Shown here: piece by piece, positions 1 through 64,000 of the stretch | Layout: each line of letters begins with the position of its first letter | How positions within the stretch are numbered: the first letter of the stretch is position 1 | Source of the DNA: an uncultured cyanobacterium | Lineage (GTDB): Bacteria; Cyanobacteriota; Cyanobacteriia; Cyanobacteriales; CAWUOF01 | DNA length: 64,000 nucleotides | Assembly: GCA_963744145.1 (NCBI GenBank) | Contig: CAVUSO010000001.1 | Coordinates: 864,001 to 928,000 of the forward strand | Direction of reading: 5' to 3' | Translations under genes and position numbers: made by a program | The notes under the pieces: model-generated | What the model was told of the DNA's origin: nothing | What the model saw: only the letters and a program-made list of their open reading frames with translations | Databases searched by the model: none

Positions 1-3000
1 ACTGAATCCCGGCAACGGGACTGAAACCATAATATATATGAGGAATATAACATTTAATTTTTTGAATCTTTCTCAATACTGAATCCCGGCAACGGGACTG
101 AAACAAGTTAATTTAACTGATCCGCGAACAAATATTATTACTACTTTCTCAATACTGAATCCCGGCAACGGGACTGAAACTAGATTCTTCTAGATTATCT
201 ATGGAATCTATTAATGACTTTCTCAATACTGAATCCCGGCAACGGGACTGAAACATCTATCTAGACGTTCATCACCATCTAGTTCTATCACTTTCTCAAT
301 ACTGAATCCCGGCAACGGGACTGAAACGTTGAGAAAGCATACTGCTCTATCTGTAGGAATATTAAACTTTTTACACTTTCTCAATACTGAATCCCGGCAA
401 CGGGACTGAAACGATCTCAAACCCAGATTTAAGTCTGATTCTATTAAAAGCTTTCTCAATACTGAATCCCGGCAACGGGACTGAAACTTTTTAAAAAATT
501 TATTCATTATCCATGCCGAAGCTTTCTCAATACTGAATCCCGGCAACGGGACTGAAACTTCCCAGGTCCTGGTTTGAGCAGGTCGAATACTTCTTTCTCA
601 ATACTGAATCCCGGCAACGGGACTGAAACAACCTTGCATGAATTTGGTTAATAGCCTTAACTGGCTTCTTTCTCAATACTGAATCCCGGCAACGGGACTG
701 AAACATCACTTCTCCTAATCCTAACCCTATTCATCAAGTACTTTCTCAATACTGAATCCCGGCAACGGGACTGAAACCTGTCAATCCTTCAAAAGTTGGA
801 TCTTGACAATCAAACTTTCTCAATACTGAATCCCGGCAACGGGACTGAAACCATTTTGTTCTCTAGCAATATTGATTTCTTCCCACTTTCTCAATACTGA
901 ATCCCGGCAACGGGACTGAAACTTAAACTTTTTAATAGTATGACCAGACCGAATATTACTTTCTCAATACTGAATCCCGGCAACGGGACTGAAACAACCA
1001 TCCTAGATTAAGGATCTAGGAAGCTCGAATCTTTCTCAATACTGAATCCCGGCAACGGGACTGAAACAATGGATGATATAGCACAGCCTATCCTACGAGA
1101 TAGGCTTTCTCAATACTGAATCCCGGCAACGGGACTGAAACATGTCAAAATGACCGGATTCAATCGCCATTAACGCTTCTTTCTCAATACTGAATCCCGG
1201 CAACGGGACTGAAACATTCCTAAGCAAACTTTTTTGTCGTCATCGGGCAACTTTCTCAATACTGAATCCCGGCAACGGGACTGAAACTTCTTATGTTGAC
1301 TTAAGAATACATAGAGAGACTCTACTTTCTCAATACTGAATCCCGGCAACGGGACTGAAACTAGATACCCTTGCAAAGCTCCGTTAGTTCTACTACTTTC
1401 TCAATACTGAATCCCGGCAACGGGACTGAAACTTTACTTGAATCGTTTTTTTCGGAAGTTCAAGAACCTTTCTCAATACTGAATCCCGGCAACGGGACTG
1501 AAACTCACGGCCAGTGGCTCCGGTAAAGTCGGAGTTTTTTCTCAACTTTCTCAATACTGAATCCCGGCAACGGGACTGAAACATTTAAACCTAGTTTTTG
1601 GGAGTATTTCTGTTGCGGTTCTTTCTCAATACTGAATCCCGGCAACGGGACTGAAACTTCTGATTCATCTTTAATTTCTAATTCTTCATCTTTCTCAATA
1701 CTGAATCCCGGCAACGGGACTGAAACTCATTTTGCTCAAGGAAAAACTGCGCTAGCTCGATATGACCACTTTCTCAATACTGAATCCCGGCAACGGGACT
1801 GAAACGAGAGCGCGTTGCAAATTGATTCATACTCAAACTCGTCTTTCTCAATACTGAATCCCGGCAACGGGACTGAAACTTCCATCGTAATTTTCTGGGG
1901 TATAAACTTTGACTTTCTCAATACTGAATCCCGGCAACGGGACTGAAACCCATGTTAGTTGGACTTGGGAAGAAATCAATATCTTTCTCAATACTGAATC
2001 CCGGCAACGGGACTGAAACTTCCTATCCCTAATTCGTACAGGGGATTATATAGTTGATCTTTCTCAATACTGAATCCCGGCAACGGGACTGAAACATTCT
2101 GTTTCTAAAATCACTGGGATTGATAACGCCACTTTCTCAATACTGAATCCCGGCAACGGGACTGAAACATGAGAAGCGGGTAGATGTTCAATCTCTATTG
2201 ATTCAACTTTCTCAATACTGAATCCCGGCAACGGGACTGAAACTCCGAAAGCCACTGTATCCGTAACTCCAACCTGATTCCTTTCTCAATACTGAATCCC
2301 GGCAACGGGACTGAAACAACCATACCAGAGTTTTCCACCATAAACCCACGTTAGAAGAATGCTTTCTCAATACTGAATCCCGGCAACGGGACTGAAACAT
2401 ATTAAATGCAATCTGATTTGCAAGGGCAGACTTTCCTTTCTCAATACTGAATCCCGGCAACGGGACTGAAACAACAAAAAATGGATACCCAAGAAGCTGG
2501 AATTGTTGTAAAGCTTTCTCAATACTGAATCCCGGCAACGGGACTGAAACATTTGCCAATGAACGATTTTTACTAATTTGTTACTGCTCGGGACTTTCTC
2601 AATACTGAATCCCGGCAACGGGACTGAAACATCGACCCAGCAAGCAATAGCCCTTTACCAGCGTCTTTCTCAATACTGAATCCCGGCAACGGGACTGAAA
2701 CAACGACGACTAGAAATGATGAAGAAAATTTATTATACTTTCTCAATACTGAATCCCGGCAACGGGACTGAAACTAAACATAAACATCAGAAAAAGGTGT
2801 TACTGGATTAGCCTTTCTCAATACTGAATCCCGGCAACGGGACTGAAACGTTGGCCAAAAGCATCTTGACCTTTAAGCGTATAATACTTTCTCAATACTG
2901 AATCCCGGCAACGGGACTGAAACGTCTCCGGGAATATCCCGGCAATGTAAAAACTCACAACTTTCTCAATACTGAATCCCGGCAACGGGACTGAAACTTG

Positions 3001-6000
3001 GATATAAATCGTTTTAGGCAGACATCTTCTACTTTCTCAATACTGAATCCCGGCAACGGGACTGAAACACCTGACTCATTTTGTATGATCTTTTGACCAG
3101 CTTTTACGCTTTCTCAATACTGAATCCCGGCAACGGGACTGAAACTAATTTCTTTGGGGCATCAATAAGGCTGACTGAAGTCAGCTTTCTCAATACTGAA
3201 TCCCGGCAACGGGACTGAAACATCAAGGGAACAAAACTACAGAAAAGTCAGGATCTTTCTCAATACTGAATCCCGGCAACGGGACTGAAACGCTAAATAG
3301 CTACCTGATAATCCTAGAAAGACTACTTTCTCAATACTGAATCCCGGCAACGGGACTGAAACTCTTCTGGAGTGAAGGTTTGTCCAACGATGCTAGCAAC
3401 TTTCTCAATACTGAATCCCGGCAACGGGACTGAAACATAAGAAAAATAAGGGAAAACTCAAAACCTTACACCTTTCTCAATACTGAATCCCGGCAACGGG
3501 ACTGAAACTCCATTAACGCTTCCTATGTCTTGGCGACATAAAACAACTTTCTCAATACTGAATCCCGGCAACGGGACTGAAACCCTTTTGAAGCAGTTGA
3601 AATAAATGGGCCAAAGGTGAACTTTCTCAATACTGAATCCCGGCAACGGGACTGAAACAAGCAGAAGAAATTGTGATCATAAATCCCAATATGATCTTTC
3701 TCAATACTGAATCCCGGCAACGGGACTGAAACGAGCAAATGTCTGAAAAAGAGATGCAGAATACTTTAAAAGCTTTCTCAATACTGAATCCCGGCAACGG
3801 GACTGAAACTAACGGTTGTCCCTATTTGGCAGTCCCAGCTTGCCAACTTTCTCAATACTGAATCCCGGCAACGGGACTGAAACCTGACGGAGAGGGATAT
3901 TTGGGCACACCTCCACAACCTTTCTCAATACTGAATCCCGGCAACGGGACTGAAACACAGAAAGAAGAAAGAATGCGCGATATCTCCTCCTTTCTCAATA
4001 CTGAATCCCGGCAACGGGACTGAAACTTGAATTTGCTAATCCTGCCGCTGGAATTGCGTTAGGAGCCTTTCTCAATACTGAATCCCGGCAACGGGACTGA
4101 AACTTTTCTAAACAAGACGATTTAAAATTTATCAACAATGCTTTCTCAATACTGAATCCCGGCAACGGGACTGAAACATAAGAAAGCGAAAGAGTAGACA
4201 TAGAAAACCTCACTTTCTCAATACTGAATCCCGGCAACGGGACTGAAACAAAAGACGGACTATATTCACTGTCCCCATCACAGTGAAGGCTTTCTCAATA
4301 CTGAATCCCGGCAACGGGACTGAAACATCGGATTGTTGAGCAAGTCATCTCTTTATCTAATCAGCTTTCTCAATACTGAATCCCGGCAACGGGACTGAAA
4401 CAAACTGCTTCTCTACCGGAGAATAGCTCAACATCGGCTTTCTCAATACTGAATCCCGGCAACGGGACTGAAACCGAAATGATAAATCCAATTGAATGGA
4501 AAGGCTTCTTCTTTCTCAATACTGAATCCCGGCAACGGGACTGAAACTCGGAGAATGCCGAGCAAGTATCTGTTGATATTGCTTTCTCAATACTGAATCC
4601 CGGCAACGGGACTGAAACAGTCTTAAAATCATCTACATCAATATTTTTCCAACTTTCTCAATACTGAATCCCGGCAACGGGACTGAAACTAATCCGACTC
4701 GCTCACACAAATTTAAGGTAAAACTTTCTCAATACTGAATCCCGGCAACGGGACTGAAACCTTGCAAAAGTCCCAATTGCCGGGCGATCGCAAATCTTTC
4801 TCAATACTGAATCCCGGCAACGGGACTGAAACCATTGTATTAGATGGCGGTGGAACGCCTCGACCGAGCTTTCTCAATACTGAATCCCGGCAACGGGACT
4901 GAAACAATAGTCGATTTGCTATGATGAAAGAGTGGATAAAAACTTTCTCAATACTGAATCCCGGCAACGGGACTGAAACTGCTAGTCATTAATTTACCCA
5001 TGATATTCATGATAAAGCTTTCTCAATACTGAATCCCGGCAACGGGACTGAAACATCATAGTGGCTTTTTGTAAATTAGTCCAACTGCCGCTTTCTCAAT
5101 ACTGAATCCCGGCAACGGGACTGAAACTTTAATGGAAATGAAACAGCGCAATATTCGCTAAATCTTTCTCAATACTGAATCCCGGCAACGGGACTGAAAC
5201 TGATACCCCAGTTTTTCTACTTGCTTAAGGATTGCGACTTTCTCAATACTGAATCCCGGCAACGGGACTGAAACGTTATAATACCCATTTATAAATGAAA
5301 CTCCACAGCTTTCTCAATACTGAATCCCGGCAACGGGACTGAAACTCTGAAGAAAAAAGTGCAATAAATCAATCATTGCTTCTTTCTCAATACTGAATCC
5401 CGGCAACGGGACTGAAACATGCAGCTAGTCCTCAAATTATTAAAATTGCAAGTACTTTCTCAATACTGAATCCCGGCAACGGGACTGAAACGGGCACAAA
5501 TTCTTGCCACAGACACAGCTCAATTAGTACTTTCTCAATACTGAATCCCGGCAACGGGACTGAAACTCTGTAAAAGTCCGGGGATGAGAAATAAGTGTAA
5601 GTATCTTTCTCAATACTGAATCCCGGCAACGGGACTGAAACAAGCCAATGAGATGAAAGGAATATCGCCCGATGATTTCTTTCTCAATACTGAATCCCGG
5701 CAACGGGACTGAAACGATTATGAATCACCTAAAACCCTTCATTTAAGAACTTTCTCAATACTGAATCCCGGCAACGGGACTGAAACATTCATAATCTACC
5801 GCTTCTTTTAAAACCCAAACTTCACCTCTTTCTCAATACTGAATCCCGGCAACGGGACTGAAACTATGTGGTCTCTTCATCCCATAGTTTAGTTAAATCC
5901 CCGACTTTCTCAATACTGAATCCCGGCAACGGGACTGAAACTATACAAATCCAAACTCATACTACCATTGTAATCCTAATTGCTTTCTCAATACTGAATC

Positions 6001-9000
6001 CCGGCAACGGGACTGAAACAAACTAACCTCCTCTTCTAGTTCGTCTGACAGTTCCCCTTTCTCAATACTGAATCCCGGCAACGGGACTGAAACATGTGTT
6101 GGAAGAGAAATATATTGAACAAATTCCGATCTTTCTCAATACTGAATCCCGGCAACGGGACTGAAACAAGCTTACCACGATTCGTGGTTGAAGCTTTCCA
6201 CCTTTCTCAATACTGAATCCCGGCAACGGGACTGAAACTTACTACACCACCCACAACACCTCTGCCACGATTGAGCTTTCTCAATACTGAATCCCGGCAA
6301 CGGGACTGAAACGAGAGCTGATCGCATCAATACCTAAGCTGATACCCTCTTTCTCAATACTGAATCCCGGCAACGGGACTGAAACGCCCAAATTGCAGGG
6401 CACCGCGATGGAAGGATGATCGTCTTTCTCAATACTGAATCCCGGCAACGGGACTGAAACGACTTAGCTTTTTTAGTTCCCGATCCACCACCGGACGGCA
6501 CAGCTTTCTCAATACTGAATCCCGGCAACGGGACTGAAACAAAGCAAAAAAACTTTTTTCTCGCAATTTAGCAACTTTCTCAATACTGAATCCCGGCAAC
6601 GGGACTGAAACACTATATGTAATTTATCTTCATATAATATAGTAAAAGCTTTCTCAATACTGAATCCCGGCAACGGGACTGAAACCAGTTAATGGCATCT
6701 CAAATGCTGTTGCTGCAATCAATCTTTCTCAATACTGAATCCCGGCAACGGGACTGAAACTTCCTGCAAATACCAGGTGAAGTGATGCGACTAGCTGCCT
6801 TTCTCAATACTGAATCCCGGCAACGGGACTGAAACTTGAGAAAGTTGTCCAGATTGAATCGCTCCAGTTATCGCTGTCTTTCTCAATACTGAATCCCGGC
6901 AACGGGACTGAAACGAGAGTCAAGTGTTAGTAATTGTCCTGGGTCAAGCTTTCTCAATACTGAATCCCGGCAACGGGACTGAAACAAGAATAAGCCAGAC
7001 AATTTATTACCGTTTTCTGCTTTCTCAATACTGAATCCCGGCAACGGGACTGAAACTGGCTGCGTTCATATTTTTCCTTATTAGCTAAGTCTTCTCTTTC
7101 TCAATACTGAATCCCGGCAACGGGACTGAAACACGTTCTAATGATGGATTTTGACTTTAAATCAATCTTTCTCAATACTGAATCCCGGCAACGGGACTGA
7201 AACGAATCAGCTCATTTTCAAGCAGCATGGAATGATCCGACTTTCTCAATACTGAATCCCGGCAACGGGACTGAAACCAGAAAAGCTTTTGAGCCGTTCG
7301 GGTTCGGGTTGAGGACTGCTTTCTCAATACTGAATCCCGGCAACGGGACTGAAACTTAGCCTGTTACGGCATGACTTACTACGGAAAGCAGCTTTCTCAA
7401 TACTGAATCCCGGCAACGGGACTGAAACTAATAGCACCGCTAGAATTTTGACCAGAATAAGGTGCTTTCTCAATACTGAATCCCGGCAACGGGACTGAAA
7501 CCGATAACGATGTTATCAATGCGCCAAGTTTGTCAGCTTTCTCAATACTGAATCCCGGCAACGGGACTGAAACTTCTGCACTGATATAGAATAAATCAGC
7601 ATCTTGTCCCTCTTTCTCAATACTGAATCCCGGCAACGGGACTGAAACGATCAGGGAAGATTTTCTTACCTTGCTCATGGTCTTGCTGCTTTCTCAATAC
7701 TGAATCCCGGCAACGGGACTGAAACCTGTTCTGGTAGGTTATCTCCCGGAACAATTTCTAAATCTTTCTCAATACTGAATCCCGGCAACGGGACTGAAAC
7801 TCACTCAGACGGTCTGGTGCGTCACTACCAGACATACCACTTTCTCAATACTGAATCCCGGCAACGGGACTGAAACTATTCATATAATCTTCTTCTATAA
7901 GATAATGATCTACAGCTTTCTCAATACTGAATCCCGGCAACGGGACTGAAACAATATCAAGATTAAATTGATCATCTACAGGATATCCGATCTTTCTCAA
8001 TACTGAATCCCGGCAACGGGACTGAAACTATAAGATTAAATATACACCTGTATGTTTACATCTAACTTTCTCAATACTGAATCCCGGCAACGGGACTGAA
8101 ACTTTGTTTCCCTACAACCATATAGGGAAACGGAGACAACTTTCTCAATACTGAATCCCGGCAACGGGACTGAAACAATTATAGTTAGGATATATAATTT
8201 TAGCCAGACTGCTTTCTCAATACTGAATCCCGGCAACGGGACTGAAACTATAGAAGATAGATTATAAGATTAGCTACATCTACCTTCTTTCTCAATACTG
8301 AATCCCGGCAACGGGACTGAAACGATTACTATATAGATACTCAACCATAGATGAGTAAGCTTTCTCAATACTGAATCCCGGCAACGGGACTGAAACAGCC
8401 TGTTTACAATTGCATTTACAAACTTAGGAATGCTTTCTCAATACTGAATCCCGGCAACGGGACTGAAACATACAGCTTCACTGATTGCTTCACTAAAACG
8501 TAACTTTCTCAATACTGAATCCCGGCAACGGGACTGAAACACTCAGCTATGCCAAACCATAGATGACACTGCGACAGCTTTCTCAATACTGAATCCCGGC
8601 AACGGGACTGAAACCGATCGCTGGGGGTCAACTAGGCGGCGAAATCGGAGCTTTCTCAATACTGAATCCCGGCAACGGGACTGAAACGGTAACTTTGCAA
8701 TACTTGATATCTGCCATTTTTTGCCGCTTTCTCAATACTGAATCCCGGCAACGGGACTGAAACGTATATTTTGAAGTTCCTAAGACATAAAATAAATCAC
8801 TTTCTCAATACTGAATCCCGGCAACGGGACTGAAACTTTACAATGGTGGACAATGATATTAAACAGAGGCTGCTTTCTCAATACTGAATCCCGGCAACGG
8901 GACTGAAACATTTAGCTACTTCAGCCTGCTCCCTTTTGGCATCTTTCTCAATACTGAATCCCGGCAACGGGACTGAAACTTTACAATTACTCCGGCGGCA

Positions 9001-11699
9001 AAACCAACAGCTCCACTTTCTCAATACTGAATCCCGGCAACGGGACTGAAACCCCTCCAGGGACTGAACCCAACAGACCTTTAATTTCCCGCTTTCTCAA
9101 TACTGAATCCCGGCAACGGGACTGAAACATATGCTGGAGCGGAAATTTAATCAGCAGATTTCGTTAGCTTTCTCAATACTGAATCCCGGCAACGGGACTG
9201 AAACACAGACGATCATTCTTATCAAACTCCAGACCGGCAGGACTTTCTCAATACTGAATCCCGGCAACGGGACTGAAACTCCAAAAAGAATCCTAAAAAA
9301 CCACCATCAATAACTTTCTCAATACTGAATCCCGGCAACGGGACTGAAACAAATTACGCCTTCTTCTGTTAGTGTAAACCCATTGACTTTCTCAATACTG
9401 AATCCCGGCAACGGGACTGAAACGACAAGTCTTTCAGGGACAATGTTGCCTATTTTCTCTTTCTCAATACTGAATCCCGGCAACGGGACTGAAACCTTTA
9501 GCTCATCTTGATACTCTTGTGTTTCTTGAAACTCAAACTTTCTCAATACTGAATCCCGGCAACGGGACTGAAACCTTCCTGAGACATATTTAAGTCTTCT
9601 CTTAGTTTTGCCAACTTTCTCAATACTGAATCCCGGCAACGGGACTGAAACAGATTCAGATCGTCAAGACGATCTAAATCTGAAATCCTTTCTCAATACT
9701 GAATCCCGGCAACGGGACTGAAACATCTTATCTAGATCACGATGACAAAACTCATACTTAACTTTCTCAATACTGAATCCCGGCAACGGGACTGAAACCA
9801 ATCTGTTTTTCAATTGCTACTCCGGACTTTTCCTTTCTCAATACTGAATCCCGGCAACGGGACTGAAACAATTCTTGAGTTTTGTTGCGATCGCATCGGT
9901 ACGCAACTTTCTCAATACTGAATCCCGGCAACGGGACTGAAACATGCGACTAGCTGCCACTATACAACCTGACGATACAGTCTTTCTCAATACTGAATCC
10001 CGGCAACGGGACTGAAACAGGAACTATTTTAAAGGCAAAAGTAGATCAGTTTTATCCTTTCTCAATACTGAATCCCGGCAACGGGACTGAAACATTGTCG
10101 CAATACTAGAAGTTCCCGCTGCCGTTCCCGCTTTCTCAATACTGAATCCCGGCAACGGGACTGAAACATAATGCAGTAAAAATTACTACTCCGAGAGCAT
10201 GGACAACTTTCTCAATACTGAATCCCGGCAACGGGACTGAAACCTCTCCTTCAGAAATCAACTGATCAATAGAAATATCAAGCTTTCTCAATACTGAATC
10301 CCGGCAACGGGACTGAAACCAGCAGGTTCTGAACCGGGAGGGGTTGGCGTTGGCGTTGGCTTTCTCAATACTGAATCCCGGCAACGGGACTGAAACATAA
10401 AGATAGAGAGCCATACGCTCTTACCCTTTCCCCTTCTTTCTCAATACTGAATCCCGGCAACGGGACTGAAACATGGATGACAGGGGGATAATATCGGCAG
10501 ATTTGGCCACTTTCTCAATACTGAATCCCGGCAACGGGACTGAAACAAACGGTTAAAGTCTATCGTGCTGCTTACGCTGCTTTCTCAATACTGAATCCCG
10601 GCAACGGGACTGAAACAACCCACTCCATTGGCCATGCCCGTGGAAATTTCTTCTCTTTCTCAATACTGAATCCCGGCAACGGGACTGAAACTGTTGCTTG
10701 GGGTTCCGATGGATGACTATCTAGTCATCTTTCTCAATACTGAATCCCGGCAACGGGACTGAAACATAATCTTCTTTATCAATTTCTTCCTGAATCTCCA
10801 AGCTTTCTCAATACTGAATCCCGGCAACGGGACTGAAACTTGTTGCGGTTGGTGAATGTTCTGGGGGCGGAAGGTTGGCTTTCTCAATACTGAATCCCGG
10901 CAACGGGACTGAAACTTATCGCTTAGATCGAAACCTTTTAAATGATCTAAACTTTCTCAATACTGAATCCCGGCAACGGGACTGAAACACTTGATTGCCT
11001 CCCGTAGCGGAAAATAATATTAAATCTTTCTCAATACTGAATCCCGGCAACGGGACTGAAACCAATTTGTTCCAGATTCGTAACCCGAATTGATCCTACT
11101 TTCTCAATACTGAATCCCGGCAACGGGACTGAAACTGATTTTAATCTCCGAAGTTGTTTGTGTCTTTCATCTTTCTCAATACTGAATCCCGGCAACGGGA
11201 CTGAAACAACAGTTCTTCATAAATTAATTCGATGCAGTCCTTAACTCCAGCTTTCTCAATACTGAATCCCGGCAACGGGACTGAAACGAGGAAAAAATGA
11301 TCCTACATATTCAGAAAATCAAACTTTCTCAATACTGAATCCCGGCAACGGGACTGAAACTTGTTCTTAGTTCATCGTGATTCTCTTGTCCCGCAGACTC
11401 AAACTTTCTCAATACTGAATCCCGGCAACGGGACTGAAACTCGCCTCCCACTTCTTCAGTGGCGTAGTTCCGTCCGACTTTCTCAATACTGAATCCCGGC
11501 AACGGGACTGAAACTTTGCAAGGGAAGTAAAAAATCTCAACAGGAACTTTCTTCTTTCTCAATACTGAATCCCGGCAACGGGACTGAAACTAACCGTCGG
11601 TAGCTATTCCACCATCTCTTAATGTGGCTTTCTCAATACTGAATCCCGGCAACGGGACTGAAACTTGTTTGAAGACAGAGTTTTGCTATCCGAACTTGT

Positions 11700-12448
11700 T
11701 GTCACTTGAACCATAAAATGGCAGCAGGGTAGAACCATAAAATGGCAGTAAAAATCGCTGAAATACTGATTATTGGGTTGAGGCTAAAAGCAATTGAGGG
11801 TGGGAACGGAAGCATAAAATGGCAGTAAGTACCAGAAAATGGCAGCATTATGTAGCAATAAATACAAATAACTAACTAATAGCCTTGAAAACCTCTGGTC
11901 AAAAGACTTCAGCGGAATTGTCATTTAAGAAGAGCAAATAGACAATTTACTCTGGAGCTGGGAAAATTGGGCAAGTGAATCGCCGAAAATCCTCAGTTAG
12001 ACATCAAAGATGATGACAGTGTTGATTTTCTGGCCAATTGAGCGGGGATTGAGCAGAAGAGTTCTTGTCGGCTGAAAAGCTTACCAATCAAAGACTTTAA
12101 AGATGATCCTAGAAAAACCAGAACCATAAAGTGGCAGTAAATCAAAAAATCATGAAAAAAAACGGGGGAATGGGAACAATTGTTCGCTTGAATAGAAATG
12201 TGTGACCCTAGAAAAAACACTGGGAATAAAGCAAAAATGGTAACAGGAGAAGAGTTGAGCAAATAGTCTGGGAACATCAAATCTCGGCAGGTTATAAGTT
12301 ACATAGTAAATTTCTCTTTCACCACCCTGGATAATTTGTACTGTCCCAAAATAATTTATACTTTCTCATCTTTGTGGAAGCATAAAGTGGCAGTATCCTA
12401 TTGGAAGCATAAAGTGGCAATTACTGCCATTTTATGGTTCAAGTGACA
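11700..12448. mobile_element. Non-autonomous TGT...ACA element with Tn7/Tn5053/Mu-like ends inserted in the CRISPR array
   Basis: Perfect 25-bp TIR TGTCACTTGAACCATAAAATGGCAG (11700-11724 / 12424-12448). A 17-bp motif with consensus GAASCATAAARTGGCAG occurs at 11708, 11732, 11809, 11829, 12121, 12377 and 12404, and inverted at 12424. No transposase ORF. Confidence 0.85.
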
Positions 12449-12643
12449 ATAAGAAACTATGTTTCTTTCTCAATACTGAATCCCGGCAACGGGACTGAAA
12501 CTTATTCCCTAATAACCCTAGGGAATATTTTAACCAGCTTTCTCAATACTGAATCCCGGTAACGGGACTGATACCTCTCCACTCATCAGTTCGATCTTCA
12601 TTTCTAACACTTTCTCAATACTGAATCCCGGTAACGGGACTGA

Positions 12644-13097
12644 TCCCAATTTCGTAAATTAGCACTACAGATAATTGCTCCCTTCGACTCCGCCCTTCGA
12701 CTACGCGAGCGGGTAAACTCAGGGTAAACGATCGCTCATCTCAAGGAAACATCAACAGAATTTTGTCCGGATTTGTATTAGGGGCGAAGCATTCGGGCGA
12801 TAATTTATTACTCAAATTTTACCCTGAGCGAAGTCGAAGGGCGGTTAATATTTATATCCGAATGCTGATGCCTACGGCATCGCTACGTGAACGCCCAGTT
12901 CTTTGCCGAGAGTTCCCAAAAAATTCTTAACTGAATCGTATTGATATATATTTGATCGATTGGCTGCATAGATGGTGAGGGCTCTCGCATTTCGGTAATA
13001 TTATGCTTCGTTTGAGCTATCATTTATGCGCCGAAATGCTTTGCCCCTACAGTTAACTGAACCATATTGATTTGTAGTTAGAATTCAATAATTGGTA
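12644..13097. mobile_element. Nested MITE/REP composite inserted inside a CRISPR repeat
   Basis: Imperfect TIRs TCCCAATT.../...AATTGGTA with a TGA duplication (12641-12643 / 13098-13100). The repeat resumes as TGAAAT, followed by a 35-bp spacer. The interior has GGGGCGAAGCATTCGG REP-like hairpins and CTTAACTGAATCGTATTG. Confidence 0.7.
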
Positions 13098-13212
13098 TGA
13101 AATACGGTAAAAGGAACCGAATAAGTAGTGGGAGGAAACTTTCTCAATACTGAATCCCGGTAACGGGACTGAAACTGTTATTCGGTTTTCAAGGTTCAGG
13201 TCTGTAACTTTC

Positions 13213-14514
13213 TCAATACTGAACTCCGATCAGGTTACCACTTTGCTGCTGCCTCGGTAAATCGATAATCAACTCTGTTCCTCTTCCCAAAGTAGAAAAA
13301 CAAGTTAATTTACCACGATGTTTTTGGGTAATAATTTGGTAACTGATCGGTAGTCCCATTCCCGTACCTTTCCCAACTGGTTTGGTCGTGAAAAATGGAT
13401 TAAATATCTGTTTTTGCATTGCTTCTGTCATTCCTGGTCCATTATCGGCGATCGCAATTCTGACCCAATCGGAATCAACTACCGATGTAGAAATTGTAAT
13501 GGTCGGTGCGAGATAGTGTGGCAGATCAACTGTTACATTTTTTTGTTGTTCTTCTAGTACATCGATCGCATTCACAATTAGATTCATAAATACCTGGTTA
13601 AGTTCCCCAGATAAACATTCTACTTTGGGAATTTTACCATAGCTTTTAATTATTTGGATGGTGGGATGGTCATAATTAGCTCTGAGACGATGTTGTAAGA
13701 TCACTAAAGTATTGTCAATTCCTTCATGAATATTCACCAGTTTAAATCCGGATTCATCTGTCCGTGAAAAATTTTGGAGCGATCGCACTAAATCCCGAAT
13801 CCGATTGGTGCCCATTTGCATTGAATTGAGCAATTTAACTAAGTCTTCTTCTAAAAATTCCAGCTCAATTGTGTCGATTTCAGTTTGAATTTCTAAGTCA
13901 GGTATTGGGTAATGTTTTTGATAAAGCTGAATCAGACTCAGGAGATTTTCAACATATTCTTTCACATAGCCAATATTCCCATGAATAAAGTTAACAGGAT
14001 TATTAATTTCATGGGCAATTCCTGCCATTAATTGTCCTAAACTAGACATTTTTTCAGTTTGGATCATTTGGGGAAATTGCTGAAGTTGATTTAGGGTTTC
14101 CTTTAAGTTTTCTGCTTGCTGTTTTAAAGATACTTGCGATCGCCTTAATTCTAGTTCTATATAGGATTTTTCGCGAATTTCTTGAATTAAAGGTCGATAG
14201 ATGAAAAAGTATAGTGCTGGAGAAATTAGTAGTGATAACAGGGTCGAATCAAGAAAAGCTTCGACTAGATCTGGTATTTTTGGCAAAACTAGAAATAATA
14301 ACATCACAAAAGTCTCAGCCAAAAATACTGAAAGTGCCATTTTCATTAAAAATTCCCATGGATTTCTTAGCTTGATATTTAGATCTATAGAATCTAAATC
14401 AATCTGTTTCAGCTCCATTATCGATTCTTCAATTATCGGTTTTTTCTGATTAGCTGTACTAAATTTTTTAAGTTTTTGGTCTTGATGTTGAGCAGGTGTG
14501 GTAATCATTGTCAA
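13213..14514 (-). CDS. Membrane-bound sensor histidine kinase (HisKA + HATPase_c)
   Basis: Two TM segments, H-box AGIAHEINNPVNF, N-box NQVFMNLIVNA, DNGPG and GKGTGMGL. Confidence 0.92.
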   Translation of the reverse strand: MTMITTPAQHQDQKLKKFSTANQKKPIIEESIMELKQIDLDSIDLNIKLRNPWEFLMKMALSVFLAETFVMLLFLVLPKIPDLVEAFLDSTLLSLLISPALYFFIYRPLIQEIREKSYIELELRRSQVSLKQQAENLKETLNQLQQFPQMIQTEKMSSLGQLMAGIAHEINNPVNFIHGNIGYVKEYVENLLSLIQLYQKHYPIPDLEIQTEIDTIELEFLEEDLVKLLNSMQMGTNRIRDLVRSLQNFSRTDESGFKLVNIHEGIDNTLVILQHRLRANYDHPTIQIIKSYGKIPKVECLSGELNQVFMNLIVNAIDVLEEQQKNVTVDLPHYLAPTITISTSVVDSDWVRIAIADNGPGMTEAMQKQIFNPFFTTKPVGKGTGMGLPISYQIITQKHRGKLTCFSTLGRGTELIIDLPRQQQSGNLIGVQY

Positions 14515-14847
14515 ATTCTTCCGTACAAGTGTTATTGATGGTTAGATGTCAATTTTCAATATTATGTATATCTATATTTTTATAAATAGATATAAAATCA
14601 ATAGTTGATGCTCACACATATTGATATTTGGATGAATTATTTTTCACATAAAGCACACTCCAGCATCGAGCATAACTAATGGTAGATTAGCTCAAAGCAA
14701 AATTAGAATAAGCCAATTTACCTAATTCTAAAAAATATCTAGATAATTTATGAATAATTTGTGAATTACGAGCCAATATTAGTCAAAATTAATAATTTTA
14801 TAATATTAGGCAAAGGAAGAAGTTTTGCCTGAGTATATAGATTAAAT

Positions 14848-14874
14848 AAAAAAACCGGTTTGTAAGCAAACCGG
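14848..14874 (-). terminator. Intrinsic terminator downstream of ftsH2
   Basis: CCGGTTTG-TAAG-CAAACCGG stem followed by a T-run on the minus strand. Confidence 0.7.
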
Positions 14875-14922
14875 ATTACACAAATTGAAAATTAGAACCA
14901 GCGCTCGAATGATAGCGACAGA

Positions 14923-16809
14923 TTAAATTTGAGGTAAAAATTTTTCTTTTTCTGGTACATCTGCATATTCAGATACAATTTGGCGAAATTCTGCCCCATC
15001 AATTGTTTCTTTTTCAATTAACAAATCAACCAGTCGGTCAATCACAGTGCGATTGTCGCGCATAATACCGAGAGCTTTTTGATAACAATGATCAACGATC
15101 CCACGTACTTGACCATCAATCCGAGCAGCGATTTCTTCGGAGTATTCAGAACGAGCCATTAAATCCCGACCTAAAAATACTTCACTTTGTTGACTTTCTA
15201 AGGACAGAGGACCTAAATTCGACATTCCAAATCGAGTTACCATTTGACGAGCCATTCCCGTCACCTGTTGTAAGTCATTACCAGCACCAGTAGTAACTTC
15301 TGCATCTCCGAAAATCACTTCTTCAGCAGCACGACCCCCTAAAGCACCAGTAATTCGAGCCAGGATCTGCGATCGGGAAACCAAACTTTGATCTTCTCCT
15401 GGTGCAAACCAGGTCAAACCGCGAGCTTGTCCACGGGGAACTAAAGTTACTTTCTGCACAGGATCGTGATCCTTAATCAGAGTCCCGACGATCGCATGAC
15501 CAATTTCGTGATAAGCAATCAAACGCTTACTTTTGCTATCAACTAAGGGAGTACCCTCCATCCCAGCAATTACCCGATCGACTGCATCATCAATTTCCAA
15601 CATCGTAATTGCATCTTTGCGACGACGTGCGGTTAAAATTGCTCCTTCATTGAGCAAGTTGGCTAAATCTGCACCAGTAAACCCAGGAGTTCGACGAGCG
15701 ATCGCTTCGAGGGAAACCTCGGGTGCTAACTTTTTATTGCGAGCGTGAACATTAAGAATTTCTAAGCGACCTTTAATATCTGGTGCATCAACAGTGACTT
15801 GTCGGTCAAAGCGACCAGGACGTAACAGGGCTGCATCAAGAACATCAGGACGGTTAGTCGCAGCAATAATAATAATACCTGTATTGCCTTCAAACCCATC
15901 CATCTCCGTCAGTAACTGATTGAGGGTTTGTTCCCGTTCATCATTACCACCACCAATTCCGGCACCCCGTTGACGACCGACCGCATCAATTTCATCAATA
16001 AAGATAATACAGGGTGCATTATCCTTAGCTTTTTTGAACAAATCCCGGACTCGGGAAGCTCCTACTCCCACAAACATTTCCACAAATTCCGAACCAGAAA
16101 TACTGAAGAAGGGAACACCAGCTTCACCAGCGATCGCTTTTGCTAAGAGAGTTTTCCCCGTCCCAGGAGGACCAACCAATAACACACCTTTAGGAATTTT
16201 TGCTCCTACTGCGGTAAAGCGTTCTGGTTTTTTCAAAAATGTAACTACTTCTTGCAATTCTTCTTTTGCTTCTTCAATTCCAGCTACATCATCAAATAGC
16301 ACACCGGTTTTTGCTTCCATTTGAAATCTGGCTCGAGATTTGCCAAAATTCATGGCTTGACCAGGTCCACCACCGACATTATTAGAACGACGGAAGAGAA
16401 AGAATAAACCAGCAATTAACAGTAAGGGAAATACTAAATTGCCCAATAATCCCCAGATCGCACTATTATTACGCATGGGATGAGAATCAAAGCTCACCTT
16501 ACTATCTCTGAGTTGGGCGATTAGTTCTGGAGCGCTAGCTGGGAGATCCACTCTCCATCTTTGGATTTGGTTGTCTAAATCGGGATCAGTAACTTCTACG
16601 ATCGCAGTTCGACTCCCATCGTAGAGATCAACACTAGTTACTCGTCCCGTGTGCAAATATTCTAAAAAGTGGCCGTAGGTCATCCGCGTACTGGCAGTAT
16701 TTTTGCTCATCTCCAGAGAAGAAGGGAAAAATGACCCTTGCCAGAGCAAAAATCCGATGATTCCGGCTGGTAATAACCATAATAGAATGACTTTCCAAGG
16801 AAGTTTCAT
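14923..16809 (-). CDS. ftsH2: ATP-dependent zinc metalloprotease FtsH (FtsH2 type)
   Basis: Walker [12 protein letters not shown] region, HEIGH zinc motif, cyanobacterial FtsH2-like termini. Confidence 0.95.
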
Positions 16810-17133
16810 AAGCCACTAGTTTCCCTAATAAATTACGACAACAAGCATTCAGGATCACAAAAACTACGCCCTGGGCGACTCAGCCATTGGCCAACGGGGG
16901 GTCTGCGCTGGGGGAAAGCGATATTTTTGTTTTAATAATCTTAACTTAATTTAACTTAATCATGGTCAAATTGGACAAGATGAAAGAGAAATTGTTGGCT
17001 ATAGTGGCGAATTATGATAAATGTGCGATCGTCATGAGCAAAAATAGATCGATGCCACGATCTGCTGAAACTTTCAGTGTTCTGACCAATTAGCGCATAA
17101 TATGATGAGTATAGGTGGAGTTAACTCGTTCTC

Positions 17134-18294
17134 ATGAATAGCCAACAACCCGTTCAGCCTGCTAGTCTACCGATGAATACCAATCCAACGACTCCTAAAC
17201 CCACTACTGGGACTGGGTATAATCCCAGACCCAGTGTTTCATCTCAAAAACAGATCCTGAGTGTAGATTTAGGTCGGACATCGACGAAAACTTGTGTTAG
17301 TCGTGATGTGAATGGAGTTATTTTCATCCCCGCTAATGTCAAACACTTGACCATCGAACAAGTTAGAGGTGGTGGCTTTGAATCAAAAACTACAGATCCT
17401 TTACTAGATATGTGGGTAGAGTATCAAAATCGCGGCTATGCCATTGGTCAATTAGCGGCAGACTTTGGTGCGGATCTGGGCATTGGACAATCCAAAATTG
17501 AGAATGCAGTGGTAAAAGTCCTCGCCGCAGCTGGATATTTTCAGATCGATGGTGATATATCAGTAGTGTTAGGTCTACCTTATCTGTCCCAAGAACAATT
17601 TGAGCAAGAAAAACAAGACCTGATCAGTCGGCTCACGGCTCGTCATAAACTGACATACCGAGGAGAATCGCTCTCGGTGAACATTATCCAAGTTTGGGTG
17701 ATGCCTGAAGGATATGGTAGTTTGATTTGGAGTGAAGCTCAAGATAAAAAAACTGCCCTCACTCCCGATTTTGCCAATTTGTCGATCGCTGTAGTAGATA
17801 TTGGTCACCAAACAACTGATTTTCTCATGGTAGATGGTTTTCGATTTGCCCGAGGAGCTTCAGAAAGTATCAATTTCGCGATGAATCAGTTTTATACTAA
17901 AGTCGCAGAAAGAATTGCCGAAAAAGTTGACAAAGCTGATCCTAAAGAAATTAGCCAATCTCTCTCTCTGCTCAAAGCAGTTCACGAACCCCAAGGAGAG
18001 CGGTTCTATCGTGCTAAAGGATCGACCAAACCAGTTAATCTTGATGAATTTTTGCCAGAATTAAAGAAAAGTTTTGCTCAAGAATTGTCCGATCGCTTGG
18101 TGAAATGGCTCCCAGAACGGGTGACTGATGTCGTTGTAACTGGTGGTGGAGGAGAGTTTTTCTGGGCAGATTTCCAACCGTTGCTCAAAGAAGCTAAACT
18201 AAAAGCACATTTAGCAGAGCATTCTCGGAAAGCGAATGCCCTAGGACAGTATATCTACGGAGAAGCCCAAATGTTGGCTTCGGCAAACAGATAA
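17134..18294 (+). CDS. ParM/StbA-family actin-like ATPase (chromosomal, CorM-like)
   Basis: Actin-fold motifs SVDLGRTSTK, VDIGHQTTD and VVVTGGGG; VMPEGYG. Confidence 0.85.
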   Translation: MNSQQPVQPASLPMNTNPTTPKPTTGTGYNPRPSVSSQKQILSVDLGRTSTKTCVSRDVNGVIFIPANVKHLTIEQVRGGGFESKTTDPLLDMWVEYQNRGYAIGQLAADFGADLGIGQSKIENAVVKVLAAAGYFQIDGDISVVLGLPYLSQEQFEQEKQDLISRLTARHKLTYRGESLSVNIIQVWVMPEGYGSLIWSEAQDKKTALTPDFANLSIAVVDIGHQTTDFLMVDGFRFARGASESINFAMNQFYTKVAERIAEKVDKADPKEISQSLSLLKAVHEPQGERFYRAKGSTKPVNLDEFLPELKKSFAQELSDRLVKWLPERVTDVVVTGGGGEFFWADFQPLLKEAKLKAHLAEHSRKANALGQYIYGEAQMLASANR

Positions 18295-18310
18295 ACTAAG
18301 GTTTAACCTA

Positions 18311-18967
18311 ATGGTGGCATGGTGGGCTAAAAAAAAATCGGTCACATTTACTTCCGATAGTGCAGACCAAAACTTGCTAGCAGATATTGAACAAGTTTTG
18401 GCTGAACATCAGTATGAAAATTTCAGTGACCTCTGTAAACAAGCCCTCTGGCAATTTTTAGCACAATCTGAATTGGTACAACCTAGTTATAATTCCCCTG
18501 AGCTTTTGTCTCAAATGGCTCAAGCTAAACTCCCAAGTGTTAACACTGGAGCAGGGGAAGTTTCTTCTCAATCTAGTGTGACCAACCAACCAGATGCTAA
18601 ATATATTGCTGAACTACAGCAAAAAATTACTGAGCTTGAACAAAAACTGCAACGTACTCAATCCCCAGAGGAGTCCGTTGGAAGTCAGTCTGTCAATGAA
18701 CTACAGCGTCAATTTGTTGAATTAAAGAATTATGTGGATACGGCTGAATCTAGACGTTTAGCACAATTAGAACATCAGCTCAATCAATTGACTCAAAAAT
18801 TCCAAGAATTGCTGGAAATGAAGGTTAATCAAGAATTAATGGAAAAACCTGTTGGTAAAATTAATCCATCTATCCCCAAAAATCCTGAACCTCAAGAATA
18901 TCCTCCAGCACCTGCTTCAGATGATGATGTGTTAAAGCGTATCGGTTCGATGTTAGATAGTTTTTAA
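18311..18967 (+). CDS. ParR-like partner of the actin homolog (CorR-like), coiled-coil
   Basis: Starts 16 bp downstream of the ParM-like gene; W/K-rich N-terminus, FSDLCKQALWQFL motif, coiled-coil middle. Confidence 0.65.
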   Translation: MVAWWAKKKSVTFTSDSADQNLLADIEQVLAEHQYENFSDLCKQALWQFLAQSELVQPSYNSPELLSQMAQAKLPSVNTGAGEVSSQSSVTNQPDAKYIAELQQKITELEQKLQRTQSPEESVGSQSVNELQRQFVELKNYVDTAESRRLAQLEHQLNQLTQKFQELLEMKVNQELMEKPVGKINPSIPKNPEPQEYPPAPASDDDVLKRIGSMLDSF

Positions 18968-19030
18968 GATTGGCAAAATTCAATTGGTGGGACAGACAAG
19001 ATGTCTGTCCTACAATAGATTCATATATTC

Positions 19031-19180
19031 CAATACAGTTTGTAGGGGCGAAGCATTCGGGCGATAATTTATCACTTACACCAGTTGATCTTATATCCGA
19101 ATGCTTCGCCCTTCGACTACGCTCAGGGTAAACCCTGCTTCGCCGATATCTTCAAAAAAAATCTTAACTGAACCGTATTG
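19031..19180. repeat. REP-like/MITE composite repeat (family also at ~12776-12943, 24932-25066, 28701-28789)
   Basis: GTAGGGGCGAAGCATTCGG...CCGAATGCTTCGCCC palindrome bounded by CAATAC.../...CTTAACTGAACCGTATTG. Confidence 0.75.
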
Positions 19181-19199
19181 TCAAATATTCCACAGATAT

Positions 19200-19793
19200 T
19201 TAGCTAAACTGAGTATTAGATGGTACGATGATTGGTTGACGATTAACCGTATTTTCTAACTCTACCCCAGCCCAGCGACGATAATCAGATAAAAGCTGGT
19301 GCATCAGTCTTTGTTTAATGGTTAACAATACACTACATAACAAAGCATTACCAGCTGCTTCTGAAATTGGTGCAGGAGTCAAGCATAAAGGTGGGGGTAA
19401 TTCTACAATTACTTCTAAATCAGCTTGACCAATCAAACGAGTCACCCCATTAATTTGGGATGGATAAAGCTTACCGAACAGATTTAAGGAAAAACGCTGA
19501 TTAATATACTCAATTCCCCGAATTTCACAAGCGACTGACTTTAAATAAATTGTTTCATTCGCACCTAACCAAACTCTCATGTCTACTGTAGGTTGAATGC
19601 TCAACATCATAAAAGTCAGTGGACGCATGGTCAAACGAAACAATTCTGGACTAAGTTGTTCCATCCGACTGGAGTCTACCAGAGCATATACTAAGCGTTT
19701 TGGTTGACGTAAATAGTGCTGAATGGGCACCGATTGCTCTGGGACAGCAATCTCAACTGATTGTGAAGCTACAAACCTGGTAAGCATGATCAA
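19200..19793 (-). CDS. DUF1997-family protein
   Basis: Cyanobacterial/plant DUF1997-like pattern (IQHYLRQPKRLV...LLSDYRRW). Confidence 0.75.
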   Translation of the reverse strand: MIMLTRFVASQSVEIAVPEQSVPIQHYLRQPKRLVYALVDSSRMEQLSPELFRLTMRPLTFMMLSIQPTVDMRVWLGANETIYLKSVACEIRGIEYINQRFSLNLFGKLYPSQINGVTRLIGQADLEVIVELPPPLCLTPAPISEAAGNALLCSVLLTIKQRLMHQLLSDYRRWAGVELENTVNRQPIIVPSNTQFS

Positions 19794-19998
19794 TTAGGCT
19801 TGGGTAACATTTCTTTTCATCTTGTCTCTTAATTTTACAATTCTTTACAATTTTTTTAAATTGGTTAAGACTGTAATTTCGATAATTTTGCTAGTGTAGC
19901 TCAAAATAGTCAGGAAATTTTAGCCAACTGAGACACGAATTGTCCTAGTCTATATTAGAAAAGTTAATAAAAACAGATAAAATCATCCAGAGCAAAGG

Positions 19999-20865
19999 TT
20001 GAATCCCATGACTGTATCAATTGCCCATTTAGGACCACCTGGCACCTATACGGAAGCAGCAGCTCTCGCTTACGTGAACTATCTGAAACAAGAGACTGGT
20101 AACAAGTGTATATTATGTCCTTATCCTAGCATTCCCCAAACTCTTAGAGCTGTAGTAGAAGCGCAAACAGATCAAGCAGTTGTACCAGTGGAAAATTCAA
20201 CGGAAGGTAGCGTCACCATGACGTTAGATACTCTGTGGAGATTGGATAATTTAGTGATCCAAAGAGCATTAGTTTTACCAATAGTTCACACTTTGATTTC
20301 CTTTGCACCAAATTTGGCAGAAATTAAAACAGTTTATTCCCATCCCCAAGCACTGTCTCAATGTCAGGGTTGGTTAGAAAGATTTTTGTCCCCAGCTCAA
20401 TTAATTCCGACCAATTCAAACACAGAAGCATTACAGCGTTTAAAAGCAGAACCAACCGCAGCAGCGATCGCTTCCGAAAAAGCAGCTAAATTGTATAACT
20501 TACCAATTCTAGCATCAGGAATTAATGATAATCCTGAAAACTCCACTCGTTTTTGGGTGATGAGTTTACAACCTTCCCAGGGAGGTAGTCATACATCTTT
20601 GGGTTTTAGTGTACCAGCTAATGTGCCTGGAGCTTTAACCAAACCTTTACAAGCGTTTGCTGATCGAGGAATTAACTTAAGTCGGATTGAATCTCGTCCT
20701 ACCAAGCGATCGCTTGGTAGTTATTTTTTCTTTATGGACTTAGAAGCGGATATTAGAGAACCATTAGTCCAATCAGCTTTAGAGGAATTAAGATTATATA
20801 CAGAGACTTTGAAAATATTTGGTAGTTATTCCTTATTACCGATTAAATCAGCAGTAGAAAATTAA
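19999..20865 (+). CDS. pheA: Prephenate dehydratase
   Basis: LGPPGTYTE, VPVENSTEGSV, TRF motif and ACT-domain NLSRIESRP. Confidence 0.95.
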   Translation: MNPMTVSIAHLGPPGTYTEAAALAYVNYLKQETGNKCILCPYPSIPQTLRAVVEAQTDQAVVPVENSTEGSVTMTLDTLWRLDNLVIQRALVLPIVHTLISFAPNLAEIKTVYSHPQALSQCQGWLERFLSPAQLIPTNSNTEALQRLKAEPTAAAIASEKAAKLYNLPILASGINDNPENSTRFWVMSLQPSQGGSHTSLGFSVPANVPGALTKPLQAFADRGINLSRIESRPTKRSLGSYFFFMDLEADIREPLVQSALEELRLYTETLKIFGSYSLLPIKSAVEN

Positions 20866-21014
20866 TAACTCAGATTTGTGCTGTAAATAACAGTCCCCGT
20901 TATTATATGTCTCAACAGAAAGATCCGGATCAGGTTGATTTGACCAAGTAGGATAAATTAATCACTCATAAGTTTTACCTACTGACGACCAATTTTGGTC
21001 AGATTCGTGAGAAT

Positions 21015-22124
21015 ATGATAGCAAATCTCAAGATCCAAAACTTCAAACCATTTCAGGATTGCTCACTTCAACTCAAACCCCTAACTCTACTTTCTGGTCT
21101 AAATAGCACTGGTAAATCTTCGGTTTTACAAGTGTTACTTTTATTACGTCAGTCATACCAACAGGGTTTATTACCTCATAAAGGTTTAGCACTTAATGGT
21201 GACCTAGTCCGGATTGGAATCGCTCAAGATGCTCTTTTTGAAGGGTCAAAAGAAAAATCGATCGGGTTTGATATCCAATGGCAAAATTGCCAAAAAGGAA
21301 ATTGGCATTTCCATTATAATCAACAAACGGACATCTTAGAGATTGATTCACCTCCAGCTGCTGCTGAAATTTTTAAATCAAGCATTTTTAGCGATAAATT
21401 CTATTACTTACAAGCAGAGCGGATCGGTTCTCGCTCTTATTTAGAAATAGCTGATCAGCAAGTAAAACAGCATCGTCAACTTGGTACGAGAGGGGAATAT
21501 ACAACACATTTTCTTTCTCTATATGGAGATGAAAAAATTACCAGTCCCCTCCTGAGTCATCCAGAAGAACAATCTCTGAGTCTCATGTCTCAAGTAGAAG
21601 CATGGATGAGAGAAATTAGCCCAGGAATCAGACTGAAAGTTCAATCAAATCCTAGTCTCAATCTCGTCAATTTGCAATGTTGCTATGGATTGAGTGATTC
21701 CTATCTTACTAACAATGTAGGGTTAGGAATTAGTTATAGTTTACCCATAATTGTAGCTCTGCTAACGTCAAAACCCGGAACATTAATCATTATTGAAAAT
21801 CCAGAAGCTCATCTTCATACCAAAGCACAAGCGAAAATTGGTGAATTATTTGCTCTGGTCGCTAATTGTGGGATTCAGATGATTATAGAAACTCACAGTG
21901 AACATATTTTAAATGGGATTCGTCTAGCTGTTTATGCTGGCAAATTACCACCTAAATACCTCCAATTACATTACTTTCATCGTCGCGAACAAAACGGACA
22001 AACAGTCCCAGAAATTATCTCTCCTCGGATTGATAAAAATGGCCGAATTGATTATTGGTCAGCCGGATTTTTTGATGAATGGGAGAAAGGCTTAGATGTT
22101 TTATTAGAATCAGTAGAAAAATGA
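21015..22124 (+). CDS. AAA/ABC-type ATPase with DUF3696-like C-terminus
   Basis: Walker A GLNSTGKS, IENPEAHLH, ETHSEH and C-terminal GFFDEW. Confidence 0.8.
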   Translation: MIANLKIQNFKPFQDCSLQLKPLTLLSGLNSTGKSSVLQVLLLLRQSYQQGLLPHKGLALNGDLVRIGIAQDALFEGSKEKSIGFDIQWQNCQKGNWHFHYNQQTDILEIDSPPAAAEIFKSSIFSDKFYYLQAERIGSRSYLEIADQQVKQHRQLGTRGEYTTHFLSLYGDEKITSPLLSHPEEQSLSLMSQVEAWMREISPGIRLKVQSNPSLNLVNLQCCYGLSDSYLTNNVGLGISYSLPIIVALLTSKPGTLIIIENPEAHLHTKAQAKIGELFALVANCGIQMIIETHSEHILNGIRLAVYAGKLPPKYLQLHYFHRREQNGQTVPEIISPRIDKNGRIDYWSAGFFDEWEKGLDVLLESVEK

Positions 22125-22126
22125 TT

Positions 22127-22894
22127 TTATTGCTCTTGATCTAGACCTAATGACTTTAAGCGATCGCGCAGTTTTTCGGTTTGTTGACGTTCTTGAGCTA
22201 AAGCAGCTAAAGCTTGTTCTTTTGCTTGTTGTTCTTTTTGGGCTCTTTCCGTTCCTAACAAGATTAAATTTTCCTCTTGATCATAAAATCTCAGCCAAGT
22301 GGCATTTTCTTGATAAATTGTACCTGACCATTTCCCTAACCATAATCCTAATATTTCACACCATAACCAACCTTGCTCATTGGGAATAATCTCCTGATAT
22401 TGTCGGTTTGCTCCTAAATTCCATCCTTGGAATGAATCTGGTTGAAACGGATCATAGATAAAGTAATATTGAGTCCGAAACGTCTGTTCATAGATTTTTT
22501 TCTTTTCAGTTTTGTCTTGTTTAGCTGTAGTCGGTGACAGTAATTCTACAATCACATCGGGATAGCGTCCTTCTTCTTCCCACACTACCCATCCTTGTCT
22601 TTCTTTTGTACCATCCACATCTAAGACGACAAAAAAATCTGGTCCGCGAAAATCTTGATTTCTGGCTTGTTTGCTGCTGTAATAAACAAACATATTTCCA
22701 CCAGCAAAAAAATCATCTCTTTCTTGAAGAGCTTCATAGATAGCTTCAATCAAGACATTGATTGCGATGCGATGTCGATTACTTTCCAAGGGGACTCCAT
22801 CATCAAAAATTAAATCGGTTGGGGGAAGAGGTGGTGTCCATTCCTGTGGTGCCAAATTTTCCAGTTCTGGTGGTTGGATCAGATTAGTGGACAT
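22127..22894 (-). CDS. Uma2-family (PD-(D/E)XK) endonuclease
   Basis: GPDFFVV, PDVIVELLSPTT, WLRFYD and a coiled-coil tail. Confidence 0.88.
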   Translation of the reverse strand: MSTNLIQPPELENLAPQEWTPPLPPTDLIFDDGVPLESNRHRIAINVLIEAIYEALQERDDFFAGGNMFVYYSSKQARNQDFRGPDFFVVLDVDGTKERQGWVVWEEEGRYPDVIVELLSPTTAKQDKTEKKKIYEQTFRTQYYFIYDPFQPDSFQGWNLGANRQYQEIIPNEQGWLWCEILGLWLGKWSGTIYQENATWLRFYDQEENLILLGTERAQKEQQAKEQALAALAQERQQTEKLRDRLKSLGLDQEQ

Positions 22895-23102
22895 AGAAAT
22901 ATCCTGCTGGTTGAGATTCTGGTTTCTATTCTATCCTAAACTTCTAGGTACTTGACTAGGATGAGCGATTTTTATCCTTAACTCTTAATGTTGGCGATCG
23001 CGATCATTGATCGCGATCACCAAGTCTATTATGATCTAGAGTAGTGTGGCTGTTTTAGTTTGGTTAATCTCAAAGATTTGGATATATAGCGCAGGATATT
23101 TT

Positions 23103-23987
23103 ATGTCAAAAAATCTCTCTTTTAAAGTTTGTGCTTATTCTTTAGGTATCTTGCTTTTATTTTCCTTTCCTGTATATGCAGAAAAAATTGTTAATCCTCG
23201 TTTGAAATCTCAAACCTATCCAGAGGAACAAATTTTCCCACAACTAGAACAAAGTCAGGTGATTTATTTAGGGGAAACCCATGATCGGATGGCAGATCAT
23301 CAATTACAATTAGAAATTATTCAGAAACTTTATCGACAGAATCCGAAAATAGCGATCGCGATGGAAATGTTCCAAAGACCTGCTCAAAATATTCTGGATC
23401 TTTATGTAGCTGGGAAAATTACAGAAACTGAACTAATTGAACAGACCGAATATCCAAAACGTTGGGGGTTTCTCTGGCAAAATTATCAGGCTATTTTGCA
23501 ATTTGCTCAAGCAAATCAAGTAAAAGTTTTAGCGTTAAATACTCCTTCAGAAATTACTAGAAAAGTGGCTCGTCAAGGATTAGAAAGTCTAACTGAATCA
23601 GAAAGAAAATCTATTCCCCCCTTGACCGAACTGATCACAGATAATTCTGCTTATCGTCAGCTTGTGCTAAATTCTTTTCAGGAACACCACCAAAATAATT
23701 TGGGTTCTAGTGCTTCGTTCGAGAGATTTTTTCTAGCTCAAGTATTATGGGATGAAACTATGGCAGAAACTATTAGTAAGTTTGCTAAAATTAATCCTGA
23801 TTATCAAATCATTGTCTTAGCTGGTCAAATGCACATTGTTTATGGTTTTGGGATTCCGAGTCGAGTAGCAAGAAGATTTGCAAATCGGAAATTATCTCAA
23901 ACTTTAATCCTGCTCAATTCCTCCTTAAACCTAGATAGCTCAGAACAGCCTATGGCAGATTTTCTGTGGTACAATATCCCAAAATAA
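23103..23987 (+). CDS. ChaN-family haem/iron-uptake protein
   Basis: IYLGETHD, AMEMFQ, QVLWDETMA and LAGQMH. ATG at 23103 is preferred over the ORF start at 23046. Confidence 0.8.
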   Translation: MSKNLSFKVCAYSLGILLLFSFPVYAEKIVNPRLKSQTYPEEQIFPQLEQSQVIYLGETHDRMADHQLQLEIIQKLYRQNPKIAIAMEMFQRPAQNILDLYVAGKITETELIEQTEYPKRWGFLWQNYQAILQFAQANQVKVLALNTPSEITRKVARQGLESLTESERKSIPPLTELITDNSAYRQLVLNSFQEHHQNNLGSSASFERFFLAQVLWDETMAETISKFAKINPDYQIIVLAGQMHIVYGFGIPSRVARRFANRKLSQTLILLNSSLNLDSSEQPMADFLWYNIPK

Positions 23988-24893
23988 TTAGCGTTCGATC
24001 GCCAAAGTTCCTTGAGTTCCATCTAAACACGCGATCGCACCTACAGGTAAAGCTGCGTTGACACCATCGTGACCAAAAGGTAAATCCGAAACAATCGGAA
24101 TCCCTAAATCACCTAAGCGATCGCGCAATACTTCCTCAACTGTAAAACTGGGGATATTAGGTGGTGCTTCACATTTACTAAAACGACCAAGAGCAATTCC
24201 TTTGACTTGAGCAAATATTCCCATCATTCTCCATTGTGTTAACATTCGATCGAGACGATAAGGAGCTTCACCGATATCCTCAAAAGCTAGAATAACTTCA
24301 TCTAAATTTGGTGCTATAGATGTTTGTAAAAGATGAGTAGCTACAGTTAAATTCGCTGGTAACAAATAACCCTTAACTGCACCTCCACCCCATCCTTGAC
24401 CAACTAAAGGATCGATCGCTTTTCCTTCTACCCAATCAAACAATCGTTGAATTGACCAATTAGGTTCATCTGTAATTGTAGTCAGTAAAGGACCATGCAC
24501 TCCAGCAATTCCGCAACTACTCAGACTCCATAAAAGACTGGTAATATCAGAAAACCCAATTAACCACTTCGGTATCGCGATCGCTGACCAACACCAATCT
24601 TCTAATAATCTCGCACCACCATAACCACCTCTAGCACATAAAATCCCGCGACAATTTGGATCTAACCAAGCTGTTAATAACTGCGCTCTGCGATTTGCAT
24701 CTACCCCAGCTAAATAACCCCAGCGCTGATCATAACCAGCAGCAAATTCCACCTGATAACCGCGCGATCGCCAAATTTCTACACCTTGTTCTACAGCACT
24801 TATTTCGCGCAAATAACCACTCGGAGCAATCACCTTTAATAAATCTCCAGGTTGTAAAGCTGGAGGTATTTGAGCCGGACTAAATTTCACCAT
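23988..24893 (-). CDS. LD-carboxypeptidase (peptidase S66)
   Basis: ARGGYG, IGFSDIT (catalytic Ser), EDIGE and PFGHD. Confidence 0.9.
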   Translation of the reverse strand: MVKFSPAQIPPALQPGDLLKVIAPSGYLREISAVEQGVEIWRSRGYQVEFAAGYDQRWGYLAGVDANRRAQLLTAWLDPNCRGILCARGGYGGARLLEDWCWSAIAIPKWLIGFSDITSLLWSLSSCGIAGVHGPLLTTITDEPNWSIQRLFDWVEGKAIDPLVGQGWGGGAVKGYLLPANLTVATHLLQTSIAPNLDEVILAFEDIGEAPYRLDRMLTQWRMMGIFAQVKGIALGRFSKCEAPPNIPSFTVEEVLRDRLGDLGIPIVSDLPFGHDGVNAALPVGAIACLDGTQGTLAIER

Positions 24894-24931
24894 AAATCAA
24901 ACATTGGCTTTTTACTAATTACAATAACTCT

Positions 24932-25066
24932 CAATACGATTCGGTTAAGTGTAGGGGTGAAGCATTCGGGCGATAATTAAACACTGAAGTGAGTAGCATT
25001 AGACCCGAATGCTTCACCCTTCTTCTGCGTCGATATCTCCCAAAATATCCTTAAACGAACCATACT
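24932..25066. repeat. REP-like/MITE composite repeat
   Basis: CAATACGATTCGGTTAAG + GTAGGGGTGAAGCATTCGG...CCGAATGCTTCACCC + CTTAAACGAACCATACT. Confidence 0.7.
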
Positions 25067-26174
25067 ACAATAACTCTGACTCGGATTTGATGACACTAAC
25101 AGGGAGTGAAATTTCTGGAGGAGATGATTCTAATTGATTAATATTTTCCTCAGTTGGTAGTGAAGTTTGATTACTTTGACTATTGTTGGTGAGTATCTGG
25201 TTCAGTCTTTCAGCAATAACATCACGTTGATTGATGAGATAAATGCTAACTAAAGTCAGACAAACACCGATTGATTGGACTGGGCTGAGAACTTCTCCTA
25301 AAAATAAATTGCCAAACAATAAGGCAAAAACTGGGGTGAGAAAAGTCAAGGAACTGAAACTGGTCAGATTACCAGTAGAAGCAAAGTAAAAGAATAAACC
25401 ATAAGCGATCGCACTACCAAATACGGTGGAATAAGTCAAAGATAAATAGTTACCTAAATCCAAATTCACCCACTGCTCAGATTCAGTCATTCCGGAAAGC
25501 AGAAACATGGGCACCCCACCTAAAATCATGTGCCAACCTGTTGCGGTAACTGGATCAGCATAGCGACAAACAGCCCTAACTGTAACTGTCCCGATCGCCA
25601 TAGACAGTGCCGCTAACAACATCAGCCATTCGCCATTTTGCCATAATTGACTAAAGTCTAGAGTCATGGCAATCCCATTTCCTTGTAACCATCCCCAAAT
25701 CCATTCATCAGGTAAACCAATCAGACTGATTCCCAACACTCCGATCGCCAACCCTAACCAGCCCCATGGGCCAATTTTTTCCCCAAATAACCATAAACAT
25801 AATAAAGCTACTGCGATCGGTTGAGAATCAATCATCACAGAACCCAAACCTGCTCCAGTTCTAACTAATCCTTCTGCTAGAAAACCTTGGAACATAGCAC
25901 CATCAACTAGCGCAAATAGGGAAATCCACAACCATGCTTTCACACCTTGGGGTTGGGGTTTCCCCATCAGCGCACCAGCAATCACTACAATAATTCCCGC
26001 AGGTAACAACCTAATCCCTGCCATAAATAGAGGAGTGGTGTGGGGAACTACATCTTTCATCGCGACCATTGCTGTGCCCCACAAAAAAAAGGGAGCAATT
26101 AAGAGGAGCGAGCTAAAGAGAGATTTCGCTTCAGTAATTTTTGCTTGCATATCAGATTTTGTGAAAAATGTCAA
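25065..26174 (-). CDS. DMT/EamA-family transporter
   Basis: About ten hydrophobic segments in two EamA repeats (FFLWGTAMVAMK). Confidence 0.88.
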   Translation of the reverse strand: MTFFTKSDMQAKITEAKSLFSSLLLIAPFFLWGTAMVAMKDVVPHTTPLFMAGIRLLPAGIIVVIAGALMGKPQPQGVKAWLWISLFALVDGAMFQGFLAEGLVRTGAGLGSVMIDSQPIAVALLCLWLFGEKIGPWGWLGLAIGVLGISLIGLPDEWIWGWLQGNGIAMTLDFSQLWQNGEWLMLLAALSMAIGTVTVRAVCRYADPVTATGWHMILGGVPMFLLSGMTESEQWVNLDLGNYLSLTYSTVFGSAIAYGLFFYFASTGNLTSFSSLTFLTPVFALLFGNLFLGEVLSPVQSIGVCLTLVSIYLINQRDVIAERLNQILTNNSQSNQTSLPTEENINQLESSPPEISLPVSVIKSESELL

Positions 26175-26890
26175 TCTATTTGGCGATCGAATTTAAAAGC
26201 AATTAACATAATTATATACTTTTGTTAAGCAAATACTGCTATAAATCTTAGACAAGAAAGCAAAAATCAATAGGACAGGCAAGATGTCTGTCCCACCAGA
26301 GTCTTTTTTGATTGTGGGACAGATGATTAACAAATCCCAAACCTTTCTTCCCACTTCATCCCTTAATCTTAACCAAACCTTAATTTACATCTAGCAAAAA
26401 GAAGTATATGCTATGAAATCTCCAATAAAAAAGGTAACAACGATGTTTGAGAGATTCACCGAACCAATTTTTGTTAAACGACCAACTCACCTAGCAGAGT
26501 CAATACTTTGCTATTTAGTTAGTGTGATCCAGATCCTGATTTTCCATTTTTCTTACCGAAGTCCGATAAGTATCTAATCTGTCACTTCTTTAATGCGATA
26601 CATATAGTGGCAGATTAGCTAATATTACAGATTTTTTGAAAATTTATCGCCGAATAGACAAGGCTAGCGATCGCGATCGGGAATAAAAGCGATTGATGCA
26701 AGTTGAGGTATGAACCTCTTCTTTCTTGGCGTCTGAGGATGGTAATACTGTGCGATCGCACGCAGATGTGGAATGACTTGGTGATCAATAAAACTGACGA
26801 TCGCGATCGGAAATAGGCGATCGTCAGGGATGGAATGCTTGTAGCTTAGGCAAAAATGTTAACCCGATTGGAAAAAATGAGGATAAAATT

Positions 26891-28576
26891 ATGTTGACTA
26901 GAGATTTGGCTGCTGTATCTTTAAACTCTGTGAATGAACTTAATGGCAAGAGTTCTGGGATTGTTCTTGGTAATAGTCCGTTGGATATTGAACAAGTTAA
27001 TTCAGTCGCGAGAAAATCAACTTCCGTCGATTTAACTACTAATAAATATATCCGTCAGCGGGTTGAAGAGGCTCATAATTATATTCGTCGAGCAGTAGCT
27101 GCGGGTAAACCAATTTATGGCGTCACTACCAAATTTGGTGGAATGGCAAATATTGCAGTGCCTCCTGATGAATTGTCACAGCTACAAATGAATTTGGCGA
27201 TTTATCATAAAGCTGGTGCTGGGAACTATTTACCGGATGAGTGTGTACGCGCTGGGATATTAGTGCGAGTTATTTCCCATTTACAAGGTGCTTCAGGAAT
27301 TCGCTGGGATATCATTGCCAGAATGGTAGCTTTTTTAAATTCTGGAGTGACTCCTTTAGTACCTGAACTAGGTTCAATTGGAGCTTCGGGAGATTTAACT
27401 CCTTTAGCTTATGTAACCGGATGTGTAATTGGTTTAGATGAAAAGTATCTGGTCAATTTTAAAGGGACAAGAATGTCCTGTTTAGAAGCATTAAAACGCT
27501 TGGAATTACGCCCAATTACTTTGTTGCCAAAAGAAGGTTTGGCGATGATGAATGGAACTTCAATGATGACAGGAATTGCGGCTCTTTGTACTTATGATGC
27601 AAAGTCTTTATTGCGGTTATCCCTGGGCGCTCATGCGTTGATGATTCAAGGTTTAGCTGGTACTAATCAATCTTTTCATCCCTTTATTCAGCGTCTAAAA
27701 CCCCATTTTGGTCAGGTCTGGTCTGCAAGGATGATGGTGAAATTATTAGCTGGTTCTCAGTTAAGTTTAAATGAGTTGGATGGGAGTAATAAGTTTGATG
27801 GGAGTAGTTTGATTCAAGATCGTTATTCCCTGCGCTGTTTTCCTCAGTATTTAGGTCCGATCGTGGAAGGGATTGATCAGATTAATCAGGAAGTGGAAAT
27901 TGAAATAAATTCAGTCACCGATAATCCTTTAATTGATGTGAATCAAGGGACTAGTTATCACGGTGGGAATTTCTTGGGTCAGTATATTGGGATGGGGATG
28001 GATAAGTTACGTTATTTGTTAGGAATGTTAGTTAAGCATTTAGATGTGCAGATTGCTTTATTGACTGCTCCTGAGTTTAGTAATGGTTTGTCTCCTTCTT
28101 TAGTAGGTAATACTAATAATCGAGTGAATATGGGGTTGAAAGCTTTGCAAATTACCGGAAATTCGATTATGCCCATGTTGAGTTTTTACGGTAATTCCAT
28201 TGCTGATCGTTATCCCACTCATGCGGAACAATATAACCAAAATATCAATTCTCAAGGCTTTGCTTCAGCTAATTTAGCACGGAAATCAATTGAATTAGGT
28301 CAGCAATATTTGGCGATCGCGTTGATGTTTGGTGTGCAATCTGTAGATTTACGCACTTTTAAGGTTGCAGGTCATTATGATGCGCGGAAATGTTTATCGA
28401 CAAAAACAATTCCTTTGTATGAAGCAATTCGGGCAATTGTTGGTAAACCACCTTCAGCAAAACGCCCTTATATTTGGGACGATCGCGATCAGTTTTTAGA
28501 TGAACATCTTGCAGCGATCGCCGCTGATATTACTAATGGTGGTCGGATTGTTCAAACTTTGAATTTGGAGGTTTGA
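26891..28576 (+). CDS. MIO-dependent aromatic amino acid ammonia-lyase (PAL/TAL, CybB-like)
   Basis: GSIGASGDL MIO motif, IYGVTTKFG and QDRYSLRC; close to the cyanobacterial PAL architecture. Confidence 0.92.
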   Translation: MLTRDLAAVSLNSVNELNGKSSGIVLGNSPLDIEQVNSVARKSTSVDLTTNKYIRQRVEEAHNYIRRAVAAGKPIYGVTTKFGGMANIAVPPDELSQLQMNLAIYHKAGAGNYLPDECVRAGILVRVISHLQGASGIRWDIIARMVAFLNSGVTPLVPELGSIGASGDLTPLAYVTGCVIGLDEKYLVNFKGTRMSCLEALKRLELRPITLLPKEGLAMMNGTSMMTGIAALCTYDAKSLLRLSLGAHALMIQGLAGTNQSFHPFIQRLKPHFGQVWSARMMVKLLAGSQLSLNELDGSNKFDGSSLIQDRYSLRCFPQYLGPIVEGIDQINQEVEIEINSVTDNPLIDVNQGTSYHGGNFLGQYIGMGMDKLRYLLGMLVKHLDVQIALLTAPEFSNGLSPSLVGNTNNRVNMGLKALQITGNSIMPMLSFYGNSIADRYPTHAEQYNQNINSQGFASANLARKSIELGQQYLAIALMFGVQSVDLRTFKVAGHYDARKCLSTKTIPLYEAIRAIVGKPPSAKRPYIWDDRDQFLDEHLAAIAADITNGGRIVQTLNLEV

Positions 28577-28595
28577 TTCTTCTTAGCTAAAATGA

Positions 28596-28861
28596 CCTCT
28601 CCCCCAACCCCTCTCCTAAGAGGAAAGGGGAGTAAGAATGATTTCTCCCCCAACCACTCTCCTATGAGAAAAGGGGAGCAGAATTAATCATTTTAAAGCT
28701 CAATATGGTTCGGTTAATTGTAGGGGTGAAGCATTCGGGCGATCATTGAACAATTAAAAGAGTAATATTAGACCCGAATGCTTCACCCTTCTTCTGCTTA
28801 CAAGAGTTTGAAGACAAATTATTTTCAAAGTCCCCCTTTTTAAGGGGGATTTAGGGGGATC
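28596..28861. repeat. Cluster of short cyanobacterial dispersed palindromic repeats
   Basis: Two CTCCCCCAACC.CTCTCCT...GGGGAG units, the REP-like unit at 28701-28789, and CCCCCTTTTTAAGGGGGATTTAGGGGGATC. Confidence 0.65.
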
Positions 28862-28926
28862 TTATTGGCAAATTCGCGACCTATTCTCAATTTTTCTCAC
28901 TGTTAACTTTTTCTGCTGTCAAGACC

Positions 28927-30438
28927 ATGAACATTTCTCAAAACATCGAACGAGTAGCACGCATTTTTCCTCATCAAACCGCTTTACTGTTTGAAGAGCA
29001 AACCTTTACCTACGCCCAATTAAATGCCCAAGCTAATCTAGTGGCTAATAGCTTGCACTATTTAGGAATTGGTAAAGGCGATCGCGTGGCTTTATTTCTG
29101 CCGAATATTCCCGAATTTATCTTTGCTTATTATGGCATTCAAAAATTAGGAGCGATCGCAGTTTCTCTGAATGTGATGCTGAAGCGAGATGAGGTTTGGT
29201 ATATTTTGAATGATTCTGGTAGTAAGGCGATTATTACTACTTCAGATTTACGTCGTCAGGTGCCAGAGCAGGATTTAGTTGATTTGCAATGGGTGTTGTT
29301 AGTAGATGGCGAAAATAGCCAGGATTTAAGGTTATCAGAATTGATGCTTAATGCTTCGCCGATTTTCTCATCCATGGAAATGGAACCAAAAGACCCAGCC
29401 GCGATCGTTTATACTTCTGGAACTACTGGTTTTCCTAAAGGTGCGGTTCTTTCTCACGGTAATATTGTCTCGAATATGCACTCTCAGCGTCATAGTTGTG
29501 GGATAACAAAAGATGATAAGTTGTTGCTTTATTTGCCCCTATTTCACTGTTTTGGTCAGAATGCAATTCTGAATAGTGGTTTGAATGCGGGCGCAACTAT
29601 TATCTTGCAAAGACGCTTTCAACTTGACCAGGTTTTGGCAGCGATTCAAACTGAAGGTGTCACAATGTTTTTTGGCGTTCCTACGGTTTTTGCTAAACTT
29701 TTGGAAGCCAAAGCAGAAAACTGGAATTGGCGTTCCGTTCGTTATTATTTTAGTGCGGCTGCTACTTTGTCGATGGAAACTGTTCGCTGTTGGGAGCAGA
29801 AATTTGGCAGTCCGATCTATCAAGGTTATGGGTTAACGGAAGCTTCTCCTTGTGCTAGTTATAACCATGCTTGGAAGTATAAAACTGGCTCGATTGGAAT
29901 GCCGATTGATAATGTGGAAATGAAGGTGATTGATGAAGCTGATCAAGAAGTTTCCGTTGGTAAATTAGGGCAAATTATTATTCGGGGTCCGAATGTGATG
30001 TTGGAGTATTGGAATCATCCCGAAGAAACAGCCAAAGTGTTAAAGAATGGTTGGTTGCATACCGGAGATATTGGTTACATGGATGCGGATGGCGATTTCT
30101 ATTTAGTCGATCGGTTGAAAGACATGATTAATGTCTCTGGTTTTAAGGTTTATCCCAATGAAGTGGAACGGGTTTTTCATCAGCATCCTGGAGTGGCGGA
30201 GGTCGCGGTTTATGGAGTTAATGATCCGATGAAGGGAGAGGTGGTTTATGCAAATATTCGGTTAGTTCCAGGGGAATCTTTTACGGTTGATGATTTGAGG
30301 GCTTTTTGTCATGAAAAAATGGCTAATTATAAGGTGCCCCAGGTGATTAATTTGGTTCGTTCTTTGCCGAAAAATGCGACAGGAAAAGTCTTGAAAACTG
30401 TGCTTCGTCAAGAGGCGATCGCTCGGCGGAATTCCTGA
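28927..30438 (+). CDS. AMP-dependent acyl/aryl-CoA ligase (4-coumarate-CoA ligase-like, CybC-like)
   Basis: YTSGTTGFPKG, GYGLTE, TGDIG and PKNATGK. Confidence 0.9.
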   Translation: MNISQNIERVARIFPHQTALLFEEQTFTYAQLNAQANLVANSLHYLGIGKGDRVALFLPNIPEFIFAYYGIQKLGAIAVSLNVMLKRDEVWYILNDSGSKAIITTSDLRRQVPEQDLVDLQWVLLVDGENSQDLRLSELMLNASPIFSSMEMEPKDPAAIVYTSGTTGFPKGAVLSHGNIVSNMHSQRHSCGITKDDKLLLYLPLFHCFGQNAILNSGLNAGATIILQRRFQLDQVLAAIQTEGVTMFFGVPTVFAKLLEAKAENWNWRSVRYYFSAAATLSMETVRCWEQKFGSPIYQGYGLTEASPCASYNHAWKYKTGSIGMPIDNVEMKVIDEADQEVSVGKLGQIIIRGPNVMLEYWNHPEETAKVLKNGWLHTGDIGYMDADGDFYLVDRLKDMINVSGFKVYPNEVERVFHQHPGVAEVAVYGVNDPMKGEVVYANIRLVPGESFTVDDLRAFCHEKMANYKVPQVINLVRSLPKNATGKVLKTVLRQEAIARRNS

Positions 30439-30456
30439 TGATTTTGAGCTTGGAGC

Positions 30457-30488
30457 AGAAATATTTGGAAAGGTTCCAAATATTTTCT
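30457..30488 (+). terminator. Stem-loop downstream of the CoA ligase
   Basis: AAATATTTGGAA-AGG-TTCCAAATATTT inverted repeat. Confidence 0.5.
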
Positions 30489-30722
30489 ATTCTTAGTTAT
30501 CAGTCATAAATTTTGAGAGCGAAATCACCAACATTTATATCATTAAATTAAATCTTCTCAGAACATACAACTAGTTATATTCTGAGAGATTTTTTGCATT
30601 CAAATTGACTCCATTTTAATTATATAAAGCTTTGATAAAGATGCTTCTAAACCTCTTGACTCTAGTTGAATTAATAGTTACTATAAAAGTCATGAATTAG
30701 CTGAGGTTAAATTACACCACAA

Positions 30723-32636
30723 ATGAATAGACCAAATGAAAATTGTATCATCATATCAGATACTACCAAACAAGAGATAAAAGAAGTAAAAACAACCGAT
30801 GATTTGACAAAATCATTTGTTAGTGTTAAGCAGGAAGTACCACAGCAAATACCGCCCAAATATTTGCAGGAAAATCTTAAAATTAATTGTGAAAGCTCTG
30901 GGGCATTTCCTCATCTTAATCAAGAGTCATCAGCTAGTGAATCTGTGGCTGAGGTGGTGGTTAAGATGTTAGAAAAATTAGGAGTTGAGTATGCTTTCGG
31001 AGTTTCGGGGGGTGCGATCGCATCTGTTTGGGCTGCACTAGAAAATAGTTCTATTAAAGTGATTCATTTCCGGCATGAATCGGGTGCGGCTTTTGCAGCA
31101 ACAGAAGCTTATTTTGCTAGTGCTAGTCGCGTTCCTGTAGTAGTATTTAGTACAGCAGGGCCAGGAATTACTAATGCTTTAACAGGACTATTTGCAGCTC
31201 GTTGGGAAGGGGCAAAAGTCATCTTTCTCTCTCCTGCAACTTCAGCCCAACAACGAGGTCGGTTTGCTTGTCAAGAAACCAGCGCAAACACTATGCCAAA
31301 GAAAGGGTTTTTTACTAAAAAAGGAAAGAAGTTGTTTGATTATGCAACCATTTTGGAGAAATCAAACCAATTACCAGAAATAATTCAAAGTCTGGCTAAA
31401 GGGTTAGTAAAACCGGGCAGTTTTGTTGCTCACATTAGCATTCCTACAGCTATCCAATCAAGCTCGATCAAGCCTTCATTTTCAGAAGAAAAATTAGCTC
31501 ATTTGATGAATCTTCCTGACAAAAAAGTAGTCACACCTGATGAGGAAAAACTTAAGAAATGTGCTAAGAAGCTATCTAAAAAACCATTTGCGATCTGGGT
31601 TGGCTTTGAAGCAAGAGAAGCAGCAGCAGAAATTTACGAGTTAGCCCAAAAAACTGGTGCTGCTGTGATGTGTTCGCCACGCGGCAAGGGTATTTTTCCC
31701 GAAAAGCATCAGCAGTTTGTGGGAGTAACGGGCTTTGGTGGTCATGCAGAAGTATTGAGATATATACAGGAACACGAATTCCGCCCACAGTATCTTTTGG
31801 TTTTGGGGACTCAACTTGGTGAGCTTACTTCATTCTGGAGTCCTGCAATGATACCTCCAAAAGGATTCATTCACGTTGATATTGATCCAAATGTACCCGG
31901 AACTGCCTATCCTGAAGCCAAAACTCTCTCCGTAGTTTCTGATATCAAAATATTTGTCAAAGCTTTGATGGAATTGTTACCAGAGTCGTCAGCACAAGAG
32001 ACACAAGTAGTTCCTCATCCTGAATTCCAAAACCCAAAACTACATAGTTGTGACTTTATACAGCCAGAGATGTTGATGGCAGCTATTCAAAGGATCGTGG
32101 TTGAGGGTACTGACGCAATAGTAATGGCGGAAGCAGGAAACTCTTTAGCTTGGGGGAATCATTTACTGCAATTCAGCCAACCCAATCGTTATCGGGTTAG
32201 CCCTCGTTGGGGATCAATGGGTCATTTTACTACAGGTGTTGTAGGTGCAGCTTTAGCACGGCAGGGTAAAGCGGTGGCTATTGTTGGAGATGGTTCTATG
32301 TTGATGAATTCCGAGATCAGCACGGCAGTACAACATCAAATCCCTGCCGTCTGGATTGTCCTCAATGATGCTTTATATAATATGTGCCACAAGGGAATGG
32401 CTAAACTTGGATTTGAGGGCGTAAATGCAGATATTCCCAAAACAGATTTTGTGAAGATTGCTCATGCTATGGGTGCTGATGGTATCCGTGTTAAACAAGA
32501 ATCGGATCTGGAAGCAGCATTAGAGAAAGCAATGGCATCAAGTGGGCCTTTTGTAGTTGATGTCATCATCGATCCGTCGCAAATTGCACCTATTGGTGGT
32601 CGGATTAAGAGTTTAATTGCCCAAGGTTCTAAATAG
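30723..32636 (+). CDS. ThDP-dependent acyloin synthase (ScyA/CybE-like)
   Basis: FGVSGGA, RHESGAAFAA (catalytic Glu) and the GDGS...LND ThDP motif. Confidence 0.88.
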   Translation: MNRPNENCIIISDTTKQEIKEVKTTDDLTKSFVSVKQEVPQQIPPKYLQENLKINCESSGAFPHLNQESSASESVAEVVVKMLEKLGVEYAFGVSGGAIASVWAALENSSIKVIHFRHESGAAFAATEAYFASASRVPVVVFSTAGPGITNALTGLFAARWEGAKVIFLSPATSAQQRGRFACQETSANTMPKKGFFTKKGKKLFDYATILEKSNQLPEIIQSLAKGLVKPGSFVAHISIPTAIQSSSIKPSFSEEKLAHLMNLPDKKVVTPDEEKLKKCAKKLSKKPFAIWVGFEAREAAAEIYELAQKTGAAVMCSPRGKGIFPEKHQQFVGVTGFGGHAEVLRYIQEHEFRPQYLLVLGTQLGELTSFWSPAMIPPKGFIHVDIDPNVPGTAYPEAKTLSVVSDIKIFVKALMELLPESSAQETQVVPHPEFQNPKLHSCDFIQPEMLMAAIQRIVVEGTDAIVMAEAGNSLAWGNHLLQFSQPNRYRVSPRWGSMGHFTTGVVGAALARQGKAVAIVGDGSMLMNSEISTAVQHQIPAVWIVLNDALYNMCHKGMAKLGFEGVNADIPKTDFVKIAHAMGADGIRVKQESDLEAALEKAMASSGPFVVDVIIDPSQIAPIGGRIKSLIAQGSK

Positions 32637-32653
32637 TTAAAAGGAGGTTTATT

Positions 32654-32872
32654 GTGATTAAAAGTCCAGTTGGAATAAAGTCTATAGCTGTTAGTTTTCC
32701 TAACACTATACGGACAAACGATTATTTCCGGGAAAACTATCCTGAGTTGGTTGAGCAGGCCAAACAGAACGGTTTGGCAAAGGCTTTTGTATCTGTTGAA
32801 TCTGCTGATGAAGGGTTGCAAATATGGACAGAAGAAATGAAGTCTTATCTCTCCGATGTTTTCCGAGGTACT
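32654..32872 (+). pseudogene. 5' fragment of a divergent FabH-like (CybF-like) allele
   Basis: 73 codons homologous to the N-terminus of 33053-34189, broken by a duplicated ThDP-gene tail. Confidence 0.8.
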
Positions 32873-33041
32873 TATGGGTGCTGATGGTATCCGTGTTAAA
32901 CAAGAATCGGATCTGGAAGCAGCACTAGAGAAAGCAATGACATCAAGTGGACTCTTTGTAGTTGATGTCATCGTCGATCCGTCGCAAATTGCACCTATTG
33001 GTGGTCGGATTAAGAGTTTAATTGCCCAAGTTTCTAAATAA
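32873..33041 (+). pseudogene. Duplicated 3' end of the ThDP enzyme gene
   Basis: Near-identical to 32468-32636 (offset 405 bp). Confidence 0.85.
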
Positions 33042-33052
33042 GGAGGTTTATT

Positions 33053-34189
33053 GTGATTAAAAGTTCAGTTGGAATAAAGTCGATCGCTGTTAGTTTTCCT
33101 AACACTATACGGACAAACGATTATTTCCGGGAAAATTATCCTGAGTTGATTATTCAATCAGAAAAAAAAAGTGCAGCAAAAGCTTTTGCATCAAATGAAA
33201 CTATTTCTAATAATGGGGAGATTGATTTATGGACACAAGAAATGAAGCCTTATCTATCAGACCCTTTTCGTGGAACTGTTGAACGACGGGTACTTGATTC
33301 TAGTGAATCGTCACTTACGTTAGAGTATCAAGCTGCTAAAGATGCGCTCAAAGCAGCAAATCTTTTTCCTAAAGATATTGACTTGATGATAGTATCATCA
33401 ATGTTTTCTGAAAAACCATGTGTGGGTAATGCTGCTTTACTTGTCGGCAAATTGGGCTTGCGTGGTGCTGCTTGGAACCTTGATTCAATGTGTTCAGGTG
33501 CAATTGTTGCACTCCAAACTGTATCTACAATGATTAGTGCAGGGATCTACCGTAATGCCTTAGTAGTAGTTTCTTGCAGTTACTCTCGTTTTGTTGACGA
33601 AAACGATACACTCAGCTTCTTTACGGGAGATGGTGCAGCAGCTTTTGTAGTCACTTCAGTTGAAACAAATCAAGGTATTCTAAGCTCAAAAATTGTTAAT
33701 ACTGCTGAAACCTCTGGAGCTTTTTTTAACGAACTAGCAATAGACCATATGGGTCGCCCACGTATTTTTATACGGGCAGACCAGAAAGCAAGTAAGATTG
33801 TTAGCAATGTATTTGCAGAATTCTGTCTTATGTGTTGTAAAGATGCTGTTGCTGAGGCTGGTATTACTTTAGATCAGATAGACTTTTTTGTTTTCAATTC
33901 ACTTCTTCCTTGGTATACAAGTACCTGCGCTCGTGCATTGGGTATAGATTCAGAGCGTACAATTGATCTCAATTCTGTGTATGGAAACATAGGAGTGGCA
34001 TCCTCTATTGTCAATTTTTACTATGCGATGCAATTGGGCAAAATTCGTGAAAACGATTTAATTCTTATTTACGCTTTTGGTGGAACATCAAATGCCGCAG
34101 CAACAGTTATGCGTGTAGGCAATATTGCGCTCTACCCTGCTCCCGCATTATCAAAAACGCTAATCAATGCTCATCTTAGAGAAATATAA
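33053..34189 (+). CDS. 3-oxoacyl-ACP synthase III-like condensing enzyme (furanolide synthase CybF-like)
   Basis: Catalytic Cys in NLDSMCSG, GDGAAAFVV and YGNIG; FVFNS in place of the canonical FabH HQAN. Confidence 0.85.
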   Translation: MIKSSVGIKSIAVSFPNTIRTNDYFRENYPELIIQSEKKSAAKAFASNETISNNGEIDLWTQEMKPYLSDPFRGTVERRVLDSSESSLTLEYQAAKDALKAANLFPKDIDLMIVSSMFSEKPCVGNAALLVGKLGLRGAAWNLDSMCSGAIVALQTVSTMISAGIYRNALVVVSCSYSRFVDENDTLSFFTGDGAAAFVVTSVETNQGILSSKIVNTAETSGAFFNELAIDHMGRPRIFIRADQKASKIVSNVFAEFCLMCCKDAVAEAGITLDQIDFFVFNSLLPWYTSTCARALGIDSERTIDLNSVYGNIGVASSIVNFYYAMQLGKIRENDLILIYAFGGTSNAAATVMRVGNIALYPAPALSKTLINAHLREI

Positions 34190-34351
34190 AGTTCTTTTGC
34201 GGCATGGCAATTTGATACTTCATCAGCAGATTATCAAGTTAATTTTTATAGGTTTTTGTGATAGCTAAAAACCACCGCAAAAACCTATAAACTTTCAATA
34301 TTTAGCTCAATAAAGCAATAGCTTATCAATAGAAAAATAGAGAGGTTTATC

Positions 34352-35362
34352 ATGTATATTCCAAATTTTTCAACTCAGGAATTATTTTTAGTACTGGAAT
34401 CACTTAGAAGTGTAGCTGTAAATCCAGAAGCATTGACAGCTCGCGAACAACAATTTTTGCATGTGTTAAAAAATTTGCATGAAGGTAGAAATGACATAAT
34501 TATATCATCTCCAGTAACTCTATCCCACATTGCCCAAACTATCGCTGAACCAAGTCAGCGTCAATGGTTGGTGCAAATGGGAATAATTATGGCACTAGTT
34601 GAAGGTAAGAGTACACTTCCTCAACTCTATCAACAACTTAAAAAATTGAGGATATTAGCTCAAGTTCTTTCTGTAAAAGAGCCAGGTTTAAGAGTCTTGA
34701 ATAAAGTGGCAAAAGGTTATAAACTTTTTGCCAGTCTGGAGGCAAATTTTATTTTCATGAGCAAATTTGTGGTTCATGCTTATCAAGAAGAAGGGCTTAC
34801 TGGAGTGAAAAAAATTGTTTCTATATTTTTTAATGGGAATAGTAAAGACTCTGATTTAGCATCGAAGTTCCACAGACTAGGTACTTTAGCAGAAGATACA
34901 TTAGGTTACATCTTCTGGAAATATTTCACCGAAAAGAACATGATCTTTCCAGGCGAAACAGGTGCAATTCCAGAGCGTTTTGTCTTTCACGATTTTGGGC
35001 ATATTCTATCCGGATATAATACTGATATAGTAGGAGAAATGTTGTTAGGAGGTTTTCAGGCAGGATATACCCGTCAAAATGGCTTTATTTATTTACTGAT
35101 TGTAATTCTTCATTGTCACTGGGGGATCAAAACATCACCTATGGCAGATTCTTTTGAAGGATTATTTGATATTCCATCAACAATGCACGCATTACAGCGG
35201 GGTGCATCTTGCAAAGTAGACCTTTCTGATCATTGGAACTTCTGGGAAGTTGTAGATATACCTCTAGAGAAAGTACGTGATATTTATGGTATTCCACCTC
35301 TCTGTCCATCTTCAGTACCAGTCTTCTCAACTAGGGAAATAATCCAGGGTAAACGCATCTAA
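34352..35362 (+). CDS. Hypothetical protein with Coq4-like HDxxH-x11-E metal motif
   Basis: HDFGH-ILSGYNTDIVG-E, preceded by LAEDTLGYIF; helical N-terminal domain. Confidence 0.6.
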   Translation: MYIPNFSTQELFLVLESLRSVAVNPEALTAREQQFLHVLKNLHEGRNDIIISSPVTLSHIAQTIAEPSQRQWLVQMGIIMALVEGKSTLPQLYQQLKKLRILAQVLSVKEPGLRVLNKVAKGYKLFASLEANFIFMSKFVVHAYQEEGLTGVKKIVSIFFNGNSKDSDLASKFHRLGTLAEDTLGYIFWKYFTEKNMIFPGETGAIPERFVFHDFGHILSGYNTDIVGEMLLGGFQAGYTRQNGFIYLLIVILHCHWGIKTSPMADSFEGLFDIPSTMHALQRGASCKVDLSDHWNFWEVVDIPLEKVRDIYGIPPLCPSSVPVFSTREIIQGKRI

Positions 35363-35469
35363 ATCATGTAAACCTTGCCCAGTGGGGGTTTCATGATTTA
35401 ATCACAAAAATGAACAATTGCTGAAACCCTAATCCAGTAAGTATTCTAAAAATAAGATGCGTTTACCTG
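35345..35469. mobile_element. ~125-bp MITE with 10-bp target-site duplication
   Basis: TIR CAGGGTAAACGCATCT / AGATGCGTTTACCTG, flanked by GGAAATAATC (35335-35344) and GGAAATTATC (35470-35479). Confidence 0.75.
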
Positions 35470-36004
35470 GGAAATTATCTAAGTAAACGTAAGTTTCACG
35501 AAGTTAAAAGATGGTAGGATGTAGAGCGAGGCAGTCAGTCCAGCTAACAAATTGACCAAAAAATTCTCTTGTACGGGCGTATAGCTATACGCCCCTAGCA
35601 TGACGCGAATGTTCAATTTGACAGATATTTTTGACTTTCCCGTATTTATGGTGGAAAATCCCGTTTTTCGACAGGGGAGGAGGGGGCAGGGAGCAAGAGA
35701 AAAGCTTATGTAGTAATAATTTGGAAAATCAATAATTTTTACTTATCATTATAAGTACGGGAGAACCGTAATATAAGCGTATTGCATTCTAATGTCCCAA
35801 TGAGAGCGATACGCTTAAACTTGATATGCTAGCGACCCAACCTTAGAAATCAGACGGTAATGAAAATTTTGTCAAATCTTATCCTAATAATAATTTAAAA
35901 ATGCTAATATCAATTTACTATTACGTTCAACGTTCAACTGGCTATTGAAGCTAAAAACTATATATATCCAGCATTATCACCAATCTTTTTAGTGTAACTT
36001 CACA

Positions 36005-38548
36005 GTGAATTGGTATAACTTAATGAAAATCGCATATGTCATACGGATGGTATTAATTTTAGTTGCATTAATTCAGGACAGCAAAAATAAGTTCTTATTA
36101 TCAAGCTTGTATCGATTTACTTTATTAGCTATAGGTTTTTATTTGCTTTCCAGTCGAGTTACAGCACAAATTGTCCCTGATAATACTCTTCCTAATAACT
36201 CTATTGTTGGCATTAATGGTCAGAGATTAACTATTAATGGTGGTACAATAGCGGGTAAGAATCTTTTTCATAGTTTCCAAGAATTTTCTATTCCTACAGG
36301 AGAGGAAGCTTTTTTTAACAATGCTAGCAATATTCAAAATATTTTCAGTCGTGTTACGGGTAAAAAAATATCTAATATTGATGGGATAATTAGTTCTAAT
36401 GGAGTTGCAAACTTATTTTTTATTAATCCCAATGGCATAATATTTGGTAATAATACGCAATTAAATACTGGAGGTTCTTTTATTAGTTCAACAGCTAATA
36501 ATATTATATTTAATGATGGCTTTAATTTTAGTGCTATCAATTCACAAATTGTGCCGTTGTTAACAGTTAATATACCGGTTTTTTTACAATTAGAACAAAA
36601 TTCCGGAGCAATTCAAGTAAATGGTGCAGGTCATAATTTTACAGTTGCAGTTCCATTTGGTGCGCCAGTTAACTATAATCAAAACACCAGTAACCTAAAA
36701 GTGAATCCAGGTAAAACACTAGCTTTAGTCGGAAGCAATGTCACGCTTTCTGGTGGCATCTTAACTGCTCAGGGTGGAAGAATAGAGTTAGGTGGTGTTG
36801 CTTTAGGTAAAGTACGTCTCACAAATACTAACTCCGGATGGGTTTTAGACTATAAGCAAGTGCAAAGTTTTGGAGATGTTAACCTATTCCAAAAAGCAGC
36901 ATTAGATGCTAGTGGTTCAATGGGCGGCTCTATCCAAATTGTAGGTAGAAAAGTTACGTTAACTGATGGCTCTCTAGCATTGATTCAAAACCAAGGAAAT
37001 AAACTATCAGGAAACCTCATTGTAAATGCTTCTGAATCTTTAGATTTAACTGGAACTAATCCAGAAGCAACATTCGCTAGTAGTTTGCTGACTGAAACTG
37101 TTGCAAATGGCAAAGGAGGAGACATAGAAATTTCCACTAAAAGCTTATCAATACAAGATGGAGCACGAATAGCTAGTCAAACCTTTAGTAACGCATCTAG
37201 CGGAAATCTGATCATCAATGCCTCAGACTCAACAGATATAGTAGGATTTTCACCTATTAATGTAGAAGTAATGAGTTTTCTCATTGCCTCAACTTTTAGC
37301 ACAGGAAATGCAGGAAATATTACATTGCAAACAAACCAATTGAGAGTATTGAATGGAGGAAGTGTTTCAATTCCTGTTATTGGTACTGGTGCGGGAGGAA
37401 ATATAACTTTAAATGCTTCTCAATTGGTAGAAGTTAATGGAACAATACCGCAAATCTCTCAGCCTTCTTCAATTGGTGGTGCGACAATACCTGGAAAAGG
37501 TGCTAACTTAATTATTAATACATCTAAGGTTTTAGTGGAATCTGGAGGAGTTATTACCACCTCAACTGTCGCAAACGGTTCAGCAGGGGATATTACTATC
37601 AATGCCTCTGATTCCGTACAAGTTAGTGGCAAAGGAGTTGATGGTGGACTTCCATCTAGAATAGAGGCTGCTGCGACCATTGAGGCTGAAGAATTCCGAA
37701 AATTAAGAGGACTACCCGATCGCCCCTCCGGCAACTCCGGCAGCGTCACCATCAATACCCCCCGCCTCACAGTCTCCGATGGCGCTACTGTTAGTGTTGG
37801 AAATCAAGGTACAGGCAACGCAGGCAACCTCAACATCAACGCAGGTTCGATCGCTCTCCTCAACGCCAACCAAGGGATCAGCGCAGCTACGGCATCAGGT
37901 GAAGGTGGCAACCTCAACATCACCACCAACGCCCTCCAACTACGACAAGCCAGCCAAATCTCCACCCAAGCAGGGGGCACAGGTAACGGTGGCAACATCA
38001 CCCTCAACGCCAACACCCTAGCCCTCCTCGAAAACAGTAAAATCAATGCTAACGCCTTCAAAGGTAATGGTGGTAACATCCTCATCAACACCCAAGGCTT
38101 ATTTACCGCTCCCTATACTCCCGATCGCCAAATCACAGCTAGTTCCCAACTAGGAATATCAGGCACGATCGCCATCAATGATCCCACTAATCAGTCTAAC
38201 ATCGGATTCATCCAACTACCGAAAAACCTCCTCGACGCTAGCACGCAAATCAGCCAAACTTGTAATAACGGCAAAGTGAACAGACTCGCCCTCGTCGGTC
38301 GGGGTGGTTTGTCCGAAGATCCATTGAAAGCTTTTCCCAGTGATGACATCTGGCAAGACCACACCAATTATACTAGCCGACTTAATCCAGTGAATCAGAG
38401 CAGAAATCAGGCTCAAGTCACCAAACCAGAACCACCACCCATCATTGAAGCTACGGGTTGGCAAGTCAATCAAAATGGCCAAATTGAATTAATCAGTCAG
38501 GCCCAAGCTGTCCCCCAATTTAACGTCCAACAGTTTCAATGTCACTAA
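36005..38548 (+). CDS. Filamentous haemagglutinin N-terminal (TPS) domain exoprotein
   Basis: AQIVPDNTL, NLFHSFQEFS, NPNGIIFG, beta-helix G-N-I repeats and C-terminal IIEATGW. The true start may lie downstream. Confidence 0.88.
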   Translation: MNWYNLMKIAYVIRMVLILVALIQDSKNKFLLSSLYRFTLLAIGFYLLSSRVTAQIVPDNTLPNNSIVGINGQRLTINGGTIAGKNLFHSFQEFSIPTGEEAFFNNASNIQNIFSRVTGKKISNIDGIISSNGVANLFFINPNGIIFGNNTQLNTGGSFISSTANNIIFNDGFNFSAINSQIVPLLTVNIPVFLQLEQNSGAIQVNGAGHNFTVAVPFGAPVNYNQNTSNLKVNPGKTLALVGSNVTLSGGILTAQGGRIELGGVALGKVRLTNTNSGWVLDYKQVQSFGDVNLFQKAALDASGSMGGSIQIVGRKVTLTDGSLALIQNQGNKLSGNLIVNASESLDLTGTNPEATFASSLLTETVANGKGGDIEISTKSLSIQDGARIASQTFSNASSGNLIINASDSTDIVGFSPINVEVMSFLIASTFSTGNAGNITLQTNQLRVLNGGSVSIPVIGTGAGGNITLNASQLVEVNGTIPQISQPSSIGGATIPGKGANLIINTSKVLVESGGVITTSTVANGSAGDITINASDSVQVSGKGVDGGLPSRIEAAATIEAEEFRKLRGLPDRPSGNSGSVTINTPRLTVSDGATVSVGNQGTGNAGNLNINAGSIALLNANQGISAATASGEGGNLNITTNALQLRQASQISTQAGGTGNGGNITLNANTLALLENSKINANAFKGNGGNILINTQGLFTAPYTPDRQITASSQLGISGTIAINDPTNQSNIGFIQLPKNLLDASTQISQTCNNGKVNRLALVGRGGLSEDPLKAFPSDDIWQDHTNYTSRLNPVNQSRNQAQVTKPEPPPIIEATGWQVNQNGQIELISQAQAVPQFNVQQFQCH

Positions 38549-38674
38549 CAAATCACCCATCCGATCGCGATTCACAAATGTGGGAGAAACTGGGAGTGCG
38601 ATCGGCTGAAATAGTTGCGTAAAGAGGTAGCGATCGACTAAAATGCCTGCTCCTCAAGTAGAGCAGCATGAATC

Positions 38675-39565
38675 ATGTCCATTGATAACCTATGTAAACT
38701 CATCGCCGAAAAATATCCAGCTGCTTTTGCCACTTGGATTTTAGGTGAATCGCAGCCGAGCGTACAAGTCTTAAAAACCGAACTGAGTATCGAACCAATT
38801 CGAGCCGATTCCGTGATCTTGCTGGAAACCACAGACCGGATCTTACATCTAGAATTCCAGGTGAGACTAGAATCAGAGCCACCATTACCATTAAGAATGC
38901 TAGATTATTGGGTCAGGCTATATCGGTTATACCGCAAACCAATCATCCAAGTCATAATTTTATTACTACCACCCAGGGAAGGAACAGTAATTGAAACGGC
39001 ATTTGTGTTCGGAACAACTTACCATGAGTATCGGGTAATTCGACTGTGGGAAGAAGACCCAAAGATATTTCTGTCTGATCTAGCGTTACTACCCTTAGCA
39101 GCATTAACCGCCACATCTCAACCAGAACAGTTGCTAGCACAAGTGGCAGAACAAGTGGATAGAATAGAATCAGTTACAGAGCAACAAGAAGTATCCGCAT
39201 ACATCCAAATCTTGGCGGGATTAAAGTTTAATCAACAAATTTTGCATCGATTATTTCAGGAGAATGCCATGCGAGAATCAGTAATTTATCAGGAGATTTT
39301 GCAGGTCGGTCGAGAAGAAGGACGACAAGAAGGACTAATGGAAGGACAACGGTCAGGACGACAAGAAGGACAACAAGAAGGACGTTTGCAGGAACGACGC
39401 TTATTGGTAGAAAATTTGCTGCGGATTCGGTTTGGCTCTTTAGAACCAGAACTGGCTCAGATGATTGAACCAATGATTCAGTTATCAACCGATGAGTTAG
39501 TTCCCTTACTCTATCAATTATCTCAGACTGAACTTTTGGCCAGATTTACTCCCCATCAGAATTAA
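38675..39565 (+). CDS. Rpn-family PD-(D/E)XK nuclease / putative transposase, copy 1 (7 tetrapeptide repeats)
   Basis: DNLCKLIAE, IRADSVILL, HLEFQ, RMLDY, MRESVIYQEI, (G-x-x-E)n and a DUF4351-like tail. Confidence 0.88.
   Translation: MSIDNLCKLIAEKYPAAFATWILGESQPSVQVLKTELSIEPIRADSVILLETTDRILHLEFQVRLESEPPLPLRMLDYWVRLYRLYRKPIIQVIILLLPPREGTVIETAFVFGTTYHEYRVIRLWEEDPKIFLSDLALLPLAALTATSQPEQLLAQVAEQVDRIESVTEQQEVSAYIQILAGLKFNQQILHRLFQENAMRESVIYQEILQVGREEGRQEGLMEGQRSGRQEGQQEGRLQERRLLVENLLRIRFGSLEPELAQMIEPMIQLSTDELVPLLYQLSQTELLARFTPHQN
39269..39565 (+). CDS. Putative intragenic small C-terminal protein (RpnS-like antitoxin); equivalent starts at 40707, 41923, 43063, 44266
   Basis: AGGAG (39258-39262) lies 6 nt before the in-frame ATG (Met199, MRESVIY...); conserved in all five intact copies. 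Confidence 0.6.
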   Translation: MRESVIYQEILQVGREEGRQEGLMEGQRSGRQEGQQEGRLQERRLLVENLLRIRFGSLEPELAQMIEPMIQLSTDELVPLLYQLSQTELLARFTPHQN

Positions 39566-39806
39566 GCCAATTTCTCCCCTGGCGATCGGTCAACCTGGCC
39601 AAATTTCCGGTTTAATCAAGCCACCGGAGCGATCGCCAAATCCCTGTCACTAAAAACTTACCCATCCGATCACCCTAGACTCGAACTAGGAGGCGATCGC
39701 GATTCACAAATATGGGAGAACCTGGGAGCGCGATCGGCTGAAATAGTTGCGTAAAACCGTAGCGATCGACTAAAATGCCTGCTCCTCAAGTAGAGCAGCA
39801 TGAATC

Positions 39807-39969
39807 ATGTCCATTGATAACCTATGTAAACTCATCGCCGAAAAATATCCAGCTGCTTTTGCCACTTGGATTTTAGGTGAATCGCAGCCGAGCGTGCAAG
39901 TTTTAAAAACCGAACTGAGTATCGAACCAATCCGAGCCGATTCCGTGATCTTGCTGGAAACCACAGACC
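39807..39969 (+). pseudogene. Truncated Rpn copy (first ~54 codons)
   Basis: Matches the Rpn 5' end up to ...GAAACCACAGACC, then jumps to intergenic CCATCCGATCACCCTAG. Confidence 0.88.
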
Positions 39970-40112
39970 ATCCGATCACCCTAGACTCGAACTAGGAGGC
40001 GATCGCGATTCACAAATATGGGAGAACCTGGGAGCGCGATCGGCTGAAATAGTTGCGTAAAACCGTAGCGATCGACTAAAATGCCTGCTCCTCAAGTAGA
40101 GCAGCATGAATC

Positions 40113-41087
40113 ATGTCCATTGATAACCTATGTAAACTCATCGCCGAAAAATATCCAGCTGCTTTTGCCACTTGGATTTTAGGTGAATCGCAGCCGAGCG
40201 TGCAAGTTTTAAAAACCGAACTGAGTATCGAACCAATCCGAGCCGATTCCGTGATCTTGCTGGAAACCACAGACCGGATCTTACATCTAGAATTCCAGGT
40301 GAGACTAGAATCAGAGCCACCATTACCATTAAGAATGCTAGACTACTGGGTCAGGCTATATCGGTTATACCGCAAACCAATCATCCAAGTCATAATTTTA
40401 TTACTACCACCCAGGGAAGGAACAGTAATAGAAACGGCATTTGTGTTCGGAACAACTTACCATGAGTATCGGGTAATTCGACTGTGGGAAGAAGACCCAA
40501 AGATATTTCTGTCTGATCTAGCGTTACTACCCTTAGCAGTATTAACCACCACATCTCAACCAGAACAGTTGCTAGCACAAGTGGCAGAACAAGTGGATAG
40601 AATAGAATCAGTTACAGAGCAACGAGAAGTATCCGCATACATCCAAATCTTGGCGGGATTAAAGTTTAATCAACAAATTTTGCATCGATTATTTCAGGAG
40701 AATGCCATGCGAGAATCAGTAATTTATCAGGAGATTTTGCAGGTCGGTCGAGAAGAAGGACGACTTGAAGGACGACAAGAAGGACAACGATCAGGACGAC
40801 TTGAAGGACGACTTGAAGGACGACTTGAAGGACGACTTGAAGGACGACTTGAAGGACGACTTGAAGGACGACTTGAAGGACGACTTGAAGGACGACTTGA
40901 AGGACGTTTGCAGGAACGACGCTTATTGGTAGAAAATTTGCTGCGGATTCGGTTTGGCTCTTTAGAACCAGAACTGGCTCAGATGATTGAACCAATGATT
41001 CAGTTATCAACCGATGAGTTAGTTCCCTTACTCTATCAATTATCTCAGACTGAACTTTTGGCCAGATTTACTCCCCATCAGAATTAA
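40113..41087 (+). CDS. Rpn-family nuclease copy 2 (14 tetrapeptide repeats)
   Basis: As copy 1, with a long (GAAGGACGACTT)n tract. Confidence 0.88.
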   Translation: MSIDNLCKLIAEKYPAAFATWILGESQPSVQVLKTELSIEPIRADSVILLETTDRILHLEFQVRLESEPPLPLRMLDYWVRLYRLYRKPIIQVIILLLPPREGTVIETAFVFGTTYHEYRVIRLWEEDPKIFLSDLALLPLAVLTTTSQPEQLLAQVAEQVDRIESVTEQREVSAYIQILAGLKFNQQILHRLFQENAMRESVIYQEILQVGREEGRLEGRQEGQRSGRLEGRLEGRLEGRLEGRLEGRLEGRLEGRLEGRLEGRLQERRLLVENLLRIRFGSLEPELAQMIEPMIQLSTDELVPLLYQLSQTELLARFTPHQN

Positions 41088-41328
41088 GCCAATTTCCCCC
41101 CTGGCGATCGGTCAACCTGGCCAAATTTCCGGTTTAATCAAGCCACCGGAGTGATCGCCAAATCCCTGTCACTAACAACTTACCCATCCGATCGCCCTAG
41201 ACTCGAACTAGGAGGCGATCGCGATTCACAAAAGTGGGGAAAACTGGGAGCGCGATCGGCTGAAATAGTTGCGTAAAGAGGTAGCGATCGACTAAAATGC
41301 CTGCTCCTCAAGTAGAGCAGCATGAATC

Positions 41329-42255
41329 ATGTCCATTGATAACCTATGTAAACTCATCGCCGAAAAATATCCAGCTGCTTTTGCCACTTGGATTTTAGGT
41401 GAATCGCAGCCGAGCGTACAAGTCTTAAAAACCGAACTGAGTATCGAACCAATTCGAGCCGATTCCGTGATCTTGCTGGAAACCACAGACCGGATCTTAC
41501 ATCTAGAATTCCAGGTGAGACTAGAATCAGAGCCACCATTACCATTAAGAATGCTAGATTATTGGGTCAGGCTATATCGGTTATACCGCAAACCAATCAT
41601 CCAAGTCATAATTTTATTACTACCACCCAGGGAAGGAACAGTAATTGAAACGGCATTTGTGTTCGGAACAACTTACCATGAGTATCGGGTAATTCGACTG
41701 TGGGAAGAAGACCCGAAGATATTTCTGTCTGATCTAGCGTTACTACCCTTAGCAGCATTAACCGCCACATCTCAACCAGAACAGTTGCTAGCACAAGTGG
41801 CAGAACAAGTGGATAGAATAGAATCAGTTACAGAGCAGCGAGAAGTATCCGCATACATCCAAATCTTGGCGGGATTAAAGTTTAATCAACAAATTTTGCA
41901 TCGATTATTTCAGGAGAATGCCATGCGAGAATCAGTAATTTATCAGGAGATTTTGCAGGTCGGTCGAGCAGAAGGACGACAAGAAGGACTAATGGAAGGA
42001 CAACGGTCAGGACGACAAGAAGGACGACTTGAAGGACGACTTGAAGGACGACAAGAAGGACAACAAGAAGGACGTTTGCAGGAACGACGCTTATTGGTAG
42101 AAAATTTGCTGCGGATTCGGTTTGGCTCTTTAGAACCAGAACTGGCTCAGATGATTGAACCAATGATTCAGTTATCAACCGATGAGTTAGTTCCCTTACT
42201 CTATCAATTATCTCAGACTGAACTTTTGGCCAGATTTACTCCCCATCAGAATTAA
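41329..42255 (+). CDS. Rpn-family nuclease copy 3 (10 repeats)
   Basis: As copy 1. Confidence 0.88.
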   Translation: MSIDNLCKLIAEKYPAAFATWILGESQPSVQVLKTELSIEPIRADSVILLETTDRILHLEFQVRLESEPPLPLRMLDYWVRLYRLYRKPIIQVIILLLPPREGTVIETAFVFGTTYHEYRVIRLWEEDPKIFLSDLALLPLAALTATSQPEQLLAQVAEQVDRIESVTEQREVSAYIQILAGLKFNQQILHRLFQENAMRESVIYQEILQVGRAEGRQEGLMEGQRSGRQEGRLEGRLEGRQEGQQEGRLQERRLLVENLLRIRFGSLEPELAQMIEPMIQLSTDELVPLLYQLSQTELLARFTPHQN

Positions 42256-42468
42256 GCCAATTTCCCCCCTGGCGATCAGTCAACCTGGCCAAATTTCCGG
42301 TTTAATCAAGCCAAGGAGCGATCGCCAAATCCCTGTCACTAACAACTCACCCATCCGATCGCGATTCACAAATATGGGAGAACCTGGGAGCGCGATCGGC
42401 TGAAATAGTTGCGTAAAGAGGTAGCGATCGACTAAAATGCCTGCTCCTCAAGTAGAGCAGCATGAATC

Positions 42469-43431
42469 ATGTCCATTGATAACCTATGTAAACTCATCGC
42501 CGAAAAATATCCAGCTGCTTTTGCCACTTGGATTTTAGGTGAATCGCAGCCGAGCGTGCAAGTTTTAAAAACCGAACTGAGTATCGAACCAATCCGAGCC
42601 GATTCCGTGATCTTGCTGGAAACCACAGACCGGATCTTACATCTAGAATTCCAGGTGAGACTAGAATCCGAGCCACCATTACCATTAAGAATGCTAGACT
42701 ATTGGGTCAGGCTATATCGGTTATACCGCAAACCAATCATCCAAGTCATAATTTTATTACTACCACCCAGAGAAGGAACAGTAATAGAAACGGCATTTGT
42801 GTTCGGAACAACTTACCATGAGTATCGGGTAATTCGACTGTGGGAAGAAGACCCAAAGATATTTCTGTCTGATCTAGCGTTACTACCCTTAGCAGCATTA
42901 ACCGCCACATCTCAACCAGAACAGTTGCTAGCACAAGTGGCAGAACAAGTGGATAGAATAGAATCAGTTACAGAGCAGCGAGAAGTATCCGCATACATCC
43001 AAATCTTGGCGGGATTAAAGTTTAATCAACAAATTTTGCATCGATTATTTCAGGAGAATGCCATGCGAGAATCAGTAATTTATCAGGAGATTTTGCAGGT
43101 CGGTCGAGAAGAAGGACGACAAGAAGGACTACTGGAAGGACAACGGTCAGGACGACTTGAAGGACAACAAGAAGGACGACTTGAAGGACGACTTGAAGGA
43201 CTACTGGAAGGACAACGGTCAGGACGACAAGAAGGACAACAAGAAGGACGTTTGCAGGAACGACGCTTATTGGTAGAAAATTTGCTGCGGATTCGGTTTG
43301 GCTCTTTAGAACCAGAACTCGCTCAGATGATTGAACCAATGATTCAGTTATCAACCGATGAGTTAGTTCCCTTACTCTATCAATTATCTCAGACTGAACT
43401 TTTGGCCAGATTTACTCCCCATCAGAATTAA
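42469..43431 (+). CDS. Rpn-family nuclease copy 4 (13 repeats)
   Basis: As copy 1. Confidence 0.88.
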   Translation: MSIDNLCKLIAEKYPAAFATWILGESQPSVQVLKTELSIEPIRADSVILLETTDRILHLEFQVRLESEPPLPLRMLDYWVRLYRLYRKPIIQVIILLLPPREGTVIETAFVFGTTYHEYRVIRLWEEDPKIFLSDLALLPLAALTATSQPEQLLAQVAEQVDRIESVTEQREVSAYIQILAGLKFNQQILHRLFQENAMRESVIYQEILQVGREEGRQEGLLEGQRSGRLEGQQEGRLEGRLEGLLEGQRSGRQEGQQEGRLQERRLLVENLLRIRFGSLEPELAQMIEPMIQLSTDELVPLLYQLSQTELLARFTPHQN

Positions 43432-43671
43432 GCCAATTTCCCCCCTGGCGATCAGTCAACCTGGCCAAATTTCCGGTTTAATCAAGCCAAGGAGCGATCG
43501 CCAAATCCCTGTCACTAACAACTCACCCATCCGATCGCCCTAGACTCGAACTAGGAGGCGATCGCGATTCACAAATATGGGAGAACCTGGGAGCGCGATC
43601 GGCTGAAATAGTTGCGTAAAACCGTAGCGATCGACTAAAATGCCTGCTCCTCAAGTAGAGCAGCATGAATC

Positions 43672-44550
43672 ATGTCCATTGATAACCTATGTAAACTCAT
43701 CGCCGAAAAATATCCAGCTGCTTTTGCCACTTGGATTTTAGGTGAATCGCAGCCGAGCGTGCAAGTTTTAAAAACCGAACTGAGTATCGAACCAATCCGA
43801 GCCGATTCCGTGATCTTGCTGGAAACCACAGACCGGATCTTACATCTAGAATTCCAGGTGAGACTAGAATCCGAGCCACCATTACCATTAAGAATGCTAG
43901 ACTACTGGGTCAGGCTATATCGGTTATACCGCAAACCAATCATCCAAGTCATAATTTTATTACTACCACCCAGAGAAGGAACAGTAATAGAAACGGCATT
44001 TGTGTTCGGAACAACTTACCATGAGTATCGGGTAATTCGACTGTGGGAAGAAGACCCAAAGATATTTCTGTCTGATCTAGCACTACTACCCTTAGCAGCA
44101 TTAAGCGCCACATCTCAACCAGAACAGTTGCTAGCACAAGTGGCACAACGAGTGGATAGAATAGAATCAGTTACAGAGCAGCGAGAAGTATCCGCATATA
44201 TCCAAATCTTGGCGGGATTAAAGTTTAATCAACAAATTTTGCATCGATTATTTCAGGAGAATGCCATGCGAGAATCAGTAATTTATCAGGAGATTTTGCA
44301 GGTCGGTCGAGCAGAAGGACGACAAGAAGGACTACTGGAAGGACAACGGTCAGGACAACAAGAAGGACGTTTGCAGGAACGACGCTTATTGGTAGAGAAT
44401 TTGCTGCGGATTCGGTTTGGCTCTTTAGAACCAGAACTGGCTCAGATGATTGAACCAATGATTCAGTTATCAACCGATGAGTTAGTTCCCTTACTCTATC
44501 AATTATCTCAGACTGAACTTTTGGCCAGATTTACTCCCCATCATAATTAA
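43672..44550 (+). CDS. Rpn-family nuclease copy 5 (6 repeats)
   Basis: As copy 1. Confidence 0.88.
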   Translation: MSIDNLCKLIAEKYPAAFATWILGESQPSVQVLKTELSIEPIRADSVILLETTDRILHLEFQVRLESEPPLPLRMLDYWVRLYRLYRKPIIQVIILLLPPREGTVIETAFVFGTTYHEYRVIRLWEEDPKIFLSDLALLPLAALSATSQPEQLLAQVAQRVDRIESVTEQREVSAYIQILAGLKFNQQILHRLFQENAMRESVIYQEILQVGRAEGRQEGLLEGQRSGQQEGRLQERRLLVENLLRIRFGSLEPELAQMIEPMIQLSTDELVPLLYQLSQTELLARFTPHHN

Positions 44551-44577
44551 GCCAATTTCCCCCCTGGCGATCGGTCA

Positions 44578-44961
44578 TTATGCTATTAACTCAATTGCTT
44601 CTTTTAAAACTTGATGAATGGTAGGTCTCTGGGTCGCAATCACGTCATTAGGTAAGTGCTTATGGTGTGGAAAATTAGGCAAATTTGGAAAATGAGGTGT
44701 ACTATCGTAGCGAAAAATAAGTTGATTTTGTTCGTTCTGAAAATGATAGCGGTAATCGAGAAATTTTAATTGATTGTCTACTACTAGGATCGCTTCATTA
44801 ATTTCTAATAGATGGGTCTGATTAAAACGCAATCTAATTCTGAGATTAGCCCGCTTTAGCTCTAAAATTTCTTCCTCATAGTGTTCAACATCAACATTGC
44901 TACATCGTTGAATTACCTGCTCAATTTGATCTAAATAATCAGATAAAATATTAAGCAGCAT
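44578..44961 (-). CDS. DUF6516/TumE-like toxin
   Basis: YRYHFQ...LIFRYDSTPHFP...FPHHKH motif. Confidence 0.75.
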   Translation of the reverse strand: MLLNILSDYLDQIEQVIQRCSNVDVEHYEEEILELKRANLRIRLRFNQTHLLEINEAILVVDNQLKFLDYRYHFQNEQNQLIFRYDSTPHFPNLPNFPHHKHLPNDVIATQRPTIHQVLKEAIELIA

Positions 44962-45182
44962 AATTCAATCGCTGCGCTAGTTCCTGATGCAAAGCCAGAT
45001 AATGTCGATAGTCATTTGCCCATTCTATAAATAGGACATCATCGGCTAATAATCCCTGATTATATTTGGTCAAGAATTCTGCTGAGTCCATTTTTGCCTG
45101 GTTCTCATACAAACTGAGTCTTTTAGCGACTGCAACTAAGGCTGTCTAATGGTGATGTATATTTAATCGTCTTTTTACGCAT
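44951..45182 (-). pseudogene. TumA-like antitoxin with a +1 frameshift
   Basis: Reads MRKKTIKYTSPLD, then one extra base (~45143), then ALVAVAKRLSLYENQAKMDSAEF...FIEWANDYRHY...YAA*. Length 232 nt = 77 codons + 1; overlaps the toxin start. Confidence 0.7.
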
Positions 45183-45473
45183 TAGATTTTTCTATTTGTA
45201 AGGGATTGATCTTGGGTTACATATTTATTTAGATTTTAGCAAATTGATCTTAATTCTGATCGGCGAACCGCTTGACTACGAACCACTAGCGCTCAAAATA
45301 CGGGAAAAACTCAGATGGCGATCGCCCCAGAGATGACCAGAAAAATGAGGAATTTGGGAAAAAGGTGGTGTGAGCGATCGGCATCTTGCCTGTCCATCAA
45401 TTGATCGAATGAGACTTTAATGTCTATATTGGTCTATATTAGTCTACTTATTAATCTCAGACAGCAAAAACTT

Positions 45474-46292
45474 ATGGTTTGGCCATTTAATTCTAAGTTT
45501 CGTAAACAAATTGGGCGGATTGAAATTACTGGTATAATTGCTGGAGCTACTCGCAAACGGGTAATCGAAGCTCTCAAAAAAGTTGAAGAACGGAAATTTC
45601 CAGCTTTATTACTACGAATTGACAGTCCTGGTGGTACAGTAGGGGATTCCCAAGAAATTTATAGTGCATTAAAGCGACTCAGGGAAAAAATCAAAATAGT
45701 TGCTAGTTTTGGCAATATTTCCGCATCTGGAGGTGTTTACATCGGTATGGGTGCAGAATATATTATGGCCAATCCCGGGACAATTACTGGTAGTATTGGG
45801 GTAATTTTGCGGGGAAATAACCTAGAACGGCTCCTCGAAAAAATTGGAATTTCATTTAAAGTGATTAAATCCGGTCCATACAAAGATATTTTGGCTTTTG
45901 ATCGAGAGTTAACTGATCCAGAAAAAGATATCCTCCAACAATTAATCGATACCAGTTATCAGCAATTTGTGCAAACTGTAGCGGAAGGACGAAAGTTAGC
46001 GATCGATACAGTCAAGAGTTTTGCAGATGGAAGGATTTTTACGGGTGAGCAAGCTGTCGGCTTAGGAATTGTGGATCGACTGGGTACAGAAGAAGAAGCA
46101 CGTCGTTGGACTTGCGAATTAGTTGGTCTTGACCCAGAAAAGACTCGCTGCATTAATATTGAAGAGCGTAAACTTTCGTTCAATCGTTTACTTGGTAGTA
46201 ATCGGACTGGAACGGGACTGTTAGCTGCCAAAAATTGGGTGGAGTTTGAATTGTCAACGAGTGGTTTACCACTATGGTTGTATCGTCCTTAA
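45474..46292 (+). CDS. sppA: Signal peptide peptidase SppA (short, S49)
   Basis: IDSPGG, SASGGVY, TGSIGV and KSGPYKD; ATG at 45474 preferred. Confidence 0.9.
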   Translation: MVWPFNSKFRKQIGRIEITGIIAGATRKRVIEALKKVEERKFPALLLRIDSPGGTVGDSQEIYSALKRLREKIKIVASFGNISASGGVYIGMGAEYIMANPGTITGSIGVILRGNNLERLLEKIGISFKVIKSGPYKDILAFDRELTDPEKDILQQLIDTSYQQFVQTVAEGRKLAIDTVKSFADGRIFTGEQAVGLGIVDRLGTEEEARRWTCELVGLDPEKTRCINIEERKLSFNRLLGSNRTGTGLLAAKNWVEFELSTSGLPLWLYRP

Positions 46293-46409
46293 TTTGCCAG
46301 TTAGTCAGTTATGAGAAGATAAATTAATCAATCTCGGTTGAAAAATTTATCTTCTGATTGACATGGAAAATTCAAAATAGAATAGCGGAAAGCTGAGTGC
46401 TATAGATAA

Positions 46410-46808
46410 ATGGAGGATTTAAGCGTGGAGTGGAGAGTTCGGGCAATTCGTGGTGCCACAACCGTCTCAGAAAATTCGGTAGCAGCGATTCAGGAAGCGG
46501 TGACGGAACTGTTAGATGTGCTAGAAGAAAAAAATCAGTTACATCCGACCCAAATGATTAGTGTGACTTTTTCGGTTACTCGCGATCTAGATGTAATTTT
46601 TCCCGCAGCGATCGCTCGTCAACGTCCGCTCTGGGATCATGTGGCGCTATTGGATGTCCAACAAATGCAAGTCGAAGGAGCTTTACCACGCTGCATTCGG
46701 ATTTTAATCCATGTTAATCTCCCGGAAACCCAACTAGAAGTTTACCATCCCTATTTACGTGGAGCCAAAATTTTACGTCCCGATCGGATTGGCTCAGAAT
46801 TTTCTTGA
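46410..46808 (+). CDS. aroH: Chorismate mutase, AroH class
   Basis: VRAIRGATT, FPAAIAR, LPRCIR and YLRGAKILRPD. Confidence 0.92.
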   Translation: MEDLSVEWRVRAIRGATTVSENSVAAIQEAVTELLDVLEEKNQLHPTQMISVTFSVTRDLDVIFPAAIARQRPLWDHVALLDVQQMQVEGALPRCIRILIHVNLPETQLEVYHPYLRGAKILRPDRIGSEFS

Positions 46809-46862
46809 GGAAAATATCATGAATCAACATCGGTAAATTGTAAATTATTTGATTGACTTGCA

Positions 46863-47471
46863 ATGAATCCAGCACCAGAAATCCAACGCTTGTTAGAGCT
46901 AATGCCCGCATCGGGCCGGATGTTGACTAAAATTATCAGCAAACCAGAACAACATCAGGTGATTTCTAGTCCATTTCCCTTACCTTGGGCTAAAGAAAGA
47001 CCGATTTTGATCAATTTTGACCTCTGGAAACAAATACCTAAACCACAACGGGATCTAATTATGCTTCGGACTGTGGCTTGGTTAATTGGGATTAAGTGGT
47101 TGAAACTAGATCTATATCAAGGAATAGTTTTAGCTGGACTGTTGGGTGGATTAGTCGAATTAGTCCAAGGAGATCCGGTGGGTGTAGTTGTCGCGGGAGG
47201 ATTGAGTGCGATCGCGGGTAATCAAATTTGGCGTTCTCATCGACGCTCGCAGTCTGAACTAGAAGCAGATGAAGCGGCGATCGTAATTGCCCAGCGACGC
47301 GGTTATAATGAAACTGAAGCTGCGGCTCATTTACTCAAAGCAATTGAATCGATCGCCAAAGTTGAAGAACGTTTAAGTTTAAACTTTACTGAATTAATTC
47401 GTTGCCAAAATTTACGGGCGATCGCCAATATTTCTCCAGTTGGTATTCCCGAACATCTCAAAAAAGAATAA
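46863..47471 (+). CDS. DUF3318-like membrane protein
   Basis: LMPASGRM...ELIRCQNLRAIA conserved cyanobacterial pattern. Confidence 0.7.
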   Translation: MNPAPEIQRLLELMPASGRMLTKIISKPEQHQVISSPFPLPWAKERPILINFDLWKQIPKPQRDLIMLRTVAWLIGIKWLKLDLYQGIVLAGLLGGLVELVQGDPVGVVVAGGLSAIAGNQIWRSHRRSQSELEADEAAIVIAQRRGYNETEAAAHLLKAIESIAKVEERLSLNFTELIRCQNLRAIANISPVGIPEHLKKE

Positions 47472-47476
47472 ATTCC

Positions 47477-49223
47477 TTATTGGCACCGATAAAGCTGGTA
47501 TTGATAACCATTTACTGATGCAGTTGAACTCAAATCAGCTAAACAATTTTGGTGCTTAAAATCTACCTGACCATGAAAATTTACCAGCCATAAATCAAAA
47601 GGACGAGAGATTTGACTCAGGTTTTTTTCTAATGTCATGACTGGGATTTTATCGTCATTGTTTTGATGAGCTAAAAGAAACATTGGGAACGAGTTATTAG
47701 TAACAGAAGTTTCTCTCATTTTAAATTCCCAAGCTAAACCCATTAATTCTCCTGTTTGGACATGGGTTTTATGAGTAGTAGCAATTAATACTGGTACTGT
47801 TGATCTAGTCTGAATAATCGGTACTAAAAGATCCGGACGATAGTATTTCTGATAACCCAGATTTGATACTACAGTGATAGCACTAGCTAAACCCATGAGC
47901 CAAATAATTGCGATCGCACGTTTTTTCTGGATGAATAATCCAGGATAAATAAGGATTTTGTTTTGATTTAGCGATCGGTAGCAAATTAGGTTTTTCTTGA
48001 CTCCAAATTTCAGCAAGACTCGCGCTAATTAAAATAATTATAGCTGGAAAATAAACAAAATTATAACGGGCTCCACGGGTAAGATCAATCCCAAGAATGT
48101 AGGTGAAAAAGAAAAATATCCCTACTGAAATAAATCCAATTCCAGCAAATACTTCTATATACAGTCGATTGCGGAATTTTTGGTATTGAGATTTTAATCC
48201 TTTATTCAGAATTGGTAATACCCATAAGAAAAAAATCGCCATCACGACAATAGAAATAATCGCAATTACTAAATTAGGTGATTCGATCGGTAACAAAAAT
48301 AACATCGTAATCCACGCTGCAAAAGCTTGGAAAAATGGACTAATCCAACCTATTCCACTACGCTCATTCAGATAAATCCATTGAACTAATTGCAGATCAT
48401 AGCTATTTTTCCAGATGGGAATCCAAATTAAACATCCCACTAAAGTACCAGTAGCAACAGCGATTAAACGTAGGAATATGATCGATTTTAACGGAAAACG
48501 CCAGCAAAAAATTAGTAAAACAATTCCTTCTGCTAAAATAGTAAATATAAAAAAGTAGTGAACAGCAACACCTAAACTATTAACTAAAATCCAACTTAAA
48601 CCTACCCAAATTGATAGGGAATTATGCTGATAAATACTTCTAATTGCCATAACTAAACAGCTTAGAGAAGCGATTACCAATAAAATTCCCAATGTGTAAT
48701 GACGCGCTTCCTGTGCTAGATAGATTCCATAGGGAGAAACAGCAGCGATCGCAGCAGCAATTTGACCTACTAATCGCGATCGAAAAGCTAACCAACCTAA
48801 TCCATACATCGCTGGAATTGATGCTGCACCAAATAGGGCACTTAGCGATCGGGCAATCCAAAGGACGGTTAATTTTCCTGGGATCGGAAAAAGTTTCATC
48901 CACCAATGAGCCAGAATAAAATAAACTGGTGGATGGTTACTTTCATGGAATAAATTATAAATTACATCGCCAATCCCTGTCTTGTTAAATTCTGGTTGTA
49001 ATGGTTGTAAAAGTACATCAATTCCGATCGCTTGATCTAGTGGAATCTGCTCGAAGCTATTTCCTAAACTAAAAACGATCGTGGAAAATTCATCTGTCCA
49101 TGGTGATTTTGATGCTAGATCTGTAAACCGCAGACCTATACCAATTAATAACCAGATTAACACTAAGAGGAAGTGCCGATCGCACATCCCGGAAATCTGG
49201 AGTGTTTGGGGTAGCGATCGCAT
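47477..49223 (-). pseudogene. GT-C/family 39 glycosyltransferase split by a frameshift
   Basis: ORF 47883-49223 (WTDE, SNHPPVYF, QEARHY) overlaps ORF 47477-48016, which carries the C-terminus (GYQKYYRPD). The shift is probably near the A6 run at 47921-47926. Confidence 0.7.
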
Positions 49224-49242
49224 TTTCCGGACTACTAAGATC

Positions 49243-49962
49243 TTAATGGCTTAACGGAACTGTATTAGCTTCTAAATAGGTTAATTCCGAGTGTTCCGCT
49301 ACTAAATCTGCTCTTCCACAATCCCAAGAAGAGATTGATTGGGAATCTAAGAGAATAAATTGTCCTTGCTTAGGACAAAAAGAAAAAACTTCTCCCGTTT
49401 GAATCTCGTAAATCCAAGCATGGATATGTAATTTGTTAGAACTTAATTTAGAGCGAATCACTGGATAAGTCCGCAGATTTTCGATTTGGGTCAGCACATT
49501 TTCCTGAATTGTGATATTTAATAACTTTGTGCCAGTATAGGAAGAGTAATTTTCCTTAATCACTCGACGAGTAGCTTCTGCTTGTTTTAACCATCCATAA
49601 ACTGAGGGCATTTCTTCTGCTAAATTGTTACCTAGATGTAATAGTCCTTTAATTGCACCACAGTCAGAATGTCCACAAACTATAATATTTTCAATCTCTA
49701 ACGCATGAATCGCATATTCGATCGCTGCTGCTTCTCCTCCATTGGTAGCATTATAAGGAGGAATGATGTTACCCACATTACGCATAATAAACAATTCTCC
49801 CGGCTCAGTTTGGGTAATTAGGTGAGGGTTAATCCGGGAGTCGGAGCAGGTAATAAACAAAGCTCGGGGATGCTGACCTAGGGAAAGTCGGGCAAATAGC
49901 TCTCGATGCGTAGTGAAATACTCACTTTGGAATTGGTGCAGACCTTCTATTAATCGCTCCAT
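49243..49962 (-). CDS. Beta-class carbonic anhydrase
   Basis: Zinc ligands in CSDSR and CGHSDCGA; RNVGN. Confidence 0.93.
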   Translation of the reverse strand: MERLIEGLHQFQSEYFTTHRELFARLSLGQHPRALFITCSDSRINPHLITQTEPGELFIMRNVGNIIPPYNATNGGEAAAIEYAIHALEIENIIVCGHSDCGAIKGLLHLGNNLAEEMPSVYGWLKQAEATRRVIKENYSSYTGTKLLNITIQENVLTQIENLRTYPVIRSKLSSNKLHIHAWIYEIQTGEVFSFCPKQGQFILLDSQSISSWDCGRADLVAEHSELTYLEANTVPLSH

Positions 49963-50205
49963 TAATCACATCCTTACATATTTATGCACTAAAATACTAG
50001 ATTCCCTACTATAGTACATAAATCCCTGGAATGTAAAATGCTAATAAAACAACCTATGCAATTTTTGAATGGATTGTATACAATATCTACATAATTTTTA
50101 ATCAAGGGAATAATCACGGACGCCTTTGCCTAATAGTACATAAATTTCCCCAATCGCGAAACTAGATGTTATAAATCTTAACTAACTCTGCGTCAAAAAC
50201 CAAAG

Positions 50206-52416
50206 TCAATTTTTCCCAAAGTTACTTTTCTTTTGGATTCTGTCGTTACTATGAGACGGTGCTGGAGATTTCAACGATAAACTGATGCGGTTTAATTTCT
50301 CATTCACTTCAATAACTCGGACTTTAACCACCTGTCCCACCTTAACAATTTTTTTCGGATCTTCAACAAAGCGATCGGACATTTGCGAAATATGGACTAA
50401 CCCGTCCTGATGGACACCAATATCAACAAAAGCACCAAAATTAGCAACATTGGTGACAACTCCTTCCAATTCCATCCCGACTTTCACATCCGTGATTTCC
50501 TTAATACCGACTGTAAAAGTAGCATACTTAAATTGAGCGCGAGGATCTCTTCCTGGTTTTTCTAATTCAGCGATAATATCACGCAGGGTTAGTTCTCCCA
50601 CTTGCTCAGTCACATATTTTTTGAGGTTGACTGACTTGAGTTGAGTCCCAACTTGAACAATCTGTGCTAAGGGAATAGCTAAATCCTTAGCGATCGCTTC
50701 TACCACAAAATAGCTTTCTGGATGTACAGCAGTATTATCAAGGGGATGATTACCACCACGAATTCTCAGAAAACCTGCTGCTTGCTCGAAGGATTTTGGA
50801 CCTAATTTGGGTACTTTGAGCAATTCACGACGATTTTTAAAAGCCCCGTTTTCATTACGATAGGTAATAATATTTTTAGCAATATTAGCACTCATCCCCG
50901 CGACAAAAGTTAGTAATTCTTTAGAAGCAGTATTCAAATCTACCCCCACATAATTAACACAACTTTCGACAGTTTCATCCAGTTTCTTTTTCAAGAGTTT
51001 TTGATCCACATCATGCTGATATTGTCCCACACCAATTGATTTTGGATCGATTTTGACCAGTTCTGCTAAAGGATCTTGTAAACGTCTTCCAATACTAATT
51101 GCTCCTCGAACAGTAATATCCAGATTAGGAAACTCCGCGATCGCAACATCAGAAGCTGAATAAATCGAAGCACCTGACTCATTAACAATTACTTTAATTG
51201 GTTGACGATTTAAGGTAGTCAGCACTTCACCAATAAATTCATCTGTCTCACGGGAAGCAGTACCATTACCAATTGCAATTAACTCGATCTGATATTTTTC
51301 TACTAATTTCTGAATTGTCTGAGCAGCTTGCTGACGTTGGGTGGTAGATTGGTGGGGAAAGATTGCTTGATATTCTAAAAATTGCCCGGTTTCATCTAAA
51401 ACTGCGACTTTACAACCTGTCCGAAAACCCGGATCGATCGCTAAGGTTGGTTTCATTCCTGCTGGTGGTGATAGTAACAGTTCGCGTAAATTACTTTCAA
51501 AAGTTTTAATAGATTCTAGATCAGCGAATGCTTTCCGATCGGCTCGAACTGCGGTAATTAAAGAATTTTTGATTAACCGATTAAAACTATCTTTCAACAT
51601 CCCTCGATAAAAGTCTCGCACCACTGGAATTTTGGTTTTAATCTCCTGAGATTCCAAGTAAGATATTACTATTGACTCATCAAAAGAAAGCTCTAAATTC
51701 AGAATTCCCTCTTCTTCACCTCTCAAAATTGCTAGTAAGTTGTGAGGAGCGATATTTTTCACAGCAACTTGAAAATTGCGATACATCTCAAATTTAGTGC
51801 TTCCTTCCGGATAATCATCTTTAATCCGGGCAACAAATACTCCTTCTTTTAGGAAAAAATCTCGCAAAAAAGCCCGTAAATTAGATTTTTCTGATACTTC
51901 TTCTGCTAAAATATCTGCGGCACCTTTGAGAGCATCTTCCGCACTATTAACTCCTTTTTCCTCTGCAATATATTGACTAGCTAATGGTTCTAGTAAGATT
52001 GGAACTGCATCAGGAACATTCAGAGACTTAATCATTTCTGCTAGTGGTTCTAAACCTTTTTCTCTAGCAATAGTTGCGCGAGTGCGTCGTTTTGGTTTAT
52101 AAGGTAAATAAAGGTCTTCCAGCTCATTTTTTTGGTGACAAGATTCAATTTTATCCTGAAGTTCCTCCGTCAGTTTTCCCAGGGACGCGATCGCATTTTT
52201 AATCGTTGTTTTCCGTTCTTCTAATTCACTCAAATAGGTAAATCGTTCCGCAATATTTCGTAATTGAATTTCATCAAGTCCATTGGTTCGTTCTTTTCGG
52301 TAACGAGCAATAAACGGAATAGTTGCACCCTCGGTAAATAATTCTAAAGCATTCTGTACCTGGGTCAGATAAAGAGAAAGTTCTTGAGCAATCAATTGGG
52401 GAATATTTAGAGTCAT
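50206..52416 (-). CDS. tex: Tex-family RNA-binding transcription accessory protein
   Basis: PFIARYRKE, DPGFRTGCK, IGVGQYQHD and a C-terminal S1 domain. Confidence 0.93.
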   Translation of the reverse strand: MTLNIPQLIAQELSLYLTQVQNALELFTEGATIPFIARYRKERTNGLDEIQLRNIAERFTYLSELEERKTTIKNAIASLGKLTEELQDKIESCHQKNELEDLYLPYKPKRRTRATIAREKGLEPLAEMIKSLNVPDAVPILLEPLASQYIAEEKGVNSAEDALKGAADILAEEVSEKSNLRAFLRDFFLKEGVFVARIKDDYPEGSTKFEMYRNFQVAVKNIAPHNLLAILRGEEEGILNLELSFDESIVISYLESQEIKTKIPVVRDFYRGMLKDSFNRLIKNSLITAVRADRKAFADLESIKTFESNLRELLLSPPAGMKPTLAIDPGFRTGCKVAVLDETGQFLEYQAIFPHQSTTQRQQAAQTIQKLVEKYQIELIAIGNGTASRETDEFIGEVLTTLNRQPIKVIVNESGASIYSASDVAIAEFPNLDITVRGAISIGRRLQDPLAELVKIDPKSIGVGQYQHDVDQKLLKKKLDETVESCVNYVGVDLNTASKELLTFVAGMSANIAKNIITYRNENGAFKNRRELLKVPKLGPKSFEQAAGFLRIRGGNHPLDNTAVHPESYFVVEAIAKDLAIPLAQIVQVGTQLKSVNLKKYVTEQVGELTLRDIIAELEKPGRDPRAQFKYATFTVGIKEITDVKVGMELEGVVTNVANFGAFVDIGVHQDGLVHISQMSDRFVEDPKKIVKVGQVVKVRVIEVNEKLNRISLSLKSPAPSHSNDRIQKKSNFGKN

Positions 52417-52423
52417 AACTATT

Positions 52424-54559
52424 TTATTGGAGACAAAAAGGATAAGTTAACCCAGCAGAATGGTAAGGATTCTGAACTATTAATACTACCTGACCTTGAG
52501 CATTTAATTTCCATCCTTGAGCTTCGATAATTTTAGTAGGAAGAGTAGATAATTTTGGTTGGTCTTTAGTTGGGATAACTTCTGACTGAGCGATCGCACC
52601 CCAATTTACCAAGATCGACTCACTATTGAGGAAATTTTCTGGAGGAGAAGGTAATCCTCCCTTACCAACCAGGGAAAAACTATTTCCTTCTTGTAAAGCT
52701 CGACAACGAGGAGTAATCAGATTGCTCGTATTGATCACAACCGGAGGAGAAACGTCAGGAGTTGGTACATCCACCACCCCTTCCACCTTAGTTGAACCAC
52801 TAGCAGTAATTTCACTATCACTAGAGAGAAAAAATCCTTGAGTATTCAACTGAATATTAGCACCAAGACCACCCAGAGCATTAGCGACAAGTTCGCTGTT
52901 TTCCAGAGCTACAAATGTAGTGGTATCAATATTGATATTACCTTCTAATGCTGTACTGAGAGAATAAGCATAAGCATGAGCATGATGACGTAGCTGTAAA
53001 TTTTGCGATCGCACATTAATATTTCCTCCTTGACCATTTTGCGATAGCGCCGAAATGATAACATTATCATCAAACAAAATGTTATGACCGGTCAGAAATA
53101 TATTACCAGCTTTACCTGAACCTGTACTAGCAACACTCACTACTGCACCATCACGCACCACTAATTTATCTGTAGTAACTTCCAGATTACCTGCTGTTGC
53201 TGTTTCTCCACTGGTCGCAAATAACCCACTGATAAATTTTCCATCAGCAGATTGACCAATGACCTGGACTGAATCAGTAGCATTGATATTTAAAGTTCCT
53301 GCTGTACCTTCACTAAATGCACCAACGATAATCTCTGCTCCATCTCGGACAAGTAACTGTTTAGTTTTAATACTTAAATCACCGCTTTTTCCTGAACCAC
53401 TATTACTATTAATCAAAGCAGTAGTATTTTCACCATTAGCAGCAGCACCAATTAACTGGACTGAATCTGTAGCATTTATGGTTAAATTTCCTCCTGCTCC
53501 CGATCCCGAAGTTCCAGTAACAATCTCTGCTCCACCCGAGAGTAATAATTTCCCAGTTTGAATCTGTAAATTTCCCGCGTTACCGCTTCCATCAGTTCCT
53601 GATAAAAAAATGGAAGGATTCAAACCATCCCTAGATGTACCAATTACTTGGATCGAATTAGTAGCATTAATTTTTAAACTTCCTCCTGCTCCTGTTGCTT
53701 CAACTTCGGAACCATCGGTCAGACTCAAAGTTTTACTTTGAATCGCAATTTCACCACCCCGATCGCTACTGGTATTAACTTTAGCACTACTACTTAATTG
53801 GATATTACCAAAGGTGGAGAGATTGGGATAACTGATTTCCCATCCCGTTGTGATTGGTGTTAAGCTAATCAGATCAGGACTTTGAACACTTCCTAGCTCA
53901 ATTCTTCCTCCGGGTGCAGTTAGCTGACCACTTGGAAGGATCACATCTCCACCTAGTAGAGCTAAGGTTTTCCCCGATGGTACTCCTAATCCTACTACTA
54001 CTCCATTACTATTTGTCGCGATCGATTGGTTGATAATACTCCCTGGATTAGTCCCCAATTGTAATCCGATCGGCATATTTATACTTAGTAAGGGTGGATT
54101 TTCTGGTTGAGTAGCGCTGAATGTTACCCCATCTCCAAATTTGAGACTATTTGCGGTACTTGCTAGGAATGACCCACCAATATTTAGTTGGGCATTAGGT
54201 CCAAAAACTATTCCACTAGGATTGAGTAAAAATAAGTTTGCAGTCCCATTAGTTTGAACTAAACCATCAATATGGGAAGTTAATCCACCTGTAATCCGGG
54301 TAATAATGTTTTGGATTTGTGGAGAATTGTTGAAAAAAGCTGTACTCCCAGAAGAAAGGGAAAATTGACTAAAGCTATGAAATAAGTTAGTCCCTGCTTG
54401 AGTACCACCTTGAATTAAACTGGTGTTACCTTGTTGGGTAATTACTGAATTGATGGGGAGCGTAGTATCTGGGACAATTTGCGCGATCGCTGGTAGCTGT
54501 GCGATCGCAAATAGTAAAGTCCCACCTAAATGCCATTTCTTGAAAAAGCAGGGTTTCAT
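52424..54559 (-). CDS. Filamentous haemagglutinin N-terminal domain exoprotein
   Basis: Signal peptide, AQIVPD, NLFHSFSQF, NPSGIVFG and IIEAQGW. Confidence 0.88.
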   Translation of the reverse strand: MKPCFFKKWHLGGTLLFAIAQLPAIAQIVPDTTLPINSVITQQGNTSLIQGGTQAGTNLFHSFSQFSLSSGSTAFFNNSPQIQNIITRITGGLTSHIDGLVQTNGTANLFLLNPSGIVFGPNAQLNIGGSFLASTANSLKFGDGVTFSATQPENPPLLSINMPIGLQLGTNPGSIINQSIATNSNGVVVGLGVPSGKTLALLGGDVILPSGQLTAPGGRIELGSVQSPDLISLTPITTGWEISYPNLSTFGNIQLSSSAKVNTSSDRGGEIAIQSKTLSLTDGSEVEATGAGGSLKINATNSIQVIGTSRDGLNPSIFLSGTDGSGNAGNLQIQTGKLLLSGGAEIVTGTSGSGAGGNLTINATDSVQLIGAAANGENTTALINSNSGSGKSGDLSIKTKQLLVRDGAEIIVGAFSEGTAGTLNINATDSVQVIGQSADGKFISGLFATSGETATAGNLEVTTDKLVVRDGAVVSVASTGSGKAGNIFLTGHNILFDDNVIISALSQNGQGGNINVRSQNLQLRHHAHAYAYSLSTALEGNINIDTTTFVALENSELVANALGGLGANIQLNTQGFFLSSDSEITASGSTKVEGVVDVPTPDVSPPVVINTSNLITPRCRALQEGNSFSLVGKGGLPSPPENFLNSESILVNWGAIAQSEVIPTKDQPKLSTLPTKIIEAQGWKLNAQGQVVLIVQNPYHSAGLTYPFCLQ

Positions 54560-54743
54560 TATTATTTACATTTATCCCAATGGCTTTATTTGGTTATAGC
54601 ATTACCTAGATTATGTAGTGACATGAAAAAAGTATTAAACTTGGATCACAATTTTATCATATCACTACTTTTTTACTACGTTTAAGCTGGGTTGATTTTT
54701 AGCCGGAATTGGATGGGTAAGATTGGACAATTGCTAGATATTT

Positions 54744-55361
54744 TTAAGCGATCGCAGCTTTTTTACTTTCCTTTCCTTCTCCATTTTTGTCAGAATTTAT
54801 TTTAGCTAAATCTTTGGTCACTGGGACAATAGCGATTGGTTTAAGTAATTCCCAAGCTTCTTTAGCATCAGGTTCTAAAGCATCATATTCAACTTTAGCA
54901 CTTGCTAAATCTTCTAAAGCTTTAGAAAAAGATTTGTTTTGAATTTTTTCTTGCTCTTCGCTGGTTAATCTCTCGGGTTTAAAGAGAGCATCAATTAAAG
55001 GTAGATACTCTTGAAAATTTTCTTGATTTTTCTGAAGTTCCCTTCTAGCTTGAGCTAATTGAGCAATTTTTTTAGCTGCAATCTCTAGGGGTTGTAATTC
55101 CCGATTGACACTACTGAATTTAGGATAGTCAACCAGAATTAAATCATCAATCCCTAACCCATCAGGAAAACTGTCTTCACCTAACTCATCTTCCTCATCA
55201 ATTCTTCTTCTTACTTCATCTAAAGCTCTCTGACGTGATATTTCATTATCTTGGGGACTTTCTACTTCAATCAATAATCCCGGATGATCTTTGACTGTGT
55301 ATTGGACGGTTTTCTTTTTTCTACCCATAATGACTCTCCTTTGATAGCATTTTGCTATCAA
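54744..55361 (-). CDS. Hypothetical protein
   Basis: 205-aa charged, helical ORF; family not recognised. Confidence 0.6.
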   Translation of the reverse strand: MIAKCYQRRVIMGRKKKTVQYTVKDHPGLLIEVESPQDNEISRQRALDEVRRRIDEEDELGEDSFPDGLGIDDLILVDYPKFSSVNRELQPLEIAAKKIAQLAQARRELQKNQENFQEYLPLIDALFKPERLTSEEQEKIQNKSFSKALEDLASAKVEYDALEPDAKEAWELLKPIAIVPVTKDLAKINSDKNGEGKESKKAAIA

Positions 55362-55501
55362 TCTTCTTCTAATTATATTATACTTTTTTTTGAGGATTAT
55401 TTGCTCAATTTAACTAAATATTAGGAATTGAAGGGAAAAATATCACCTTGATTTAATCAGGGTTTTCCCCAACTATTGATCGCGATCGGTGACTTATGTA
55501 A

Positions 55502-57913
55502 CTAAATTAGCTCAGGAAGATCACAGGAATCAGTCACCGATACTGGTAAACGAACTGTAAAAATCGATCCTTTACCTACTTCACTTTCTAAGGAAATATC
55601 ACCTTTCATCATTTGACAGAAACGATGACTAATTGCTAATCCTAATCCTGTCCCACCATATTTACGAGTAATGCTCGGATCAGCTTGAGTAAAAGCATTA
55701 AAAATATGTTGTTGCTGTTCTAAGGTAATTCCAATTCCCGTGTCACGAACTTGAAAGACAAACATGGATTCGGCAATTTCTACCGATAAAGTAATTTTAC
55801 CTTCTTCTGTAAATTTAGCAGCATTACTTAATAAATTGAGGAGAATTTGCCGGACTTTAGTTAAGTCAGAGTGCATTAAACCAATGGGTCGATTACAGTC
55901 TACTTGTAAAGAATTTTTTTGGTTCTTAACTAATGGTATTGCGGTGGTAACAACTTCAGAAATTAAATCAGCGACTTCAAAGGTTTCCAGATATAACTTC
56001 ATCCGTCCTGTTTCAATTTTCGAGATATCAAGAATATCATTAATTAAAGCCAAAAGATGTTTACCAGCAGTAGAAATTTTGGCTAAATCCGGGAGAAATT
56101 CTTGATTACCTGAATCGCGGATTTCTTCCGTCAGAATTTCACTATAACCGATAATTGCATTTAAGGGAGTACGCAGTTCGTGACTCATATTCGCTAAAAA
56201 GGTACTCTTCGAGCGACTAGCAGCTTCTGCTGCTTCTTTAGATTTTTGCAAAGCAACTTCAGTGATTTTCTGTTCAGTAATATTCCGCACTACTGATAAA
56301 CTAATTCGCTGATCACAGGGATCAGTAGTAGCTATACAATTAAGTAAAACATCAATAATTTTACCATCTTTTCTAATATATTGATAAGCCGCATCCTTAG
56401 CATAACCATCACACCATAATTTGGGGAAAATAGTTGACCAAAATCGCGATCGCGATTCAGGTGTCATCACAATATCAGCTTTCTGACCAATTATTTCTTC
56501 CCGAACATAACCAGTTTCTTCTAACCATTTGCTATTCACATTACAGATATAACCATTTTCATCAATGGAGTGCATCATCACTGGTGAATTTTCATAAATA
56601 TGTCGAAACTTTGCATCACTGTCCCTTAAAGCTTTTTCCGTTCGAGCACAGGAAGTCATTTCTTTTTGTAAATCTTGCAGAGCTTGACGAAGTTCCGAAG
56701 TCCGTTCTTCCACCCGTCGTTCTAATTCTTCATTTGCTTGTCGGAGTGCTTCTTCTGCTCGTTTGCGATCGGTAATATCACGTCCAATACATAGGATACT
56801 AATCACTTCCCCAGCTTCATTCCGGAGAGCTTTATTCATCCAGGATAACCAGAACCTTTTACCGTTACGATGGATATGTTCATTTTCGGTATATTTATCA
56901 GGATTTTTGAGAATTTCTTGAAACATTAGATGTGGATCATTTCCCAGAGCATCAATTGGTGATAGAATAGTGCCAAAAATATCTTCACCGAGCATTTCTG
57001 CTTGGGTGTAACCAAAAAATTGTTGAGCAAATTCATTAAAAAAGGTAATATGACCTTGCCGATCTAACCGCAGAATGATACTATTAGCATTCTCCACCAA
57101 TTCTCGATACTTAGTTTCGCTTTCTAATAGAGCTGCTGCTGCTTCCTGACGTTCGGTAATATCATCGTAAGTACAAAGAGTTCCGACCACATTGCCGATC
57201 GCATCATGGAGGGGAATTTTATTAGCTTCGAGCCAAACATTTTTGCCATTTGGTAAACAAACTTGCTCAATAATCCGATATTTTGGTGTATCGGTTTCCA
57301 TTACCTCATGGTCAAATTTTTGGAAAAAATCCGCTTGATTTTTGATTCCCAATGGTTCAAAATCTGTCAATCCCACAATTTCTGTCGGAGATGTTAACCC
57401 CAGATCAAGTGCCATTTTTTGATTACAACCTTGATAAACTGAGTTTCGATCTTTCCAAAAGATTGCTTGAGGGATATTATCCATTACCAATCTAAGCATC
57501 TGTTGAGATGAACGTAATTCTTCTTCAATTTTTCTCCGTTCAGTTATATCTCGACCGACACAATAGGTAAATTCAGATCCTTGTTGCAAAATTAACCAAC
57601 ATAACCAACGATAACTACCATTTTGGTGATAGTAGCGAATTTCACAGGGGATTTCTGTTTCTCCCAATTCTAACCAAGCGCAACTTTTGCTGATATCATC
57701 AGGATGGATTAATTCTTGCCAATATTTCGACATTAATTCCGTTCGACTCCAACCTAGATTGTTTGACCAGGTGGAATTAATTTCTTGAAAAGAACCATCA
57801 TTTCGGAGGATACAAAATAAATAGGGAGACCGATGAAAAAATATATTTAATTCAGTTTGAGCGATCGCTTTGTCCGGAACTAGTTCTTGGTTGATCTTTA
57901 ATAAGCTATCCAT
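55502..57913 (-). CDS. Multi-PAS sensor histidine kinase
   Basis: Four PAS/PAC repeats (DITER/DITDR), [14 protein letters not shown] and GGTGLGL. Confidence 0.92.
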
Positions 57914-58032
57914 CAGATTGATTCCAAATCAGCTTGCAACAATTATGAACATTTCATAAGTAAAAGTAATGAGTAATCGGGTAATCTCTTGCGCTCTTAC
58001 CCATTACTCATTACTGATCACAATCGGAAATT

Positions 58033-58392
58033 TTATTCTTTTCTTTCAATGACTACGGTTAAATGAGCAACTAATGCACCAATTGCTCCTAGTGCTGCTA
58101 CCACTGGGAACAATAAAGTTCCTACTACTCCACCGACTACACCGACAGTGAAAGGAATTTCAATCAGGATCTGTCCTTCTTCATCTTTGACGATAATCCG
58201 ACGGATATTACCTTGATGAATCAGTTCTTTAACTTTGCTGACTAAAGCATCACCATTAATGCTAAATTCTTCTACACTTACTTGATTCGTAGTCTGAACC
58301 TCTGATTCTGTCACAGATGTTTCCGTTGTGCTGGTGGGAGTGGTCGATTGCGCTTCACCACTGGTTGTTTGATTTTCAACCGGATCGATCAT
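58033..58392 (-). CDS. DUF4342-like protein
   Basis: VKELIHQGNIRRIIVK...IEIP plus a hydrophobic tail. Confidence 0.75.
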   Translation of the reverse strand: MIDPVENQTTSGEAQSTTPTSTTETSVTESEVQTTNQVSVEEFSINGDALVSKVKELIHQGNIRRIIVKDEEGQILIEIPFTVGVVGGVVGTLLFPVVAALGAIGALVAHLTVVIERKE

Positions 58393-58517
58393 ATTATTCT
58401 CCTCTGTTTACCCGATGATTTTTATGGACATCAAAATTAATTGGGGAAATTCAGAATTTCCAGGATAGGGAGGACAAATTGGGACTATTTCCCAGGATTT
58501 GAGTTTATATCTAAATT

Positions 58518-59492
58518 TTATTCTTTTCGTTGAGTCAGCGTCTTAACGACCCACTCAATCACATTGTGACCTAAGCGAGTACCATTGAACAGATCAATTT
58601 CTCGGACACAAGTAGGACTGGTAACATTAACTTCAGTCAGGTAGTTACCAATAATATCAATCCCGACAAACCACAATCCATCTGCTCTCAGCTTGGGTGC
58701 TAATTCGCTACATAAACGCTGATCTTGGGGTGTAATTTCAGCAGGAGCGACATTACCACCCACAGCCATATTATTGCGAAATTCATTTCCAGCAGACAGC
58801 CGATTTACCGCACCAATGGGTTCACCATCGAGTAAGATAATTCGTTTATCCCCTGCTTTAGCTTCCGGGAGATAGGTTTGGACCATGACTGGATCGCTTC
58901 CTCGGGTACTAATTTCCATCAAGGAGTTGAGATTGCGATCGCCCGCTTCTAGGTATAAAATCCCTTCCCCCGCTTTTCCTCCCAAGGGTTTGAGGATAGC
59001 TGCACCTTGTTTATGCACAAATTCCCTAATTACTGACTTCTCCTGAGAGACAATAGTTTCGGGAATTACCTGAGTAAACTGTAACGCATACATTTTTTCA
59101 TTAGCCGCTCGCAATCCTTTTGGAGCATTAACTACCAAAGTTTTGGTCGGATCAACATAGTCGAGAATGTAGGTAGAGTAAAGATAGGGCACATTTACTG
59201 GTGGATCGGTACGCATAAAGACCGCATCCATTGCTTCTAAGGGTTTAAAGACGCGATCGCCAAGGACATACCAAGGATTAGCTGCAATCCATTTTCCCTG
59301 TTGCAATTGGACTGGTGTTAGATGAACTTGCTGGATAGTAGCCCAAGCTTTACTCTCGACTACACTCAGGTGCTTAATTTCAGTTATCCAAACTTCATGT
59401 CCTAGTTCCCCTGCTGCTTCCATGAACGCCACACTGGTATCATGACAGGGATTGAGTTGGTGAATCGGATCGATGATAAATGCAAATTTCAC
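58518..59492 (-). CDS. gshB: Glutathione synthetase
   Basis: MRTDPP, NEK, GDKRI and EVNVTSPT; GTG start at 59492 preferred. Confidence 0.95.
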   Translation of the reverse strand: MKFAFIIDPIHQLNPCHDTSVAFMEAAGELGHEVWITEIKHLSVVESKAWATIQQVHLTPVQLQQGKWIAANPWYVLGDRVFKPLEAMDAVFMRTDPPVNVPYLYSTYILDYVDPTKTLVVNAPKGLRAANEKMYALQFTQVIPETIVSQEKSVIREFVHKQGAAILKPLGGKAGEGILYLEAGDRNLNSLMEISTRGSDPVMVQTYLPEAKAGDKRIILLDGEPIGAVNRLSAGNEFRNNMAVGGNVAPAEITPQDQRLCSELAPKLRADGLWFVGIDIIGNYLTEVNVTSPTCVREIDLFNGTRLGHNVIEWVVKTLTQRKE

Positions 59493-59499
59493 GCTTAAA

Positions 59500-59757
59500 T
59501 TACCCCAGGAGTGCATCGAGCTGTTTTTGAGCATTTAGTTGATAGATATCATCACAACCTCCAATGTGTTGATCATTAATAAATATCTGGGGTAAAGAAC
59601 GCCGACCATTAGCTCTCTTGGCCATTTCATTTCGGGCTAGCTCATCACCATCAATGCTATATTCGGTAAATTGAATGCCTTTACTGCGAAGCAATTCTTT
59701 GGCACGAATGCAAAATGGACAGGTTTTCCATGTGTAAATTTCAACTTTAGCGGTCAT
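59500..59757 (-). CDS. grxC: Glutaredoxin 3
   Basis: CPFC, SLPQIFI and IGGCDD. Confidence 0.95.
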   Translation of the reverse strand: MTAKVEIYTWKTCPFCIRAKELLRSKGIQFTEYSIDGDELARNEMAKRANGRRSLPQIFINDQHIGGCDDIYQLNAQKQLDALLG

Positions 59758-59845
59758 AAAAATTTCTGCAAATGTTACGGCACTTGTCTAATTATGAACT
59801 ATTTTTATTAGACCTCAACCCAAGGTCATGTTAATCAATTGATCA

Positions 59846-59910
59846 GGACAGACAAGATGTCTGTCCCACCAGAAAAAAAGACTCTTGTGGGACAGTCATC
59901 TTGACTGTCC
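59846..59910. repeat. GGACAGACAAGATGTCTGTCC palindromic repeat (also ~18989-19010 and ~26272-26293)
   Basis: The same hairpin motif recurs in several intergenic regions, here as an inverted pair. Confidence 0.65.
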
Positions 59911-59933
59911 TAGTTATTTTGGTAAGATTTTTG

Positions 59934-61667
59934 TTAAGATGAAACAGCATAGTGAATTAGCTGCGCCATTCGTAACCGCAGCGTTTCCAAACCTAAACTA
60001 TGCACAGCAGAAACAAATACAGCGATCGGAAACTCTTCCCGAGCTAGGGCCAAAGTATCGCCATTTACTTGATCAATTTTATTAAAGACAATTAGAGCCG
60101 GACCCGGAGTCACGGGCATTTGGGCTAGAATAGACATCACAGCACGAATCTGACTTTGCCAAGCTGGATGGGAAAGATCAACTAAATGCAATAAAGCATC
60201 AGCTTCAGTAACTTCCTCTAAAGTAGCGCGAAAAGCATCAATCAATGAGGGTGGTAGTTCGTGAATAAAACCTACTGTGTCAGTGATGACAATTGACCGA
60301 GACTTACCAGTAGCAGGATCGGGAACGACGAGACGACGACTGGTCGGATCAAGAGTAGCAAATAATTGGTCTGCTGTATAGACTTCCGAATTAGTGAGAG
60401 CATTTAAGAGGGTGGATTTACCCGCATTGGTATAACCGACAATCGCAATGGAAGCAACCTCATGATGTTGTCGGTTTTGTCGCAATCTGGCTCGATGAGC
60501 TTGGAGTTGGTTAACTTCTTCCTGCAAACGAGCGATCCGACGTTGAATAGCTCGACGTTCAGTTTCTAGTTTAGTTTCACCCGGACCTCTAGTCCCAATT
60601 CCACCCCCCAACCGAGACATCGCTTGTCCTCGACCAGTTAAACGAGGTAACATATATTCTAATTGAGCGAGTTCAACCTGCAATTTACCTGCACCAGATT
60701 GGGCTCGTTGGGCAAAAATATCTAAAATTACTTCCGTGCGATCGATCACTCTGATCCCGATTTGGGTTTCCAGATTCCGAACTTGAGCTGGGGAAAGATC
60801 GCGATCGAACACAATTAAATTCGCTCCAACGGTTTGAGCAGTCAGAGCTATTTCTTGAACTTTACCTTCACCGACAACAGTTTGGGGATGGGGTTTAGGT
60901 CGTTTTTGTCGGACAGTTTGGAGGACAACTCCCCCAGCAGTATCAACTAATCGAGCTAGTTCTGCTAATCCATCTTGAAATTCTAAAGCTGTCATGCGAT
61001 CGGTCATTAATCCCACTAACAGCACTTTATCTTGGTCAGATTCAACGGTCTGAGCGACAAATTCGCGCTGAAATTCTGTTTCGAGTGCTTCGACTAGCTC
61101 TAGGAAATCTTGGTTAACCAGTCCGTCCAAATTGAGAGGTGGGGAAATTGTCCAATTAGCGATTTCTGGAGTAGAGGAGAGCAGGGGGAGATCCGGGTCA
61201 TGGTCGTGATTAGGTACTAGATGGGCTAAATAAGTTTCTTTGATATAGCCGATCGCACCTCCTCCCCGACGTTCAAATCCTTCACCCGTTAGGTTTAATA
61301 ATACTAACACATCGAGCCGCTGCATGGCCATTGCCGTCAGAGCTGCTTCATTGGGAGGTTCCGGTTTGAGATTGGTACTCAGACAACGAATTCCACTGAG
61401 ACGACCAGAACCATAACGGGGTAATTCTAAGGGGGGGATTTGGGTTTGACGCGGAGTACCCACACCAACCCGGATGACTTGTCCCCGTCGATTAATGTAA
61501 GCACAAATTGGTTGATCGATATCGGTACTGATTGCTGCTAATCGCTGGGCAAATTCAGACGTGGTAATGCGATCGCCCGGTAGGCGCTGATGATATAGTT
61601 TCTGGAGTTGTTTAAGTTGGCTGGACTTTAGCCCTTGTAAGTTGCCGTAGATCGTTTCTATAGACAT
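59934..61667 (-). CDS. hflX: GTPase HflX (cyanobacterial long form)
   Basis: GYTNAGKST, LFATLDPT, DTVGF and NKID. Confidence 0.95.
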   Translation of the reverse strand: MSIETIYGNLQGLKSSQLKQLQKLYHQRLPGDRITTSEFAQRLAAISTDIDQPICAYINRRGQVIRVGVGTPRQTQIPPLELPRYGSGRLSGIRCLSTNLKPEPPNEAALTAMAMQRLDVLVLLNLTGEGFERRGGGAIGYIKETYLAHLVPNHDHDPDLPLLSSTPEIANWTISPPLNLDGLVNQDFLELVEALETEFQREFVAQTVESDQDKVLLVGLMTDRMTALEFQDGLAELARLVDTAGGVVLQTVRQKRPKPHPQTVVGEGKVQEIALTAQTVGANLIVFDRDLSPAQVRNLETQIGIRVIDRTEVILDIFAQRAQSGAGKLQVELAQLEYMLPRLTGRGQAMSRLGGGIGTRGPGETKLETERRAIQRRIARLQEEVNQLQAHRARLRQNRQHHEVASIAIVGYTNAGKSTLLNALTNSEVYTADQLFATLDPTSRRLVVPDPATGKSRSIVITDTVGFIHELPPSLIDAFRATLEEVTEADALLHLVDLSHPAWQSQIRAVMSILAQMPVTPGPALIVFNKIDQVNGDTLALAREEFPIAVFVSAVHSLGLETLRLRMAQLIHYAVSS

Positions 61668-61761
61668 TTTAAACCAGGTGTCTGGTCCTCGAATACTTAA
61701 GTAGTTTATCTATATTTTAACATGGGACTGAAATTTAGGTGAAAAATATTGAGGATAATCT

Positions 61762-62564
61762 ATGATTTATTCAGATATACGTTTTTATACTTGGCTCGAT
61801 ACTGAAGAAGTTCTACTTCGCATTCAAGAAACAAATAGTTTACCAAATTGGTTAGTTTGGGCAGAAGCTTACTGGGATAGTTTAACAATTGGTATTCGTT
61901 CTGGTTATCAATTAGCAGCCAAAAAATGGTTGCAAGAAGTTTATGATCCTCGATTTAAAATTGACTCAGAAGATGAAGATGTAGATGGTCTAATTATTTT
62001 AGAAAGTCTTTCTAATAAACCAAAATTTCTTCCAGTAATTTTAGAAGAGACTATTCATTAAAAATTAAGCCTGAGCATCTCACGCAAGGTGATACTTTAA
62101 AAGATGCGGTTTCAGCTAAATTTGTACTTGCAGCACTTTCAGATTTTCAAGGACAAATTCAATCCCGCGATTTAGTCCGTTTTCTTAATTTCGCCGCCAA
62201 CGCATCTCTAAATGATACTCGTTGGCAAGATCGAATTCTTATTCCTAAAGGAATTAAAGATGCTATCCCTGAATGTAGTAAAGACAAAATTCAAGAAATT
62301 GAGCAAGAAAATACTATATTGAAAGAAGTGTTTACTAAATTGCGCGAACTTGCAAGTCAACAGCGGGAAATACCTTTTACCAGGGAACAAATAGGATTAT
62401 CCGTAGAAGAAATAAAGATATTGGAAGTAAACGGTGTGATTATTCGGGACAATGATCTATACTATATGCCAGAAATCTTTCGTTTTGGTTTAGGCTTTTC
62501 GCTGACAAGAGTAGGTCGTCCAGCAGTTTTGTCTTTGGCTCGTCGTGCAGCTAAACAAAGATAA
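61762..62564 (+). pseudogene. Internally deleted remnant of a large (probably P-loop ATPase) gene
   Basis: A 99-aa N-terminal fragment (YTWLD...) is followed by a start-less frame from ~62100 (KDAVSAKFVLAALSDFQGQIQSRDLVRFL...YMPEIFRFGLGF...). The family call is recall-based. Confidence 0.5.
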
Positions 62565-62756
62565 TAAATCAAAAAGCGTCTCGGCTTTTTTTTCAGCTTT
62601 GTGTAGTCCGTCAAACTGACGGTACAAAAATCGTCCACATCACAAAATATTTGGGTGATAGTTGGACGTGATCCAGCGGATGACCCGTTGATGAAGTACA
62701 GTAAGATTTGGCGTGAATAGCGATCGGTTAAAGTCGATTGTAATTGATCTGTGTTG

Positions 62757-63035
62757 GTTGGGCGGGTTTATGATGTTGATCTATTTGTGTCATAATTAAT
62801 TGGTGAACCCGCCCCTACAAATTCTGGTTTATTGTGAGCATAAATTCATCGGCAATACATTTTTATGATCTAGTAGGGGCGGGTTCACCGATGAATTTGC
62901 CACACACAAGTAACTTTGATGAACCCGCCCTGCCCCACAAATAACCTTAATGAACCTTGTGTCGAGTTTACCCTGAGTTTACCCTGAGCGAAGTCGAAGC
63001 TTGCCCTGAGCGAAGTCGAAGGGGGCGTAGTCGAG
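62757..63035. repeat. REP-like hairpin cluster
   Basis: GGGCGGGTT...AACCCGCCC pairs with GTAG/CTAC, plus tandem CCCTGAGCGAAGTCGAAG. Confidence 0.65.
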
Positions 63036-63205
63036 ACATACCCCCCATTTTATCTCACAGACAACACTGCTATATTTCATAAATCGGTCATACGCTATAT
63101 AATGTCAAGCATGGCTGAGACCAAATTCTTCAAATCTAGTCCCAGCCTTTTTTTCAGCTTTGTCTAGTCCATCAAACTGACGTTGAAAAAAATAAGAGCA
63201 AAAAA

Positions 63206-63583
63206 ATGAAGAAGATAATTAAAATAACAAAGTTATATCTTTCAATATTTTTTTTAGGTTTATCCATAAACTTTTTGTCATATATATCAAATGTCCAAGC
63301 TGAAACAAATAATAATGGACAAACCTTAATCGGTAATGGATCATCAGGTAGACATTCTTATGAGATTTGGGTAAATGAAGATGATACTGAATATGAGCTT
63401 ATAGTTGGACGAACAAATGATGATGATCCTGATGATCATAGAAGATCTGTTGGTATTTTTAGGTCAATGGGTGACGCATTAGATTATTTTGATTGTAGAT
63501 ATGGTAAAAAAGATGATGTTTGCAAAAATAACGAGAATCGTCACTTACAGCCCTTGGATGGTGGTGATTCTGATCACTATTAG
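63206..63583 (+). CDS. Hypothetical secreted protein
   Basis: Signal peptide ending VQA; acidic mature part with two Cys. Confidence 0.6.
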   Translation: MKKIIKITKLYLSIFFLGLSINFLSYISNVQAETNNNGQTLIGNGSSGRHSYEIWVNEDDTEYELIVGRTNDDDPDDHRRSVGIFRSMGDALDYFDCRYGKKDDVCKNNENRHLQPLDGGDSDHY

Positions 63584-63585
63584 CT

Positions 63586-64000
63586 TCATCGGACAGAGGT
63601 TAATTTAGGTTGATTACGTGGATGACTATACTCTTGAGAAAGTACCCATTCACGAATAAATCGAGCTAGGGTTTTTTGTGCTAAACCACCAGCAACTTTT
63701 TGTCCCATGCGTTGAACTTCTGGTTTTCCTAATAATTGAGGGATTAACGATAGAATCTCCATCGGTTCAAAACCAGGAGTTTCTTGCAAAATTCCCCAAA
63801 TTCTTTGTAAGTGTTCTAAGTTTTGCCGATCGCTAACAATGATTGGGGGTTCATTTATTTTGACTCCCAACCATTCATTAACTGTTGTCCTGGCATTTTT
63901 TAAAGCATTTTGCCAAGCATTTTGCGACCAGATATCTAAATTTTTCACAATTTCATCTACTAAATAATCGCGAATAAAATCACCGCGTTCCGAGAATAAA
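63586..64000 (-). CDS. 3' end of an ABC1/AarF/UbiB-family kinase (truncated by the window edge)
   Basis: The frame extends past the edge (LFSERGDFIRDYLVDEIVKNLD...), resembling the cyanobacterial ABC1 kinase C-terminus. Confidence 0.55.
   Translation of the reverse strand, partial: LFSERGDFIRDYLVDEIVKNLDIWSQNAWQNALKNARTTVNEWLGVKINEPPIIVSDRQNLEHLQRIWGILQETPGFEPMEILSLIPQLLGKPEVQRMGQKVAGGLAQKTLARFIREWVLSQEYSHPRNQPKLTSVR

Follow-up and report, generated by a model that had tools for sequence, protein, structure and literature searches.

What is a short segment with the ends of a transposon and no genes doing inside a CRISPR array? The segment lies at positions 11700–12448 of the window (the whole 64 000-nucleotide stretch of cyanobacterial DNA that was analysed); over its 749 bp it has TGT...ACA termini, perfect 25-bp inverted ends and zero genes. 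A first-pass annotation had described it as an element with Tn7- or Tn5053-type ends and no transposase, mobilized in trans and possibly belonging to a family that targets CRISPR arrays. The reading reached here, to which a probability of about 85% is given, is that it is a non-autonomous, now probably immobile mini-derivative of a Tn7-like transposon from the cyanobacterial clade for which CRISPR repeats serve as attachment sites.

The ends were delimited by exact searches. The 25-mer TGTCACTTGAACCATAAAATGGCAG has exactly two matches in the 64-kb window, at 11700–11724 (plus strand) and at 12424–12448 (minus strand), and none of 100 shuffled sequences contained any match, which confirms the termini and the perfect inverted repeats of the first-pass annotation. 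The 17-mer GAASCATAAARTGGCAG, searched with up to two mismatches, has eight matches in the window (0.03 expected from shuffles), all of them within the element and distributed as had been described. Four are at the left, at 11708, 11732, 11809 and 11829 (the last with two mismatches), all on the plus strand; an isolated fifth is in the middle, at 12121–12137 (plus strand), 421 bp from the terminus; and three are at the right, at 12377 (plus), 12404 (plus, one mismatch) and 12424 (minus). Seven of the eight sites are on the plus strand and only the terminal right-hand site is on the minus strand, so the two inner right-hand sites do point opposite to the terminal one. The 17-mers are putative TnsB or TnsAB binding sites. 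The four at 11708–11845 (plus strand) are oriented as the terminus; the terminal inverted repeat at 11700–11724 (plus strand) marks the tnsA/tnsAB-side end, the 'right end' in the nomenclature of Peters. The opposite, target-proximal end (the 'left end' in the same nomenclature) occupies 12377–12448 on the minus strand and consists of the terminal site at 12424–12440 (minus) and the inner sites at 12377 and 12404 (plus); together with its neighbour, the terminal site makes up a near-palindrome. The inverted repeat can be extended to 30 nt into the flanks, where four of the five bases are complementary; this extension was treated as a coincidence because nothing similar occurs at L004, the closest relative of the element.

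No ORF longer than 95 aa overlaps the element, and a tblastn search with the Tns and Cas proteins of relatives gave no coding remnants within it (best E-value 0.4). An Rfam scan gave no match inside the element, the only Rfam matches being weak ones at the CRISPR repeats (CRISPR-DR52). A scan of the element for promoters and terminators remained at chance level, with no terminator on the plus strand.

The host array consists of 212 repeats of the I-D type on the plus strand at C1:860258–877175 (window −3742..13175); it begins 3742 bp (about 3.7 kb) before the window. The element is located inside the spacer between repeats 208 and 209, which it divides into an upstream part of 35 nt (11665–11699, plus strand) and a downstream part of 16 nt (12449–12464, plus strand). 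Four repeats lie downstream of the element, with 0, 2, 3 and 1 mismatches; since these right-hand repeats are degenerate, the trailer end of the array is placed there and the array is read from left to right. The direction was assigned from these repeats together with a cas-adjacent array that has the same repeat strand. Repeat 209 itself (12465–12501, plus strand), the presumed attachment site, is intact and starts 16 nt beyond the end of the element. It is faced by the end with sites in both orientations, and its 3′ part, GGGACTGAAAC at 12491–12501, thus falls 43–53 bp from the terminus. The flanks, CTTGT and ATAAG, do not form a 5-bp target-site duplication, a point absent from the first-pass annotation. 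The two parts of the split spacer total 51 nt (46 nt if a 5-bp duplication is subtracted), and even a length of 46 nt is reached by only three of the 209 other spacers.

No cas genes were found beside the host array. The 15.3 kb upstream contain 12 ORFs of 90 aa or more; none of the eight examined is a cas gene, and neither is any of the first four downstream ORFs. The genome contains two further arrays, of 130 and 163 repeats, that share this repeat family. The repeat of the 163-repeat array differs by 1 nt, and this array directly follows, on the same strand, a complete I-D operon (Cas3′, Cas10d/Csc3, Csc2, Csc1, Cas6, Cas4 and Cas1d). The type I-D label given to the host array is therefore correct for its repeat type but not for its neighbouring genes, the array being an orphan. 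Together the three arrays occupy ∼40 kb of the 7.7-Mb genome. The second array holds an IS630-type IS. At the same end of the host array as the element, a 492-bp block at 12647–13138 belongs to a dispersed repeat, for which BLAST gives over 500 matches across the genome; a link between the two insertions was considered and rejected, the block being an unrelated repeat. The element interrupts only the last few, partly degenerate repeat–spacer units (three of the four downstream repeats are mutated). With just four repeats between it and the degenerate end of the array, it probably has a negligible effect on immunity, and the inactivation of distal spacers suggested in the first-pass annotation gains no support.

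Among other genomes of the order, nine in a set of 60 and 18 in a set of 400 have ends with the same arrangement of terminus and 17-mers. A pattern scan with one genome per species gave at least 120 stretches; those listed are mostly from Nostoc, Calothrix and other cyanobacteria, with others from Bacillus, Paenibacillus, Acidobacteria and Chloroflexi. Every related end with adjoining genes is of the Tn7 type: TnsA and a Mu-type TnsB, in many cases fused to each other, are accompanied by a TnsC-like AAA+ protein and, as a rule, by TniQ/TnsD; the TnsA domains correspond to PF08722/PF08721, whether separate or fused to TnsB. TnsA, TnsB and TnsC are encoded at L026, the same three plus TnsD at L023, TnsAB and TnsC at L059, TnsAB, TnsC and a TniQ of 403 aa at L151, and a TnsAB fusion, TnsC and two TniQ proteins at L025. 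The full-length element L041 from Iningainema tapete has TnsC and a TniQ (a short TnsD) of 400 aa, L024 retains fragments of TnsA and TnsB, and at L028 a TniQ lies near the end together with Cas6/Cas5 and two further ORFs. The description of the element as having Tn7-type ends and lacking a transposase was thus upheld: it contains no ORF longer than 95 aa, and elsewhere related ends flank tnsA, tnsB, tnsC and tniQ.

The gene order of the relatives also fixes the polarity of the element. The tnsA or tnsAB gene starts 209–282 bp inside the end in which all sites are direct (L024, L026 and L059), and tnsD stops 63–114 bp before the end with sites in both orientations (L025, L151 and L041); the left end of the first-pass annotation is accordingly the 'right end' of Peters, and its right end is the target-proximal 'left end'. 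Sites in both orientations were present at the target-proximal end in ten of ten ends in one set and in 13 of 13 in another. The same feature is described for the target-proximal (left) end by Hsieh & Peters (2023; PMC9881144), so that the both-orientation end, at first noted as odd, is a known hallmark. The noncoding ends of full-length relatives measure 209–282 bp on one side and 63–182 bp on the other, and the lengths found in the 749-bp element fit an 'ends only' remnant. The isolated site at 12121 may be part of a long right end, like those of about 500 bp that are reported as unusual for one subgroup of the family described in PMC11837452.

The closest relative, L004 (G010:C304), is a mini-element of 344 bp with an end 86% identical to that of the element over the first 65 nt; it too lies within a CRISPR array, one whose repeat is unrelated, and it too lacks a 5-bp duplication. 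Two further end matches are short alignments: 80% over 74 nt to an element of genome G293 that encodes a 403-aa TnsD, and 91% over 46 nt to the target-proximal end on metagenome contig L172, which carries TnsAB, TnsC and TniQ. L172 was one of four contigs obtained in a metagenome scan for the 25-nt terminus with two positions free; its 59-bp flank ends ..GGATTGAAAC at +47, which is possibly a CRISPR repeat. The interior of the element (about 170–675) has no match in 400 other genomes of the order apart from one of 32 nt that is probably due to chance, and hence no parent was identified. In a plasmid collection there was one weak end match, on a Gloeothece plasmid in an uninformative context, and the published Allocoleopsis copy was not matched by nucleotide similarity. 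Both junctions of the element are present in one public soil-metagenome run, which may be the source sample and is silent on the history of the insertion; no contig of that run joins across an empty insertion site, and two sister runs gave no match at all.

The position relative to the repeat is nearly constant in the three arrays compared. The repeat starts 16 nt from the element in this window, 12 nt from L004 and 15 nt from L041, and its 3′ end (..GAAAC) lies at +53, +48 and +50, respectively; in all three cases the repeat reads ...GAAAC away from the element. A second copy at L041 enters the same array from the opposite side in the same orientation. At L068, in a Cyanophyceae MAG, this arrangement recurs next to type III cas genes, and at both L041 and L068 it is the other end type that faces the upstream part of the array, which is again the same orientation. 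Corresponding distances are found where the target is a tRNA gene. The target-proximal end lies 30–31 bp from the tRNA 3′ end in two full-length relatives (tRNA-Leu and tRNA-Thr) and a third adjoins tRNA-Ser; the T-arm (..TTGAAC / TTCGAAC) is at +43 to +52 in L025, L028 and L160, compared with +43 to +53 for the repeat motif at the element. L151 and L153, which have no arrays, show ..GGAAAA / AGAAAA at +45 to +51. In eight of 11 anchored flanks the first base of a GAA[AC] core falls between +44 and +50, an interval picked after the data had been seen. In L041 and L151, TnsD ends some 55 residues short of the TnsD in the tRNA-adjacent L025 and L028.

Most related ends are not at arrays. CRISPR arrays were present at one of eight, two of 80 and none of 15 loci in three surveys, and the related mini-elements L018, L021 and L022 lie outside arrays. 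The array preference consequently belongs to a subgroup, to which the element was assigned by its location.

A family with these properties has been described by Chacon Machado & Peters (Mob DNA 2025; PMC11837452), who present Tn7-like transposons that target CRISPR repeats as minimal tnsAB–tnsC–tnsD elements without cargo, 18 of 22 of them within CRISPR arrays. Their insertion position is fixed, in the spacer upstream of an intact repeat, and the orientation is the same in all arrays; a conserved motif 40–50 bp from the left end is shared with tRNA genes, and a TnsD without the C-terminal region is the distinguishing feature. The element agrees with such transposons (for example those of an Allocoleopsis franciscana PCC 7113 plasmid and of Calothrix sp. 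336/3; PMC11837452) in lying in a spacer just upstream of an intact repeat, in the left end that faces the repeat with the motif 40–50 bp away, in orientation, in the absence of cargo and in having multiple TnsAB sites. The suggestion that a family targets CRISPR arrays by recognizing their repeats is thus well matched by the published geometry. The searches behind the published elements used TnsD, and those elements retain tnsD if nothing more, whereas the 749-bp element is gene-less; it also differs in lacking a 5-bp duplication and in having neither a helper nor a sibling copy in its genome. The gene set of the array-targeting family (TnsAB, TnsC and a C-terminally short TnsD) is present in the relatives L041 and L151 and absent from the element, which can therefore only be a derivative and not an autonomous member, its membership being deduced from cis features and position alone.

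The tRNA-targeting TnsAB-fusion elements and CASTs (type I-D McCAST and type I-B2; PMC9881144) resemble the element in their mostly TGT/ACA termini and in a target-proximal end with sites in both orientations. They are unlike it in being large, with cargo, a tRNA target and a TnsD with ∼55 extra C-terminal residues, and they often have a second TniQ with Cascade, whereas the element has no genes. Laboratory mini-Tn7 donors and natural MITEs likewise consist of two ends only and depend wholly on proteins supplied in trans for mobility; unlike them, the element is natural, lies in a CRISPR array and has no protein source present, which makes it probably a fossil and not an active MITE. It is single-copy, in contrast to typical MITE families. 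Phage PhiAP1.1, cited in the discussion of PMC11837452, also integrates into CRISPR repeats; it disrupts the repeat and silences the downstream spacers, whereas the element sits in a spacer and leaves the repeat intact.

The position could also be that of an untargeted insertion which survived in neutral trailer DNA, with no preference for arrays. Some neutral accumulation does happen in this genome, as the unrelated insertions in its arrays indicate (the dispersed-repeat block at the same array end and the IS630-type IS in the second array), and three related mini-elements (L018, L021 and L022) lie outside arrays. An insertion of this kind is nevertheless regarded as quite improbable: the same offset of 12–16 nt and the same orientation recur in three independent arrays, the geometry matches that of a published family with 18 of 22 elements in arrays (PMC11837452), and the three arrays of the genome make up only ∼40 kb of 7.7 Mb.

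Guidance by a crRNA, in which the Cascade of a type I-D or I-B CAST, loaded from the same array, inserted the mini-element downstream of the sequence matching a spacer, is very unlikely. Some relatives with the same ends are CAST-like (L028 has Cas6 and Cas5 beside TniQ), the host array is of I-D type and CASTs are reported to be able to use host arrays (PMC11300857). The geometry argues against such guidance. For the I-D CAST, insertion 75 ± 6 bp downstream of a GTT PAM is reported, with the left end next to the target and a 5-bp duplication (PMC9881144); here, it is the wrong end that faces the upstream spacers, the three nucleotides before the upstream spacer are AAC and the insertion is 109 bp from the PAM position. 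The crRNA-guided self-targeting put forward in the first-pass annotation was set aside on these values. Further points against it are that the genome lacks tniQ, tnsC and tnsB, that no cas genes occur in the sequence seen between the end of the array-inserted L041 and its tnsD/tnsC, and that three arrays whose repeats are unrelated share one fixed offset to the downstream repeat, as would be expected if a repeat motif and not a spacer were recognized. The hallmarks of a CAST, Cascade genes and an internal CRISPR array, are absent from the gene-less element.

TG..CA termini and repeated subterminal sites are known from IS21 and Tn402-type elements as well; Tn5053/Tn402 elements encode TniA–TniB–TniQ–TniR, have no TnsA and use res sites as targets. 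That the element is a MITE from such a transposon or from an ordinary IS such as IS21, IS481 or IS630, and not from a Tn7-like element with TnsA, is scarcely credible in spite of this likeness of the ends, since all related ends with genes have a TnsA domain, a Mu-type TnsB, a TnsC-like AAA+ protein and usually TniQ, none has IstA/IstB, an IS481 transposase or TniR beside it, the duplications are of 5 bp where present and the target at the element is a CRISPR repeat; the Tn5053/Tn402 or IS21/IS481 parentage entertained earlier was accordingly abandoned.

The preferred reading, derivation from a repeat-targeting Tn7-like transposon, leaves the question of how the element came to be alone. In the four-contig, 7.7-Mb genome a BLAST search with the element recovers only itself, its interior has no match elsewhere and the 17-mer (up to two mismatches) gives four scattered two-mismatch matches outside it, which were taken as chance. 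No tns homologues were detected in the genome by tblastn with 13, and then 12, Tns and Cas proteins of relatives. A TnsAB query likewise gave no match, while the same search does recover G293, the genome from which the query came, and part of a copy in G010. Pfam HMMs (Mu-transpos_C, TniQ and TnsA) gave no match either, but for two of the three families the controls were also unmatched, for which reason the absence of a helper was based on tblastn and the controlled TnsAB protein search. With no tns gene in the genome, the element is probably now immobile. Genome G010 differs in that its mini-elements occur together with a fragment of a tns operon, whereas here the mini-element is alone.

The insertion may have proceeded as follows. 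A TniQ-family selector, the short form of TnsD, would recognize the 3′ part of the CRISPR repeat (...GGGACTGAAAC) and recruit TnsC; TnsAB would then join the element into the spacer just upstream, placing the target-proximal end 12–16 nt before the intact repeat. Only the two cis-acting ends are retained: the tnsAB-proximal end, which has four direct sites and one site 421 bp in, and the target-proximal end, whose three sites are oriented both ways. Either a full-length tnsAB–tnsC–tnsD element went in first and an internal deletion later removed its three genes, or the mini-element was moved by the proteins of an autonomous copy that has since gone from the genome. The first-pass annotation had opted for mobilization in trans; with no helper in the genome, in-place gene loss is equally possible, and the odds between the two routes are roughly even.

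Perfect 5-bp duplications, a Tn7 hallmark, flank four of the 11 elements that could be delimited in full (L018, L022 and two in L081). The family makes such duplications, and their absence here counts against the preferred reading, as does the length of the split spacer. It suggests that the site was rearranged later, for instance when two copies within an array recombined; two copies arranged as at L041 could recombine to leave a single copy with unmatched flanks. A more far-reaching proposal, which is doubtful, is that gene-less mini-elements form a mobile MITE-like class of their own that moves between arrays in trans, also from plasmids that are later lost, and that pairs of copies in the same array recombine or transpose replicatively and delete blocks of spacers. 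If true, this would explain why the mini-elements in arrays (the element and G010:C304) lack duplications, whereas mini-elements outside arrays have them.

The use of CRISPR repeats as attachment sites by Tn7-like transposons was published in 2025, and the element is consequently a minimal new example and not the discovery of a principle. A literature search found no description of natural gene-less mini-elements of the array-targeting Tn7-like family. Degraded copies and deletion derivatives, possibly mobilized in trans, are mentioned in PMC11837452, in the available text of which the terms 'MITE' and 'non-autonomous' do not occur. A remnant that persists in a genome without a helper bears on the question of trans mobilization that its authors leave open. 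Reconstitution of the family in E. coli is reported there to have been unsuccessful, and a natural 749-bp donor with a defined I-D repeat as the target would be usable for such an experiment. The two array-embedded mini-elements without target duplications hint that elements of this kind rearrange arrays. For the family as a whole, the element indicates that array-targeting transposons decay to, or exist as, ends-only elements that are invisible to TnsD-based searches.

In the cyanobacterial genome that carries the 749 bp mini-element, a single I-D repeat family makes up three very large CRISPR arrays with a combined length of about 40 kb: the host array (C1:860258-877175, 212 repeats) and two others at C1:2336558-2347312 (130 repeats) and C1:4811439-4823631 (163 repeats). 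Of these three, only the array at C1:4811439-4823631 is adjoined by cas genes. At approximately C1:1.654-1.663 Mb the genome has a further, distinct cas operon, of type I-MYXAN.

The 5 bp flanks of the mini-element (window positions 11695-11699 and 12449-12453) are complementary at four of five positions, and the inverted repeat stretches to 30 nt when they are counted; this extension was treated as coincidence. Closer to the trailer end of the host array, repeats 211 and 212, both degenerate, are separated by a 492 bp insert (window 12647-13138) that contains an inverted repeat (12690-12706/12828-12844). This insert is composed of a dispersed repeat with a core of ∼170 nt, for which BLAST returned more than 500 matches across the genome, and it therefore looks like an abundant MITE-like element. 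The second array also carries an insertion, a 1122 bp IS (C1:2341403-2342524) between repeats 64 and 65, encoding a 332-residue DDE_3/HTH_Tnp_IS630 transposase and present as partial copies at three further places in the genome. Contigs of the sequencing run contain a loose end at window position 12464 that matches the terminus of this IS and probably arose from assembly across repeats.

Among the loci with ends of the same architecture as the mini-element, three hold compact Tn7-like elements of 4.5-4.8 kb, namely L026 (G056:C196, 518-5321), L059 (362-4859) and L163 (G277). All three code for TnsA/TnsB (or TnsAB) and TnsC, and no TniQ/TnsD was detected in them. The TnsC-like protein of L059 comprises 479 residues, compared with 383-394 in loci L025, L041 and L151. 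A CAST-like element adjoining tRNA-Thr (L028; G014:C69, 9171-14737) contains TniQ with an HTH, Cas6, ORFs of 519 and 241 residues and Cas5, and its cargo includes a type I restriction-modification system; no Cas3 was seen within the element. In the Iningainema tapete contig L041, a 22-repeat CRISPR array is bracketed by two family elements in the same orientation (1-389 and 2003-4663), one of which has additional inverted sites ∼260-330 bp from the terminus of its tnsAB-proximal end.

The same terminal motif is common in contigs of Bacillus, Paenibacillus and Acidobacteria. Two gene-less minis, at 1043-1405 (363 bp) and 1412-1780 (369 bp), are arranged in tandem in an uncultured Chloroflexia contig (L081), each with a perfect 5 bp duplication, so this family of ends has ends-only derivatives beyond the cyanobacteria as well.
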